Origin: Eledone cirrhosa
Lineage: Eukaryota
Assembly (NCBI GenBank): GCA_964016885.1
Contig: OZ024741.1
Coordinates: 361,336,001-361,400,000 of the forward strand
Direction: 5' to 3'
Length of the DNA stretch: 64,000 nt
Below the pieces are notes generated by a model, which was not told the origin of the DNA, searched no databases, and was given only the letters and a program-made list of their open reading frames with translations. Each line of letters starts with the position of its first letter. Position 1 is the first letter of the stretch. Of this stretch, positions 1-64,000 are shown one piece after another. The position numbers and the translations under genes were made by a program.

Positions 1-1170
1 TTGGAGAGGTGTAAGTGTGTAAGGTTGGAATTTATCAAATCGACCCAGGTTTTTCTAGGTGTGCCTACTCCGTAACTTCCGTCTATTTTGATTGCCCTGC
101 ACTTTTTTAATACAGCTGTCGTCTTTCATGCGCATGACGTGACCATACCAACGTAGTCTTCTCTCAAGTAAACAGCATCTGATCCCTCTTATACCTAATT
201 TCTCACTTAGTTCATTTATGCTTTGCTGTTCACGTATATTACTATTACACTTCCAGCGGAGCATGCATGCTTCATTCCTCTCCAGTCTGCGCAGATCCTC
301 TGCACACAATGCCCATGTCTCACTGCCATGTAACATTGCTGTTCGTATGCAGGCATCATACAGTCTGTCTTTCATTTTTAGAGAGAAACCTTTAGCAGCC
401 AATAGTGGTATAAGCTCTCTGAACTTTTTCCATCTCGTTCTGACTCTGGCTACTGTACTTTCTGAGCACCCTCCACCACTGCTGATTTTGTCACCCAGGT
501 AACGGAAGGTGTCCACTATTTCTATAGAGCCATCTGGGCAATAGAAGGAGCTAGTATCCTGTGGGTACTTGCTACTTATTGCACCTGAGCACCGGCCACA
601 TATAAAATCTACGTTCTTAGATAGCTTACTTGTGATCCCACTACATCTTTTATGTACCCATACTTTGCATTTGGGACATAAAATGGAATTTCTGCCTACT
701 CCTTTCCTACACACTGAGCATGGCCAAGTTCCCAGGGAGGACCTGTGTCCTATTTTCCTTCCTACATACTAGAACTTTAGTCTTAGACAAGTTAACTTTA
801 AGGCCTTTTGACTCTAGGCCATGCTTCCATGTTTGGAATTTCTTCTCTAGTTCAGCCATTGATTCGGCTATGAGCGTTAGCTCATCTGCATAGAGAAGTT
901 CCCATGGGCAGCCAGTCTTGAACTCCTCTGTTATAGCCTGAAGGGCAATAATAAATAGGAGGGGGCTAAGGACAGAGCCCTGATGAACACCAACTTTTAC
1001 GCTAAATTCTTCACTATATTTGTTGTTAATTCTAACTTTGCTGACTGTTTCTTTATACATGGCTTGTATAGCTCTCACAAGCCATTCATCAACCCTTAGT
1101 TTTCTAATGGCCCACCAGATAATGGCATGGGAGACTCTGTCAACTGTTTTCTCCAAGTCAACAAAAGCTA
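1..1170 (-). mobile_element. RTE-clade LINE, 5'-truncated and frameshifted RT/C-terminal region
   Basis: GVHQGSVLSPLLF, LLYADE, FRYLG, YGSETW-like (HGSETW) and RRLRWYGHVMR motifs in ORFs 707-1156 and 55-714. Confidence 0.9.
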
Positions 1171-2229
1171 AGTATATATATATATATGAATATGTGCGTC
1201 TGTGTATGTGTGTATGTGTGTGTATTCACACAGATAGAGAAAGAGAGAGAGAGAAAGTGAGGAGATAGACAGTATTGTTGAGAGAAAGTATTTGTTTTCT
1301 AGTATGAATGAAAGTATTTTTAGAACATTTGCTCCCCTCTCTTCTCTCTGGCCCTTTTTTTTCTTACATTTGTGATCCATGAAATCTAAATTTAAAAAAT
1401 TTAGAACGTTTTTGACAGATCAGGGTAGTGTGCATGTGGGACAAATGAACAAAAAGCTGTGCAGCTATTATCAGCAAAAATTTAAAATTATTGTTATGGT
1501 TATTTGGTTATCTAGTTCATGGCCCAATTCTATTCAAGATTTCATGCGTAGGTAGGCTTTGAGTTATGTACAAAACAGAGAAAATAAAAGGCAATAGAAA
1601 TGCACTCACACATAGATGTATAGATTGATAGATGACAATAGAATTACTTTTAAACATTGCTGGATATAATAGTAGTGTCGACTACTCACAACCTATCGTT
1701 GTCATCTTCTTTAATGTCTATTTGCCATGCTTATATGGATTATACATATCACATTCTGAGGCTGGTTTAAATACTAAAGGGTTAATGGTATGGGCCCAAG
1801 AGCTATCATGAAGAGCAACATGAAATGAAGCGACTTGCTCAAGAACACAATGTACTGCCTGTCCCAAGGAATTGAACACACAACCTAACTACTAAGCCAC
1901 ATATGTTCACAATTGTGTGTAATAATAGTTGTGTAATATAGATTGAAATATTGACCATATATGTAGAAAGTAATACATTCACATCACATAGAAACATAGC
2001 TACACACTGGCTTCCAGATATTAGTGGTTCTAATAATAGTGCAAGATGCACTTTTATTCTTTTACTAGTTTCAGCCATTTGACTGCAGCCATGCTGTGGT
2101 AATTCCTTAAAGGGATTTGGTCTATCATAGCAACCCCAGTACTTATTTTTTCAAGTCTGGTACTTATTTTATTGATCTTAACCACTTAGTTACAGGATAT
2201 AAACAAACAGTAAATGTAATCACAGACAC

Positions 2230-2376
2230 AAACATATACATACATACTTATGTATTCATATATATATGCATATATATATATATGCATATATATGCATATA
2301 TATGCATATATATATATATATGTGAGTGTGTGTGTGTATATATATATATATATAAATGTACATGTATATATATATA

Positions 2377-2433
<57 letters not shown>

Positions 2434-2438
2434 GTATA

Positions 2439-2487
<49 letters not shown>

Positions 2488-2518
2488 CTATAAGAATATA
2501 TATATGTATATATATATG

Positions 2519-2550
<32 letters not shown>

Positions 2551-2920
2551 TGTATATGTATATATTTATATATGTATATATATGTATATATATATATTTA
2601 TATATGTATATATATATATTTATATATGTATATATATATGTATATATATATATTTATATATGTATATATATATGTATATATATATATTTATATATGTATA
2701 TATATATGTATATATATGTATATATATGTATATATATATATTTATGTATGTATATATATATGTATATATATATATATTTATGTATGTATATATATATGTA
2801 TATATATATATATTTATGTATGTATATATATGTATATATATATATATTTATATATTTATGTATGTATAAATATGTATATATATGTATTTATATATGTGCG
2901 TATCTATATATATATATCCA
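2230..2920. repeat. Long imperfect (TA)n microsatellite; others at about 13.25-13.57, 14.24-14.34, 41.0, 48.0-48.77 and 52.3 kb
   Basis: Direct inspection. Confidence 0.95.
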
Positions 2921-5137
2921 AAATTAATTTAATTAAATTAAATTAGGGGAGTCATGTCCGAGACATGTGCCATATCCACCGTAGATTAATCATTTTTTAT
3001 AGGTAATATTTGAAGCTCTAGTTAAACTTTAATTAGTTAACTACCTGGCTATGTGTGATTACACACTTTACAAATTATCCCCTGTGATTGTTTCATATGT
3101 TTATTTTAAATATATATATGTCAATCAATTTTTAGTTGATATATATATATGCATATATATATATATATAATATAGAACGAAGCAAGAATGAAGTATCAAT
3201 ATAACATCATTATATTTATTCCCGTGTGATCGATTAGCTCAAGGTATGATCGGTATCGATCAGGCCTGACTTGGAATTGATAGTTCATCAGACTTATGTA
3301 TTCCTTAATTAAGGAATTGTTCCTGCAACATATATGTAAAGAGAAATATAGTCATACACTTAGGTAACAGCAAAACAATGACTTTCAAATATTTGACTTA
3401 CTAGAATTTTTTTCCATACGCTGACACGTGTGTGTGCATATGTGTATGTGTATATGCATACATTTATATGTATGAGTATATAAATATAAACGTGCAAACA
3501 CAGACATGCTAACAAAAATACACACTCACAGACATACATTCACACAAACACACACATAAATACTTACAAAAATACACACTCACAGACATACATTCACACA
3601 AACACACACATAAATACTTACAAAAATACACACTCCCAGACATACATTCACACAAGCACACACATACATTCACACAAACAGGCAGCAGATGTAAAGAGAG
3701 AGGAGTAGTATGAGGTAGTCAAACTACTCCTCTCTCTTTACATGTTGTGACTGAATCACAGAAATTTATATATAAATAATAGTAGTAAGTGTAAAATACA
3801 TTAAAATACTGATTACATTTGTCTGGGAATACCTTCACTCACATTCACATACAGATTCTTAACAGTTACACAATGACTTTCTTATATTCCTTTTCTAACA
3901 ATTACTAATATAAAATATATTCAAATACTGACTACATGTGTAAAGAAATAATTCACACACAGTATTTCAAATATTAGTACAAAATATATTAACGTACTAG
4001 CTATATGTATAACGTAATTTTTTTCTTTTGTTTTTATTCACGAACCTATTTGGGATTAAATAATTCTCTTAGTTATATAATAAAATGGGTGATGTATTTG
4101 AACAGGGAGATTCAAATGTCAACTTACTTATCTTTCATTTGGTTTTTAGTATTGCTCTTACTTAATCTCACTGTAAGCTGGCCCATTGTTTTAAATAAAC
4201 AATGACAAAATACTACTTTAAGTTGCTGACAACATTACATACCTTAGTCACTTAATGCTAATGAAACTGATATAAGCTGCAGCCTGGTGAGCCTCTGGGC
4301 TTGAGAGGGACTTTAATTTAACTTAATTGAAGGAAGAACAGTTGTACCTCTGTCCCTTTTTAGGGACTCTAAGACAGAAAGTGTGAGGAAAGGAATGTTA
4401 TTCTCAGACCAGAAATCCAGCTTGAATACTTGCAACAGAGTAAATTCTACTAAAAGTGTCCAAAGGTTAGGGGTGGTGTTAAACTGTGTGATGGATTAAG
4501 TCTGCTATTGTAACTAGTCAGCTTTGATTCAGCAGCTATATGATCAAGTGTTCCAGCAATGCCTATCCCACTATTTCCTCAATCATAGTGTATGTAGGAT
4601 TATATCATCCAATGTGTCCTTCCATTTTAAACAAAGCTTGGGAAACATTTTGCTGCAATTTTTGGCAGGTTGTGTAAACCTTGTATGTAGAGGCTTGTCC
4701 ATAAAAAAAGTGATGTATTGATATTGTTGCTGTAACTATGTTCAGACTGACCAAGAGAATATGAACCAGTAACCAGCTAACTTGAAAATCCAATCTGAAT
4801 GTGTATCATACCCCTCTTTTGATATCAAAATGCCTGAAACCACCCTAGATTTATGATACAAAACTGTTCATTTTATAATGTTTATCCTTATATTAAAATC
4901 TTTCATCATAATTTTATTTTAGAAATTTTTATTAAGTAATGTTCTAAATATCAGCTTACTCGTGAAAAGCATACTTATTTTCTTTAATTCCTTCAAAATT
5001 AATTGAAAGATATAGGCAGATGAGAAACTCAGTCTTCACTTCTATGGTGCTAAAAACTATACAACAATAGTAGAAGCTCTGATGTTTTCTTGTGCAGTTT
5101 AATCTCTGATTAATTCAAAAACTTTTTCTAACTTCAG

Positions 5138-5215
5138 GTCTCCAGAATGGAGATTCATCAGTGAATCAGAAAGAGGTGAAATTGGTTTAGTGTATGAAGA
5201 TGATGGAGAATTTTG
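5138..5215 (+). CDS. Calpain exon, end of CysPc protease core (SPEWRFISESERGEIGLVYEDDGEFW)
   Basis: ttcAG acceptor and GTAAG donor; DDGEFW is the classical calpain motif; split codon TG|G joins the next exon to give DGEFWMS. Confidence 0.93.
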
Positions 5216-7817
5216 GTAAGTAGCATTTTGAAGAATCCACAATTTGTTGCCAAAAAAATGTAAGGGTTTCTCACTCTTTGATCTGTTGAAACAAAGCCAT
5301 CACTCATCAAAGACATTGGTTCTCAACAAATATATTTCTTACAGCCAACAGTTATATTGTTTTATAATCATTATCAAGTATGGACGAGTGATAAGAAATT
5401 TGCTTCACAATCATAGGTTCGATCCCATCTTGGGTAAGTGTCTTTACAATAGCCTCTCATCAATCCAAGCCATATGAGTGAAATTAAGGAAGCAGAAACT
5501 GTATGAAAGCCCTTCAGATGGATCGTTCTTGTCATTCAAAGGTTCAATCTTATCATGAATTGTGTCGTGTCGATTCTGCTTGGGAATTAGATTAAGGATA
5601 CACTTATATGTGGAGTACTCAGCCACCTACATAGTAATTCACATATTGAACAACTGAATATTTGTTGTCAAAACTGACGGAGAATCAATGATCATATTTA
5701 CAATGTTTTACTTTCATCGGGGAATTAATGTTATGATGTAGACAGCTAATTCAATTTTTTTTGTCTTATTTAATCAAGGATTACAGCCAGTTACATTCTG
5801 AGTTCAAATCCTGCCATGATCAACTTTGCCTTTCATTCTTCTGGGAGCGATAAAATAAAGTACAAGTCACAAACTGGGGTCATTGTAATCAACTTTCCCT
5901 CCCAACAAATTGTTGGTCTTGTGCCTAAATGAGAAATCATTATATAATTAGGGAGGGCAGTGGATTGGGAAAGTCATTAAAGTGTTGGACAAATGCTTAT
6001 CAGTACTTGTTCTGGTTCTTTATGCTCTGAGTTCAAATCCTTCTGAGGTCAACTTTGTCTTCCATCCGTCCAAGGTCAATAAAATGAAGTGCCAAATAGG
6101 TACTGGGTTAATATAATCGACTTTCCCTTTCCCAAAAAATTGCTGGCTTTGTGCTAAAATTAGGATATATCATTTAGTTAGAGAGGGGTGGGTAATGTCC
6201 ATGACTTTTTATCAAAGCCTCTGAGACTGTTGATAGGGAGGGAGGGAAGTATCCTCATAGATAAAGAGTCATATGTGTAAAGGAATATTTTTATTTCATT
6301 TTTCTTTTTTCTTTGTCGGTCAGGCAAACTTAAGTTAATCACTATGTTCCTAACTCAGAAGTGCAATAGAATGATCAAGCTGTAAGTTTTGAAGTTGTGA
6401 CCATGAGTTCAGTAGTCCACTATTCAAACTTCACAGTCGTGTGGGGTGTGTATGTGTATGTGTATATTTGAGAGTGAGCTGCAGTGTGTATATGTATTGT
6501 TTATATGTATTGTTTATAAATGTATATAAATGTATATGTATTGTATACAACATGGCCAAATGATAAAGAAGTTTACTTTGCAATTATGAGGGCTCAGATT
6601 CGACTCCATTTAATGGCATCTTGGTCAAGTATTATTTACTGTTACCTCAGGTCTACCTAAACATTGTGAGGGAAAATGGGTAGACAGAAACTGTTTGGAA
6701 GCCTGTTGGATGGAATATACCTGTAAAGGTCTTGTTTGTCCCATATTGTGTCATGCTGAATCTCCCTGAGAATTCCATTAAGGATACTCATGTCTGTAGA
6801 ATGCTCAGCCACTTGCATGCTAATTTCATGAGCAGGGAACCCTATTAATCAAGCAACAGGAATATCCATCGTTGAAATCAAACTGATGAAAGTATATTCC
6901 TGTTTGTAAATGTAATAAAGTGTATGTATATATGTGAACTGCCTGACTACCTTGCTATGTGTGTCTGTCTGTCTATCTGTATGCCTGTGTATGTGATACA
7001 CATACATATGTATGTGTATGTGTCCGTATGTATGCGTGTGACTGACAATCCATACAACAGCTCTGTGTTAGTATAAACACATAGACACACAAACACACAC
7101 GGCAGATTTAATTCCATCAACAGAACACAATGACAAAAAAAATTAATGAATTCCATTGAAAAAGATTGACAAGAATAATATAATATAATATCATCTGTTA
7201 TTTATTTTGTTTAATTGCCAACCAGCCAGCAACCCCTAGATACTCCATCTTGTCTTTGAAATACTTCAATATGGAGTCTACAAACCTGCACCTGCAATCA
7301 TCATCATCATCATTATCATTTTAAACTTTCCACGCAGACATGGAGGTGAAGGCAACCTAATCCTGCTCATACATTACATATTTAACATGGTTTCTTTGGC
7401 TGGATGTCCTTCCTAATGACAACCACCTTACAGAGTGTACTGAGTGTTTATGTATGTATGTATATGTGTTCCCTGGGAATATTATTAAAATAAAGTACCA
7501 GTAATACACTGGGATAATTGCTGGCCTTGTGCCAAAAGTAGAAACAATTATTATCATTATTATTATTGGCAGTATCCCGCCGAGGTTAACTTTGCCTTTC
7601 ATCCTTACGGGGTCGATAAAATAAAGTACCAGTAATGCACTGGGTAATGCCTTGGGCCAAAAGTAGAAAAAATTATTATTATTGGCAGTATCAGTAGAGG
7701 GTTGGACGCCATGCTTTTCAGCATAGAGTTACGGCCCTTTACGATCTGAGTTCAAATCCAGCCAAGTTTAACTTTGCCTTTCATCCTTACGCGGTCGATA
7801 AAATAAAGTACCAGTAA

Positions 7818-8730
7818 TCATCATCATCATCATCAGGTTTAGCGTCCGTGTTCCACGCTTGCATGGGTTTGGACGGGGGTTTTCCCACTTGAGGCAAGAG
7901 TGGTTGTCTTGCTCGCATAGGACTGTCTGGCGGGTTTTCTACAGTTGGATGCCCTTCCTAACACCAACCACATTTACAGTGTGGGTCTGGGAGGTTTTTA
8001 CCGTGTTGCCTACACGGCCACATTTACAGCGTGGACTGTGTGTTTTTTGTCGTGACACCTACACGATCTCATTTGTTTCGGCCTGGATGTTGTGGGACCA
8101 ACATAACTGTACATTGAAAGGGGCGGTGTGGATGGGGTGGAGGTGGTGGGACGGGGGGGTGTTTTGATAGAGATGCCTACTGACTGTAGTAGGTTTTACT
8201 ATGTATTTAGGTAAGGCGGGTCTTCTCTATTACTGAGTACCGCCAAAGGTCTCGGTCCATTGACATTGTCTTGGAGAGGTGTAAGCGTGTGAGGTCGGAA
8301 TTTATCAGCTCGTCCCATTATTTTCTGGGTCTGCCTACTCCGTGGCTACCGTCTATCTTTATTGCCCTGCACTTTGTTATACAGCTGTCGTCTTTCATGC
8401 GCATCACGTGACCATACCAACGTAGCCTTCTCTCGAGTAAACAACATCTGATCCCTCTTATTTTTAATTTTTTCCTTAGTTCGTTTATGCTTTGCCGTTC
8501 ACGTATATTACTATTGCACATCCAGCGGAGCATGCAAGCTTCGTTCCTCTCTAGTCTGCGTATATCCTCTGCACACAATGCCCAGGTCTCACTGTCATGC
8601 AGCATTGCTGTTCGTATGCAGGCATCGTATAATCTGCCTTTCATTTTTAGGGAGAACCCTCTAGCGGCTAATAGTGGTATAAGCTCTCTGAACTTTTTCC
8701 ATCCAGTTCTGACTCTAGCTACTGTACTTA
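7818..8730 (-). mobile_element. RTE LINE 3' fragment with 3' region and (TGA)n tail, inserted into a SINE
   Basis: ORF 8318-8773 is near-identical to the copy at 55-714; (CAT)n at 7818; the SINE sequence gtaccagtaat|gcactgg resumes on either side. Confidence 0.8.
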
Positions 8731-8792
8731 TGCACTGGCATAATTGCTGGCCTTGTGCCAAAAATAGAAACAATTATTATTATTATTATATT

Positions 8793-9150
8793 GGCAGTGG
8801 ATTGGCAGAATTGGTAGAGCATCGGTCAACATGCTTCGCAGAATAGAGTTACGACCCTTTACATTCTGAGTTCAATGGCATAATTGCTGGCCTTGTGCCA
8901 AAAATAGAAACAATTATTATTATTATTATATTGGCAGTGGATTGGCAGAATTGGTAGAGCATCGGTCAACATGCTTCGCAGAATAGAGTTACGACCCTTT
9001 ACATTCTGAGTTCAAATCCCGCCGATGTTAGCTTTGCCTTTCATCCTTACAGGGTCAATAAAATAAAGTACCAGTAATGCACTGGGGTCGGTTTAATTGA
9101 CTTTCCTCTCCTCCAAAATTGCTGGCCTTGTGCCTATAGTAGAAATCATT
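8793..9150 (+). mobile_element. tRNA-derived SINE (MetaSINE-like central domain) with internal 140-bp tandem duplication
   Basis: A-box-like tggcagaattggtag; B-box gagttcaaatcc; ttgcctttcatccttacggggtcgataaaataaagtaccag domain; 8736-8875 repeated at 8876-9015. Confidence 0.75.
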
Positions 9151-9218
9151 ATTATTGTATTTTTTATTATTGTTGTTGTAATTACTAACAATATTTATTT
9201 CTCTCTTCTTATTATCAG

Positions 9219-9394
9219 GATGTCCTTTCAAGATTTTATGACCAATTTCAAAAAACTTGAGATCTGTAACTTGGCTCCAGATTCTTTGGATGAGGATGAA
9301 CTGAATGCCAGGTCAAAGAAACGTTGGGAATCGACAAGTGAATTAGGTTCCTGGGTTAAGAGAGTGAGTGCAGGAGGTTGCAGAAACTATCTTG
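9219..9394 (+). CDS. Calpain exon (MSFQDFMTNFKKLEICNLAPD...WVKRVSAGGCRNYL), core to CBSW domain
   Basis: tatcAG acceptor and GTAATT donor; LEICNL and AGGCRNY calpain motifs; phases match both neighbours. Confidence 0.95.
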
Positions 9395-9899
9395 GTAATT
9401 ATGAAAAAATTATGATCTTTTTATTTGATGTTGTTGTTTTGTTTATGTTTTCTTCTTGTTTTGCATTTTTTTTTTAAATTCATCATCATCATCATTGTAT
9501 GTTCATATTCCATGCTAGCATGAGTTAAATGGGTTGTCATGATCCAAACTGGGAAAACATGTCTTGCTCATATGTTCCATAGCTTGGAATGGTTTCTGTA
9601 GCTGGATGCCCTTCCTGGCACTAACCACTTTACAGAGTGTACTGGGTGCATTCTATTGTGACACCAGTGACTCAGATTTAAAGCAACTGCATGAGACAGA
9701 TGAGGACTCTGTAAGCTGTAGTGAAGGCAACCCATCTAGGAGAGTAGACACTCCAAATAAAAATTGATACTGAGTGGAGAGGACTCTTGAGTCCAGTAAG
9801 ACAACCTCTATAGTGCTGGTGGCACAAATAATGCACCCACTCCCCAGCCAGAAAAAACACTACCAAAATTATGAAAAGCCCAACAAATAAGATTCATAC

Positions 9900-10860
9900 T
9901 AATTGTGTATACAGGGCAAACACTAATCATGTTAGTGTTGCACATGATAGTGGGGTGGCTAGCGTAGTCATGTATGAGAAGCCTTCAACAGTCATCAAGC
10001 AACTGCACAGCCTTTTTCCCTTCCGGGTATATAGAACTTCTGCTCAAGGAACTCAAGATACAAATCTCAATACTGCCACCCTCAATGTTGGCACCCTGAA
10101 AAGTAAATCATCATCCTGGCAGGCAACTTCAATGGATATGTTGGACAGTACCAGGACAGATTCACTGGAGTTCAAGGCGGCTATGGTTATGGCTCAAGAA
10201 ATGAAGAGGGAGTGAAGCTCCTGGAATTCTATGATGCAAATGAACTAACCATCCACAATTCAAATTTCAGGAATCACATACCGATCAAGCAAACACACAT
10301 GACAAAATGATTTCTTACTTGTAAGACAACAAGATAAACGGACTATAATGAATACTAAGGCCTTCCCTGGAGAAGAATGTGAGGCAACTACAAGAGAAGT
10401 TCCTAGCCAAGAATAAGCCGCTATACCTAGCTTTTGTTGATTTAGAAAAAGCCTTTGACAGAGTACCTCGATCTATTATCTGGTGGTCTTTAAGGAAATT
10501 AGGTGTAGAAGAGTGGTTTTTGAGAGCAGTGCAAGCCATGTACAGAGGAGCTGTCAGTAAAGTGACAATAAGAAGTGATTTTAGTGAGGAATTCAAGGTA
10601 CATGTAAGAGTTCACCAAGGCTCAGTTCTTAGCCTACTGATGTTCATCATAGTCCTCCAAGCCATAACAGACAAGTTTAAAACTGGCTGTCTATGAAACT
10701 ACTCTATGCAGAGGATCTGGTCCTTATAGCTGAATCCATTAAAGAACTAGAGAATAAGTTCTGACCAAGGAAACTGAATTTGAAATCAAAGGGTCTGAGA
10801 GTAAACTTAGCCAAGACTAAAGGGATCATAAATAAGAAAGAAGATAGAGCCCTGATTCCC
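9900..10860 (+). mobile_element. Degraded RTE LINE (endonuclease and RT pieces)
   Basis: ATLNVGTL; RQLQEKFLAKNKPLYLAFVDLEKAFDRVPR; VHQGSVLS. Confidence 0.85.
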
Positions 10861-11049
10861 TCATATATATGTGTGTTTGTGTTTATATTTATTGTTTATG
10901 TCCTGTAACTTAGCAATTTGTCAGAAAGAAATCAATAGAATATGTACCAGGCTTGAAAAATTAAGTACTGGATCAATCTCTAAATCTATTTTTGCCAACA
11001 TTTTTCAAGCAATTTTTTCAAGTTTGATTTATTCTTTTGTACTGTTTAG

Positions 11050-11213
11050 AGACGTTTTGGACCAACCCCCAATTCAAAGTCAGCCTTACTGATCCTGATG
11101 ATGATGATGATGACAACATGTGTACCCTCTTGATTGCTATTCTCCAAAAGGACAGACGTAAGAATAAGAAGCAGGGTATTGAGATGTTAACCATTGGCTA
11201 CATGATATACAAG
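11050..11213 (+). CDS. Calpain exon, CBSW/C2-like domain III (ETFWTNPQFKVSLTDPDDDDDDNMCTLLIAILQK...IGYMIYK)
   Basis: tttAG acceptor and GTTTGT donor; TFWTNPQF motif and acidic loop. Confidence 0.95.
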
Positions 11214-11911
11214 GTTTGTAGTTGATAATTATATTGTACAAATTATATAGTTGTTATATGATATGCAAGATGTGTTGCTTATATGATATACAAAGTATAT
11301 TAATGCAAACTATTGCCTGAAGCAATTTACATATGGGCTAAGTGAACTACAGCCCAGGGAACAGTCCTGTTTTAACACATTAGCATTTAAATCACCTGTA
11401 TCTAGCCAGAATTCTCTCACCTATTTCTGTTCAAACCAACCATAGCTGGCTGCTCATACTGATGTTAAGATATTGTTCTCAGAATGAATAATATCAATAT
11501 CTCATAGGTTCGATATTATGTGAGATAATTATGTGAGGTAAAGCCTTTACTGTGAAAATGCAACAGTATATATAGAGTAATGCAAATGCTAAAGAGTGAA
11601 ATATATATTAAAATAAGCCTACAAAGTATGCCATTTTATCAAAATTTAGAATATTCTACTTATTATTAAATACGTTTCTCTCTTTCATTGTCACCTATTT
11701 TAGAGGTTAGCATGGATCAATGCTGGATGGAATCTTACCATCATTCTGTATGTAAAAATATATATTATGTATTAAAATATATATTAAAATATAACTAGGA
11801 AACATATTTTTGTCAACATTTTTAATATTAGAGTTTAATATTTGAGCCTGACATGGATTGATACTGGAATTTTAGCATCATTCTATTTAATTTGCATTAA
11901 GTTTCTTGTGA

Positions 11912-12200
11912 ACGTGGTCTAGTGGTAAGGGTGTTGGACTTATAATCATAATGTCGTGGGTTCAATTCCTTGGTTGGGTTGCATGTTGTTCTTGAGCAAA
12001 ACACTTAATTTCACGTTGCTCCAGTATACTCAGCAGAAAACGAGTACCAGCAACAGCTGGAGGTTTAACCCTGTGTTGGACTGGCATCCTGTCCAGTGGC
12101 GAGTCTTGTACTCTCAGTTGCTTCACGCTATGAAACCAGAATAAGCACCGGCCTAACAAGCCTTCTGGCTTAAGACAGACTTTAGACTTAGACTTAGACT
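11912..12200 (+). mobile_element. Second tRNA-derived SINE family (related copies near 33885 and 48178)
   Basis: cgtggtctagtggtaagg A box; ggttcaattcc B box; ttgagcaaaacacttaatttcacgttgctccag core; (TTAGAC)n tail. Confidence 0.6.
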
Positions 12201-13282
12201 TCTTGTGAACAGATGTTGGGACCCCAAAGTTCTCTAGCCTAAGGCCCTGATATTGTCTATATAATGTACAAAATATATTGTTGCTAAATATTGATTATAT
12301 AATGTACAAAATATATAGTTGTTAGCTATTAGATACATGTGTGTATTAGACCTCCATTGATTTTTACAACACGTATTCCAGTTTTTTGAGCATCAGAACT
12401 GCCTGTTCATGAAATAGATGTACAAATGACTGAGCATTCCACAGACACGTGTACCCTTAATGTAGTTCTCTGGGAGACTTAGTGTGACAGTGTGTGATAC
12501 GACTGCCACTTTGAATTACTAATGCAACACATTTTTTGCCAACTGAGTGGACTGGAGCAATGTCAAACAAAGTATCTTGCTTAAAGACACAATGCACAAC
12601 CAGGAATCAAACTCACAAAATTATGACCATGAGCCACATACCCTAACCACTAAGCTACGTGCCTTCACATTAGATATATATAGTAGACAATATATACCGT
12701 ATATATCCAATATAAGCCAATCCAAATATAAGCCACCACCACCCCACCACCCATTTCCTGTCTGAGAAATGGGCAAAATCCAAACTTCATGTGTAAGTCA
12801 AAGCAGCTAATTAACACATAATGTTTAGATGGAGCAGTTTTGAAAGAATATATTTATGAATTTTTAGAATATAATGATGATGTGTCATTTAGAGTATAGT
12901 TTTTATTTCAGAAATCCATTATTTAATGATTTTTTACCAATTTCCAACTGTTTTGAAGACCATATTAATTCAAAACACATCTAAAATGAATTTTATGTTG
13001 AAAATGAAATTGGTGTAATATTCACCCCCAAGACGAAAATATTTTAGCACTTCATTTATGTAAAATTTTTAAGTTGATAAAAATTGACAAAATATTGATC
13101 TTGGATATAAGCTGACCTCATTTTACCATCGCTTTTTTATTTTGTTACATATTTCTCAGCTTATATACAAATATATATGAAATATTTATATTGCTAACTA
13201 TTGCCTTACATTATGTTAGCTATATTAGGTTATAGAATATATATATATAGTCAATATAGAATATATATATATAATCAATATA

Positions 13283-13351
<69 letters not shown>

Positions 13352-13360
13352 ATCAATATA

Positions 13361-13421
<61 letters not shown>

Positions 13422-13430
13422 ATCAATATA

Positions 13431-13506
<76 letters not shown>

Positions 13507-13512
13507 ATATAC

Positions 13513-13547
<35 letters not shown>

Positions 13548-13570
13548 AATATATATACACATATATATAC

Positions 13571-14347
<777 letters not shown>

Positions 14348-14470
14348 CAATATAGAATATTAGCTATAGAATATCTGCTGAATGCTCTCGATTGTGTTAT
14401 TTTCTAACTCAGGTTTATTGTTACTCTCTTGTGTGTGTGTGTGTGGGGTGGGTGGGGTGGGGGGGAGGGG

Positions 14471-14810
14471 TTATACTATACTGATATCATCTACGTAACG
14501 AGAGTACATGACGAGGACTATGGAGTTCTCTTCTAGGAGTTCTCTGAGTCTCCTTTTCCACCATACCATAACTAGGTTGGCAACATCGCCAGCTATGCTG
14601 ACACCAATGGCTGCTCCCTCATCCTGGGTGTAAATTTTCTCATTAAATTTAAACATGGAGCCCTTTAAGGTAGTTTTAATACTAGCCCATACTCCATGTG
14701 CGATCATTTTTCTCACCTGATCATTGTTCTTGGGTGTCCATATGGCTTAGTCCATCCATTCCATCTTCCTATGGGAATCTTTTTAGCCATTGAAGTTATG
14801 GTGGAGGGTC
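14471..14810 (-). mobile_element. Penelope-like element reverse transcriptase fragment
   Basis: FKFNEKIYTQDEGAAIGVSIAGDVANL...YSRYVDD matches the PLE RT pattern (QxxGxxxG...RYVDD). Confidence 0.75.
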
Positions 14811-14932
14811 AGACACGAACACACACCAAACAGAAAAGACACACACAAATGGATGCACAAACAGAGACAAGAATAAATAAATAAATAAAAAATAGAATAG
14901 ACATTACAATACAATGAGAGGAAACATAATAG

Positions 14933-14976
14933 TACCACTGATGATGTCACAGTTGTGTGATGAAAGAACTTTGATA
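14933..14976 (+). ncRNA. Minimal type I hammerhead ribozyme motif (PLE-type, slightly decayed)
   Basis: tacca-CTGATGA-t-gtcac(agttgt)gtgat-GAAA-gaact-t-tgata; one mismatch in stem I. Confidence 0.6.
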
Positions 14977-15327
14977 GACTATATATATATTTATATCTAT
15001 ATTTTTAACCGTTGGTCAATCAATGATAAACATTGATTGCCAGCTAAATTAACTATAGGGATATAAGATATACAGAAGCGAAAACCAATCCAAACCAAAC
15101 AGTGAGTGTGTTTTATTATTGCTTCTGGCAATATTATAACAATATGACCCTCCCCACACATATATATGTATATATATATATAGAGAGAGAGAGATAAATA
15201 GATAGAGAAAGAGAGAGTATATATCTATATTTATATATACATATACACCCAGGTATTATTCCGAACATGAGAAAAAGTGCTCAATCAAAGTAGAGTTTAA
15301 ATATTCATTTGATGGCTAAATGGTGAG

Positions 15328-15378
15328 TCTCGTTACTCTGGAGTTTCACCTGCACATTCACAGAATCTTCAGACAAGA
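15328..15378 (-). ncRNA. Minimal type I hammerhead motif
   Basis: Minus strand tcttgt-CTGAAGA-ttctgtgaatgtgcaggt-GAAA-ctc(ca)gag-TA-acgaga; stem I tcttgt/acgaga; GUA triplet. Confidence 0.65.
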
Positions 15379-16167
15379 TATAGAATATACATCATCATCA
15401 TCGTTTAACATCTATCTTCTACGCTAGCATGGATTAGTTCTAATTTTCTGTCTGTTTGTGTGTGTCTCTCTCTTTATATATAAATATATATAAAGAGAAA
15501 GACACACACAAACAGACAGAAAATTAGAACTGAAAACATGAAGAGCCAGATCAGATATTGCAAAGCTCTAGCAATTCTATCAACTACTTCTTAACAGATA
15601 CTTTATTTATCAACTGTGAATGTATGAAATGCCAAGTTAGCCTCAGTGGAATTTAACCCTTTAGGATTTACATGACTCTATATATACTATTGTATTTTTG
15701 CAGTAAACTATCTCACATTATATTAAACCTATGAAATTTTGATATTATTTAAGCTGAGAATAGTACCTTAACATAAGTATGAACAGCCAGTTACAGCTGG
15801 TTTGAACAGAAAGAGGAGAGAGAATTCTGGCCAGATACAGTCGGTTTAAATGTTAAAGATTAAACTAGGAGTTCAGAAAGCTAGAACTATTAGCACAAAG
15901 CTGTAATAACTTTGCCATCATTACATATAGAAATTATGATTAGACCTTTCATTACAAAATTTCTTATTAAATACACTCTAGTAATATAACTAACTTACTC
16001 AGTTTTTATCTAATGTTTGGAACATAACTTAATAAAGGTTCTTAAATAAAATCATTATGGAATATAAACACTTTAAAACAAATAATTATATATCATAGAA
16101 ATAGGCGTAGTTTCAAGTAGTTTGGTTTAAAAAGGGTTAATGAGCTTTTAATAATTTCTTCTTCTAG

Positions 16168-16382
16168 CTTAATGATGATTCAACGTCAGGTATACAAGAT
16201 ATGAAGTTTTTCAAGTTCAATCCTTCATGTGGTAAATCTACTTCCTTCATCAACATGCGTGAGATATGTGGCCGACATAAGCTTGAACCAGGCAATTACT
16301 TAATTGTACCATCTACATTCGAACCAAACCATGAAGGCGAATTCCTAGTAAGAGTCTTTACTGAAAAGGCATCATCAGGAGG
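16168..16382 (+). CDS. Calpain exon, domain III (…FINMREICGRHKLEPGNYLIVPSTFEPNHEGEFLVRVFTEK)
   Basis: ttctAG acceptor and GTATGT donor; PGxYxIVPSTFEP and FxxRVFTEK motifs. Confidence 0.95.
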
Positions 16383-16641
16383 GTATGTATTCTATATATA
16401 TATTTATTCTATCTTTGCTCATTTTCTACTGTCTTTCAAATCTGTATTTATATTTTGTCTTTCTTTTATAATATCTTTTATACTTTTGTAACCTTTACAA
16501 GTAAGTTACTGTTATTAAATTTAAATATATATATATGTGTGTGTATTTATATATATACACACATATATATATATATATATATGTCTAACCTATGCAAGCA
16601 TGGAAAAGCAGATGTAAAAACAGTAATGATGATGATGATGA

Positions 16642-16707
<66 letters not shown>

Positions 16708-17334
16708 TCATCATCATCATCATCATTACTATTTTTACATCCACTTCCTCATGATTTCTCCTGAATGAAACAGTTCTAGTCCTGTAGAAGCCATTTCTAT
16801 ATTAAATATATATATATATATTAGGTATTAAATTAACAATGAAAATAAAAACAACCAAGTCAAGTTACTTTACCTATTCATATCATTGTTTTACGATCGT
16901 TTCGGAGGGTCGATCATATTGGTCGATCTATAGCAGTTATATTAATTTAATTAACTCAGCGAAACACAGAACTTCTATATGGATTTCACTGGATAACTCG
17001 CCATCAGATTACATTGAGTTCTATCTATGGTGCGGACCCTACCACCAGAGGTAGACCACACTGAAAATATATATATATATATATATTGCCATTTCGACAG
17101 CAGAGTCCAGACTTGGAAATTTGCAGTCAAAATAGCAAGAGCTCAGCTGTCAGGTCCTGACTCTCTAATATATGTGTGTGTTTATTAGGCTGCAAATGAT
17201 GTCTGCTCTTAATGTGTGTATGCATTATTACTATGAATAATATGTATGTTATATGTATTTTATGAGTAATGTGTGTGTGTGTCAATCAGTGTGTGAAATC
17301 TTCCATTTATTTGTTGTCTTCTTCACCTTTTCAG

Positions 17335-17371
17335 TATGATGGATGAAGAAACAGGATTTGATGAAAACCAG
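17335..17371 (+). CDS. Calpain short linker exon (G-MMDEETGFDENQ)
   Basis: Polypyrimidine tract, ttttcAG acceptor and GTAACA donor; 37 nt in phase 2/0, which is what the frame requires. Confidence 0.85.
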
Positions 17372-19067
17372 GTAACAATTAAAGTTTACCATCTTTAAAT
17401 TCCTTCATTTAGTTAAGAATCAAAAGTAGTTCTAATTAATTGACATTTTGACAAAATGACATCAACACATTTAACCCCTGCAGTGCCATAGACGACATAA
17501 CTCGTCCTAACATGTATGCATTCCAGTGCCACGGATGAGATAACTCATCCTAACATGTTTTCCAACAGTTCCTAACTTCAAAGTTATGAACTCGTTTCCA
17601 ACAGTTCATAACTTCAAAGCTAGATGGAGTTACTAGTTTATTGATGTAATGTTTGTCAATCATTCAGACATGTGTTGTTAATAAATGTTTGTTTAAAAAA
17701 TAGTAATTTTATTGAAAAAAACCAGCACAGCAACTGTAGCTGTATAAAATATATGCAACAGTCAACAGGTTAAAAGTCTTTAGAATTAGCCACAACTTCC
17801 TGTGTAATGACAACACAAATATATCTGAGATAGACAGAAATGAAATGTTGATGTTTGTGATGTTTGATTGGGGCTCACTGAGCCAGATACCCATCTATAT
17901 TAATGCAGTTGCTGCCTCTCTACATTAATCCTTTCAATTCCAAACCACCTGGATTATTCTTTTAATTATTTGAAAATCATAGGCTGTGTCATTCACTAGA
18001 AATATGATAATGAATGGGTTAAATCCATTGATACTAAACTGCCTGAAACCACACTTGGTTTCACATCACATAACTGTTGGTTTTAAATGGTTTATATAAA
18101 ATACTTTGTTCAGTTGTGCTCCAAACACTAATTTAATGAAAATGTTAAGTTTTTACTAAATTCCTCCAAATTCTTGATTATTTTCAAAATGATGTAAAAG
18201 TTATAGACAGTGTATTTCATTATAAATATGGTAATAAAAGGGAATGGAGACATTTCTATGAGCAAACTAGGCAACCACTTCCAAGCTAACAAGGGGGCCA
18301 CTAAAAAGTCACTGATCTTGCTAGACAGAGCAGCCACATCTCCCTTATATCATACCCTGTGGTGTGCTCCAATAATCTAGCTGCTAAGAAATTTGGTTGG
18401 CTGGCTGGCTGGTTGGTTGGTTGGTTAGAGAGTCAAAGTCTTTGTAGTCAGTCTTCTATGGTAATTGGGTATCCATGTTAAGCTTAGCAACAATATGGTG
18501 CTAGCAAGGGAGCTCACTAGAACCCGGTTGACTAAGGAGGATTGCTTCAGCCCAGGGTTGAAACTTAGCAGGCAAAAGATCTTGTGTTGTGTCAAGCAGT
18601 AACGAGATCACAGTTGTGAATAGTTATCAGTTAACAGCCCATTTGATACAATTAAGCTCCAATCTAACCTTTTAAATAAGGCTGCACCCCAGCATGGTTG
18701 CAGTGTAATGAGTGAAATCAGTAAAAGAGTACCATCTGAAGAAAGGATACATTGGATAATGTAATCCTTTATATACTATGTCTGGAAAGAAATAACAGGT
18801 TGGTGATGGCTGGATTGTATTTACTCGCAGGTCTGCTTGATCTGGGCCAACCAATAACATTAGGTGGTCAAAGTAATCTACAACTGAACATCCAAGTCAA
18901 GAGGGGAGGGCTTCACACTCTGTCATGCATACTCAATCTGTTTATGCCTAAACCATCCTTTGAGAGTCCAGTTCACCTCACTCTTATCCAAACGACATCC
19001 CTCAATCATATCAATAAAGTGAATATTTCAATCTTTTTCATTTTTATTATTATTACTAGTGGTAGGG

Positions 19068-19434
19068 CAATATTGGAAGAGTGTCAGATAACTTGCTGTG
19101 TGGCATATAGTTATGACCCTTTATGATCTGAGTTCAAATCCCGCCAAGGTTAACTTTGCCTTTCATCCTTACAGGGTCAATAAAATAAAGCACCAGTAAT
19201 GCACTGGAATAATTGTTGGCTTTGTGGATTGGCAGTATTGGTAGAGCATTGGACAACATGCTTTGTGGCATATAGTTATACCCCTTTAACATCTGAGTTC
19301 AAATCTTGCCAAGGTTTGCTTTGTCTTTCATCCTTACGGGGTTGATAAAATAAAGTACCAGTAATGTACTAGGGTCGATTTAATCGACTTTCTCTTTACC
19401 CCAAAATTGCTGGCCTTGTGCCTAAATCAGAAAC

Positions 19435-19482
<48 letters not shown>

Positions 19483-19680
19483 CAATGTTAGAAATCAGGC
19501 GGTGGTTGGGCAGTATCAGTAGGGCATCAGACACCATGCTTTGCAGCATAGAGTTATGGCCATTTACGTTCCGAGTTAACTTTGCCTTTCATCCTTACGG
19601 GGTTTGATAAAATAAAGCACCAGTAGTGCACTGGGATAATTGCTGGCCTTGTGCCAAAAGTAGAAACAATTATTATTAAT
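19068..19680 (+). mobile_element. Tandem cluster of the same SINE family
   Basis: Three successive copies of the B-box/central domain; (TTA)n tail. Confidence 0.7.
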
Positions 19681-20371
19681 GTTAGAAAGGGTTATAAAAA
19701 TTAATACTTATTTTCAAAAATTATAATTAAACGTTTTCGCTGTTAAAATAAAACAACTTTTGGTTCAAAAATTCAAAATATAATTTTCTTCTTTTAAAGT
19801 TTGCCAAGATCTATTTTCACAGTACACTTAAAACTATTCTTCTCTTATGTCGGAACCATATATTTTTTACATATATTGATCAAACACCTATGTTTATTAT
19901 TTCATTCATAACTCTATTCTTTATATTTTTATATAATCCATTTACCATAGTTTTATATAGTTGCTAGTACTAAATCTTTATGTAGTCTTTAGAACTAGAT
20001 CTTTATTTAATCAAGATTTCTAAATTATTGTGTAATCAGAAGTACCAAATCTTTGTGTAATCGGGAGTACCAAATCTTTGTGTACTCAAGAGTACCAAAT
20101 CTTTGTGTAATCAGGAGTACCTAATTTTTATGTAATCAGGAGTACCAAATTTTTTTGTTGCTCCCCTATATATTTTCTTATACTTTACTATATTAATTTT
20201 TAAATTAGAATTTTAGCCATTTCCTTTTGTTTTTGTGTATATCTTATTTTACATTTTTCAATTATATATATGTGTACATATATATATATATTCACACACA
20301 CACATATATATATTCACATACACACACACATATATATATACACACACACGCACATATATATATATATATAT

Positions 20372-20729
20372 ATATACAATATATTAATAAATGGAAACTA
20401 TATTTATAAAACCATAATTATTTTATTATATATATTTCAAGGGCGACCAAGGTAAATTATGGAGCGCTTTCATCAGATAAAATACAGATTTGTTTTATAA
20501 ATAAATATTGACACACCCGGAAAAAAGACAACCTCAACGGTTGAAATTCGCGAATTTCAACCGTTGAGGTTGTCTTTTTTCCAGGTGTGTCAATATTTAT
20601 TTATAAAACAAATCTGTATTTTATCTGATGAAAGCGCTCCATAATTTACCTTGGTCGCCCTTGAAATATATATAATAAAATAATTATGGTTTTATAAATA
20701 TAGTTTCCATTTATTAATATATTGTATAT
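20372..20729. repeat. ~358-bp near-perfect palindrome with no spacer
   Basis: Centre ttgaaattcg|cgaatttcaa at 20550/20551; one visible mismatch. Confidence 0.95.
20617..20682 (+). ncRNA. Minimal hammerhead motif in right arm of palindrome (mirror copy 20419-20484 on - strand)
   Basis: tattttat-CTGATGA-aag...ctt-GAA-atatatat-A-ataaaata; 8-bp stem I; palindromic stem III. Confidence 0.7.
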
Positions 20730-20814
20730 TTACTCCACGAAACTGTTGAGTGCTTTATATCAGTTATAAAAATGTTTAAGCTTGTTGAATCCCAACAAAT
20801 TAAATATAACCTCT

Positions 20815-20857
<43 letters not shown>

Positions 20858-23800
20858 CATATATATATATGCACACATATATATATATATATGCACATAT
20901 ATATATATACACATATATATATATATTTATATATATATATATATATCAAGTATATTAAGTATATCAAGTATATCCATAATGGATATATTTGCTGGTTTAC
21001 ATATATATATTCTTTTTGTCACAAGATGGAAATGATAAATATCTGTCGTCTTCAAGCTCAACCCTGCCATAGCTCCCCTTCCAAGGGAGGCTCTTTTGTG
21101 ACAGAGAGAGCTACATCTAGACACGAGACTGTTGCTTTCCAATCAATAGTACCAACTCATGTTGCACGAGCTGCAGCTGTGCCACCGAAGGTAGTGACTG
21201 GAGTGTGAGCCACACCCAAAAGCATGGAGTTACACAAAAACTTCACTGGTTTCTGCATGATTTCTGATTCACAAATTCACCTTTTCAACCCACCAAATCC
21301 TATCCTATTTGATAAATTTTATTTTATTTTAGAAAATATTTTTGAAGGTAGGGAAATATCTGGGTTGTCTTGTCTGCTGTGTATCGTGTATTTATGTACT
21401 GTACATTATCTTCAATATTTTAACCTTCCATTCCACCTAGCTACTATTTGCTTCTTTGTCCATCATAATGTGTTATCAATGTGCCATTAATATTGGTTTT
21501 ACCAGAGCTGAGTTAAAGCAATAAGGGTCTATGGGCTAGAGAACATTTGGAGCCTACAGCACCTACTCACAAAAAACTTAATGTAAATTAGATGTATCTG
21601 AATGTAGGGCTTGAGATTCCAGCATTGATCTATGCCAATCTCTAAAATAGAGGTAATATTCAAAGAAAAGGAAATGTATTTGATAAAAATTATAATATTT
21701 CAAATTTTGACAAAAAATGTATTTCATAGCTATATTCCAATATATATTGATAGTAGGACAGGGGCCTAGGGCTGCTGCCCACATAGTCTGTATTTAAATC
21801 CAGTTCTTGGTTTTACAAGATCGGCATGTCATGAGAATCTTCATTAAAGATACTCTATATCAATTGTTTAGGGTTACAGATGCACCATCAATGAAATACA
21901 CTACAGGGATTGTATGAAGTCATACATATTTCATGACTGATATATACTATAGGGATTTGTGTATGTCATACATATGTTGTCAATGAAATATACTACTGGG
22001 TTTGTCTGAAGTCACCTTTTATCAAGGGATTGTCTGAAATCACACATATTTTGTTGATGAAATATACTATAGTGGTTGTGTATGTCACACATGTTTTGTC
22101 AATGAAATATGCTACAATGATTGTGTATGTCACATATGTTTTGTCATTGAAATATACTATAGGGGTTATATCAGGTCACACATGATGTTGTCAATGAATT
22201 AGCAGTGACACTGACACAGTATGATTCAGAATAGAGACATGTATGAAAGCATATACAATATGTTTGGGTATAATGATTTCTTTGTATAATAAATATGCAT
22301 AGCCCGATCACAGCAAGACTATATATGTTTATTATACATAAACATATTCTATATTCTTTCATATATGCCTATTTTGAATCACACTGTGTTAGTTACTGTT
22401 AATTAATACTAATCCATCAAGCCCACACTATATACAAATAAGTATCATAAAAATGTATTATTTGTAAAATCTATATATAAGAAGTATTAGTTTCTATACC
22501 TCAGTACCAGGTGAATAAGCTTCACTGACCATATATTAAGAATCCTGAAATACTAGTATTTGATATTCTCTCATGGTTACAGAGGTAGCTGTGATATGAT
22601 CACAGTTTAAAATACTCACAACAAAACTACGCATGTTTATTATACATAAATATTTTGTATATGCTTTCATATACAGCTTTATTGTCAATTAAATATACAA
22701 CAAGGTTATATAAGGTATAACATATATTGTCAATATTGCATAGAATCATACAGATACTGACATTGTAAGATAGTATAGTAGCTGTATATAGTCAGATACT
22801 ACCATTATATTGCCAAGATTTTATAATCTTCAGATATATTTCATCGTTATCATCAGCTGAACACCCTAACCACTGAAACACACTTTCATATTTACAGAGG
22901 AGAGATGCTGTGTTAGACTAGAAATATAATTGCTAGCATCTCATTGTTATGGAACAACATTAATGACATAAAAGAGTCAAATATCTAATTTAGAATTCCA
23001 CATATTGAATTTACTGTCATATCACGACACAATGAATGTCAATGGCCATGTAAGAGAGAATTAGTGTGAGTGTGTGTGTGTGTGTCTGAGTATGTACGTG
23101 TGTGTGTTTTGTGTATCTGTCTATGTGTATCTATGTGTGTGTCTGACTGCATGTCTGTGTGTTTCTCTGTGTGTGAGTCTGTCTGAGTACATGTCTGAGT
23201 ATGTCTGTCTGTCTTTATTTCTGTCTGAGTGTGTGTTTGTATATCTGTATCTGTGTGTGTGTCTGACTACATGTCTATGTGTATCTGTGTGTATCTGTGT
23301 GTGTGTGTGTCTACATGTCTGTGTGTGTCTGTCTATATCTCTGTGACTGTGTGTGTCAGTGTGTTTCTGTGTGTCTGTCTGAGTACATGTCTATGTATGT
23401 ATGTCTGTGTGTGTGGAGGATTATAGGATAATATTTAGTATTTCAGTCACCTTCTTGAAATATTAAACTGAAGTTTGTGTCTGTATTATTGCTGATGTTG
23501 TTGTTGTTGTTGAAATGCAATAGCCAAGTGATCAAAGTACTGCGTTCTTGATACCAATGTCATGAGTTCATGCTGCACACTTGGTGTCATCTTTTATCCT
23601 TGAACAAAATACTTGACTCTACTTGCCACCTAACCACACTGTTTCCAATTAAGAAAACATTTTCATTCTGATTGTAGTTGTTGTTGGTTGTAATCATCAT
23701 CACTGTTGTTGTTTGTTGTTTTTTTATGAGTAGATCTCAATAGACAAACAATATATATGTGTATTCTTAAAGAGATCAGCCCTGTCTTCTTTGAGCATAA

Positions 23801-25004
23801 AGATGGCAAGGCAATAGATTAGCCCTGTTGTCCTCAAATGGTTAATTGATTGATTTTGTATACACCACTGTTTTCTAAACACTGATGTTTAGTGATGATA
23901 GACAGAAGAGGGAGGGCTTTAATTCCCTCACCAAGCTTATACAACACTCAAAATAAATGCTGACCAGTTATGTAGGACTCTAAAGCTGATAATGAGCCCA
24001 ATTTAAATGTAAAATGTCTGTCCCTAAAGCTAACTTAAATATTTTAGTAATCAGTGCTAAATATATATGATTTATATATACATTACAAATATAAATACAT
24101 ATGGCTTATATATGTAATATACATGATATACTTACAAGTAACTGACAGTATATAATAAAAGAAATAAAACTTGAGGTGAGTGATTCCTACTACATAATTG
24201 TAAGCCTATGCCAACTAGTCTATCTGATCCACCCCAAGATTTGGCATACCCTCCACATACACACACATACCTCTACCTACCTTTACCATCAATTTGGAAA
24301 TTTTATTTATATTTAATGTAAACATGCCAGAAAAATTTTTTTTTTCATGTATAGTTGCCAGAGGAACAAGAAATCATTTTACAACTTTATCCCTACTCCT
24401 TTCTTTGTCCTTCAACCTACTTCACAAAATACACCTTTTCACTACAAAGACTTACTACTATTCTTCCCACTTAATATATTTTCAAATACTTTTAACCCAC
24501 ATAGACAATGAATTGCCAACGTCATTAGGACATTGGACCATATGACTTGAGCTTTGTTCCAGCTCACTGGACAATCAGTTCAAATACTGCTGAGGTCAAC
24601 TTTGCCTTTTGTCTTTTGGGGTTGATAAATAAAGTACCAATCCAGGAGTGGTTAACTGCCAGAATTGTTAAAGTGTTGTAGTAAGCTTTACAATGACTGA
24701 TCCAACTCTTTGCATTCCATGTCAAATTCCACCTCCTTCTGCCAGGAGTTACAACCAGATTGGCCAATGGAATCATTGTTTCTTTGGTCTGATCTGATGA
24801 TTGGTGTGTGATAGGTGAGGTGTTTCCTCTGTGCTGTTTGTGTATGCTATGATATTTGTATCAAACTTTAAAATTATGTTGTGTGTTTAATATATTTCAC
24901 AGCTGATTCTGTGTTATTTGTCTTTGCTGTTAAAGTGTTGATGTTGTCGGTATTCATTATACTGTATATGTTTCATAGCTGACATTATGTCAGACAATTT
25001 TCAT

Positions 25005-25420
25005 GTTAACATTGTGTTGAGCATATTTCACATTTAATTTTGTGTTGTGAAGATTTTATATTTAACATTGTGTTGTGCAGATTTCATATTTCACTTTGTG
25101 TTGGGCAGATTTCATAGTTAATTTTATGTTGGGTATATTTCATATGATGTGTTGCGTGGATTTCATACTTTGAGCAAATTTCATATTCTGTATTGGGCAG
25201 ATTTCATACTTTGTTTTGGGCAGAGTTCATACTTTATAATGAGTAGATTTCATACTTTGCAATGGGCAGATTTCATATTTTGTTTAGGCAGTTTTCATAT
25301 TATGTTTAGTCAAATTTCATACTTTGTGTTGGGCAGATTTCATACTTTGTGTTGGGCAGATTTCCTACTTTGTGACAAGCAGATTTCATAATTAAGTTTG
25401 TGTTGTGCAGATTTCAATGG
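25005..25420. repeat. Degenerate 21-28 bp tandem repeat (ttgtgttgggcagatttcatact)
   Basis: Recurrent gcagatttcata motif. Confidence 0.75.
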
Positions 25421-27417
25421 CTTCTTTTAAGTTAATCTTATTTTGATAACCACTTTTGTGTTAAAATAATTTTTATAACTATTGTGTTGGTGGAAGTTTT
25501 TCCTACACATTGCTGTTACGCGTTGTTGTTGTTGTTTTTTTTTGTCTTTTTCCATTCCTTCTAACAAGATTCACTTTCTTTCATGTAAAAAATCACTTTA
25601 TCGGGTATTTATTTAAAAAAGAATAAACACACTGTGTAAAAAAACTGTAACATTTAAATAAAATGATTTCTTCTATAATATATGTATAGTATAGTATATT
25701 TAAAATGTGTACAATGCTGTAACGAACCATAATACTAGCTACAGAAAAATGAAAACTTGAGAGAGCAACTGGCTTTCCCTAAACGTGATGTATTACTCTT
25801 GCTGATTCAGTGAAGGAAAACAAAAATTGCTTCCTCTCTTCCATCTTTTGTCTGAAATCATTACAACCATGGGAATGTTCGAATTTACTCAATTTCTGGA
25901 TATCTGTGTACATCACTGGAGAAGAGAGTATATATATATTATAAAGTGAAATGACAGGAGGCCAAATATATTGAATTTCCTTAATTTTTTTTATTAATGT
26001 AGATAACTATACACATTTCAGTAGCCAGGTTGCGTAAGAACCCAGTGACCTCATCAGGTGTAAATTGCATAATAGATGTATACCAATGGAATGATGGTAA
26101 GCTTTAAGGAAACAAGCAAAGAAAAACAAAGAGGAAAAAGTGTGTACTATGCTTTTGACTCAGAGACAGATGATGTAGCATGCTGCTACATTGCTCACCC
26201 ACCTATATATTTATTTATATATATATATACTACCCTAAGTATTGAGTACTCTGGTGCATTATGGTCCACCTGGTGTCTAACCACACTCTCTTTGTTATAT
26301 ATATATATATATTAAAAACATGACAAGAAAATGTATTAAAAAATGTTATTGTAAAAAAAAAGGGAATGCTTACATCTTCATCATAAAACTTCTACTGATT
26401 TCACTTATTATTAAGATATTCATGTGAAAGAAGAAAATGTACTGAAATATATATATGTAGTGTAAGTTCACCAACAGTCAAAAGCAGTAAAAGCCAGCAC
26501 AAAGAACACTAAAAAATGTTATTAGTTTAATTCTTAAATGAAAAAGAAAATAATGCCTTGAAAAGAATGGCCAATTATTTACTTTGAAAAAATTCAGCTA
26601 CATCTGATTTTTTATTTTAAGAAATATTTTCAAAATACCAATCTATAAAAACATGGAAGAGTTGGTGTAAACCAGTTTTATTTGGTCTTTATTATATTTC
26701 TTTGTGCTTTTCCTTTCCCCGGTATAAATTTCTTCACTGACATTTTTGTTTTGATTTTTTTTTTTATGTTTTTTTTATGGGTTTTTTTTTTGCCACTTTG
26801 ATGTGAACTTTCCTTTCTAAATATCTCATAAAATTTTATTTCTGGGGGAAAATAAAAATGTAAGTAAATATATATTTTGCATGATTTTGAAATCAATCTA
26901 CTCCTGTACTTATCAATGAAATTTTGGTTTATACTTTACAACTATTTTACTTTTATTTTTTTTAACACTAAAAAGAATATTTTCCCATTATTGAATCTCA
27001 GTTTTGCTATAATAATTTGAATATATCAACTTACATTATATTTAAATATCTAAATTATATATTCAATGGGTTTAGTTTCAAATCCTATATAAAACAATTA
27101 TATTGGGGTATTTATAATAATTTTTCCTGTGTTTAATCAATTACCTTTTCACAATGCTATCTCTTCTTAATTATCAAATAGATGATTAAAATTATTTTAA
27201 ATCTTTTTTTATTTATCCTTCCATATTTTTAATCTTTTAATCTTATTGGAAAAATCCCTTTAGGTTATCTTTTATTTGGGATGGAATTTTGGATTTTATT
27301 AACTTTAACCTTTTTGATACCAAACTGCCTAAAACCATTCTCAATCTAAGCTGTTTTTTATTAAATGTTTATATCTATCTAAAATATTTCATCATAATTT
27401 TTTGTAAGAATCTTTAA

Positions 27418-27626
27418 CCCTTTAGCATTTAAACTGGCCGTATTCAGCCAGAATTATGTCACCTCTTTCTATGCAAACATACCAGCCACTCATACTGATG
27501 TTAAAGTATTGTTCTCAAAATAAATAATATCAAAATCTCGAAGATTCAATATTATGTGAGATAATTATGTGAGGTAAAGCCTTTACTGTGAAAATACAAT
27601 AGTATTTATAGAGTAATGTAAAAGGG
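27418..27626. mobile_element. TTAA-flanked piggyBac-like MITE nested in a second TTAA-type MITE (~27306-27770)
   Basis: TTAA-CCCTTT...AAAGGG-TTAA; related copy near 11372-11600; the host family recurs at about 15.9-16.1, 32.2, 34.7, 44.2, 50.1, 53.5 and 56.2 kb. Confidence 0.65.
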
Positions 27627-27866
27627 TTAAGTTATTCTCCAAACAGCAGCTTAATGATTAGAATTATATCACTAAATGCCTCCAAATTATTGATTGTTTC
27701 CAAATTTTCAAAATGATTTAAAAATCATAAGCAGTGTGTTTCATTAGAAATATTGTAACAAAAGGGTTAGTGCCAAAATTGGGTAAGGAAATTTAAGGGT
27801 TTTTTTTTAGTTGTTAATAACATTTCTTTTTCCATTTTTTTTCTCAACTGGGGATTCTGTTTCTAG

Positions 27867-27896
27867 AAAGCCCAACCAGGAGCTGCTGGTAATGTG
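27867..27896 (+). CDS. Candidate 30-nt cassette microexon in calpain linker (KAQPGAAGNV)
   Basis: Upstream T-rich tract, ttctAG acceptor, perfect GTAAGT donor; phase 0/0 and open in frame. Confidence 0.65.
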
Positions 27897-29181
27897 GTAA
27901 GTCCAGTGTGTCTAGGAATGCTCATTGTGTTTATAGAGTTCAGAGAGCTCTCTCTTTATGAGTTCCAACTACTTACTAATAATTTGTTTTTCTTCAGTAC
28001 TGATCAAGAGTTTTCAATGTTTGATACTTCAAACTGGCTGTTGTTGCTGTTGTCATGCAATATCATGCCAAGATTTAGCACACTCATTCATAATGTAATA
28101 TCATACAAAAGGAATACAAGAATGAAGGAAATGTTGAAGCAGAATAATATTTATAGAATCATATCTGTACATAAATAGTTCAAATTTACAAAGAGTAACA
28201 GGAAATAATCAGATCATAAAGTTTCAACATAATCATAACCCATAATTTTATGACTAAAACTATTATAACACCAGCTGCCTGCTGGTATAACAGTATTACT
28301 TATAACATTAGTAATACTGTGATGAGAACACTTTGTGACTGAGGAAGATATCACATGTTTGTAGATGTTCATGTACATGAGCAATTTATGTTTACTTCAC
28401 ATAATCCATCACAGAAAACCAGATACAATGGCAAAACAGGTTAAAATAATTGGTGGTCTCTAGTCCAGAACTGAACTAGTTTGATATGGCAACTATTCTC
28501 TCAGTGGTATAGTTGTTAATATAAAGTGAACGTTCTGTCCAGACCATTGAAACAATCAGAACTGGATTTGAAATTACAACTCATGAAAAAGTAGATAAAT
28601 GCCTAAACAATTGGCCTTCTTATCTTTCTGTAATATTTATATTTTTCCACTCCATTCAACTTTTATCTTTCCACAATTGGATGAAAACTTCAGTATACCA
28701 TTGCCTGCTTATTTATAACAGAATGCAGGTGGGATGAAGTGATCTCATAATTGGGTTATTCCCCTTGGCCATCAACACTACAGGGCATCTTGTTCAATGC
28801 TCTGATAATTCTGCCAATCAACCACTGTATACTGATACTTTATATATTGACCCGAGAAGAATAAACGACAAAGTTGACCATGGTAGGATTTGAACTCAGA
28901 GCATATAGAAGGAATATTGCCAGGCATTCTTCCCAACTCTGTCATTTTACCACCGACTAAGTATTTCTAACATCACATCTAAGACTTCTCTACTGAAAAT
29001 CAGTACTGAACATTGACTAAAAATAACAGTCTTCACCCCATTCTCAGTCTTAATCCCCATTTTTTTGAATCCTTCTCAATTTCCAACTGATATGTTGTTT
29101 TTTGTCTGCTACCTTCAGCATGCTTTCTCCAATCCTGATCCTCAAAAATAAATCAGTTATAACACAATAATAATCATCTTC

Positions 29182-29216
<35 letters not shown>

Positions 29217-29978
29217 CATCATCATCATCATCATTATCACCATCAACAACAACAATATGAGCAGTAGAAGGATGATAGTTAAAAGGTTAAAATCTGCCCT
29301 CAAGCTTGAAGGCTTATCAGGTCAGAGCTTATCCTAGTTTTAATGGTGTTAAATGACTGAGAATGTAAGACTCTCCTTAGGGTGGAACGCCAGTCCATTG
29401 CAGGTTTAACTCCCTGCTGCTAATAATGATGCTGGTACTCATTTTTAGCTAAGTAGACTTGAGCAATGTAAAATGAAGTGTTTTACCCAAGAACACAACC
29501 TGCTGTCCAGATCAGTAATAGAACATTGCAGTTATGAGCCAACATCCAGGTTAAGCACCTTTACTGGAATGATGATAAGGAAAATGTTTAATTTAGTTCA
29601 ATAAATATACAGAAAAAATATATATACTGAAAATGTAAAAATATATAAACAAAATGCCAAGATGGAGTTGGCCACATGCAAGAATGTACCCTACAAGTTG
29701 GACTGGTGTTTTTAGTGCATCTCCCTTGCTATACCCCAGGATAACACCTTTGCATTCTGTCCACTGGGACTGTGAGGCAACATCCATCTGAGGTTTTGCA
29801 CTTCAGAGAGAGAAAATAAGTGAATGAAAGAATATGACAATCTTTCATTGGTTGATTTATGATGTCACGGTTAATATATATGTGTGTGTGTGTAAAAGGT
29901 AAACAGAAATAACTAAGCAAACAACATAGTGCATGGAAGAAATATATTAGTTTAACGCTTGAAATAGTAAGAAGAGAG

Positions 29979-30014
29979 TCTTAACGTTTCAGACACTAGT
30001 CCTTCACCAGAAGA
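29979..30014 (-). ncRNA. Decayed minimal hammerhead motif (core A6 to G)
   Basis: Minus strand tctt-CTGGTGA-a-ggac(tagt)gtct-GAAACGTT-aaga. Confidence 0.5.
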
Positions 30015-30099
30015 TAGAGTCAGAAATGGAAGATAAATAAAAAGAAAAGAGTGAGAAGAGGAAGGAACGGGGGAAAAAAGGAGGAAAAAAATGCGAGAA

Positions 30100-30133
<34 letters not shown>

Positions 30134-30149
30134 TAAAAAAAGAAATTAA

Positions 30150-30670
30150 AGTTTATCCCAAGCCATACATATATGAGGCATGATGTAGTGGCGAAAACAC
30201 TTTACAATGCAATCCGTAGAAAAGATAGCCCTGACAATAAGCATATTAAAAGTTACAGCAGTGTGTAAGACATATACATACATAATATGCAAGGGTACTG
30301 GTGGAATGTTCCAGTGAAAACCCCAATAAAATGCAGGCATAACAGACCAGATATAATGACATGGCATAGGGAAAAGAAGGCATGCACAGTAATGGAAGTT
30401 AGCCACCCAGCCGATGCCATTAAAGATTAATGAAAAAGAGAACATTTATGCTAAACTAATGAGGAATTTGCAGATACTACAACCTGTTTATATTTTTAGA
30501 TTTATACCTGTGATCATTGAGGTTCTGGGATATGTTAGTAACTGCCTCTGTACAAATCTTGAGAAGCTGGACCTCACAGAACAAGAAAGAACATGACTAG
30601 TTAGGCAGTTACAAGTATAATCCATTAATGGAACAGTAAAAATATGTAAAACATTCCAAAAATTATGCAT
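30150..30670 (+). mobile_element. R4/Dong-like non-LTR retrotransposon 3' fragment (restriction-like endonuclease)
   Basis: Translates to YMRHDVVAK, WWNVPVKT..HNRPDI..VMEVSHP, KxxEKxxxY, PVIIxxLG; contains stops and frameshifts. Confidence 0.7.
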
Positions 30671-31371
30671 CTACATGTACAAATACAAAACATATGCACA
30701 TGTACACATATAACTCAAAACATAGACATACACACATACAATAGCATCCATACCTGCACACACATGCATGAATGCAAACATGCATACATATCTACCTAGT
30801 TAATGTTGCGTAAATTCCAATGAGAGAGTCTTGTAACTATATTAGAAACCGACTCTCTCTCTCTATTGGCAAAAATTTGTGAAATTATAAAACCAGAAGA
30901 ACATACATATACACATGCATACATACATATATACACGCACACATACATATTTATTATGCACTTTCTTTACTCTGTTCAATTATGTTTGTATGTTTGTTTT
31001 TTCTAGTACAATCATTCTCATAGAGTGAAAAGAAACAATGATAATTTTTCATGTTATGAGCATGTGTGTGGATGTGTATGTAGTTCTATATGGGTGAGTG
31101 TGCGTATGTATGTAGTTCTGTGTGTATGTTTATAGTATTATGTGTAAGTGTGGCTGTGTGTATGCATATAGTTATGTGCATATGTGGGTGTATGTAGTTT
31201 TATATGTGTCTGTATGATTATGTTTGTGTGTATGTGACATTATTTACATAACATATAAAAACAATTTTGTGTTTTGTTTCTATTTCCTACTGATCACCCA
31301 AACTAATCAGATTTTTTTTACTTTATTCTCCATGATTTTTTATTTTGTTTTTGTGTGTTTTGTTTAAATTT

Positions 31372-31709
31372 TTATTTTTATTTATTTTTCATTTTATTTT
31401 TTTTAGATTCCTAACCAATTTAGCATTCCATGTTATTTGCATTATGTCTTTTTCCAATGAAATAAAACACCTTTTGTTGGACTTCGAGTTTCTATAAAAC
31501 ACACACACATACATATGTATGTGTATGTATATATATATATATATATATATATACATACACATACATATGTATGTGTGTGTGTTTTATAGAAACTCGAAGT
31601 CCAACAAAAGGTGTTTTATTTCATTGGAAAAAGACATAATGCAAATAACATGGAATGCTAAATTGGTTAGGAATCTAAAAAAAATAAAATGAAAAATAAA
31701 TAAAAATAA
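31372..31709. repeat. ~340-bp palindrome centred on (TA)n
   Basis: Arms read as reverse complements outward from the TA run at ~31528-31553. Confidence 0.92.
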
Positions 31710-33284
31710 TAATAATAACATTAAGAAAGATGCTGATGTTACATAAATCGTTTATTCATGCGGTTCTCTCATGCAATCCAAGATACAATTCATGCATTTG
31801 TTGTTATGAGAACGGTATCTTCAGATGAAATCTGATTTTGTGATATGCTGCTGGCAGAAAAAAACATGTCCTTCTGTTCATGCACCTGGCAAACATATAT
31901 ATATACACACATATATATATATATATATATATGTGCTTCTATAATTATCGTGGTGGATATAGAGATGATACAATACCCACTATTTACTGTCCATCCTTTG
32001 TTCTCCAGTTATAGATTAGAAGTCTTATTAGGCAGCTGGATATCAAATTGATATTTGCCTGAGATAAGATGTGTGCACACCTTTATATGTCAGAAATAAA
32101 ATTATCAAACAAGTTATACACATGTATAATTAGAGATTATACATACATACATCTCAGTTCACGTTGGAAAAAAAAATAGACTTTCTAAAAAATTATTTTT
32201 TTAAATCTGGTAAATTAACCCTTTTGATACCAAAATGCCTGAAACCACTCCTGGTTCTATAATACAAACCTATTTCTTTTAAAGTGTTTGTATTTATCTA
32301 AGAATCTTCCATCATAATTTTAAGTAAAGTATTGCCCCAACTTTTGTTGAAAAATATCAGCTTAATAATGAAAAGGTTAGTTGTATTACTAAATTCTTCC
32401 AAATTCTTGATTGTTTTTAAAAGTTTTAGGCAGTGTCTTTCATTAGAAATATGTTAATGAAAGACTTAAGATAAGTTGTCCCTATAAAGAGATATGAGTT
32501 ATATTTTGTGGACAGACTTATTATACTTTTGGAAGTTTAACTCTTTGTTTTTTGCTGATGCAAACCATCACTAGTTTTCTTGGAATTCAGTATATTTTGT
32601 CCCCTTATGTTAGTGTTATCTGCAGTAGATTGAGGTCTTCTGAGGCTTATGGAAACATTCCTTTTATTTTAACCACTAATAGCATACTTATGTTTAGTAT
32701 ACTAACTGAAATGCTTTAGTCAGTGCATGTTTGAATCATATTTGATTTGTTGTTTATTGTTAATGGGATTGTTAATTCAAATGTTTATATTATCTTTACT
32801 AGAGAACATATCTCTGTGAAAACTTGTATTAAAGTAAAGACTTCAATGTGCTGTTTTGTACCTTCCAAGAATGTCTTGTTAATTCTGTTTCTTGTTAACA
32901 TTTGTTTCTAAGAGAGAAAAAATAACTAAATTTCAAAAAATATTTGTATTTGAGAAATTCTTAATTATTTTCTCTATTCAGGTAATTATGAAAGTGCTTT
33001 TTCTTAATACCAATATTTCGAATATTTTGTGTGATAAAAATATTCAAAATACGTTTTGTAGTAAAAAATATTTTAAATTTTTTTGGTGATAAAAATATTT
33101 AAAATATTTTGGTGATTCAAATATTTAAAATACGTTGGTGATGAAAATATTTAAAATATTTGATATAATTTTGATGATGAAAATATATAAAAATTGGGGG
33201 TAATAAAAAGATTTCAAATATTACTTAATTTTTAATAATTTTCCATTAATAAATTTCCTTCTAATTTTTTGTTCATATCTTTAG

Positions 33285-33420
33285 ACCTTTCAAGAAGCAA
33301 CAGATGAAGAAAAGGAACAAGGAGAAGCACTGAGAAGCAAGTTCGTGGAAATTGCTGGATCAGATATGGAAATTAATTCATATGAACTCCAAGATGTCCT
33401 GAATGCTGTCTTCAAAAGTG
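33285..33420 (+). CDS. Calpain exon, start of penta-EF-hand domain (…FVEIAGSDMEINSYELQDVLNAVFKS)
   Basis: ctttAG acceptor and GTTGGT donor; AGxDMEIxxxELxxxLN is the EF1 signature of calpain domain IV. Confidence 0.93.
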
Positions 33421-35165
33421 GTTGGTTTTCTTTTACATCAGTATTTTTTTTTTTTTTTGCTATTTTTTAAATGGTTTTTACTGTATTAAACATTTTGCTA
33501 GATTGCAGTTACTTAGAATATTTCTACATGCTTATAGCCTTCTACCTTGGCACATGTTTACCGAAATGCCTGAGAAGATTTGATCATAGAATAATCAGGT
33601 TTTGTGGATTATTTCATTGAAAACTAAACATTAGTAAAGTACCTTACAGAAAAATTTATTTTTAATATTCTTTTTTTAATTACCCCCAAAATATATTCAA
33701 TTTAGTTTGGTTAATATATATATATATATATATATACAGCCTATATATATTTTTTTTTACAGCTTATATATATATGTATAGGTTGTAAGTTGAAATCCAA
33801 CTACAAGCATTAGGTTCTACATTTGAAAAAACACAAATATTTGTGAGATAAGAAATCAATAGTACATCTGATGTAAAGACATGCAGCCCAATGGTTAGGG
33901 TGATGGGCTCATGGTTGTAGGGTGAAGTTTGATTCCTGGGCCGAGTAAGAGGTTGGGTCATTGAGTAAGAGACTTTATTTCATGTTGCTCCAGTCCGTGC
34001 AGCTGAAAAAAAGGAATGCCAACAGCAACAAGAGGTTAACCCTGCAATGGACTGGTGTCCCATCCAGGGAGAAAGTCATTTGCCTGTGATAAGTTGGCTG
34101 GTTGGTAAGTTGGATAGCTGATTGGCTGGTTAACTGGCTAGTTGGTTGGTTGGTTCATTTGTTCGTTCGTTCATTTGTTCATTGATTGGTTAGCTTCTGG
34201 TCACCCTCTGACCCAATAATCAAATGTTCAATGACTAGTTAACTGGTTGGTTAGCTGGTTAGCTGGCTGGCTGGCTGGTTGGTTAGTTGGCTGGTTGGTT
34301 AGCTTCTGGTCACTGACTCAATCATCAAAAATTGGATGACTGGTTGGTTGGCTGGCTAGTTGGTTAGCTGGCTAGTTGGCTGGTTATTTGGTTGGTTGAT
34401 TCTTTAGTTGGTTGGTTATCTTCTGAGCACCCTCTGACCCAATAATCAAAGGTTGGATGGTTGATTGGTTGCAGCTGACTCTCTGATCCAGCTGACTCAA
34501 TAATCAAAGCAGTCCACCTTTAACCATCCCATAGACAAAGTGCATTTAAGGTCTATATTAGTGTCCTTCCTTTTTTTTAAGACAGCAGGGTTTGATTAGA
34601 GGGAAATGTTACTGCTATATTTAACAGGTTCCCTATTGTGTTGGTCTGAACAAGTTGTACAAAACAGTAAAAAAAGTTATAGCAGTTTTAGAATAGCATT
34701 AGCTCTTTTGTTACTTTTCATGAAAAATATTGCCTATAATTTCCTAATCCTCTTGAAAATAATCAAAAAATTTTGAGAGATTAAGTAATATAAATATTTT
34801 TAATACTTTTATTAAGCTGGTGTTTGGAGTATATCTTAACAAATGTTCTTATATAAAATTATGATGAAAAGTTTTTAGATAAAATATGATGCAAACAGTT
34901 TTGTATTTTATTACAAGGAGCTGTTTCAAGTGGTTTGATATCAAAAGGGTTAAATGAATGAAATATGTTATTAATAAAATTATAATATTTAAGATTATTA
35001 ACTCTATTTTTAGATGTGAAATATTTTTTTATATTTACATTTACACCGTGGGTTGATGGGTCTACCCAAGACATCTACTGAACTTTTGGGCCAAAACCTG
35101 AAATATGTATACATAAAATAATACAATATAATCCAACTTGTTTATACAAGTTTCTGATTTATATA

Positions 35166-35266
35166 CAGGGTGTCCCAAAAAAATGTATGCACACTTTGAT
35201 TACCTGTACAGGCAATATTTATTAGAATGCTGTTGAAGTGTGTATACATTTCTTTAGGATACCCTA
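35166..35266. mobile_element. Tc1/mariner-type MITE
   Basis: TA-cagggtgtcccaaaaaaatgtatgcacactt ... aagtgtgtatacatttctttaggataccct-a-TA, imperfect TIRs. Confidence 0.65.
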
Positions 35267-37475
35267 TATAAATATTTGTTGTCGGGTGTGTAGTGACCTA
35301 CAGAATGTACTACATGGATGTAGATATCCAAGAATGAGACACTAGATGACTGAGGAAAGATAAAATGATTTTAAAAATGCAGTGTAGATGTAAAAATTAA
35401 ATATTAAAAAATATTTCATCTCTAAAGATGAGAGTTAGAAAAATTAGAAGCTTATTAAAATATGATGTTCTAAACTAATAATCTTAAACTTTATACCCAC
35501 AAACTTTAAAACTTATAATCCACAAAACTTGAAATTATGTTGTTAGGATAAAAACTTTCCACTAATAGAGCACATTTTCAATTTGTGTGTGTTATATCAC
35601 TGTTGAATTAACCAAAAGATATTAGTCCCCAGCAAAGATGTATGTTTCTGTTATCCAGCAGAGAAAATATAGAAATGATTTAGTGTGTGATTTTTTTTAA
35701 CTCTTGGAGTACCAGCGTCAATTTTGTTATTTTACCACACGTCATGGTTACTCATTAATTTTTGCATTTCTAGTAAATGACACAACCTTTGGTCTTCAAT
35801 TAATTTGGAAAATAATTAAGAATTAATTTTTAAAATAATCAAAAATTTGAAGGGATTTATTAAAATAACTAACTTTCTCATTACTAAATTGTATTCTTAC
35901 ATAAAATTATGATGGAAAATATTTAGATAAATATAAAACTTTAAAACAAACAGTTTTGTATAATAAATTTAGTGATGTCTTGGTAACAAAAAGGGTTAAA
36001 AATGAAATATATTTCAATCAAATTTGCTTTATTTACTTTGTCTGGACCTGTGCTTCACAAACTAAACTAAAACATACCTGTACATCTTTGGCACTTAAGA
36101 GGTGAGAGTTAAAAGATATACTAGTATGTCTTTAGCACACAGTTAAGAAATTCAATGTTATTTTTCTGATTTCTTAAAAGTAGCTTTTATGCTGTGCTTT
36201 GAGTATAGAATGGAAATATTCTGACAGTTTAAGCATATGAAATTTTAAACTGTCTGCTGTTTCTGGCTTCTTTCAAAGAGAAATGGGGATGTAGGTGTGT
36301 TATAGAGAGAAGTTAAAAAGCGTAGTTTATTAACAATATAAATGAAATTAGATTCATGAGTTTGCTGTTTGATCTTCAAAATAACTTGAAGAAATTAATA
36401 AAATTTAAGTTCGAATAATGTAGTTAAAACATGTATCAACTTATTTTTTAAATAATTTTTTTTTTTTTTTTTGTTCGATAAGGTTTTTTTTTTGGGGGGG
36501 GGGGCATTTGTAAAGATCTTTTCTTAAATATTTCCAGCTTTTGACTTCTGATGGAAAACATTTTGACAATGTAAAAGTTACAAAAGAAAATATAAATTTA
36601 GATTATTAAAATGTCAATAATATTAATAATGATACATGAAATATTATTACCGATAATAATAAAGTTGATTAACAAAAATACAACAATATGAGTTAGTGAA
36701 AGCAGTAAAGATCCTTGTAGGTGCCTTATATTATCCCCTTTAGTGTCTTATGGCTCTGAATTCAACCCTCAACTTTGTCTGTGTTAATCTTTCATTCCTC
36801 TCGAATTGATAAAATAAATAACACAATGATTGAGTTCATAGAATATGTGTCCCTTCATACCAAAAACGATCTAGTAAGATCCAGATACTTTACAAATGTG
36901 TATTATGCATCTATGATGTTAATCTCTTAGTTACTACTAGTCTGATATGAAATTAGTTAAATTGCAGATCATTTTCATATGAATGTTGTATTTTAGGAGG
37001 GTCATTTTGCTAATTATAATTTTTTTAATCATTTAAAAAAATTACAAACACGAAATTTCAAAGGAATATGCTTTGTTTTATCATTTTTCCCAATGTTATA
37101 ATTTCCTGTTCATGCACAAAACTCACAAGCACAATAATAAATCAGCAACTATCTGTTGAAGTGCATGAAGAACTTGGCTCCAATGTTTGTACTAAATAGT
37201 TCTACAGAGATGACCTATCATCAGCTGCCAACATTGGGGCCTTACTCAGAGATTTCTGGATTACACAATGTTGTTACATAATGTTTGTATGTTCTCATAT
37301 CTGCATTATTGTCTGTTCACGTATCTGCATTATTAATTTTATTGATATTAATATACACCAAGTTGAATATTATTGTACTGTCACACCAAACAGACTAAAA
37401 ACTGGGAATTTTAATAGTTTTTGTTTTATTTTTGTTTTTATTTTATTTTTTATTTTCATTCACTTTGTTATCTAG

Positions 37476-37487
37476 GGACCTTTGTTG
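37476..37487 (+). CDS. Candidate 12-nt microexon (adds GTFV) between EF1 and EF2
   Basis: Long T-rich tract, tctAG|GGACCTTTGTTG|GTAAGC; phase 1/1 matches the flanking exons. Confidence 0.6.
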
Positions 37488-39274
37488 GTAAGCCACGTTT
37501 TCTAATCCTTTAAACTTTAACTTTAAAGTTTCTGCTTGTACTATCATTATTAGTCTCACATATTAGAAACTGCACGATAGATAAATGCTTTTATCATAGT
37601 TGCAGCTCATTCCTCTGCATCTTCAGACAATGCACTTCTATAATTTGCACATAACTGAAAGTTTTATTAACTCTTCATCTGCAGGTTTCTAAGGCAGAAA
37701 ATCTTTTCAGTTTCAGAGAATGTAAACTATGCATGAAAGGGAACAATTCTCATCTATAGGTGTTATATAACTGAACATTGCTGAATTGGCAGAATCGTTA
37801 GAGTGTTAAACAAAATACCTTGTGGTATTTGTTCTGGCTCTCTACACCCTGAGTTAAAAAATTGTCAATGTCAACTTTGCCTTACATTCATTTGGGTTTA
37901 CTGAAATAAAATATCAGTCCAACATAATGGATTGGCAAAATTGTTAAATCATCTGATGAAAACCTTTGCGGTATTTGCTCCAGCTTTTTGCATTCCTAGT
38001 TCAAATTCCACCATGTCCTGGTTGGGTGGCAGAACTAATCTGCTACCCAGTTTAACACCACCACCATCTGTTTCATCTTTGGTTGCCTTTGCCAGAGTCC
38101 ACTCCACTGCAAGCATTCAGATCACATGTCCAGCTTGGGGATACCTTTCTCTCTCTCCCTCCTTCACACCTATTTTGAGGGCTCTGAAAAGGGTAATGGA
38201 CACTACCCTGCTTTCTTTGACCAAACAATAAATAAATGAATGGATGAATAAATAAAATCCCTTCATTTGTGTGCAAAGTAGAATTACATTTTCAGGAAGA
38301 GAAATTTTTCAAATTTCACTGAAGAATTTACTGTTGAATTGATGAACTTTTCCATTAATTAGGAAACAAAATTTGTGGTTGAAACATTCATTTTACAGTG
38401 TAAATTCAAGTTACAATCTTACATTCAGCTTACAATCTAAAAATCATTACTATAGACTAACAAATTATCTGTAATAACCAAACACCTTTATTTCAATGTA
38501 AAGATAAAGGGAAATTCTTTAAATAAATATTTTTTATAGTTAAATCTATCTATAGCTAAGTTAATAAAGTTCTACTATTTTTATGTGTAACCCTAGCAGA
38601 AAATATTTTTTTATTTTAAAACTTTAGATTAAAAAAGATTTTAAATGTTATTGGTATATTTAAGCGTTCTCTGGTTCACATCAGGAAAAATTGTTAGTTC
38701 ATCATTATTATTATTGTCAGAATAAGTGTCGTCGATGGGCAGAATCTTTAGGACATTGGACAAAATTCCTCATGGTAGTTAGTTAGAGCCTTTTACATTC
38801 TGAGTTTAAGTGGCACTAAGGTCAACTCTGCATTTCATCCTCCTAGCGTCAATAAAAGAAGTGCAAGTACTAGAGTGAATTTAACTGACTTTCCCCTCTT
38901 GTAATAATTACTGGCATTGTACCTAAATTAAAAACCATTAAAAGGGGTTGGAAATTGGCATAATCGTTAGAGCATCAGATAAAATATCACACTATTTACA
39001 GCTGTTTACATTCTGGTTAATTTTATCTTTTATATCTCCAAAATAAAATACCAATCAAGAATTGGAGTTGATTTCTGACAGTATATTATATCCTTGAGCA
39101 AGACACTTTATTTCATGCTGCTTCAATCCACTCAGCTGGAAAAAAATTAGTTGTACTTTGTGATTCAAAGGGCCATTTTTATCATACACTGTATCATACT
39201 GAATCTCCCTTAGAATTACGTTAGGTGCACACATAAGATTTTTTTTACAACTAAAACTAAGTCACTGCCATTAT

Positions 39275-39900
39275 TGGCAGTATCGGTAGAGGGTCAGACG
39301 CCATGCTTTGACACATAGAGTTACGGCCCTTTCCATTCAGAGTTCAAATCCCGCCGAGGTTAACTTTGCCGTTCATCCTTACGGGGTCGATAAAATAAAG
39401 TACCAGTAATACACTGGAATAATTGCTGGCCTTATGCCAAAAGAGGAAACAATTATTAGATATTATGTTTGTGGATTGGCAGTATTGGTAGAGGGTTGGA
39501 CGCCATGCTTTGCAGCATAGTTCAAATCCTTTACAGTCTGAGTTCAAATCCTGCCGAGGTTAATTTGCCTTTCATCCTTACAGGGTCGATAAAATAAAAT
39601 ACCAGTAATGCACTGGAGTATTGCTGGCCTTGTGCAAAAAGTAGAAACAATTATTAGATATTATTAGATAGTGCAGTAAGGTATTGGATTAGCAGAATCA
39701 TTAAGGCATTCATTGAATAAAATGCTTTGCAGCATTTAGTCACAGCACCTTTACATTCTGAGTTTAAATCCACAAGGTTAATTTTGCCTTTCATTATTTC
39801 GAGGTTGATACAATTAAGTACCAGTCAGATATTGGAGTCAATATAATTGATTCTCTCTCTCTCTTCCAAATTGCTGGCCTTGTGCTTAAATTAGAAACTA
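39275..39900 (+). mobile_element. Tandem cluster of the same SINE family
   Basis: Three successive copies of gagttcaaatcc...cctttcatccttacggggtcgataaaataaagtaccag. Confidence 0.7.
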
Positions 39901-40654
39901 TTATTAAGTAATACACTGACTCAGAATTTAATATTTTTAATTCCAATATGATAATATGATTAATTTAATATTTTCTAACCTTTTTTATTATTGTTCTCTA
40001 TTCTATGTAGCTTAACTAAAACACACTTTACATTTCCTTTCCCTGCAATAACACAGCCATTCTGCATTATTCGTTCAAAGCAGTTTAATTAATGCTTCAC
40101 CAAAAACGTCCTATATTCTAACAAATGGCAGTAAAGCTCAATTGCAAATGCTTCTGAATATTTAACAATTTTCAGCTACAGTTTTTTTTTTAAATTCCTT
40201 GATGATGCCACCATTGTTCAGCCAATTATTTCAATTACTTCAATTCTTCTGATCCAATTTCTGGATTATTTGTTACATGTTGTGTCTCTCTAGTTTTTAA
40301 GTTCAATAATTACACGTTTTTAAGTTCAATAATTATTTGTTGTCAATCTGGGTTTTTTTTTTATTACTATCAACTTTTAATGATGCATATTATCATCATC
40401 AATATAATCATCATCACCATTTTTAAGGCCAGCATAACAATAATTACGTTGATGACTAAGATAATGATCTTGATGATGATGATGATAGCAATGATAATAA
40501 TGATAATGAAGATGGTAATATGCCTCATTAAGGTGATTCAAAAGCTAAACTAATAGGAAGCTACGATATCAACAATATAACAATATATATACATATATAT
40601 ACATACATATATACATATATATATATATACATAAATATATATATATCTATCTAT

Positions 40655-40815
40655 CTAAGGCGGGTAAAATTCCCGAGATCCATGGACGAGTTCTCTCCAG
40701 CGGTCTCTGTCCCTCATTATCGCTGCCATGTCCTGCATCTCCAACAGACCAGTGTCTGTCCTTAGGGCATCAACATACGTTAACCTTGGTCTTCCTCTTC
40801 TAGTGTGTCCATTAT
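40655..40815 (-). mobile_element. RTE LINE extreme 3' fragment
   Basis: GHTRRGRPRLTYVD...MRDRDRWR. Confidence 0.65.
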
Positions 40816-41008
40816 ATTTATATATATATTTATGTATATAATTGTCCTTCAAGGTAATATTTTATGCAATGCCACTTCAACGGTATTTTGCTGTTCTAAC
40901 AGCTTCCATACGCCGAGTTTTCCCATTTTCTTGATAATCCTAATACACTCATGTCTCAAAAGTCTATTTTCGAGTTAATTTCTTTATATATACATATATA
41001 TATATATA

Positions 41009-41070
<62 letters not shown>

Positions 41071-41078
<8 letters not shown>

Positions 41079-41405
41079 AACAAAAGATGGTTAAAGGAGT
41101 TCCATGTATTTTATTATGCGCATTTCAAAAACAAACATCATCATGCAATAATATTTGTGTTTTCATCAGATAAAACAGGAGGACATGATATGAAGGCTAA
41201 AAACCCTTGTGGATAGTGCAGTTTTAAATCAACATATCATATGTTGATTTAAAACTGCACTATCCACAAGGGTTTTTAGCCTTCATATCATGTCCTCCTG
41301 TTTTATCTGATGAAAACACAAATATTATTGCATGATGATGTTTGTTTTTGAAATGCGCATAATAAAATACATGGAACTCCTTTAACCATCTTTTGTTCTT
41401 ATATA
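41071..41405. repeat. ~335-bp palindrome with a 1-nt centre
   Basis: Centre caacatat-c-atatgttg at 41238; arms are complementary by eye. Confidence 0.95.
41299..41369 (+). ncRNA. Minimal hammerhead motif in right arm of palindrome (mirror copy 41107-41177 on - strand)
   Basis: tgttttat-CTGATGA-long stem II-GAA-atgcgcat-A-ataaaata; palindromic stem III; AUA triplet. Confidence 0.75.
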
Positions 41406-41826
41406 TTATGTATACTCCAGTCCTACAAACTGTAGAGCGCTTCTTATCCGATATCTGCATTGCTTTATTGTACTACAATAAAACTCACCTCCTACATATA
41501 TATATATATATATATGTGTGTGTATGTGTGTGTATTTATAATTATATATATATATATAATTATCATCATCATATATATATATAATATATATATAATTATA
41601 TATATATATAATTATATATATATATAATGGGTAACTTTTTAAATTGTTAGAATGTTGTGTTGAAATGTTTATATATTGTTAATGTTACTGCTTTGTGTTG
41701 TTAATGATATAATCATGTTACTGTTTACACTCATGTATGTATTTTTGAATGGAAATTAAATTAATTTCAGCTAACAGAATGATGGTAAGGTGCGTGCACA
41801 TACAAATATATATAGAGAGAGAGAGA

Positions 41827-41973
41827 TAGAAGTAGTAACACAACAGTTAGTTCACCATACCGAGAACAAATGTTTCACCTTATGCGGATCATCAGAGATC
41901 CGAGCTGATGATCCGCATAAGGTGAAACATTTGTTCTCGGTATGGTGAACTAATTGTTGTGAAACTACTTCTA
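41827..41973. repeat. ~147-bp inverted repeat with short spacer
   Basis: Arms tagaagtagt...tcatcag and ctgatga...actacttcta. Confidence 0.9.
41900..41940 (+). ncRNA. Minimal hammerhead motif within inverted repeat
   Basis: ccgag-CTGATGA-tccgcataaggt-GAA-acatttgt-T-ctcgg; 5-bp stem I ccgag/ctcgg. Confidence 0.7.
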
Positions 41974-42257
41974 CCAAACTCGCCACATGGACTGTGTGCT
42001 CTACTACTGCGGATATAATCTTCCAGTGTTCTACTATTATATATATATATATTCATTTATTCATTTACTTACAATACAGTTATGATAAAGAAGTTCAGTG
42101 AAAACTCACTTTGCTGAAGCACATTAGCTATGTTGTAAGAAAATGAATAAATCAACTTATATATCTACTCTATTTTAAATACTGAGTGTGTTCTCCTTTG
42201 TAGACTACTAAGACCACTAGATAAGGACCCAATATATACACATATCATATATATATA

Positions 42258-43177
42258 CTAGCAGTGGTACCCAGCATTGCACGGGATAAGGTATGTTGGA
42301 ACGAGGTCCACCAACAGACCAAATCGTGGAAAAACTGCATGGGTGGACAATATGTAAAGAAAATAAACCGAATACTCTGATGGCTGGATAATCTTTAAGA
42401 TTGTCCTCAATGAAGCAGAAAAAATGCAGGTTTTCACCTAATGCGGGCCCTAGGGGACCAAGAAAATGAATTTTTTTAATGTGCATAATATGCCTTGAAA
42501 TTTCGGGAAAATCAGCTAGACGTAACGCCTCAAAAAAGCTCTAAAAAGCTGAAAAAAATGAAGTTTTTCACCTAATGCGGGTCCTAGGCCATAAAAAGTT
42601 GGATTTTCTTTGCCCACAGTATGAAGAAGATACTGACTAATACATAGTTACAATTTCAAGGAAATCAGTCTGACGTACCGACTCAAAAACCCCTAAAGAC
42701 CTGAAAAAACGCAGTTTTTCACCTAATGCCTAGGGGAACAAAAAGTCGAATTTTTGTATGTGCATAACACTCCCTGAAATAGAAGTAATACACATATAAA
42801 GTTTGAAAAAAGTCGGTTTGGTACTTTTCGAGTTTTAGGGATTCAAACTCACAGACACACACACACAGAGACAGACATCCTCAGGGAAGTGACGTAATGC
42901 ACACAGTCAGATATACAGACAGATATTATAAGGGTGCGACGTTATATGTATGTATCTATCTAAAAAGAGAAAGACTAAGAATTATACAGAGAGATCGCTA
43001 AATCGCCTAATGCGGTCCTAGGGCATTGAAAATTTGAAATTTTCTTTGCTCAGAACACTCCTTGAAACAAGTATTACATGTGTAAAGTTTGAAAACAGTC
43101 GGTTGGGTGGTTCTCGAGTTTTAGGGATTCAAACTCACTCACACACAGACAGACATCCTCAGTTTTATATATATAGA
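42258..43177 (-). mobile_element. Non-autonomous Helitron
   Basis: Minus strand starts TCtatatatataaaa and ends with hairpin cccgtgcaatgctggg then CTAG; internal repeats of cctaatgcgg.ccctagg; (CA)/(CAGA) microsatellite. Confidence 0.7.
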
Positions 43178-46100
43178 CTAGCAGAAAACCGCCCATCGGG
43201 TGGTTTTCTGCTAGTATATATATATATATTACACACACAGAAATGTATATATATTTCTGTGTGTGTATATATATATATTACACACACAGAAATGTATATA
43301 TATTTCTGTGTGTATATATATATATTTCTGTGTGTGTATATATATATATATATTACACACACACAGAAATGTATATATATTTCTGTGTGTATATATATAT
43401 ATTTCTGTGTGTGTATATATATATATATATATTACACACACACAGAAATGTATATATGTTTCTGTAGCACTCCTCAATTCCCCCCTCTCTCCCTCCCGCT
43501 ATCCCCCTCTTGTAGTCTGTCTCTTTCTTTCACTCTCACTCTCTCTCTACGCGTGCGCAAAAAACATTCGCACGCGCGCACGTTTCCACTGTCGGACAGA
43601 CAGACAGACAGAGAAATTGGTGGTTATATATTATAAGGAGATATATATATATATATATAGATACATATATGTGTTGTTGTTGTTGTTGTTGGGAGGGGCA
43701 ACCAACTATAGAAAGCTTGCTAAGCAAAAGGTTAGGAGGAACCTCTGTAGTGCTGGTGCCACAATAAAATTCATAGAACTCAGAATCATATGTATGCTAG
43801 ATGCAAATCCCAGTCCATTTGATGGATCTGTAGCCCCACTTCAGTACAGACTCAGTCTCTGAAGACCCATCCAACCCTTGCTAGCAGGGAAAGTAGACGT
43901 TAAATGATGATGATGGACATTGTCAGTTCCAATAATGAGTATTCCAATTGTTTGATCACTGGGGCAGCCTGATTGTGAAATTAACATGCAAGTGACTGAG
44001 CATTCCACAGACAGGTTTACTTTTAACATAGTGTTCCAGGTGATTCAGCTTGACACACTGTGATACAAGGCTGGCTATTTGAATTACAAGTACAATTCAT
44101 TTTTGCCAGCTGAGAACATTACTTCTTTTGCTTCAGTCAACTTAGATAAATAGCAGTGTTAACCCTTCCATTGCCATATTTCATATAATCAAAGACACTG
44201 CCTATAATTTTCATATAATTTTGAAAATAGTGAAGAATTTGGAGAGATTTAGTAATATAACTAACTTTCTTCATATTAAGTTGGTGTTTGGAACATAGCT
44301 TAATAAAAGCTTCTTACATAAAATTATGATGAGAAATATTCAAATAACTATAAACACTTTAAAAAATAATCAAATAGATATATTCATATTATAGAACTAG
44401 GGGTGCTTTTTGGTAGTTTGGTTATCAAAAGAGTTGAGAAAAATATTAAGAAAAATACTCTACCAATTTTTATTTAAATGTTCAAATTTTCAAAAGTATT
44501 CCACTCATGCCAGCATAAAAATATATGAATATAAAGCTTTAAAAATGTAGTAGTAGTTGTTGTTTTTGTTGGAATACTAATAATTATGGTGATGAAAATA
44601 AAACTTGAGGAGTCTACCCTCACCCGGCAGTAGTAACACCACAAAAATAAGAAGATACAATGCTGCTCACAACTAAATCATGGAGGTGTACTTGGTGATG
44701 TAGTAGAAACTCACATAAGACTATGAAAGAAATAACAATAATAACAATAATTTCTTTATTGGCCACTTGGGCCCACATATAGGGGACAATACAAAAAGAC
44801 AGGGACAATAAAATCAAGTAAAAAAAGCAATTGACAAAAACAATTAAAAATAAAATTACAACAATAAAATTGCCCAATAGGGAGAACCATCCAGGCACCC
44901 CACCAATCCTTCAAGGGCACTCAGGAAAGGCATTCCTCTCCTCCTCAAATCAACCAGCCTAATAATAATAATAATGTTTCTAACTGTTATATGAGTTAGA
45001 ATTATATTAGGTTTAGTTGCAAAGCTCAAACAATAATATGAAGAATTACTCTCTCCTATGAAATGTTCCCATAGTTATCTTAGTTACCTCTGTCTTAGTT
45101 TTAAAATGTTGTGATGATACCTCTGTGGTGAATGTTGTTTTAGTAAAATCTATTCCAATATATTTTTGTCGTTGTTTTAATCTTATTTGTTAAACGTTGT
45201 TTTACAAAATTGACACTGTTCAAAACAATAGAGTTTATATGAAGCATTCGGAGATATGTGGTTATAATTGTTTGAGGAAACTGGTATCATGCAAGTTAGA
45301 AATACAGGAGTAAAAACATAAGAATATTTTTAATATAGTTGTATAAATTTGCAGAAGAATAACGTTGCAAATATGTTTTAAATATATACATAAATAACAA
45401 AACAAATGCGTAAATAACATTATAAATGACAACAAATGTGTAAATAGCACCAAAAATTGCTCGCAATTCGTTCAGAAGGACAAATATGTCTAAACCGTGT
45501 ATAATAACACAATAATATAAATTCATGAACAAAAATGATAAAGGAAAGAAAAAAGAAGGAAATGGAAAAAATGGGGAAGGGGGCAATTCACCAACAAGTG
45601 TGCCAATCTGCAACACCTCACACCTTGGGGGTTAATTGCTCACTTTCAGGCAAGCCAACATGCTCACAGCATTACCACAGGTGATGGCGAGGCAAGGTGC
45701 TGAAATAACCAGGCACCCTCATGGGCATCATCTGACACCTCAGTAAGGCAAGCTGCCAGTGAAGACAAGAACTTCACTGTCAGTGGCTCAACTCCACCGA
45801 ACATCTTGGATACCACAGAATTGAATAAATTAAGAAAAACAAAACAAAACAACAGTTTAAACTTTGACCTTATATTCCACAATATTTCAAAGTTAAGACC
45901 TCTTTTTTTAAAGAAAAGGAGTAGGGTGTTGCAGTAGAGTAATGATTGTCATCAACATCACACTCCAATTTGTTTCTTTTGAAAAAAAGAGGTCCTAATG
46001 TCGAAATATAAAATATTCTAGTTCGTTCTTGTATTTCTAATTTGCATTGTACCAGCTTTCCCCAAACAATTATAGGCAATATTCAAATTTTATATGCATT

Positions 46101-46861
46101 TAAAATTAGTATATGCTAATCAGGATTTTTTCCAGTATTCTTATAATTTCATTCATTTTATCTTTTCTTGCTCTTTATTTAACAATTTTAAAATGCTAAG
46201 ATGAAGTTTTGTCTTTCAGAATGTATAATTGTTGAATTGAAACCAAACACACAAAACATTTTATATTAATGTTGTGGGCTGTAGATTATTGAGATAGTTT
46301 CAAGATATAAATATTAGTATATAAGGATGCTGTGTTGCTAAAAATATACCAAATTTCCCTCAAACCACACCAAACCATTTATTAACTCTATCATTACGAT
46401 ATTTCTAATGAAAAGCACTGCCAATGATTTTCAGTTAATTTTGGAAATAATCAGGAATTTGGAGAAGTTTAGTAACATAACTAGCTTTCTCATTATTTAT
46501 GTAGTATTTGGAATATGACTTGACATAAAATTATGATAGGAAGGTTAATGAATATTTGGTAAATGTTTATGGAGAATGCTGACTGAATTACAAATTCTCT
46601 CAGATATTTCTTTTATAAGTTAGTCAAAGTTAAGATGAATTACAGGCTACTCAGCCAGAAAAAATCGGTAATGACATCACTGATACCAGCCTGTTTCAGC
46701 ATTTGTTGTGTCTTGGACAACATCAGTGTTGAGGAGAGAGGAGATTTGCAAGCATGGGAAAACTTCTGATTTTCTAAAAACACCTTGCCTAGGGCTGTGC
46801 CTTGGAGAGGAATTTTCCAGGACAAGCCCCTAGTTAGTCATGACCAAAGGGAGCCTATATA

Positions 46862-47089
46862 CAAGGTGTATCAAAAAGGCTATATTTCAAAAAGCTATAT
46901 TTTTTAAACAAATGGTCATATAATTGTACAATATGTAATTGTACAATGTTGTAACTTGTACAATACATGTCTGAACATAAAATTTTATTCTTTTTTATAA
47001 CTTTTATAAATTTTTTATAGAGTTATTTACACATTGAGCATTTGTAAAAATTGTAATTAGAATCGGGTGATTCTTTTTTATACACCCTG
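46862..47089. mobile_element. Tc1/mariner-type MITE
   Basis: TA-caaggtgtatcaaaaag ... ctttttttatacaccctg-TA. Confidence 0.6.
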
Positions 47090-48088
47090 TATATAGTGGG
47101 GTAGGTGGAAGGGTAGAATAAGTTTATGTGGAGGTGGTATTGTATGAAGATGGGGTTTGGTTTTGTTATTTCAAATATTGTAAGAATTTTTTATGCTGAA
47201 ATTTTGAAACTCCTCATGGACTACCAAGTGCCTCTTCCTTTTTTGTTTGATATCCATTTTTTTTTCATTTGTGTTCCTTCTTCTTTTCTCTTACTCCACA
47301 TCAATCCTTTCTTCTTTCTATGTTTTCCTTTTTGATGAAGGATTACCATCCAAAACCCCAAGACTCTTCTATTCTTTTAAGCATCAAACTTATATGCTGT
47401 TGTTCTCTGGTGGTGCTGTTTTTCTATTTTATTTTATTTGTGTGTATATATATATATATGTGTGTGTGTGTATATATATATATATGTATGTACATGTATG
47501 TATGTACATATAATCAAAACTGAAAAGTTTCGCAAATTGTTAAATTGTTACAGCAAGTTTCACATTGCCAATCTTCAGGCAGGTTATGGAGCTAGTTTGA
47601 ACTAAACAAAAGTAGAACTTGAGGAACTTTTCAGTCTCAATAAAATATTCAAACCTACTTTGATATTGAGCAATATTTTCTTCATTTTGTTAGCACTGGT
47701 GTGCCAGCATATATACACATATATATACATATATATACACACACACACAAATATATATACACACACAAATATATATACAAACACACACAAATATATATAT
47801 ATATTGTTATGCTTTGGGAGGGTCATGTTGCCAATAAGAAACACACGCACCAGTTGCTTTCACTCCAATTTATTATAAATTAAATTTATAAATTTAAGAA
47901 TTTATAAATTTCCGGTTGGTTGGTTCAACAACTGGACAGTTGTTCATATATTGTCAAAGTTGTTTCATCACACATTCTGTGACCTCTTCAGTGACTGGGG
48001 ATTCTTTTCTTTGTTTGCCTCTCCTCTGTTCTGTCCTACGCCATATATATGTACATACATATATATACATATATATATATACACACAC

Positions 48089-48125
<37 letters not shown>

Positions 48126-48769
48126 TGTACACATATATATATATATATATATATGTATATACATGTATATATATATGGAGGCACATGGCTTAGTGGTTAG
48201 AGCATTGGCCTTGCAATCGAAAGGTTGTGAGTTCAATTCTCAGACTGGGTGATGTGTTGTTTCCTTGAGCAAGACACTTTATTTCACATTGCTCCAGTTT
48301 ACTCAGCTGTAGAGATGATTGGGACTGGGGTCCCTATCATTCCACTGTAAAGTGGTCGTGGAGGTGCCACGGCAAAAAAGCACCCAGCACTCACTGTAAA
48401 TGAGGTTGGTGTTAGGAAGGGCATCCAGCTGTAGAAATCAAGCCAGAATCAGTTCCCGTCCCACCCTTGCAAGCAGGGAAAAGTGGACGTAAAATGAAAT
48501 GATGATGATGAATGATGCTATATATACATATATATATACATATATGTACATATCTATATATGCACATATATATATATATATACATATATGTACATATATA
48601 TATATGCACATATATATATATATGTATACACATATATATATATGTATACACATATATATATATATATATACACACATAAATATATAGATAAATATACACA
48701 TATACATACACGCATACACATCATGCACATACACATTTATATATATATTGTGTGTGTATATATATATAT

Positions 48770-49159
48770 ATATGAATAAAGTTAGTCCCCCCCCATCAGT
48801 GATCCTCCAACCATCACTGGCACTTCATCGCTTTAAAGACCATATACCTCCGGTTGGTGCGAGCAACGGCTAAAAAAAGTCGTTGGGACACGTAAATAAA
48901 GGGGACACAAGAGTGTAAACAAACAAAGATGGTGAAGCAACGAAAAGTTAGGAAGAAGGAGTCAAGTCCCAAATTTCTATGAATTTAAATTTGGTGAAAT
49001 CGTGAACGAGAGAGAATAAAGACCATCAAACCTGGTTGGAATGTGAGCAAGGAAGGAATTCCGTACAGGTCTAACGGGAGGAAGAAGGGATCTAGTCTGT
49101 GAATTCGGTGAAAGATACATACACGCATACACATCATGCACATACACATTTATATATAT

Positions 49160-49194
<35 letters not shown>

Positions 49195-49574
49195 GAATAA
49201 AGTTAGTCTCCCATCAGTGATCCTCCAACCATCACTGGCACTTCATTGCTTTAAAGACCATATACCTCACATTCCAACCAGGTTTGATGGTCTTTATTCT
49301 CTCTCGTTCACGATTTCACCGAATTTAAATTCATAGAAATTTGGGACTTAACTCCTTCTTCCTCACTTTTCGTTGCTTCACCATCTTTGTTTGTTTACAC
49401 TCGTGTCCCCTTTATTTACGTGTCCCAACGACTTTTTTTAGCCGTTGCTCGCACCAACCGGAGGTATATGGTCTTTAAAGCGATGAAGTGCCAGTGATGG
49501 TTGGAGGATCACTGATGAGGGACTAACTTTATTCATATGTAACCCATTAGCAACCTCGCAGCACGTTTATTCTC

Positions 49575-49575
<1 letters not shown>
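48770..49575. mobile_element. Rearranged relative of the 13.6-kb element, with inverted arms of about 275 bp and an extra partial terminal copy
   Basis: 48770-49047 is the reverse complement of ~49266-49538; terminal motif gcaccaac..gaggtatatg..gcgatgaa..atcactgatgagggact is shared with 13571. Confidence 0.7.
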
Positions 49576-49625
<50 letters not shown>

Positions 49626-52380
49626 GGAAGAGTCATTTTTAGCCATTCTGTGAAATCATAGCAATGACCAGGTCACAGAAACTTAATGAAACTTTTCGGC
49701 ACTGTATTATTAGGAAATAAATATAACAGTTTTTGGCATTCTTAACCCTTGCTACCATATTTTAAATGAAAAACACTGCCTATAATTTTTGAATAATTTT
49801 GAAAATAATCAAAGATTTAGGAAGATTTAATAGTGTAACTAACTTTCTCAGGACAAACACCAACTACCTCCTCCTCATCTCCAGTATCAATATAATAGAT
49901 TTTGCTGATGTTTCGCAAAGCCTTTTTCACAAGGTAAATATTTTAGGAAATTAAGTCAAGAAGTGAATTGCTTGTTCAAGCTAAAGTGTTTATTTGTGTT
50001 TATTTGTGTATAAAACCTAGTTCTAACATAAACTTACAATGATTTATAGAAAGTTAAGATTCTTAAAGATTAGCTATTTTGTTACCATATTTCTAAGAAA
50101 AAGAATAAAAACACTATGATTTTCAAATGAAAATAATCAAAAATTTGGAGAAGTTTGGTAATATAACTAACTTATTCTTTATTAAGCTGGTGTTTCAAAC
50201 ACAACTTTGCAAAGTTTCTTACACAAAATCATGATGGAAGGTTTTGGGATGAATATAAACACTGTAAAATAAATAACATTGTATTATAGAACCTGGGGCA
50301 GTTTTAAGCGGGTTGGTATCAAAAGCGTTAAATGGCTAAAATTAGACTCTACCACAGTGTAATTTGCTTTATATAAAGCTACATCGCAAATGAGTTGACT
50401 TTGTCAAAAAACTCTTTGACAGCTTAACCGCAATAACCAGATATTTTGCTTAAAGTAAATACATTTCATAATTGCTTTTCCAATTCATATTGATAAATTC
50501 ATATTGCTAAAACAATGTTGCTAATATTTTAAATGTAAAACATAAATTCTGCTACCTTACCACTCTTGCTTCCTGCTATATATGTATGCTCCTGTGTGTA
50601 TTAATAATGTCTTTGTTATAATTTTGTTCTAATGTTAGTAAAATATCTTATAAGTTTCAGCTACTGATTTATGACGCTCTGACGAGATATTACTTAACTT
50701 TCCATCATTGCAATCAGTTGTTGTTACACTAATATTACTTAACTTTCCATCATTGCAATCAGTTGTTGTTACACTAATGAAATTCACTTTAATCATAATC
50801 TATATAAGTTATAATATAATTTCAGTGAGATTAAGGTACTAGATTACTGTCCATGTGAGCATGAGTTCAAATCATATCTATGTTATGTTATTTAGATTCT
50901 TCTGAGTTGTACTAGTTCAGGAAGTGACTTCATCTGAGACCTCATACTGAAACTAAAGTAATTATATTGCAAAAGAGCCATTTCAGCCATCAAAAACATT
51001 ACCAGATTTCTAATAAAAGATATTGCTTATAATTTTCATATCATTCTGAAAATGATCAAGAATTTGGAGGGATTTAGTATTATAACTGACTTTCTTATAA
51101 TGTTTGAAGCATAGCTCAATATAATTATGACAATGCTTTCAGATAGATATATTCCTTTTAAAACAAACAGTTTTATTTCATAAAAGCAGGGAGGGTTTCA
51201 AGCAGTTTGTAACCAAAAGGGTTACAGTAGTGATGCACAATATAGTCCAGATGAACCATCAGTGGTCTATACCAAAGTTTTGATGGCCCACAATGAGTTT
51301 TATGTCCAACTGTGTTGCACAATACAATTCACTAATCTAACACTTCCATTTCCATATTACTATTGAAAGACATTGCCTATGATTTTCAAATTATTTTGAA
51401 AATAATTATGAATTTGGTGAGATTTATAACTAACTTTCTCATTACTCAGCAACTTGAAACTTGATATCATTATATAACATTTATCATTGTCATTATCATT
51501 ATATCATTAATGCCTGTTGTTCTTAATTGTTGATGATAATGGTTTTTATTATTGCAGCAAGTCATTAGAGCATCAAATTAGATGCCTCTGTATTTGTTCA
51601 GATTCTTCACATTTTGGGTCCAAATCCCAGAAAGGTCAACTTTTCCATTTATTCTTTCAAGGGTTGTTACCAGTCCAGCAGGGGTGGTGAATTGGTGGAA
51701 TTGTTAAAGTTTCAAATAAGATGCTTTGTTGTATCTTATCTAACTCTCTATGCATTCTGAGTTCAAGTCCCACCTCTCTCTGCTAGGAGATATGACTGAA
51801 AGACAGTGTCAACAATGGAAAGACAAAATGAAAACATGGTTTCCACAGTCAAATCTGATGATCAGCTCATTTCCTTTCATTTTTGTTGTAACTGCCTTAA
51901 ATAACAAATTAATTTTTTTTCTATCTGCTGATCAATGAGAACTCATTGAGGGAGCAAACATATCTATATTAAATTTATAAGATAGAATTTTAAATTAATT
52001 TATTATTTGAATGCTTTAAATATAATTTTTGAATATAAGTACACCAAAAATATGAATTCTTAATTCAAATGTCAATGATATTATTAACTTCATATAAATA
52101 TGCTGTAAATTGGTTAAATATCATTTCTCTCTATATATATATATATATGTGTGTTGGTGTAAGTATGTATGTGTGTGATTGATATTTCTTTTGATGGCCA
52201 TGTAATATTAATACTTCTATAAATCATACCTAATGTTAATCCTTTTTAATATCTTGTTGTCAACTGCTAAAGGTTTATGTAAATTTCAATTATTAACATC
52301 TGTATATATAGGAATAGATGTGTGCATGTGTATATGTGTATGAGTATATGTGTGTATATATATATATGTGTGTGTGTATA

Positions 52381-52446
<66 letters not shown>

Positions 52447-52504
52447 CATACACGTACAAAGTTATTTTATTTCATTATTAATACTTCCCACTTATTGTTT
52501 TCAG

Positions 52505-52563
52505 AGTTTGAATTTGAAGGTTTTGAAATTGAGGCTTGTCGAAGCATGGTTGCCATGCATGAT
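52505..52563 (+). CDS. Calpain PEF exon (EFEFEGFEIEACRSMVAMHD)
   Basis: ttttcAG acceptor; GFxxxxCRSMVAxxD motif; followed by the U12-type donor GTATCCTTT. Confidence 0.93.
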
Positions 52564-52599
52564 GTATCCTTTTAGAAGAGAAACTATGTTTTAATTATA

Positions 52600-52928
52600 C
52601 CGTGTACCCACCATATTCACTGTCCCGGTTATTCGCAGAATTTTCCTTAGAACCTAACTAATAATTGTTCATGGAAGCCACCACATATTCGCGGAATTGT
52701 AAATATCTTCCACAATTTTTTTATTGTTTTTTTTTGTGTCAATATATATTTTTTCACGCTTTTTAATGTTAAATTATTAATAACAATATACTGTATTTGC
52801 CAGCCTATATTTTATGTTATGTTATGATGTTTATAGGCATTTTTATGAACCATGTTCAATATTCGTGGTTTTTCACTCTTCGTGGGTGTTCTAGGAACGT
52901 AACCCCTGCAAATACTGAGGGACAACTG
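52600..52928. mobile_element. pogo/Tigger-like MITE inside the U12 intron
   Basis: Right end aacccctgcaaatactgagggacaactg-TA; degenerate left TIR; internal tattcgcgg subrepeats. Confidence 0.5.
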
Positions 52929-53929
52929 TATTTAGTTTCCTTTGCATATGTTCTGATTCCCTGGTCCACTGTTCTTCTGTGTCCTCTATATCTCTTTACA
53001 TCCTATAATGATTTATCAGAAAATATCTAAAAACAGGTTTATTAATTCAAATGTTTATAGTATTTTTATTAGTGGACAGATAGTTGTGAAAATTTACAAT
53101 GTTGAACAGAATAACGACTTTAATTTTTAATCTGATGCAAAGATAGTGCTGTTTTGAATTTTTCAAAAATGTCTTGCTTATGTGGTTTCATGTGGTACAG
53201 GATGTTAAGAGTTATATCAAAGAAATTTCTACATGGTCACTTAACGTGCTAGAGATAGCAGTCAAATCTCCCTTATATTATATCATTCTGTCGTTATAAA
53301 ATTATTTATTAGAAATAAGCTAACAAAAGGGTTAAATCTACTTTTCTTTCTGTTATCCACTCTGCATTGTACTTCCTAGAGCTTATATTAAACCTTCCAC
53401 ATACACTACAGTACTATCCATAACCTAGAAATAATTCTATTATAACTAGTTCCAATCATATGGAAAATATATTTAACCCTTTTGTTACCATATTACTGAA
53501 GAATATTCAGTCTGAAAATAGCATTTGTAACATAACTTAATGAAAGGTTCTTGTATAAAATTATGTTGGGAGATTTTAAATTAAATAGGAACCTTCTAAA
53601 ATTGTTGATTTTGTTTCATAGAAACAGAGGCAGTTTTAACTGGTTTGGGAACAAAATGGTTGGTCTTTCAAAGCTAAATAGATTCCAACACGATTTGAAC
53701 TCATAATATTCCGCCTCTATACACACGCACGAATGTACCTGTGTGTATATCATGACTCATTCACTATTCACTTTCCTGACATTTGTACATTATTCTATGT
53801 ACTATACGTGCACCTTTGATGAGTTGTAGTGCACCTGAGCACTGTACACAATAATTTTGTTATTATTATTATTAAATTCTCATTTGAATTTACAAAATAA
53901 ATAATACTGAGGATTGAACCAATTAATTA

Positions 53930-54475
53930 TACCACATTCCTTTACAGAAAAACCAGGACCTTACCACATTCCTTTACAGAAAAACTAAGACCTTACCACA
54001 TTCCTTTACAGAAAAACTAGGACCTTACAACATTCCTTTACAGAAAAACTAGGACCTTACCACATTCCTTTACAGAAAAACTAGGACCTTACAACATTCC
54101 TTTACAGAAAAACTAGGACCTTACCACATTCCTTTACAGAAAAACTAGGACCTTACCACATTCCTTTACAGAAAAACTAGGACCTTACAACATTCCTTTA
54201 CAGAAAAACTAGGACCTTACCACATTCCTTTACAGAAAAACTAGGACCTTACCACATTCCTTTACAGAAAAACTAGGACCTTACAACATTCCTTTACAGA
54301 AAAACTAGGACCTTACCACATTCCTTTACAGAAAAACTAGGACCTTACAACATTCCTTTACAGAAAAACTAGGATCTTACAACATTCCTTTACAGAAAAA
54401 CTAGGACCTAACTGCATTCCTTTACAGAAGAACTAGGACCTTACCACATTCCTTTACAGAAAAACTAGGGCCTTA
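53930..54475. repeat. 32-bp minisatellite, about 17 copies (ccttacMacattcctttacagaaaaactagga)
   Basis: Head-to-tail units without spacers; two main variants (acc/aca). Confidence 0.95.
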
Positions 54476-54616
54476 GGGATCTTTCTAGCAGGTGTTACTT
54501 ATTGTGTCAGTGTGTTGATAGTTCTATCCTATATGTTATGGCTCTTGTTTAAAATCTTGTTGTTTTCATGTCATTTTCTTAAATTGACCAGAATTTTACC
54601 TTAACATAAATCCCAG

Positions 54617-54685
54617 GGAGACATGTCTGGAAAATTGGGATTTGTTGAATTCAAAACTCTTTGGAAAGATCTTCGCACATGGAAG
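54617..54685 (+). CDS. Calpain PEF exon, EF2 (GDMSGKLGFVEFKTLWKDLRTWK); gene continues beyond the window
   Basis: cccAG acceptor and GTACGT donor; SGKLGFxEFKxLW motif. Confidence 0.95.
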
Positions 54686-54749
54686 GTACGTTATATGTTA
54701 TGACTATATATTATGTGACTGTATTGACACTATACTCTGATTGTTATAA

Positions 54750-54962
54750 ATTGTGTGCCAAGTAATCCCAGTGGAAGGAAGATGCAGTAGAAGAAGACTA
54801 CAAAAAACATGGGCAGAGGTGGTGAGAGCTGACCTCAGATCGCTGAAACTCACAGAGGAGATGACAAAGGACCATGACAAATGGAGAGATGCTGTACAGA
54901 GGAAAATCCATCCCACCCTTGCAAGCAGGGAAAGGCGAACATAACATGATGATGATGATGAT
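54750..54962 (+). mobile_element. RTE LINE extreme 3' end with (TGA)n tail
   Basis: VEGRCSRRRLQKTWAEVV...DHDKWR then atgatgatg. Confidence 0.75.
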
Positions 54963-57424
54963 ATGTACACATATTGATATACTATTATCTTATAACAATA
55001 CAATTTATTGAGTAGATAGATATATTGACATGATGATGTTATCATATAACAGCATTATATGTTGTGTGAGCATATCGATTTCATATTATCTACTATTTCA
55101 ATAAATATTTCAGATGTAGGAAATTATCCATGCCATGCATAGGCTCTTAACTTTTGATGAAGTCATAAGGGGGCTATCAATGTATATGACATGCCATGGA
55201 TATTTAAACCCTCACATGGTCTGAACACAGCTGATTTCTTCCACTGAGAGAAAGATAGAAAATAGGAAATTATAACTGTAGTTATTTGTCTTTAGCGAAG
55301 TCAGTGGCTCTAATTAAACCATGAGTGAGAAACATTAATGAATGATATAATGATTTAGAAAATGATATTTACAAGAAGATCTGTTCTTTTATTCTTTTAC
55401 TGGTTTCAGTTATTAGACTGTGGTAATGTTGAGACACTGCTTATAAGTATTTAGTCAGTCATATTAACCCCAGTGCTTATTTTCTTCAAGTTTGTTGTTT
55501 ATTTTATTAATCTCTTTTGTTGAACCACTATGTTACAAGACATAAACACAGACATGAACACAAACATGCAAACATATTCATACATGTGTGTATGTGCGTG
55601 TGTGCGCACGCGCGCGTGTGTGTGTGTGTGCATGTGTGTGTGTGTGGATTCTGTAATTTCTATTTACTAAATTTTGCTCACAAAGCTTGATCAACCTGAG
55701 GCTTTAGTAGAATATACTTACCCAAGATGTCATGTTGTTGGACTGAATCAAAACCACATGGGTACAAAGCAAATTATTTTTCCATACAACCATACCTAAG
55801 TATTGGATGTCTGAATCGAAAAGATCCCAGACATCATTTGCTTATTAAGTGGGGTGAAGCTCGTCAGATCAAACTAAGGAAACAATGTTTCCATTGGTCT
55901 TTCCAATTGCTAACTTCTGGTCACAACTCCAGGCAAAAGAAGCAACATGAAATAAAGTGTCTTGTTCAAGGACATAATGCATTACTTGACCTGGGATTTG
56001 AATTCACAACCTCACAATTATAAATCCAACTCTCTAACCACCAAGCCATGTACTTTTCACCTGAGTATTAAAACTGTAGAAATGCCATTAATTGCCTTAG
56101 CCTAGCACCAAATTAATGCATCACCCCTCAATTATGTTGACTATCTTGGTTAAGTACACTAATTTAATATTTCTGTTAAAGTAAATCAATAAATATTAAT
56201 CCTTTTGATACCAACCCATCTGAAACCACACTTGGTTTTACAAAGCTAAGCTGTTTATTTTAAAGATTTTATATTTATCTAAAAACAAAATTCCAGTCTA
56301 GTTATGCTTCAAACACCAGCAAAATAATGAGGAAGTAAATTATATTACTAAATCCCTCCAAATTTTTGATTATTTCCAAATTCAATTAACAATCATAAGC
56401 AGTATTTTTCATTAGAAATATGGTAAGAGAGGGGTTAAAACAAGCTATACTAGATAATTATTAGTCTGAATTGCAGTCCAGGTCCTGGAATGACTCATAA
56501 GACATTGCTGACAATAATTTTAGGCTTAGATTACATCACTATTTGTACTAGGTGCAATGTTGAGTATTTTCTGGGACTTTACTAGATAATTATTAGTTGA
56601 CAGTTTTAATACAAAGATATATCTGCAGATGTAGTTTTCCATGTCATTATGTGTCATTCATTCATGTTTCCTACTACTAATCTTAGACATTTCTATTATA
56701 CCTGGCTGAATGGTTATGAAGTTCATTTCATAATCATTAGGTCTCAAGTCCAATCCTACTTTGGCATCTTAGGCAAGTGTCATTTACCATAACCTCATGT
56801 TGACCCTACACTTTGTGAGTGAAATTAGATAAATGGAAACTGTTTGGAAGCCTGGTGGATGAACTGTACCTGCAATTCAATTACCTTGTAATACTCTGTG
56901 TCTCCCTAAGAATTACATTAAGAGTACATATGTCTATGGAATTAATTTCATGACCATTAATTTCATGACCAGTCTGGTCTAATTGAACGACTCATCATCA
57001 AAATCAATGGAAGTCCATGCCAACTGTAATGACAATATTACACCTTAGTGTCTACATCATCCATAATAATGTGTGATATGTGTTTTATATTTATAAATAT
57101 CTCCATCTGTAATTCCTTAAAATGTATACACATGTGCACATGCATAAACATATACACACAATGCATTTCCTATCTCTATCATGTTGTTACAATAAATTAA
57201 GTTCAGCCATGTCAGAAAAAAAAGGATTCATTTAACACTTTGATGCAATAATTTATCTTTTGTGAATTAAGTATCAAGTTGGTGTGAATGTAATCATGTA
57301 TGTAATCCTAGTATATATGGCATACCATATATAATCCTAGTATATATGGCATACCATATATAATCCTAGTATATATGGCATACCAATCCTGGACTCCTAT
57401 TGTCATCACTATATACTGCATAAT

Positions 57425-57605
57425 AATTGTTTCTACTTTTGGCACAAGGCCAGCAATTATATCACTGCATTACTGGTACTTTATTTTATCGACCCCGTAA
57501 GGATGAAAGGCAAAGTTAACCTCAGCGGGATTTGAACTCAGACCATAGAGGGACATAACTATGCTGCAAAGCATGGTGTCCAACCCACTGCCGATACTGC
57601 CAATC
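57425..57605 (-). mobile_element. SINE copy next to the LTR element
   Basis: Reverse complement of the same SINE family. Confidence 0.7.
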
Positions 57606-57622
57606 CATATGCAGTATATAGT

Positions 57623-58367
57623 TGTAACGAAATTTTGTGTGGTTGTAACGATAAGTGGAGAGAATGAATTGTTGGTATGATGGTTTCAATGTAAAGAATA
57701 ATACCAGGATTGTGTTGTTACAAAGTTTATTTTATTATAACAATATTCAATTTGAATATTGAATGATAAAATCAATAACACGAAATATTCGTACAATAAT
57801 TTGGTGGCTCTTCGAGCCACGTAAATACAAGTATCACAGAATACCATTATAATATAATTTGTACTGTATCTGAAAGATACAACGTGAATAAACAGAAATG
57901 GTGCGTGTGAAAATGCAAACAGTGTCAACTTACTATGAATGCGTGTGTACGTATCAGTATATTTGCTTGTTTTAGTAGTAGTAGTAAGTGACCAGCCCAG
58001 CGGGTGAGAAATAAGTGACAGACTGGTTTTTCGTAATGAGAGCTTGTAAATGCGACTTGTCTTATCTGTATATCACTTCTTTTCTCCCGGGGCGTAAACA
58101 ACCCCTGTATTTATAAGGGTTGAAGTTAGAAGGATAGATATATCCTCTGAACTTTGGTTAGAGTCTCCCAAGGGATTAGTTTGCCAAGCGTAAACAACTC
58201 AGAAAGATGGATATATCCTCTGACCTATTTTCTGTCAGGTGTAAACACCTCTGACCTGTGTTTAGCATCTCCCAAGGGGTTAGTCTCTTGAGTGTAAACA
58301 ACTTACCACGGCTTGTCCCAGAGGCAGGAAAGCTCAGATTCGGTTTTGAATCTTCGCCGCCGTTATA
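57623..58367 (-). repeat. 3' LTR
   Basis: TGTAAC...GTTATA termini on the + strand; polypurine tract adjacent at ~58371-58380. Confidence 0.9.
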
Positions 58368-58884
58368 GTACCCTCCTTCCAGTGAGAAAGCTAAGATTTA
58401 ACGATCTAGGTGCATGTGAAATGAAGATAGGTATGACTAGGTGTGTTGTTGAAGAAAATCAGTAAAAAAAAAAAAAAATACATGAAAGTCATTCACAAAC
58501 AGGCGAAATGAAAAAAAAAATACACGAAAGTCATTTACAAACAGGCGAAATGAAAGAAAACATGCAAAGCAAAAGAAATTTATATGCAGGAAAATGCACT
58601 GTGATGGTACATAAAATTGAAAATGTTCGTACAAAAAGTTTGTTGATTAAAAGTTCGTTCATTTCATAGAAACGGAAAAATGTTCTTTTGTCTGTTCTTT
58701 TGATATGGGTGATGCACAGAGTTAATTGATTTGTGTGTAGCAATAGTTCATGACCACAGAAATTGGCCGATTCGTTGAAATGTACAAATTAGCCGAAATG
58801 TTGACTAGATGCATAATTTGTACTTACTCGATCAACTTGTACGTATCGCGTGGGCCATTGGACTGTTCTTCCAGATTTGGTGTG

Positions 58885-61800
58885 TCAGGGTTGTGCAGAA
58901 TTTGTCGTGTTTGTGTCGGGCAAAGTTGTTGGTGAGTCTGCTGGAGAAACGGCGGGTACTGGTGGCAAATCCTGTTCTATGAATGCTTTTTTTAAACGAT
59001 CAATGGAGACAGTATTTCGTTTCCCCTTCAAGTCGAGGACGAAATACTTAGGGCGTTTCTGTATCACCTTATAGGGCCCGGAATACGGCGGACGAAGTTG
59101 CGATGGAATACCGTCATTTCTAACGAAAACATGCATCCATGTATCGATGTCTTCTGGTATGTGTGAAGTAACATGCTGTTGTTTAGGGGTTGAAGGAGAC
59201 AGATGCGACATCGATGACCGTAAACGGTGCACATATTTTGTAGGGTCTGGAAGTTCTTGTGGCGAAACAGGAGCAATCATTTGTCCGGGTAGAGTGAGTA
59301 CAGTGCCATACACCATTTCAGCTGGAGAATGTCCGACTCCCTCCTTAACAGCGGAACGAATACCAAGAAGAATGAGTGGGAGGTATTCGAACCAGTTAGT
59401 GGAGTCTTTGTAAGCCTTGATAGATGCTTTTAGCTGGCAGTGGAAGCGTTCTACCATGCCGTTAACGGCAGGGTGATACGCTGTTGTACGGATGTATTTG
59501 CACCCGAGGAGACGAATCAGCTCGGTAAATAGGTGCGAATCGAATTGACGTCCGCCTCCGTAGTGATGGTCGTGGGTGTGCCGAAACGCAAAACCCAGTG
59601 AAACACTAGCGTTTTGGCGACAGTTTCCGCAGTAATATCCGTCAGGGGAAAAGCTTCTGGCCAGCGAGAAAATCGGTCTACACAGGTGAGAAGATAAGTG
59701 TAGTTGTGAGAAGGAGGCAAAGGTCCAACGGTGTCTATGTGCACATGTTGGAACCGTGCATCAGGTGTTGCGAAAGAACCGATCAGAGCTTTGATGTGCC
59801 AGTGAATTTTTGCCTTCTGGCACGCGATACAGTTCCTAGCCCATTCCCGGGTGTCCTTGTTGATGTTGGGCCACACAAAGCAGGCAACCATCAGTTTCTG
59901 CGTGGCGCGGACGCCAGGATGTGCCAGAGAATGCAGTGCTGAGAAAACGTTGCGTCGATGTTTCTGGGGCACGTATGGGCGCTCGTGGCCTGTGGAGATG
60001 TTGCACCAAATATAACCCGAAGAAGAGGGCAGCGGGCATTCCTGCAATTTCAAGGATGATTTCCGGAGTTGCAGCAGTTCCTCGTCATTCTGTTGATCCG
60101 CTGCAATCTTCTGGAGGTCGATAGGGGCAGTGGTCTGGATTGCGTTAAGCTCCATGCGCGATAGGGCATCAGCTGCTGAGTTGGTGGCATCCTTAATGTA
60201 CCGAATATCAGTAGTGTACTGAGAAATGAAGTTCAGATGTCGGACCTCCCAGGGTGAGTGTCGGACAGGCTTGGCGTTGAACGCGTACACTAGTGGTTTG
60301 TGCTTGGTGTATATGGAGAACACACGACCTTCTAGCATGTGTCGAAAATGCTTGACGGTAAGGTATGCTGCCAATAATTCACGACTGAATGTGCTGTACT
60401 TAGTTTCGGCGGGTTTTAATCGCTTAGAAAAAAAAGATACAGGTCGCCAAATATTGCCAGAGAGTTGTTGAAGCACACCTCCAACTCCGAAATTGGATGC
60501 ATCAGTCAATAAACACATTGGGGCGTCAGGTTTGGGGTAACTCAGCATTGTAGCCTCAGACAACATTTTCTTCAACTCAGCGAAAGCGGTACATTCTTTT
60601 TCGCTGAGATTGATGTTTGCGTTTTTGGTTGTACGCTGCCGCAGCAAATCTGTGAGTGGTTGGGCTGTCTCTGCACAGTGGGGTATAAATCTTCTGTAGA
60701 AGTTAACCAGGCCAAGAAATTCTCGCAGTTTGCAGAGAGATGTAGGTTGTGGAAAGTCAATGATGGATTTGACTTTCTCCTTAAGTGGCGAATACCATCT
60801 TTGTCAATGATGTGTCCCAGAAAATGAAGGGACGCAACTCCGAACTCACATTTTCTGGGGTTGATAACAATTCCATATTCACGCAAACGTGTGAATAGGA
60901 GATCTAGGTGTTTCTCATGTTCTTCATCAGAGCTGCTGGCCACCAGTAAGTCGTCAATGTATGCGTATACAAAAGGTAGACGTCTGGTGACTGTATCGAT
61001 GAATCGCTGGAATGTCTGCGCTGCATTTCGTAAACCGAAAGGCATATGCAGAAATTCGAACATTCCAAATGGTGTTGTGATGGTGGTCTTAGGAATATCT
61101 GCAGGCTCAACGGGTATCTGATTGTAAGCTCGCACAAGATCGATCTTCGAAAATATGCGAGCCCCGTGCAGCGAGCTAGAGAAGTCCTGTAGATGAGGCA
61201 CTGGATAAGAGTCAGGAACGGTGCAGTTGTTCAGTGCATGGTAGTCGCCACAGATTCACCAGTCGTTCGACGACTTCTTGGTTACACAGTGTATGGGTGA
61301 GGACCAGTTGCTGCTGGACGGACGTATGATGCCGAGATCCAGCATGTGCTGAAATTCTTGTTTGACGGACTTCAGCCGGTCTGGTGGTAGCCTTCTAGGT
61401 CGTGCAGCGACAGCTGGGCCGTGTGTTTTTATGTGATGTGTGACATCATGTTTTACAGGGCAAGCGTTGAATAGTGGTCGAGCTACGTCTGGGTATTTGT
61501 TGATGATGTGGTTGTGCCGGGTTGTTGTTGTCGATCGTGAAATGACTGGACTGACTGTGGCTATCCTAGCAGCTATGCCGCTGGAGTTGTCAACGAGTCG
61601 TTGGTTTTTCAGGTCCACTAGCAGCGAGAAGTGCTGAAGAAAACCAGCTCCTAAAATAGGGGTCGGCAGCTTACCCACAATGAATGCCCACTGGAAAGTG
61701 CGGCGTAGTCCCAAATTTAGTGTCAGGGACTGTTCTCCATAGGTCAGAATATGTGAGTGATTCACCGTCTGGAGCCAGGCTGGTGTCTCTCTCCTTTTTC

Positions 61801-61990
61801 CAGGAACGCAGGAAACCGGGATGATGCTGACTTCAGCACCGGTGTCGACCAGGAAACGCGTGCCTGTGACGCGATCCTGAATGAAGAATAGGCGACTTTG
61901 GTTATGAGGGCCAGAAACGTCCATCGCATTCAGTTTCTGGCTGTGTTGTTTCCCTGATTCGTTTTCGAAACAAATGAACAGGGATAGCTG
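58885..61990 (-). pseudogene. pol: pol (PR-RT-RNaseH-IN), broken into four ORFs
   Basis: ORFs 61256-62032, 60572-61201, 59517-60647 and 58885-59457 carry consecutive domains. Confidence 0.9.
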
Positions 61991-62810
61991 CACTTTTGTG
62001 CTCGTCTCCTGAATTTTTGGTGGTACCAACACATTCCTGGTGAATCCTGAGATGCGCTCGGACTTCTTGAGCGACCACCAAATCGGCGAGTTCGACTGTT
62101 GGACCGACGCGTGGCAGGGGTGCCCAGTGACAAGGCCTTAATTTGTTGCGTCAAGGCCTGTATCTGTGTTGCTTGCTGTGCCAGTAACAGGTGTAGATCG
62201 GGCATCTCTGTGGCACTGGAGGGCTGAAGGAAAGGATTGGTGGGAGGCACGGCTGGCGTCACATTCGCTAAAGTTGAGTGCGGATGTGGTACCTCCATGA
62301 TCTTATCTGCCAGCTTGCGAGTTCTTCTATGGTGGTGAACTCCCTGGTGGATGTTAGTACAACTTGTGTGGCAGAAGGCAAACGATGGAGGAAGAGTTGC
62401 TTGAAAATTTCATCCGGGAGTTTATGTTCTCCCAGGAGCTGCTTCATTCGTCGTAGGAGTTGCGTCGGCTTTTTATCTCCTAATTCCTCCGATATGAGGA
62501 GCTGGTGCAAACGCTTCTGCTGCGACTCCGACGTCCTCTTAATTAATGTTCTTTTAAATGTCTCATATGACACAGAGCCGGGTGGTGCTAAAATGAGGTC
62601 TCGAACCTCATTCATAATCTCCGGAGACATCAAACCGATGACATGTGTGAGACGGGATGCCTCGCTAACGATCCGGTTCGATGCGAACTGCGCTTCGATG
62701 TGTGCGAACCACAGTGTTGGATCGTGAACCCAGAATGGTGGAATTCTTAATGTAAATGCCGCTCGGACTGCCATTTCTGCCATAGATGAATCGTTGTGTG
62801 CTAGAGACAT
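61930..62810 (-). pseudogene. gag: gag, frameshifted
   Basis: LRIPPFWxxDPxLWFAHIEAQF; ELGDKKPTQLLRRM; CHCC motif in a second frame. Confidence 0.85.
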
Positions 62811-62861
62811 CGTTTGTAGTGGATGATCAGAAGGTTGTGAGTGTTTTACGAGTTCACCAAT

Positions 62862-63600
62862 TGTAACGAAATTTTGTGTGGTTGTAACGATAAGTGGAGA
62901 GAATGAATTGTTGGTATGATGGTTTCAATGTAAAGAATAATACCAGGATTGTGTTGTTACAAAGTTTATTTTATTATAACAATATTCAATTTGAATATTG
63001 AATGATAAAATCAATAACACGAAATATTCGTACAATAATTTGGTGGCTCTTCGAGCCACGTAAATACAAGTATCACAGAATACCATTATAATATAATTTG
63101 TACTGTATCTGAAAGATACAACGTGAATAAACAGAAATGGTGCGTGTGAAAATGCAAACAGTGTCAACTTACTATGAATGCGTGTGTACGTATCAGTATA
63201 TTTGCTTGTTTTAGTAGTAGTAGTAAGTGACCAGCCCAGCGGGTGAGAAATAAGTGACAGACTGGTTTTTCGTAATGAGAGCTTGTAAATGCGACTTGTC
63301 TTATCTGTATATCACTTCTTTTCTCCCGGGGCGTAAACAACCCCTGTATTTATAAGGGTTGAAGTTAGAAGGATAGATATATCCTCTGAACTTTGGTTAG
63401 AGTCTCCCAAGGGATTAGTTTGCCAAGCGTAAACAACTCAGAAAGATGGATATATCCTCTGACCTATTTTCTGTCAGGTGTAAACACCTCTGACCTGTGT
63501 TTAGCATCTCCCAAGGGGTTAGTCTCTTGAGCATAAACAACTTACCACGGCTTGTCCCAGAGGCGGGAAAGCTCAGATTCGGTTTTGAATCTTCGCCACC
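62862..63600 (-). repeat. 5' LTR (outer ~6 nt missing)
   Basis: Direct repeat of 57623-58361 at offset 5239; PBS (TGG) 2 nt inside. Confidence 0.9.
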
Positions 63601-63882
63601 AGTAATGTAATAATAGTAATATAATAATACAAGAGAGAGTTCTTCAATTCTATTGTTATGGAATTAAAGGAGTGTCAGTTTTAGCTTTTTAGAAACTAGA
63701 ACTAAATAGGTTTAATTAGATTTAAAGAAATATTTCATTTTTGAATATATATATATATAACTGTGTAGCCTATTTGTCCATCTGTTACACAAATGTTATG
63801 CTGTCAAAAACATTCTAAAATTCTATGTAGAATTCATAAAACACAATTACAAAACAAAGACGTTGGGAGAGTGTTGTAAAAT

Positions 63883-63953
<71 letters not shown>

Positions 63954-64000
63954 TTAAATTTGGTGATTTACCAGTGGTTAGAATTGGTCATTCTCCAATG

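Follow-up and report, generated by a model that had tools for sequence, protein, structure and literature searches.

What is the hammerhead-bearing palindrome at 41.2 kb of this stretch, a new self-replicating RNA element or what a retrotransposon left behind on insertion? The first-pass annotation of the window (the whole 64,000-nt stretch of Eledone cirrhosa contig OZ024741.1 analysed here) had described a palindrome of ~335 bp flanked by (TA)n and offered both kinds of explanation. An inverted-repeat scan restricted to non-simple sequence located it at the annotated coordinates, as a perfect palindrome of 337 bp (41070–41406) with two arms of 168 bp, no mismatches and one unpaired base, 41238. 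The features of the element, of its sister at 20.5 kb and of the surrounding gene are as follows.

33285–33419 and 52534–52563, plus strand: calpain exons flanking the 41.2-kb element, which lies in the intron between them (tblastn of Octopus calpain against the window).
40985–41077, no strand: (TA)n microsatellite directly next to the left arm and probably the insertion target (sequence).
41070–41237, minus strand: left arm, which repeats the hammerhead-bearing segment in inverted orientation and without the tail, probably as an inverted pLTR (complementary to the right arm at 168 of 168 bases).
41107–41177, minus strand: type I hammerhead, predicted cut after 41115 (descriptor).
41231–41245, no strand: junction of the inversion, where the unit has its fixed 5' boundary, with the hexamer CATATG at 41238–41243 (junctions and contigs lacking 5 nt).
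41239–41406, plus strand: right arm, a direct copy of the hammerhead-bearing segment, likely a pLTR (inverted-repeat scan, descriptor, family reads).
41299–41369, plus strand: type I hammerhead with A41361 as the last base before the predicted cut; activity is predicted for the dimer alone (descriptor, family variants, energies).
41407–41497, plus strand: 91-nt tail on the right arm only, with a conserved motif and a terminal hairpin (deep coverage in runs X1 and X21, homology).
41496–41630, no strand: (TA)n/(TG)n microsatellite that follows the tail and probably represents the second half of the insertion target (sequence).
20372–20819, plus strand: sister element of a related family, with 179-bp arms, one mismatch, stem III ATATATAT and a tail of ~90 nt on the right arm only (scan, descriptor, homology).

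The palindrome is symmetric and the element that contains it is not. The left arm abuts (TA)n directly, as had been annotated, whereas on the right the tail intervenes, the arm continuing for 91 nt before (TA)n is reached. The unit is thus 259 nt long (168-nt arm plus 91-nt tail) and is joined head to head with an inverted, tail-less copy of its own arm. A target-site duplication is unreadable at this element because the flanks on both sides are microsatellite. Splice-like letters (AG|GT near 41270 and CCAG at 41417–41420) outline a candidate intron around the hammerhead.

A descriptor of the type I hammerhead matched each strand of the palindrome once. On the plus strand, stem I comprises 8 bp (41299–41306 with 41362–41369) and is followed by the core CTGATGA (41307–41313), a stem II of 36 nt (41314–41349) forming ~15 bp, GAA (41350–41352) and the palindromic stem III ATGCGCAT (41353–41360), which leads to an AUA site with A41361 as the cleavage nucleotide. 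The first-pass annotation had recognized this layout of a long stem II, a palindromic stem III and an AUA site, and had placed the core about 70 nt from the centre; the distance is 69 nt here and 74.5 nt in the 20.5-kb element. The descriptor also returns the cleavage site predicted earlier, after 41361, and mirrors it on the minus strand, the cut itself remaining a prediction. Strict matches in the window number four (two palindromes, two strands each) against none in 60 block-wise dinucleotide shuffles of the same 64 kb. Rfam hammerhead models found no match, either at the gathering score over the window or at E values up to 10 over 40900–42200; the ribozyme assignment therefore rests on the descriptor and on variation within the family. 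Rfam microRNA matches below the gathering score were rejected as a mere reflection of the hairpin.

For analysis of this variation, 41071–41490 was used as a 420-nt reference and four of the 23 sequencing runs listed were compared. Two of these, X1 (contigs) and X21 (raw reads), carry one organism label and come from different studies. Along the 420-nt stretch, tail included, 3,878 X1 contigs and 4,990 X21 reads matched, and the 41.2-kb element thus belongs to a high-copy family of which the tail is a part. Summed family depth, a rough measure that does not equal copy number, exceeds the depth of single junction contigs (about 10–65) by four to five orders of magnitude. When the arms are folded onto each other, this rough depth rises in the 5' to 3' direction from about 0.5–0.9 to 2.0–2.2 million; the tail, at about 0.8 million, is covered as deeply as the 5' part of the arm. 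Such a profile is expected for 5' truncation combined with a tail on one arm of two. The family has two 3' ends: matches either stop near 41414 and pass into (TA)n (271 X21 reads, 48 X1 contigs) or continue through the tail.

The junctions within the family have one fixed and one variable side. In 20 of the 24 junctions listed (at least 69 exist), one side falls no more than 14 nt from 41238, and the start of the partner ranges from 41273 to 41466; under uniform starts, the binomial probability of this clustering among the listed junctions is about 1e-13. The 41071–41490 reference is blind to junctions upstream of 41239, and those inside the arm would be visible, yet they are rare among the junctions listed. 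Seven of the boundary junctions show inserted letters, 1 to 12 nt in number. A further 23 X1 contigs, accounting for ~11% of the summed depth at that position, lack 5 nt at 41233 and are thereby converted into a perfect palindrome centred on CATATG; this symmetric class was absent from 111 X21 reads. A longer form of the unit also exists, with the same upstream letters preceding the boundary in 270 X21 reads and one contig of run X6 (30 letters are visible). At position 41271, both arms of the 41.2-kb element carry G and 497 of 504 X21 reads have T. The arms thus share family-rare alleles, which indicates a common template, either a single molecule or a single source locus, or else a later homogenisation of the two.

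Matches were spread over 14 organism labels, which we rejected as a sign of conservation across species: the two other-organism runs among the four compared contributed 2 and 6 contigs only, their longer matches stand at a depth of 2–5, and they look like trace DNA. No match to the element was found in metagenome, viral and prokaryote genome contigs.

Variation in the family bears on the ribozyme fold. Among 40 of the 86 variants, G.U pairs change to Watson-Crick pairs at 41300 (498 of 766 X21 reads), 41340 (692/989), 41326 (409/941) and 41329 (417/943), and the sole variant in the core falls on the free position N7; pair-weakening variants occur in the same set at 41318 and 41324. G at 41314 (215 of 880) and the mirror of C at 41349 (181 of 683) would together, if linked, form the canonical G10.1-C11.1 pair. 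A variant at 41355, present in 1181 of 1957 X21 reads and absent from X1, breaks the palindrome of stem III. The counter-examples at 41318, 41324 and 41355 notwithstanding, the family variants keep the ribozyme fold.

Computed energies distinguish monomers from dimers. The active monomer fold (-6.4 kcal/mol) is weaker than the best monomer fold (-10.6), and the stability of the monomer is no greater than that of shuffled sequences; the active dimer of the 41.2-kb family, at -32.7 kcal/mol, comes within 1 kcal/mol of the best dimer (-33.7). For the 20.5-kb family, the respective dimer values are -16.2 and -22.1. Because of these differences between monomer and dimer folds, the source RNA likely carried a dimer-type hammerhead. 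In the palindromic copy, which as a whole folds at -279.5 kcal/mol, the ribozyme is predicted to be silent, locked in a 168-bp hairpin; the motif would be sequestered on either transcribed strand, since transcription from either side reaches the antisense arm before the sense motif.

The first-pass annotation had regarded the 20.5-kb palindrome as different in sequence and identical in design. This holds for the 5' part and the spacer, where homology between the two elements is undetectable (928 and 1927 of 2000 shuffles, respectively, reach the score). The hammerheads and the tails, in contrast, are homologous, with the observed score reached by 0 of 2000 and 1 of 2000 shuffles, respectively. 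Both tails contain a shared 5-bp hairpin with one compensatory pair; the fold of the tail at 20.7 kb is more stable than that of shuffles (z -3.3), and the fold of the tail at 41.4 kb is not. In each tail (41408–41497 and 20718–20816) there is also an open frame; the two frames have a TVE-F-S motif in common, and silent positions account for several of their differences. This segment may be either the start of a PLE frame or a conserved RNA hairpin. A word search with the tail peptide gave no match and Atlas scores stayed below 0.8; a profile match (P0050) was rejected, as it concerns a 53-residue tandem repeat and its score is summed over the repeats.

Several other palindromes are present in the window. 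A third hammerhead palindrome, of another family, occupies 41827–42035; it has 69-bp arms with three mismatches, its junction lies at the core, and its right arm alone carries a tail, 62 nt long, that ends at (TA)n. Its motif, CCGAG-CTGATGAT...GAAACATTTGTT-CTCGG, resembles the hammerheads of Hydra-clade PLEs. Pairing of the same-strand ribozymes at 41307 and 41905 into one retrozyme unit was considered and rejected, because the two belong to different families and to separate insertions. A decayed palindrome starts in the (TA)n of the third element (42040–42167; outer arms of 43 nt with 81% complementarity). At 31372–31709 lies a perfect 338-bp palindrome, of the same size class as the hammerhead palindromes, with a (TA)n/(CA)n microsatellite at its centre; it has no CTGANGA core, and its GAAAC-TCGAA-GTC stretch could be half a hammerhead. 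A 96-bp palindrome at 15436–15531 has a (TA)n centre and one arm mismatch.

The class to which the 41.2-kb element belongs is already known; opposite-strand hammerhead pairs at insertions of Penelope-like elements (PLEs) are in print (PMC4209133, PMC8557442). Passages of PMC4209133 describe dual minimal hammerheads of Schistosoma mansoni on opposite strands, 100–700 bp apart, as well as a truncated PLE with an opposite-strand hammerhead copy at its 5' end. The minimal type I hammerheads of metazoan PLEs treated there share with ours the CUGANGA and GAAA core, the palindromic helix III and a predicted dependence on dimers. The motif described here differs in having A10.1-U11.1 in place of the G-C of the PLE consensus (a G-C variant occurs in the family), no 5' bulge, a stem I of 8 bp and a long stem II of ~15 bp. 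In PMC8557442 and its supplement (S1, S2), Hydra-clade PLEs with 3' hammerheads include Hydra-1_Obim of Octopus bimaculoides; Penelope-13_HM combines a (TA)n target, an inverted 5'-truncated copy and a hammerhead on each strand. The Hydra-clade elements resemble the 41.2-kb element in the type I hammerhead near the 3' end, the short and mostly palindromic stem III and the (TA)n target, but in the motifs listed for them stem II is a short helix and the sequences are different, and exact motif searches for the 41.2-kb family had no match in the portion of that supplement that was searched.

The closest anatomical counterparts come from Adineta vaga, in whose Penelope insertions, as described in passages of PMC3846280, an inverted pLTR lies adjacent, a single one of the inverted pLTRs carries the tail, and head-to-head junctions contain palindromes for which fold-back self-priming was proposed. 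Pen2a, Pen2 and Pen3a (PMC3846280; scheme in PMC8557442, Fig. 2) likewise combine an inverted pLTR of ~170–220 nt, a one-sided tail, a junction palindrome and an AT-rich target. In contrast, the element described here has no reading frame and consists of terminal segments only, its arms are fully symmetric, and its tail of ~90 nt is longer than the 30–40 nt in print. The insertion scheme in PMC8557442 also includes an inverted pLTR and a (TA)n bias. According to parts of PMC11167929, a PLE of the anole cuts and extends both target strands, prefers AT-rich DNA and uses two initiation sites that define the tail; dimerisation of its protein is predicted, and its insertion can do without hammerhead cleavage. 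Retrozymes are head-to-tail tandems in which two same-strand ribozymes release a monomer (PMC7229834; 10.64898/2026.07.22.740005). The non-LTR type is similar to our element in its type I hammerhead, its unit length of some hundreds of bases, its low GC content and its likely PLE ancestry, but differs in that its tandem pair lies on one strand, whereas the motifs of the 41.2-kb element lie on opposite strands. PLEs make up 6.83% of the Octopus vulgaris genome (PMC13282606). In the literature searched we found no description of the octopod family, which repeat catalogues may already hold.

The high copy number, the fixed boundary, the recurrent fold-back centre, the one-sided tail and the (TA)n surroundings match this published anatomy. 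We therefore consider the 41.2-kb element, at a probability of roughly 0.8, to have arisen when the 3' end (pLTR) of an endonuclease-bearing PLE inserted in 5'-truncated, dead-end form, in line with the stereotyped PLE insertion product proposed in the first-pass annotation; the palindrome is most likely a non-coding leftover of that insertion rather than a new self-replicating RNA element. The marks of such an insertion that are present comprise the head-to-head inverted arm, the one-sided tail, variable 5' truncation among copies, the (TA)n target and, as defined by the descriptor and unmatched by Rfam models, a hammerhead of type I whose helix III is palindromic. The one-sided tail recurs in the 41.2-kb and 20.5-kb elements and in the unrelated element at 41827–42035. 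An autonomous PLE was rejected for the 41.2-kb copy, as Pfam gave no reverse transcriptase or GIY-YIG endonuclease among the 90 frames of at least 55 aa found in the two introns that host the elements. This negative result, like that of the searches with tail peptides, which returned no PLE protein linked to the family, also weighs against the PLE reading, as do a tail longer than those in print, the departure of the ribozyme from the PLE consensus and from the Rfam models, and the variants at 41355, 41318 and 41324.

By analogy with published PLE biochemistry, the PLE endonuclease would cut AT-rich (TA)n DNA, and reverse transcription would then proceed from two sites on the RNA, the end of the tail and the end of the arm. 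The two new strands would be joined head to head, one of them stopping at a variable place and the other starting at the fixed boundary, which may be a transcription start in the pLTR. Whenever both strands reached the 5' boundary, a near-perfect palindrome would arise, either by fold-back self-priming or by annealing of the CATATG ends.

The sharp 5' boundary would equally suit a 259-nt unit with a transcription start of its own at 41239, that is, a non-autonomous, SINE-like derivative mobilised in trans by a PLE through the same insertion mechanism. Two diverged families share one geometry, in the centre-to-core distance as in the length of the tail (91 and 90 nt), and non-autonomous PLE derivatives are known (PMC8557442; 10.64898/2026.07.22.740005). 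However, a transcription start in the pLTR would fix the boundary just as well, and the longer form seen in X21 reads and the X6 contig argues against a unit that begins there; a SINE-like derivative is, in our judgement, unlikely. Considerably less probable still is that the perfect symmetry was created by assembly or library preparation, as a fold-back chimera or by polishing over a single repeat copy. The family-rare alleles common to both arms would fit such an origin, as would the hammerhead-free palindrome of similar size at 31372–31709, and among the records listed none spans the centre of the 41.2-kb locus. Nevertheless, inversion junctions at the boundary appear both in contigs and in raw reads of two separate studies, the sister palindromes carry arm mismatches (one at 20.5 kb, three at 41.9 kb), and the tail-less end running into (TA)n is a feature of the family.

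An undescribed retrozyme-like system, the other suggestion of the first-pass annotation, would require that the whole palindrome replicates, both strands being cut by hammerheads and the RNA being copied or circularised. The intact motif on each strand and the recurrence of the symmetric fold-back class in the X1 contigs speak for it, but with the ribozymes on opposite strands no transcript holds two of them, and excision of a monomer is impossible with a single ribozyme per strand. The hairpin, moreover, dwarfs the active fold in both its monomeric and its dimeric form, the tail is one-sided, and tandem-like, back-going joints number 0 among 15 of the 69 joints in the joint table. Partner arms vary widely in length among the junctions listed, and random variation in arm length had itself been named in the annotation as speaking against a distinct system. 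With one ribozyme per strand and opposite-strand pairs already in print, the suggestion is not supported, and we deem it highly improbable. A MITE or Foldback-type DNA transposon, in which terminal inverted repeats carry a hammerhead-like motif by chance, could explain the long inverted repeat, the AT-rich target and the lack of coding capacity; it is largely refuted by the tail on one side, which makes the ends asymmetric. Depth is polar, one inner boundary stays fixed whereas the inner junctions otherwise differ, and the RNA fold is maintained across variants, all of which run counter to a DNA transposon and leave it with hardly any credibility.

Within the PLE insertion reading, we propose a role for the hammerhead that is speculative and, on balance, improbable. 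The palindromic stem III might serve as an RNA dimerisation signal that supplies a dimeric RT-endonuclease with two templates, one per cut strand. The inverted arm would then be a strong-stop-like cDNA of fixed length, begun at the inner initiation site and completed at a defined 5' end of the RNA, and the cDNAs would be joined via CATATG. If so, the hammerhead would act in double-ended insertion by pairing RNAs instead of processing them, and the junctions of the family would preserve a natural archive of the formation of PLE inverted ends. We did not find this proposal in the open-licence literature searched.

The formation of PLE inverted ends and the role of the hammerhead are stated as open questions in passages of PMC8557442, PMC11167929 and PMC3846280. 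With its fixed arm boundary and recurrent fold-back centre, the family offers a useful read-out of inverted-end formation, and, as a young, high-copy family whose arms are bounded at a constant position on one side and at a variable one on the other, it makes rival inverted-end models testable by genome data alone. Such insertions also place perfect hairpins of 170–180 bp in introns, two of them in the calpain gene. Cephalopods edit RNA heavily, and these intronic hairpins would be candidate substrates for A-to-I editing and small-RNA pathways.

The calpain exons lie on the plus strand and are mostly 65–96% identical to Octopus calpain, the best tblastn matches being to Octopus and Argonauta. 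The gene spans 5136–54685, with at least nine exons matched to Octopus calpain, and the sister 20.5-kb element lies between the exons at 17336–17374 and 21020–21202. The window also holds other mobile elements. On the minus strand, 57686–63311 is an LTR retrotransposon with frameshifted gag-pol frames, which we take from its motifs to be of Ty3/gypsy type; its direct repeats (57686–58072 and 62925–63311) translate identically, which indicates a young insertion. Frame fragments of a LINE reverse transcriptase, presumably RTE-like by their motifs, occur at 55–1225, 8318–8773 and 10352–10696. A tRNA-like match at 48184–48247, barely over the Rfam gathering score, is probably the head of a tRNA-derived SINE.
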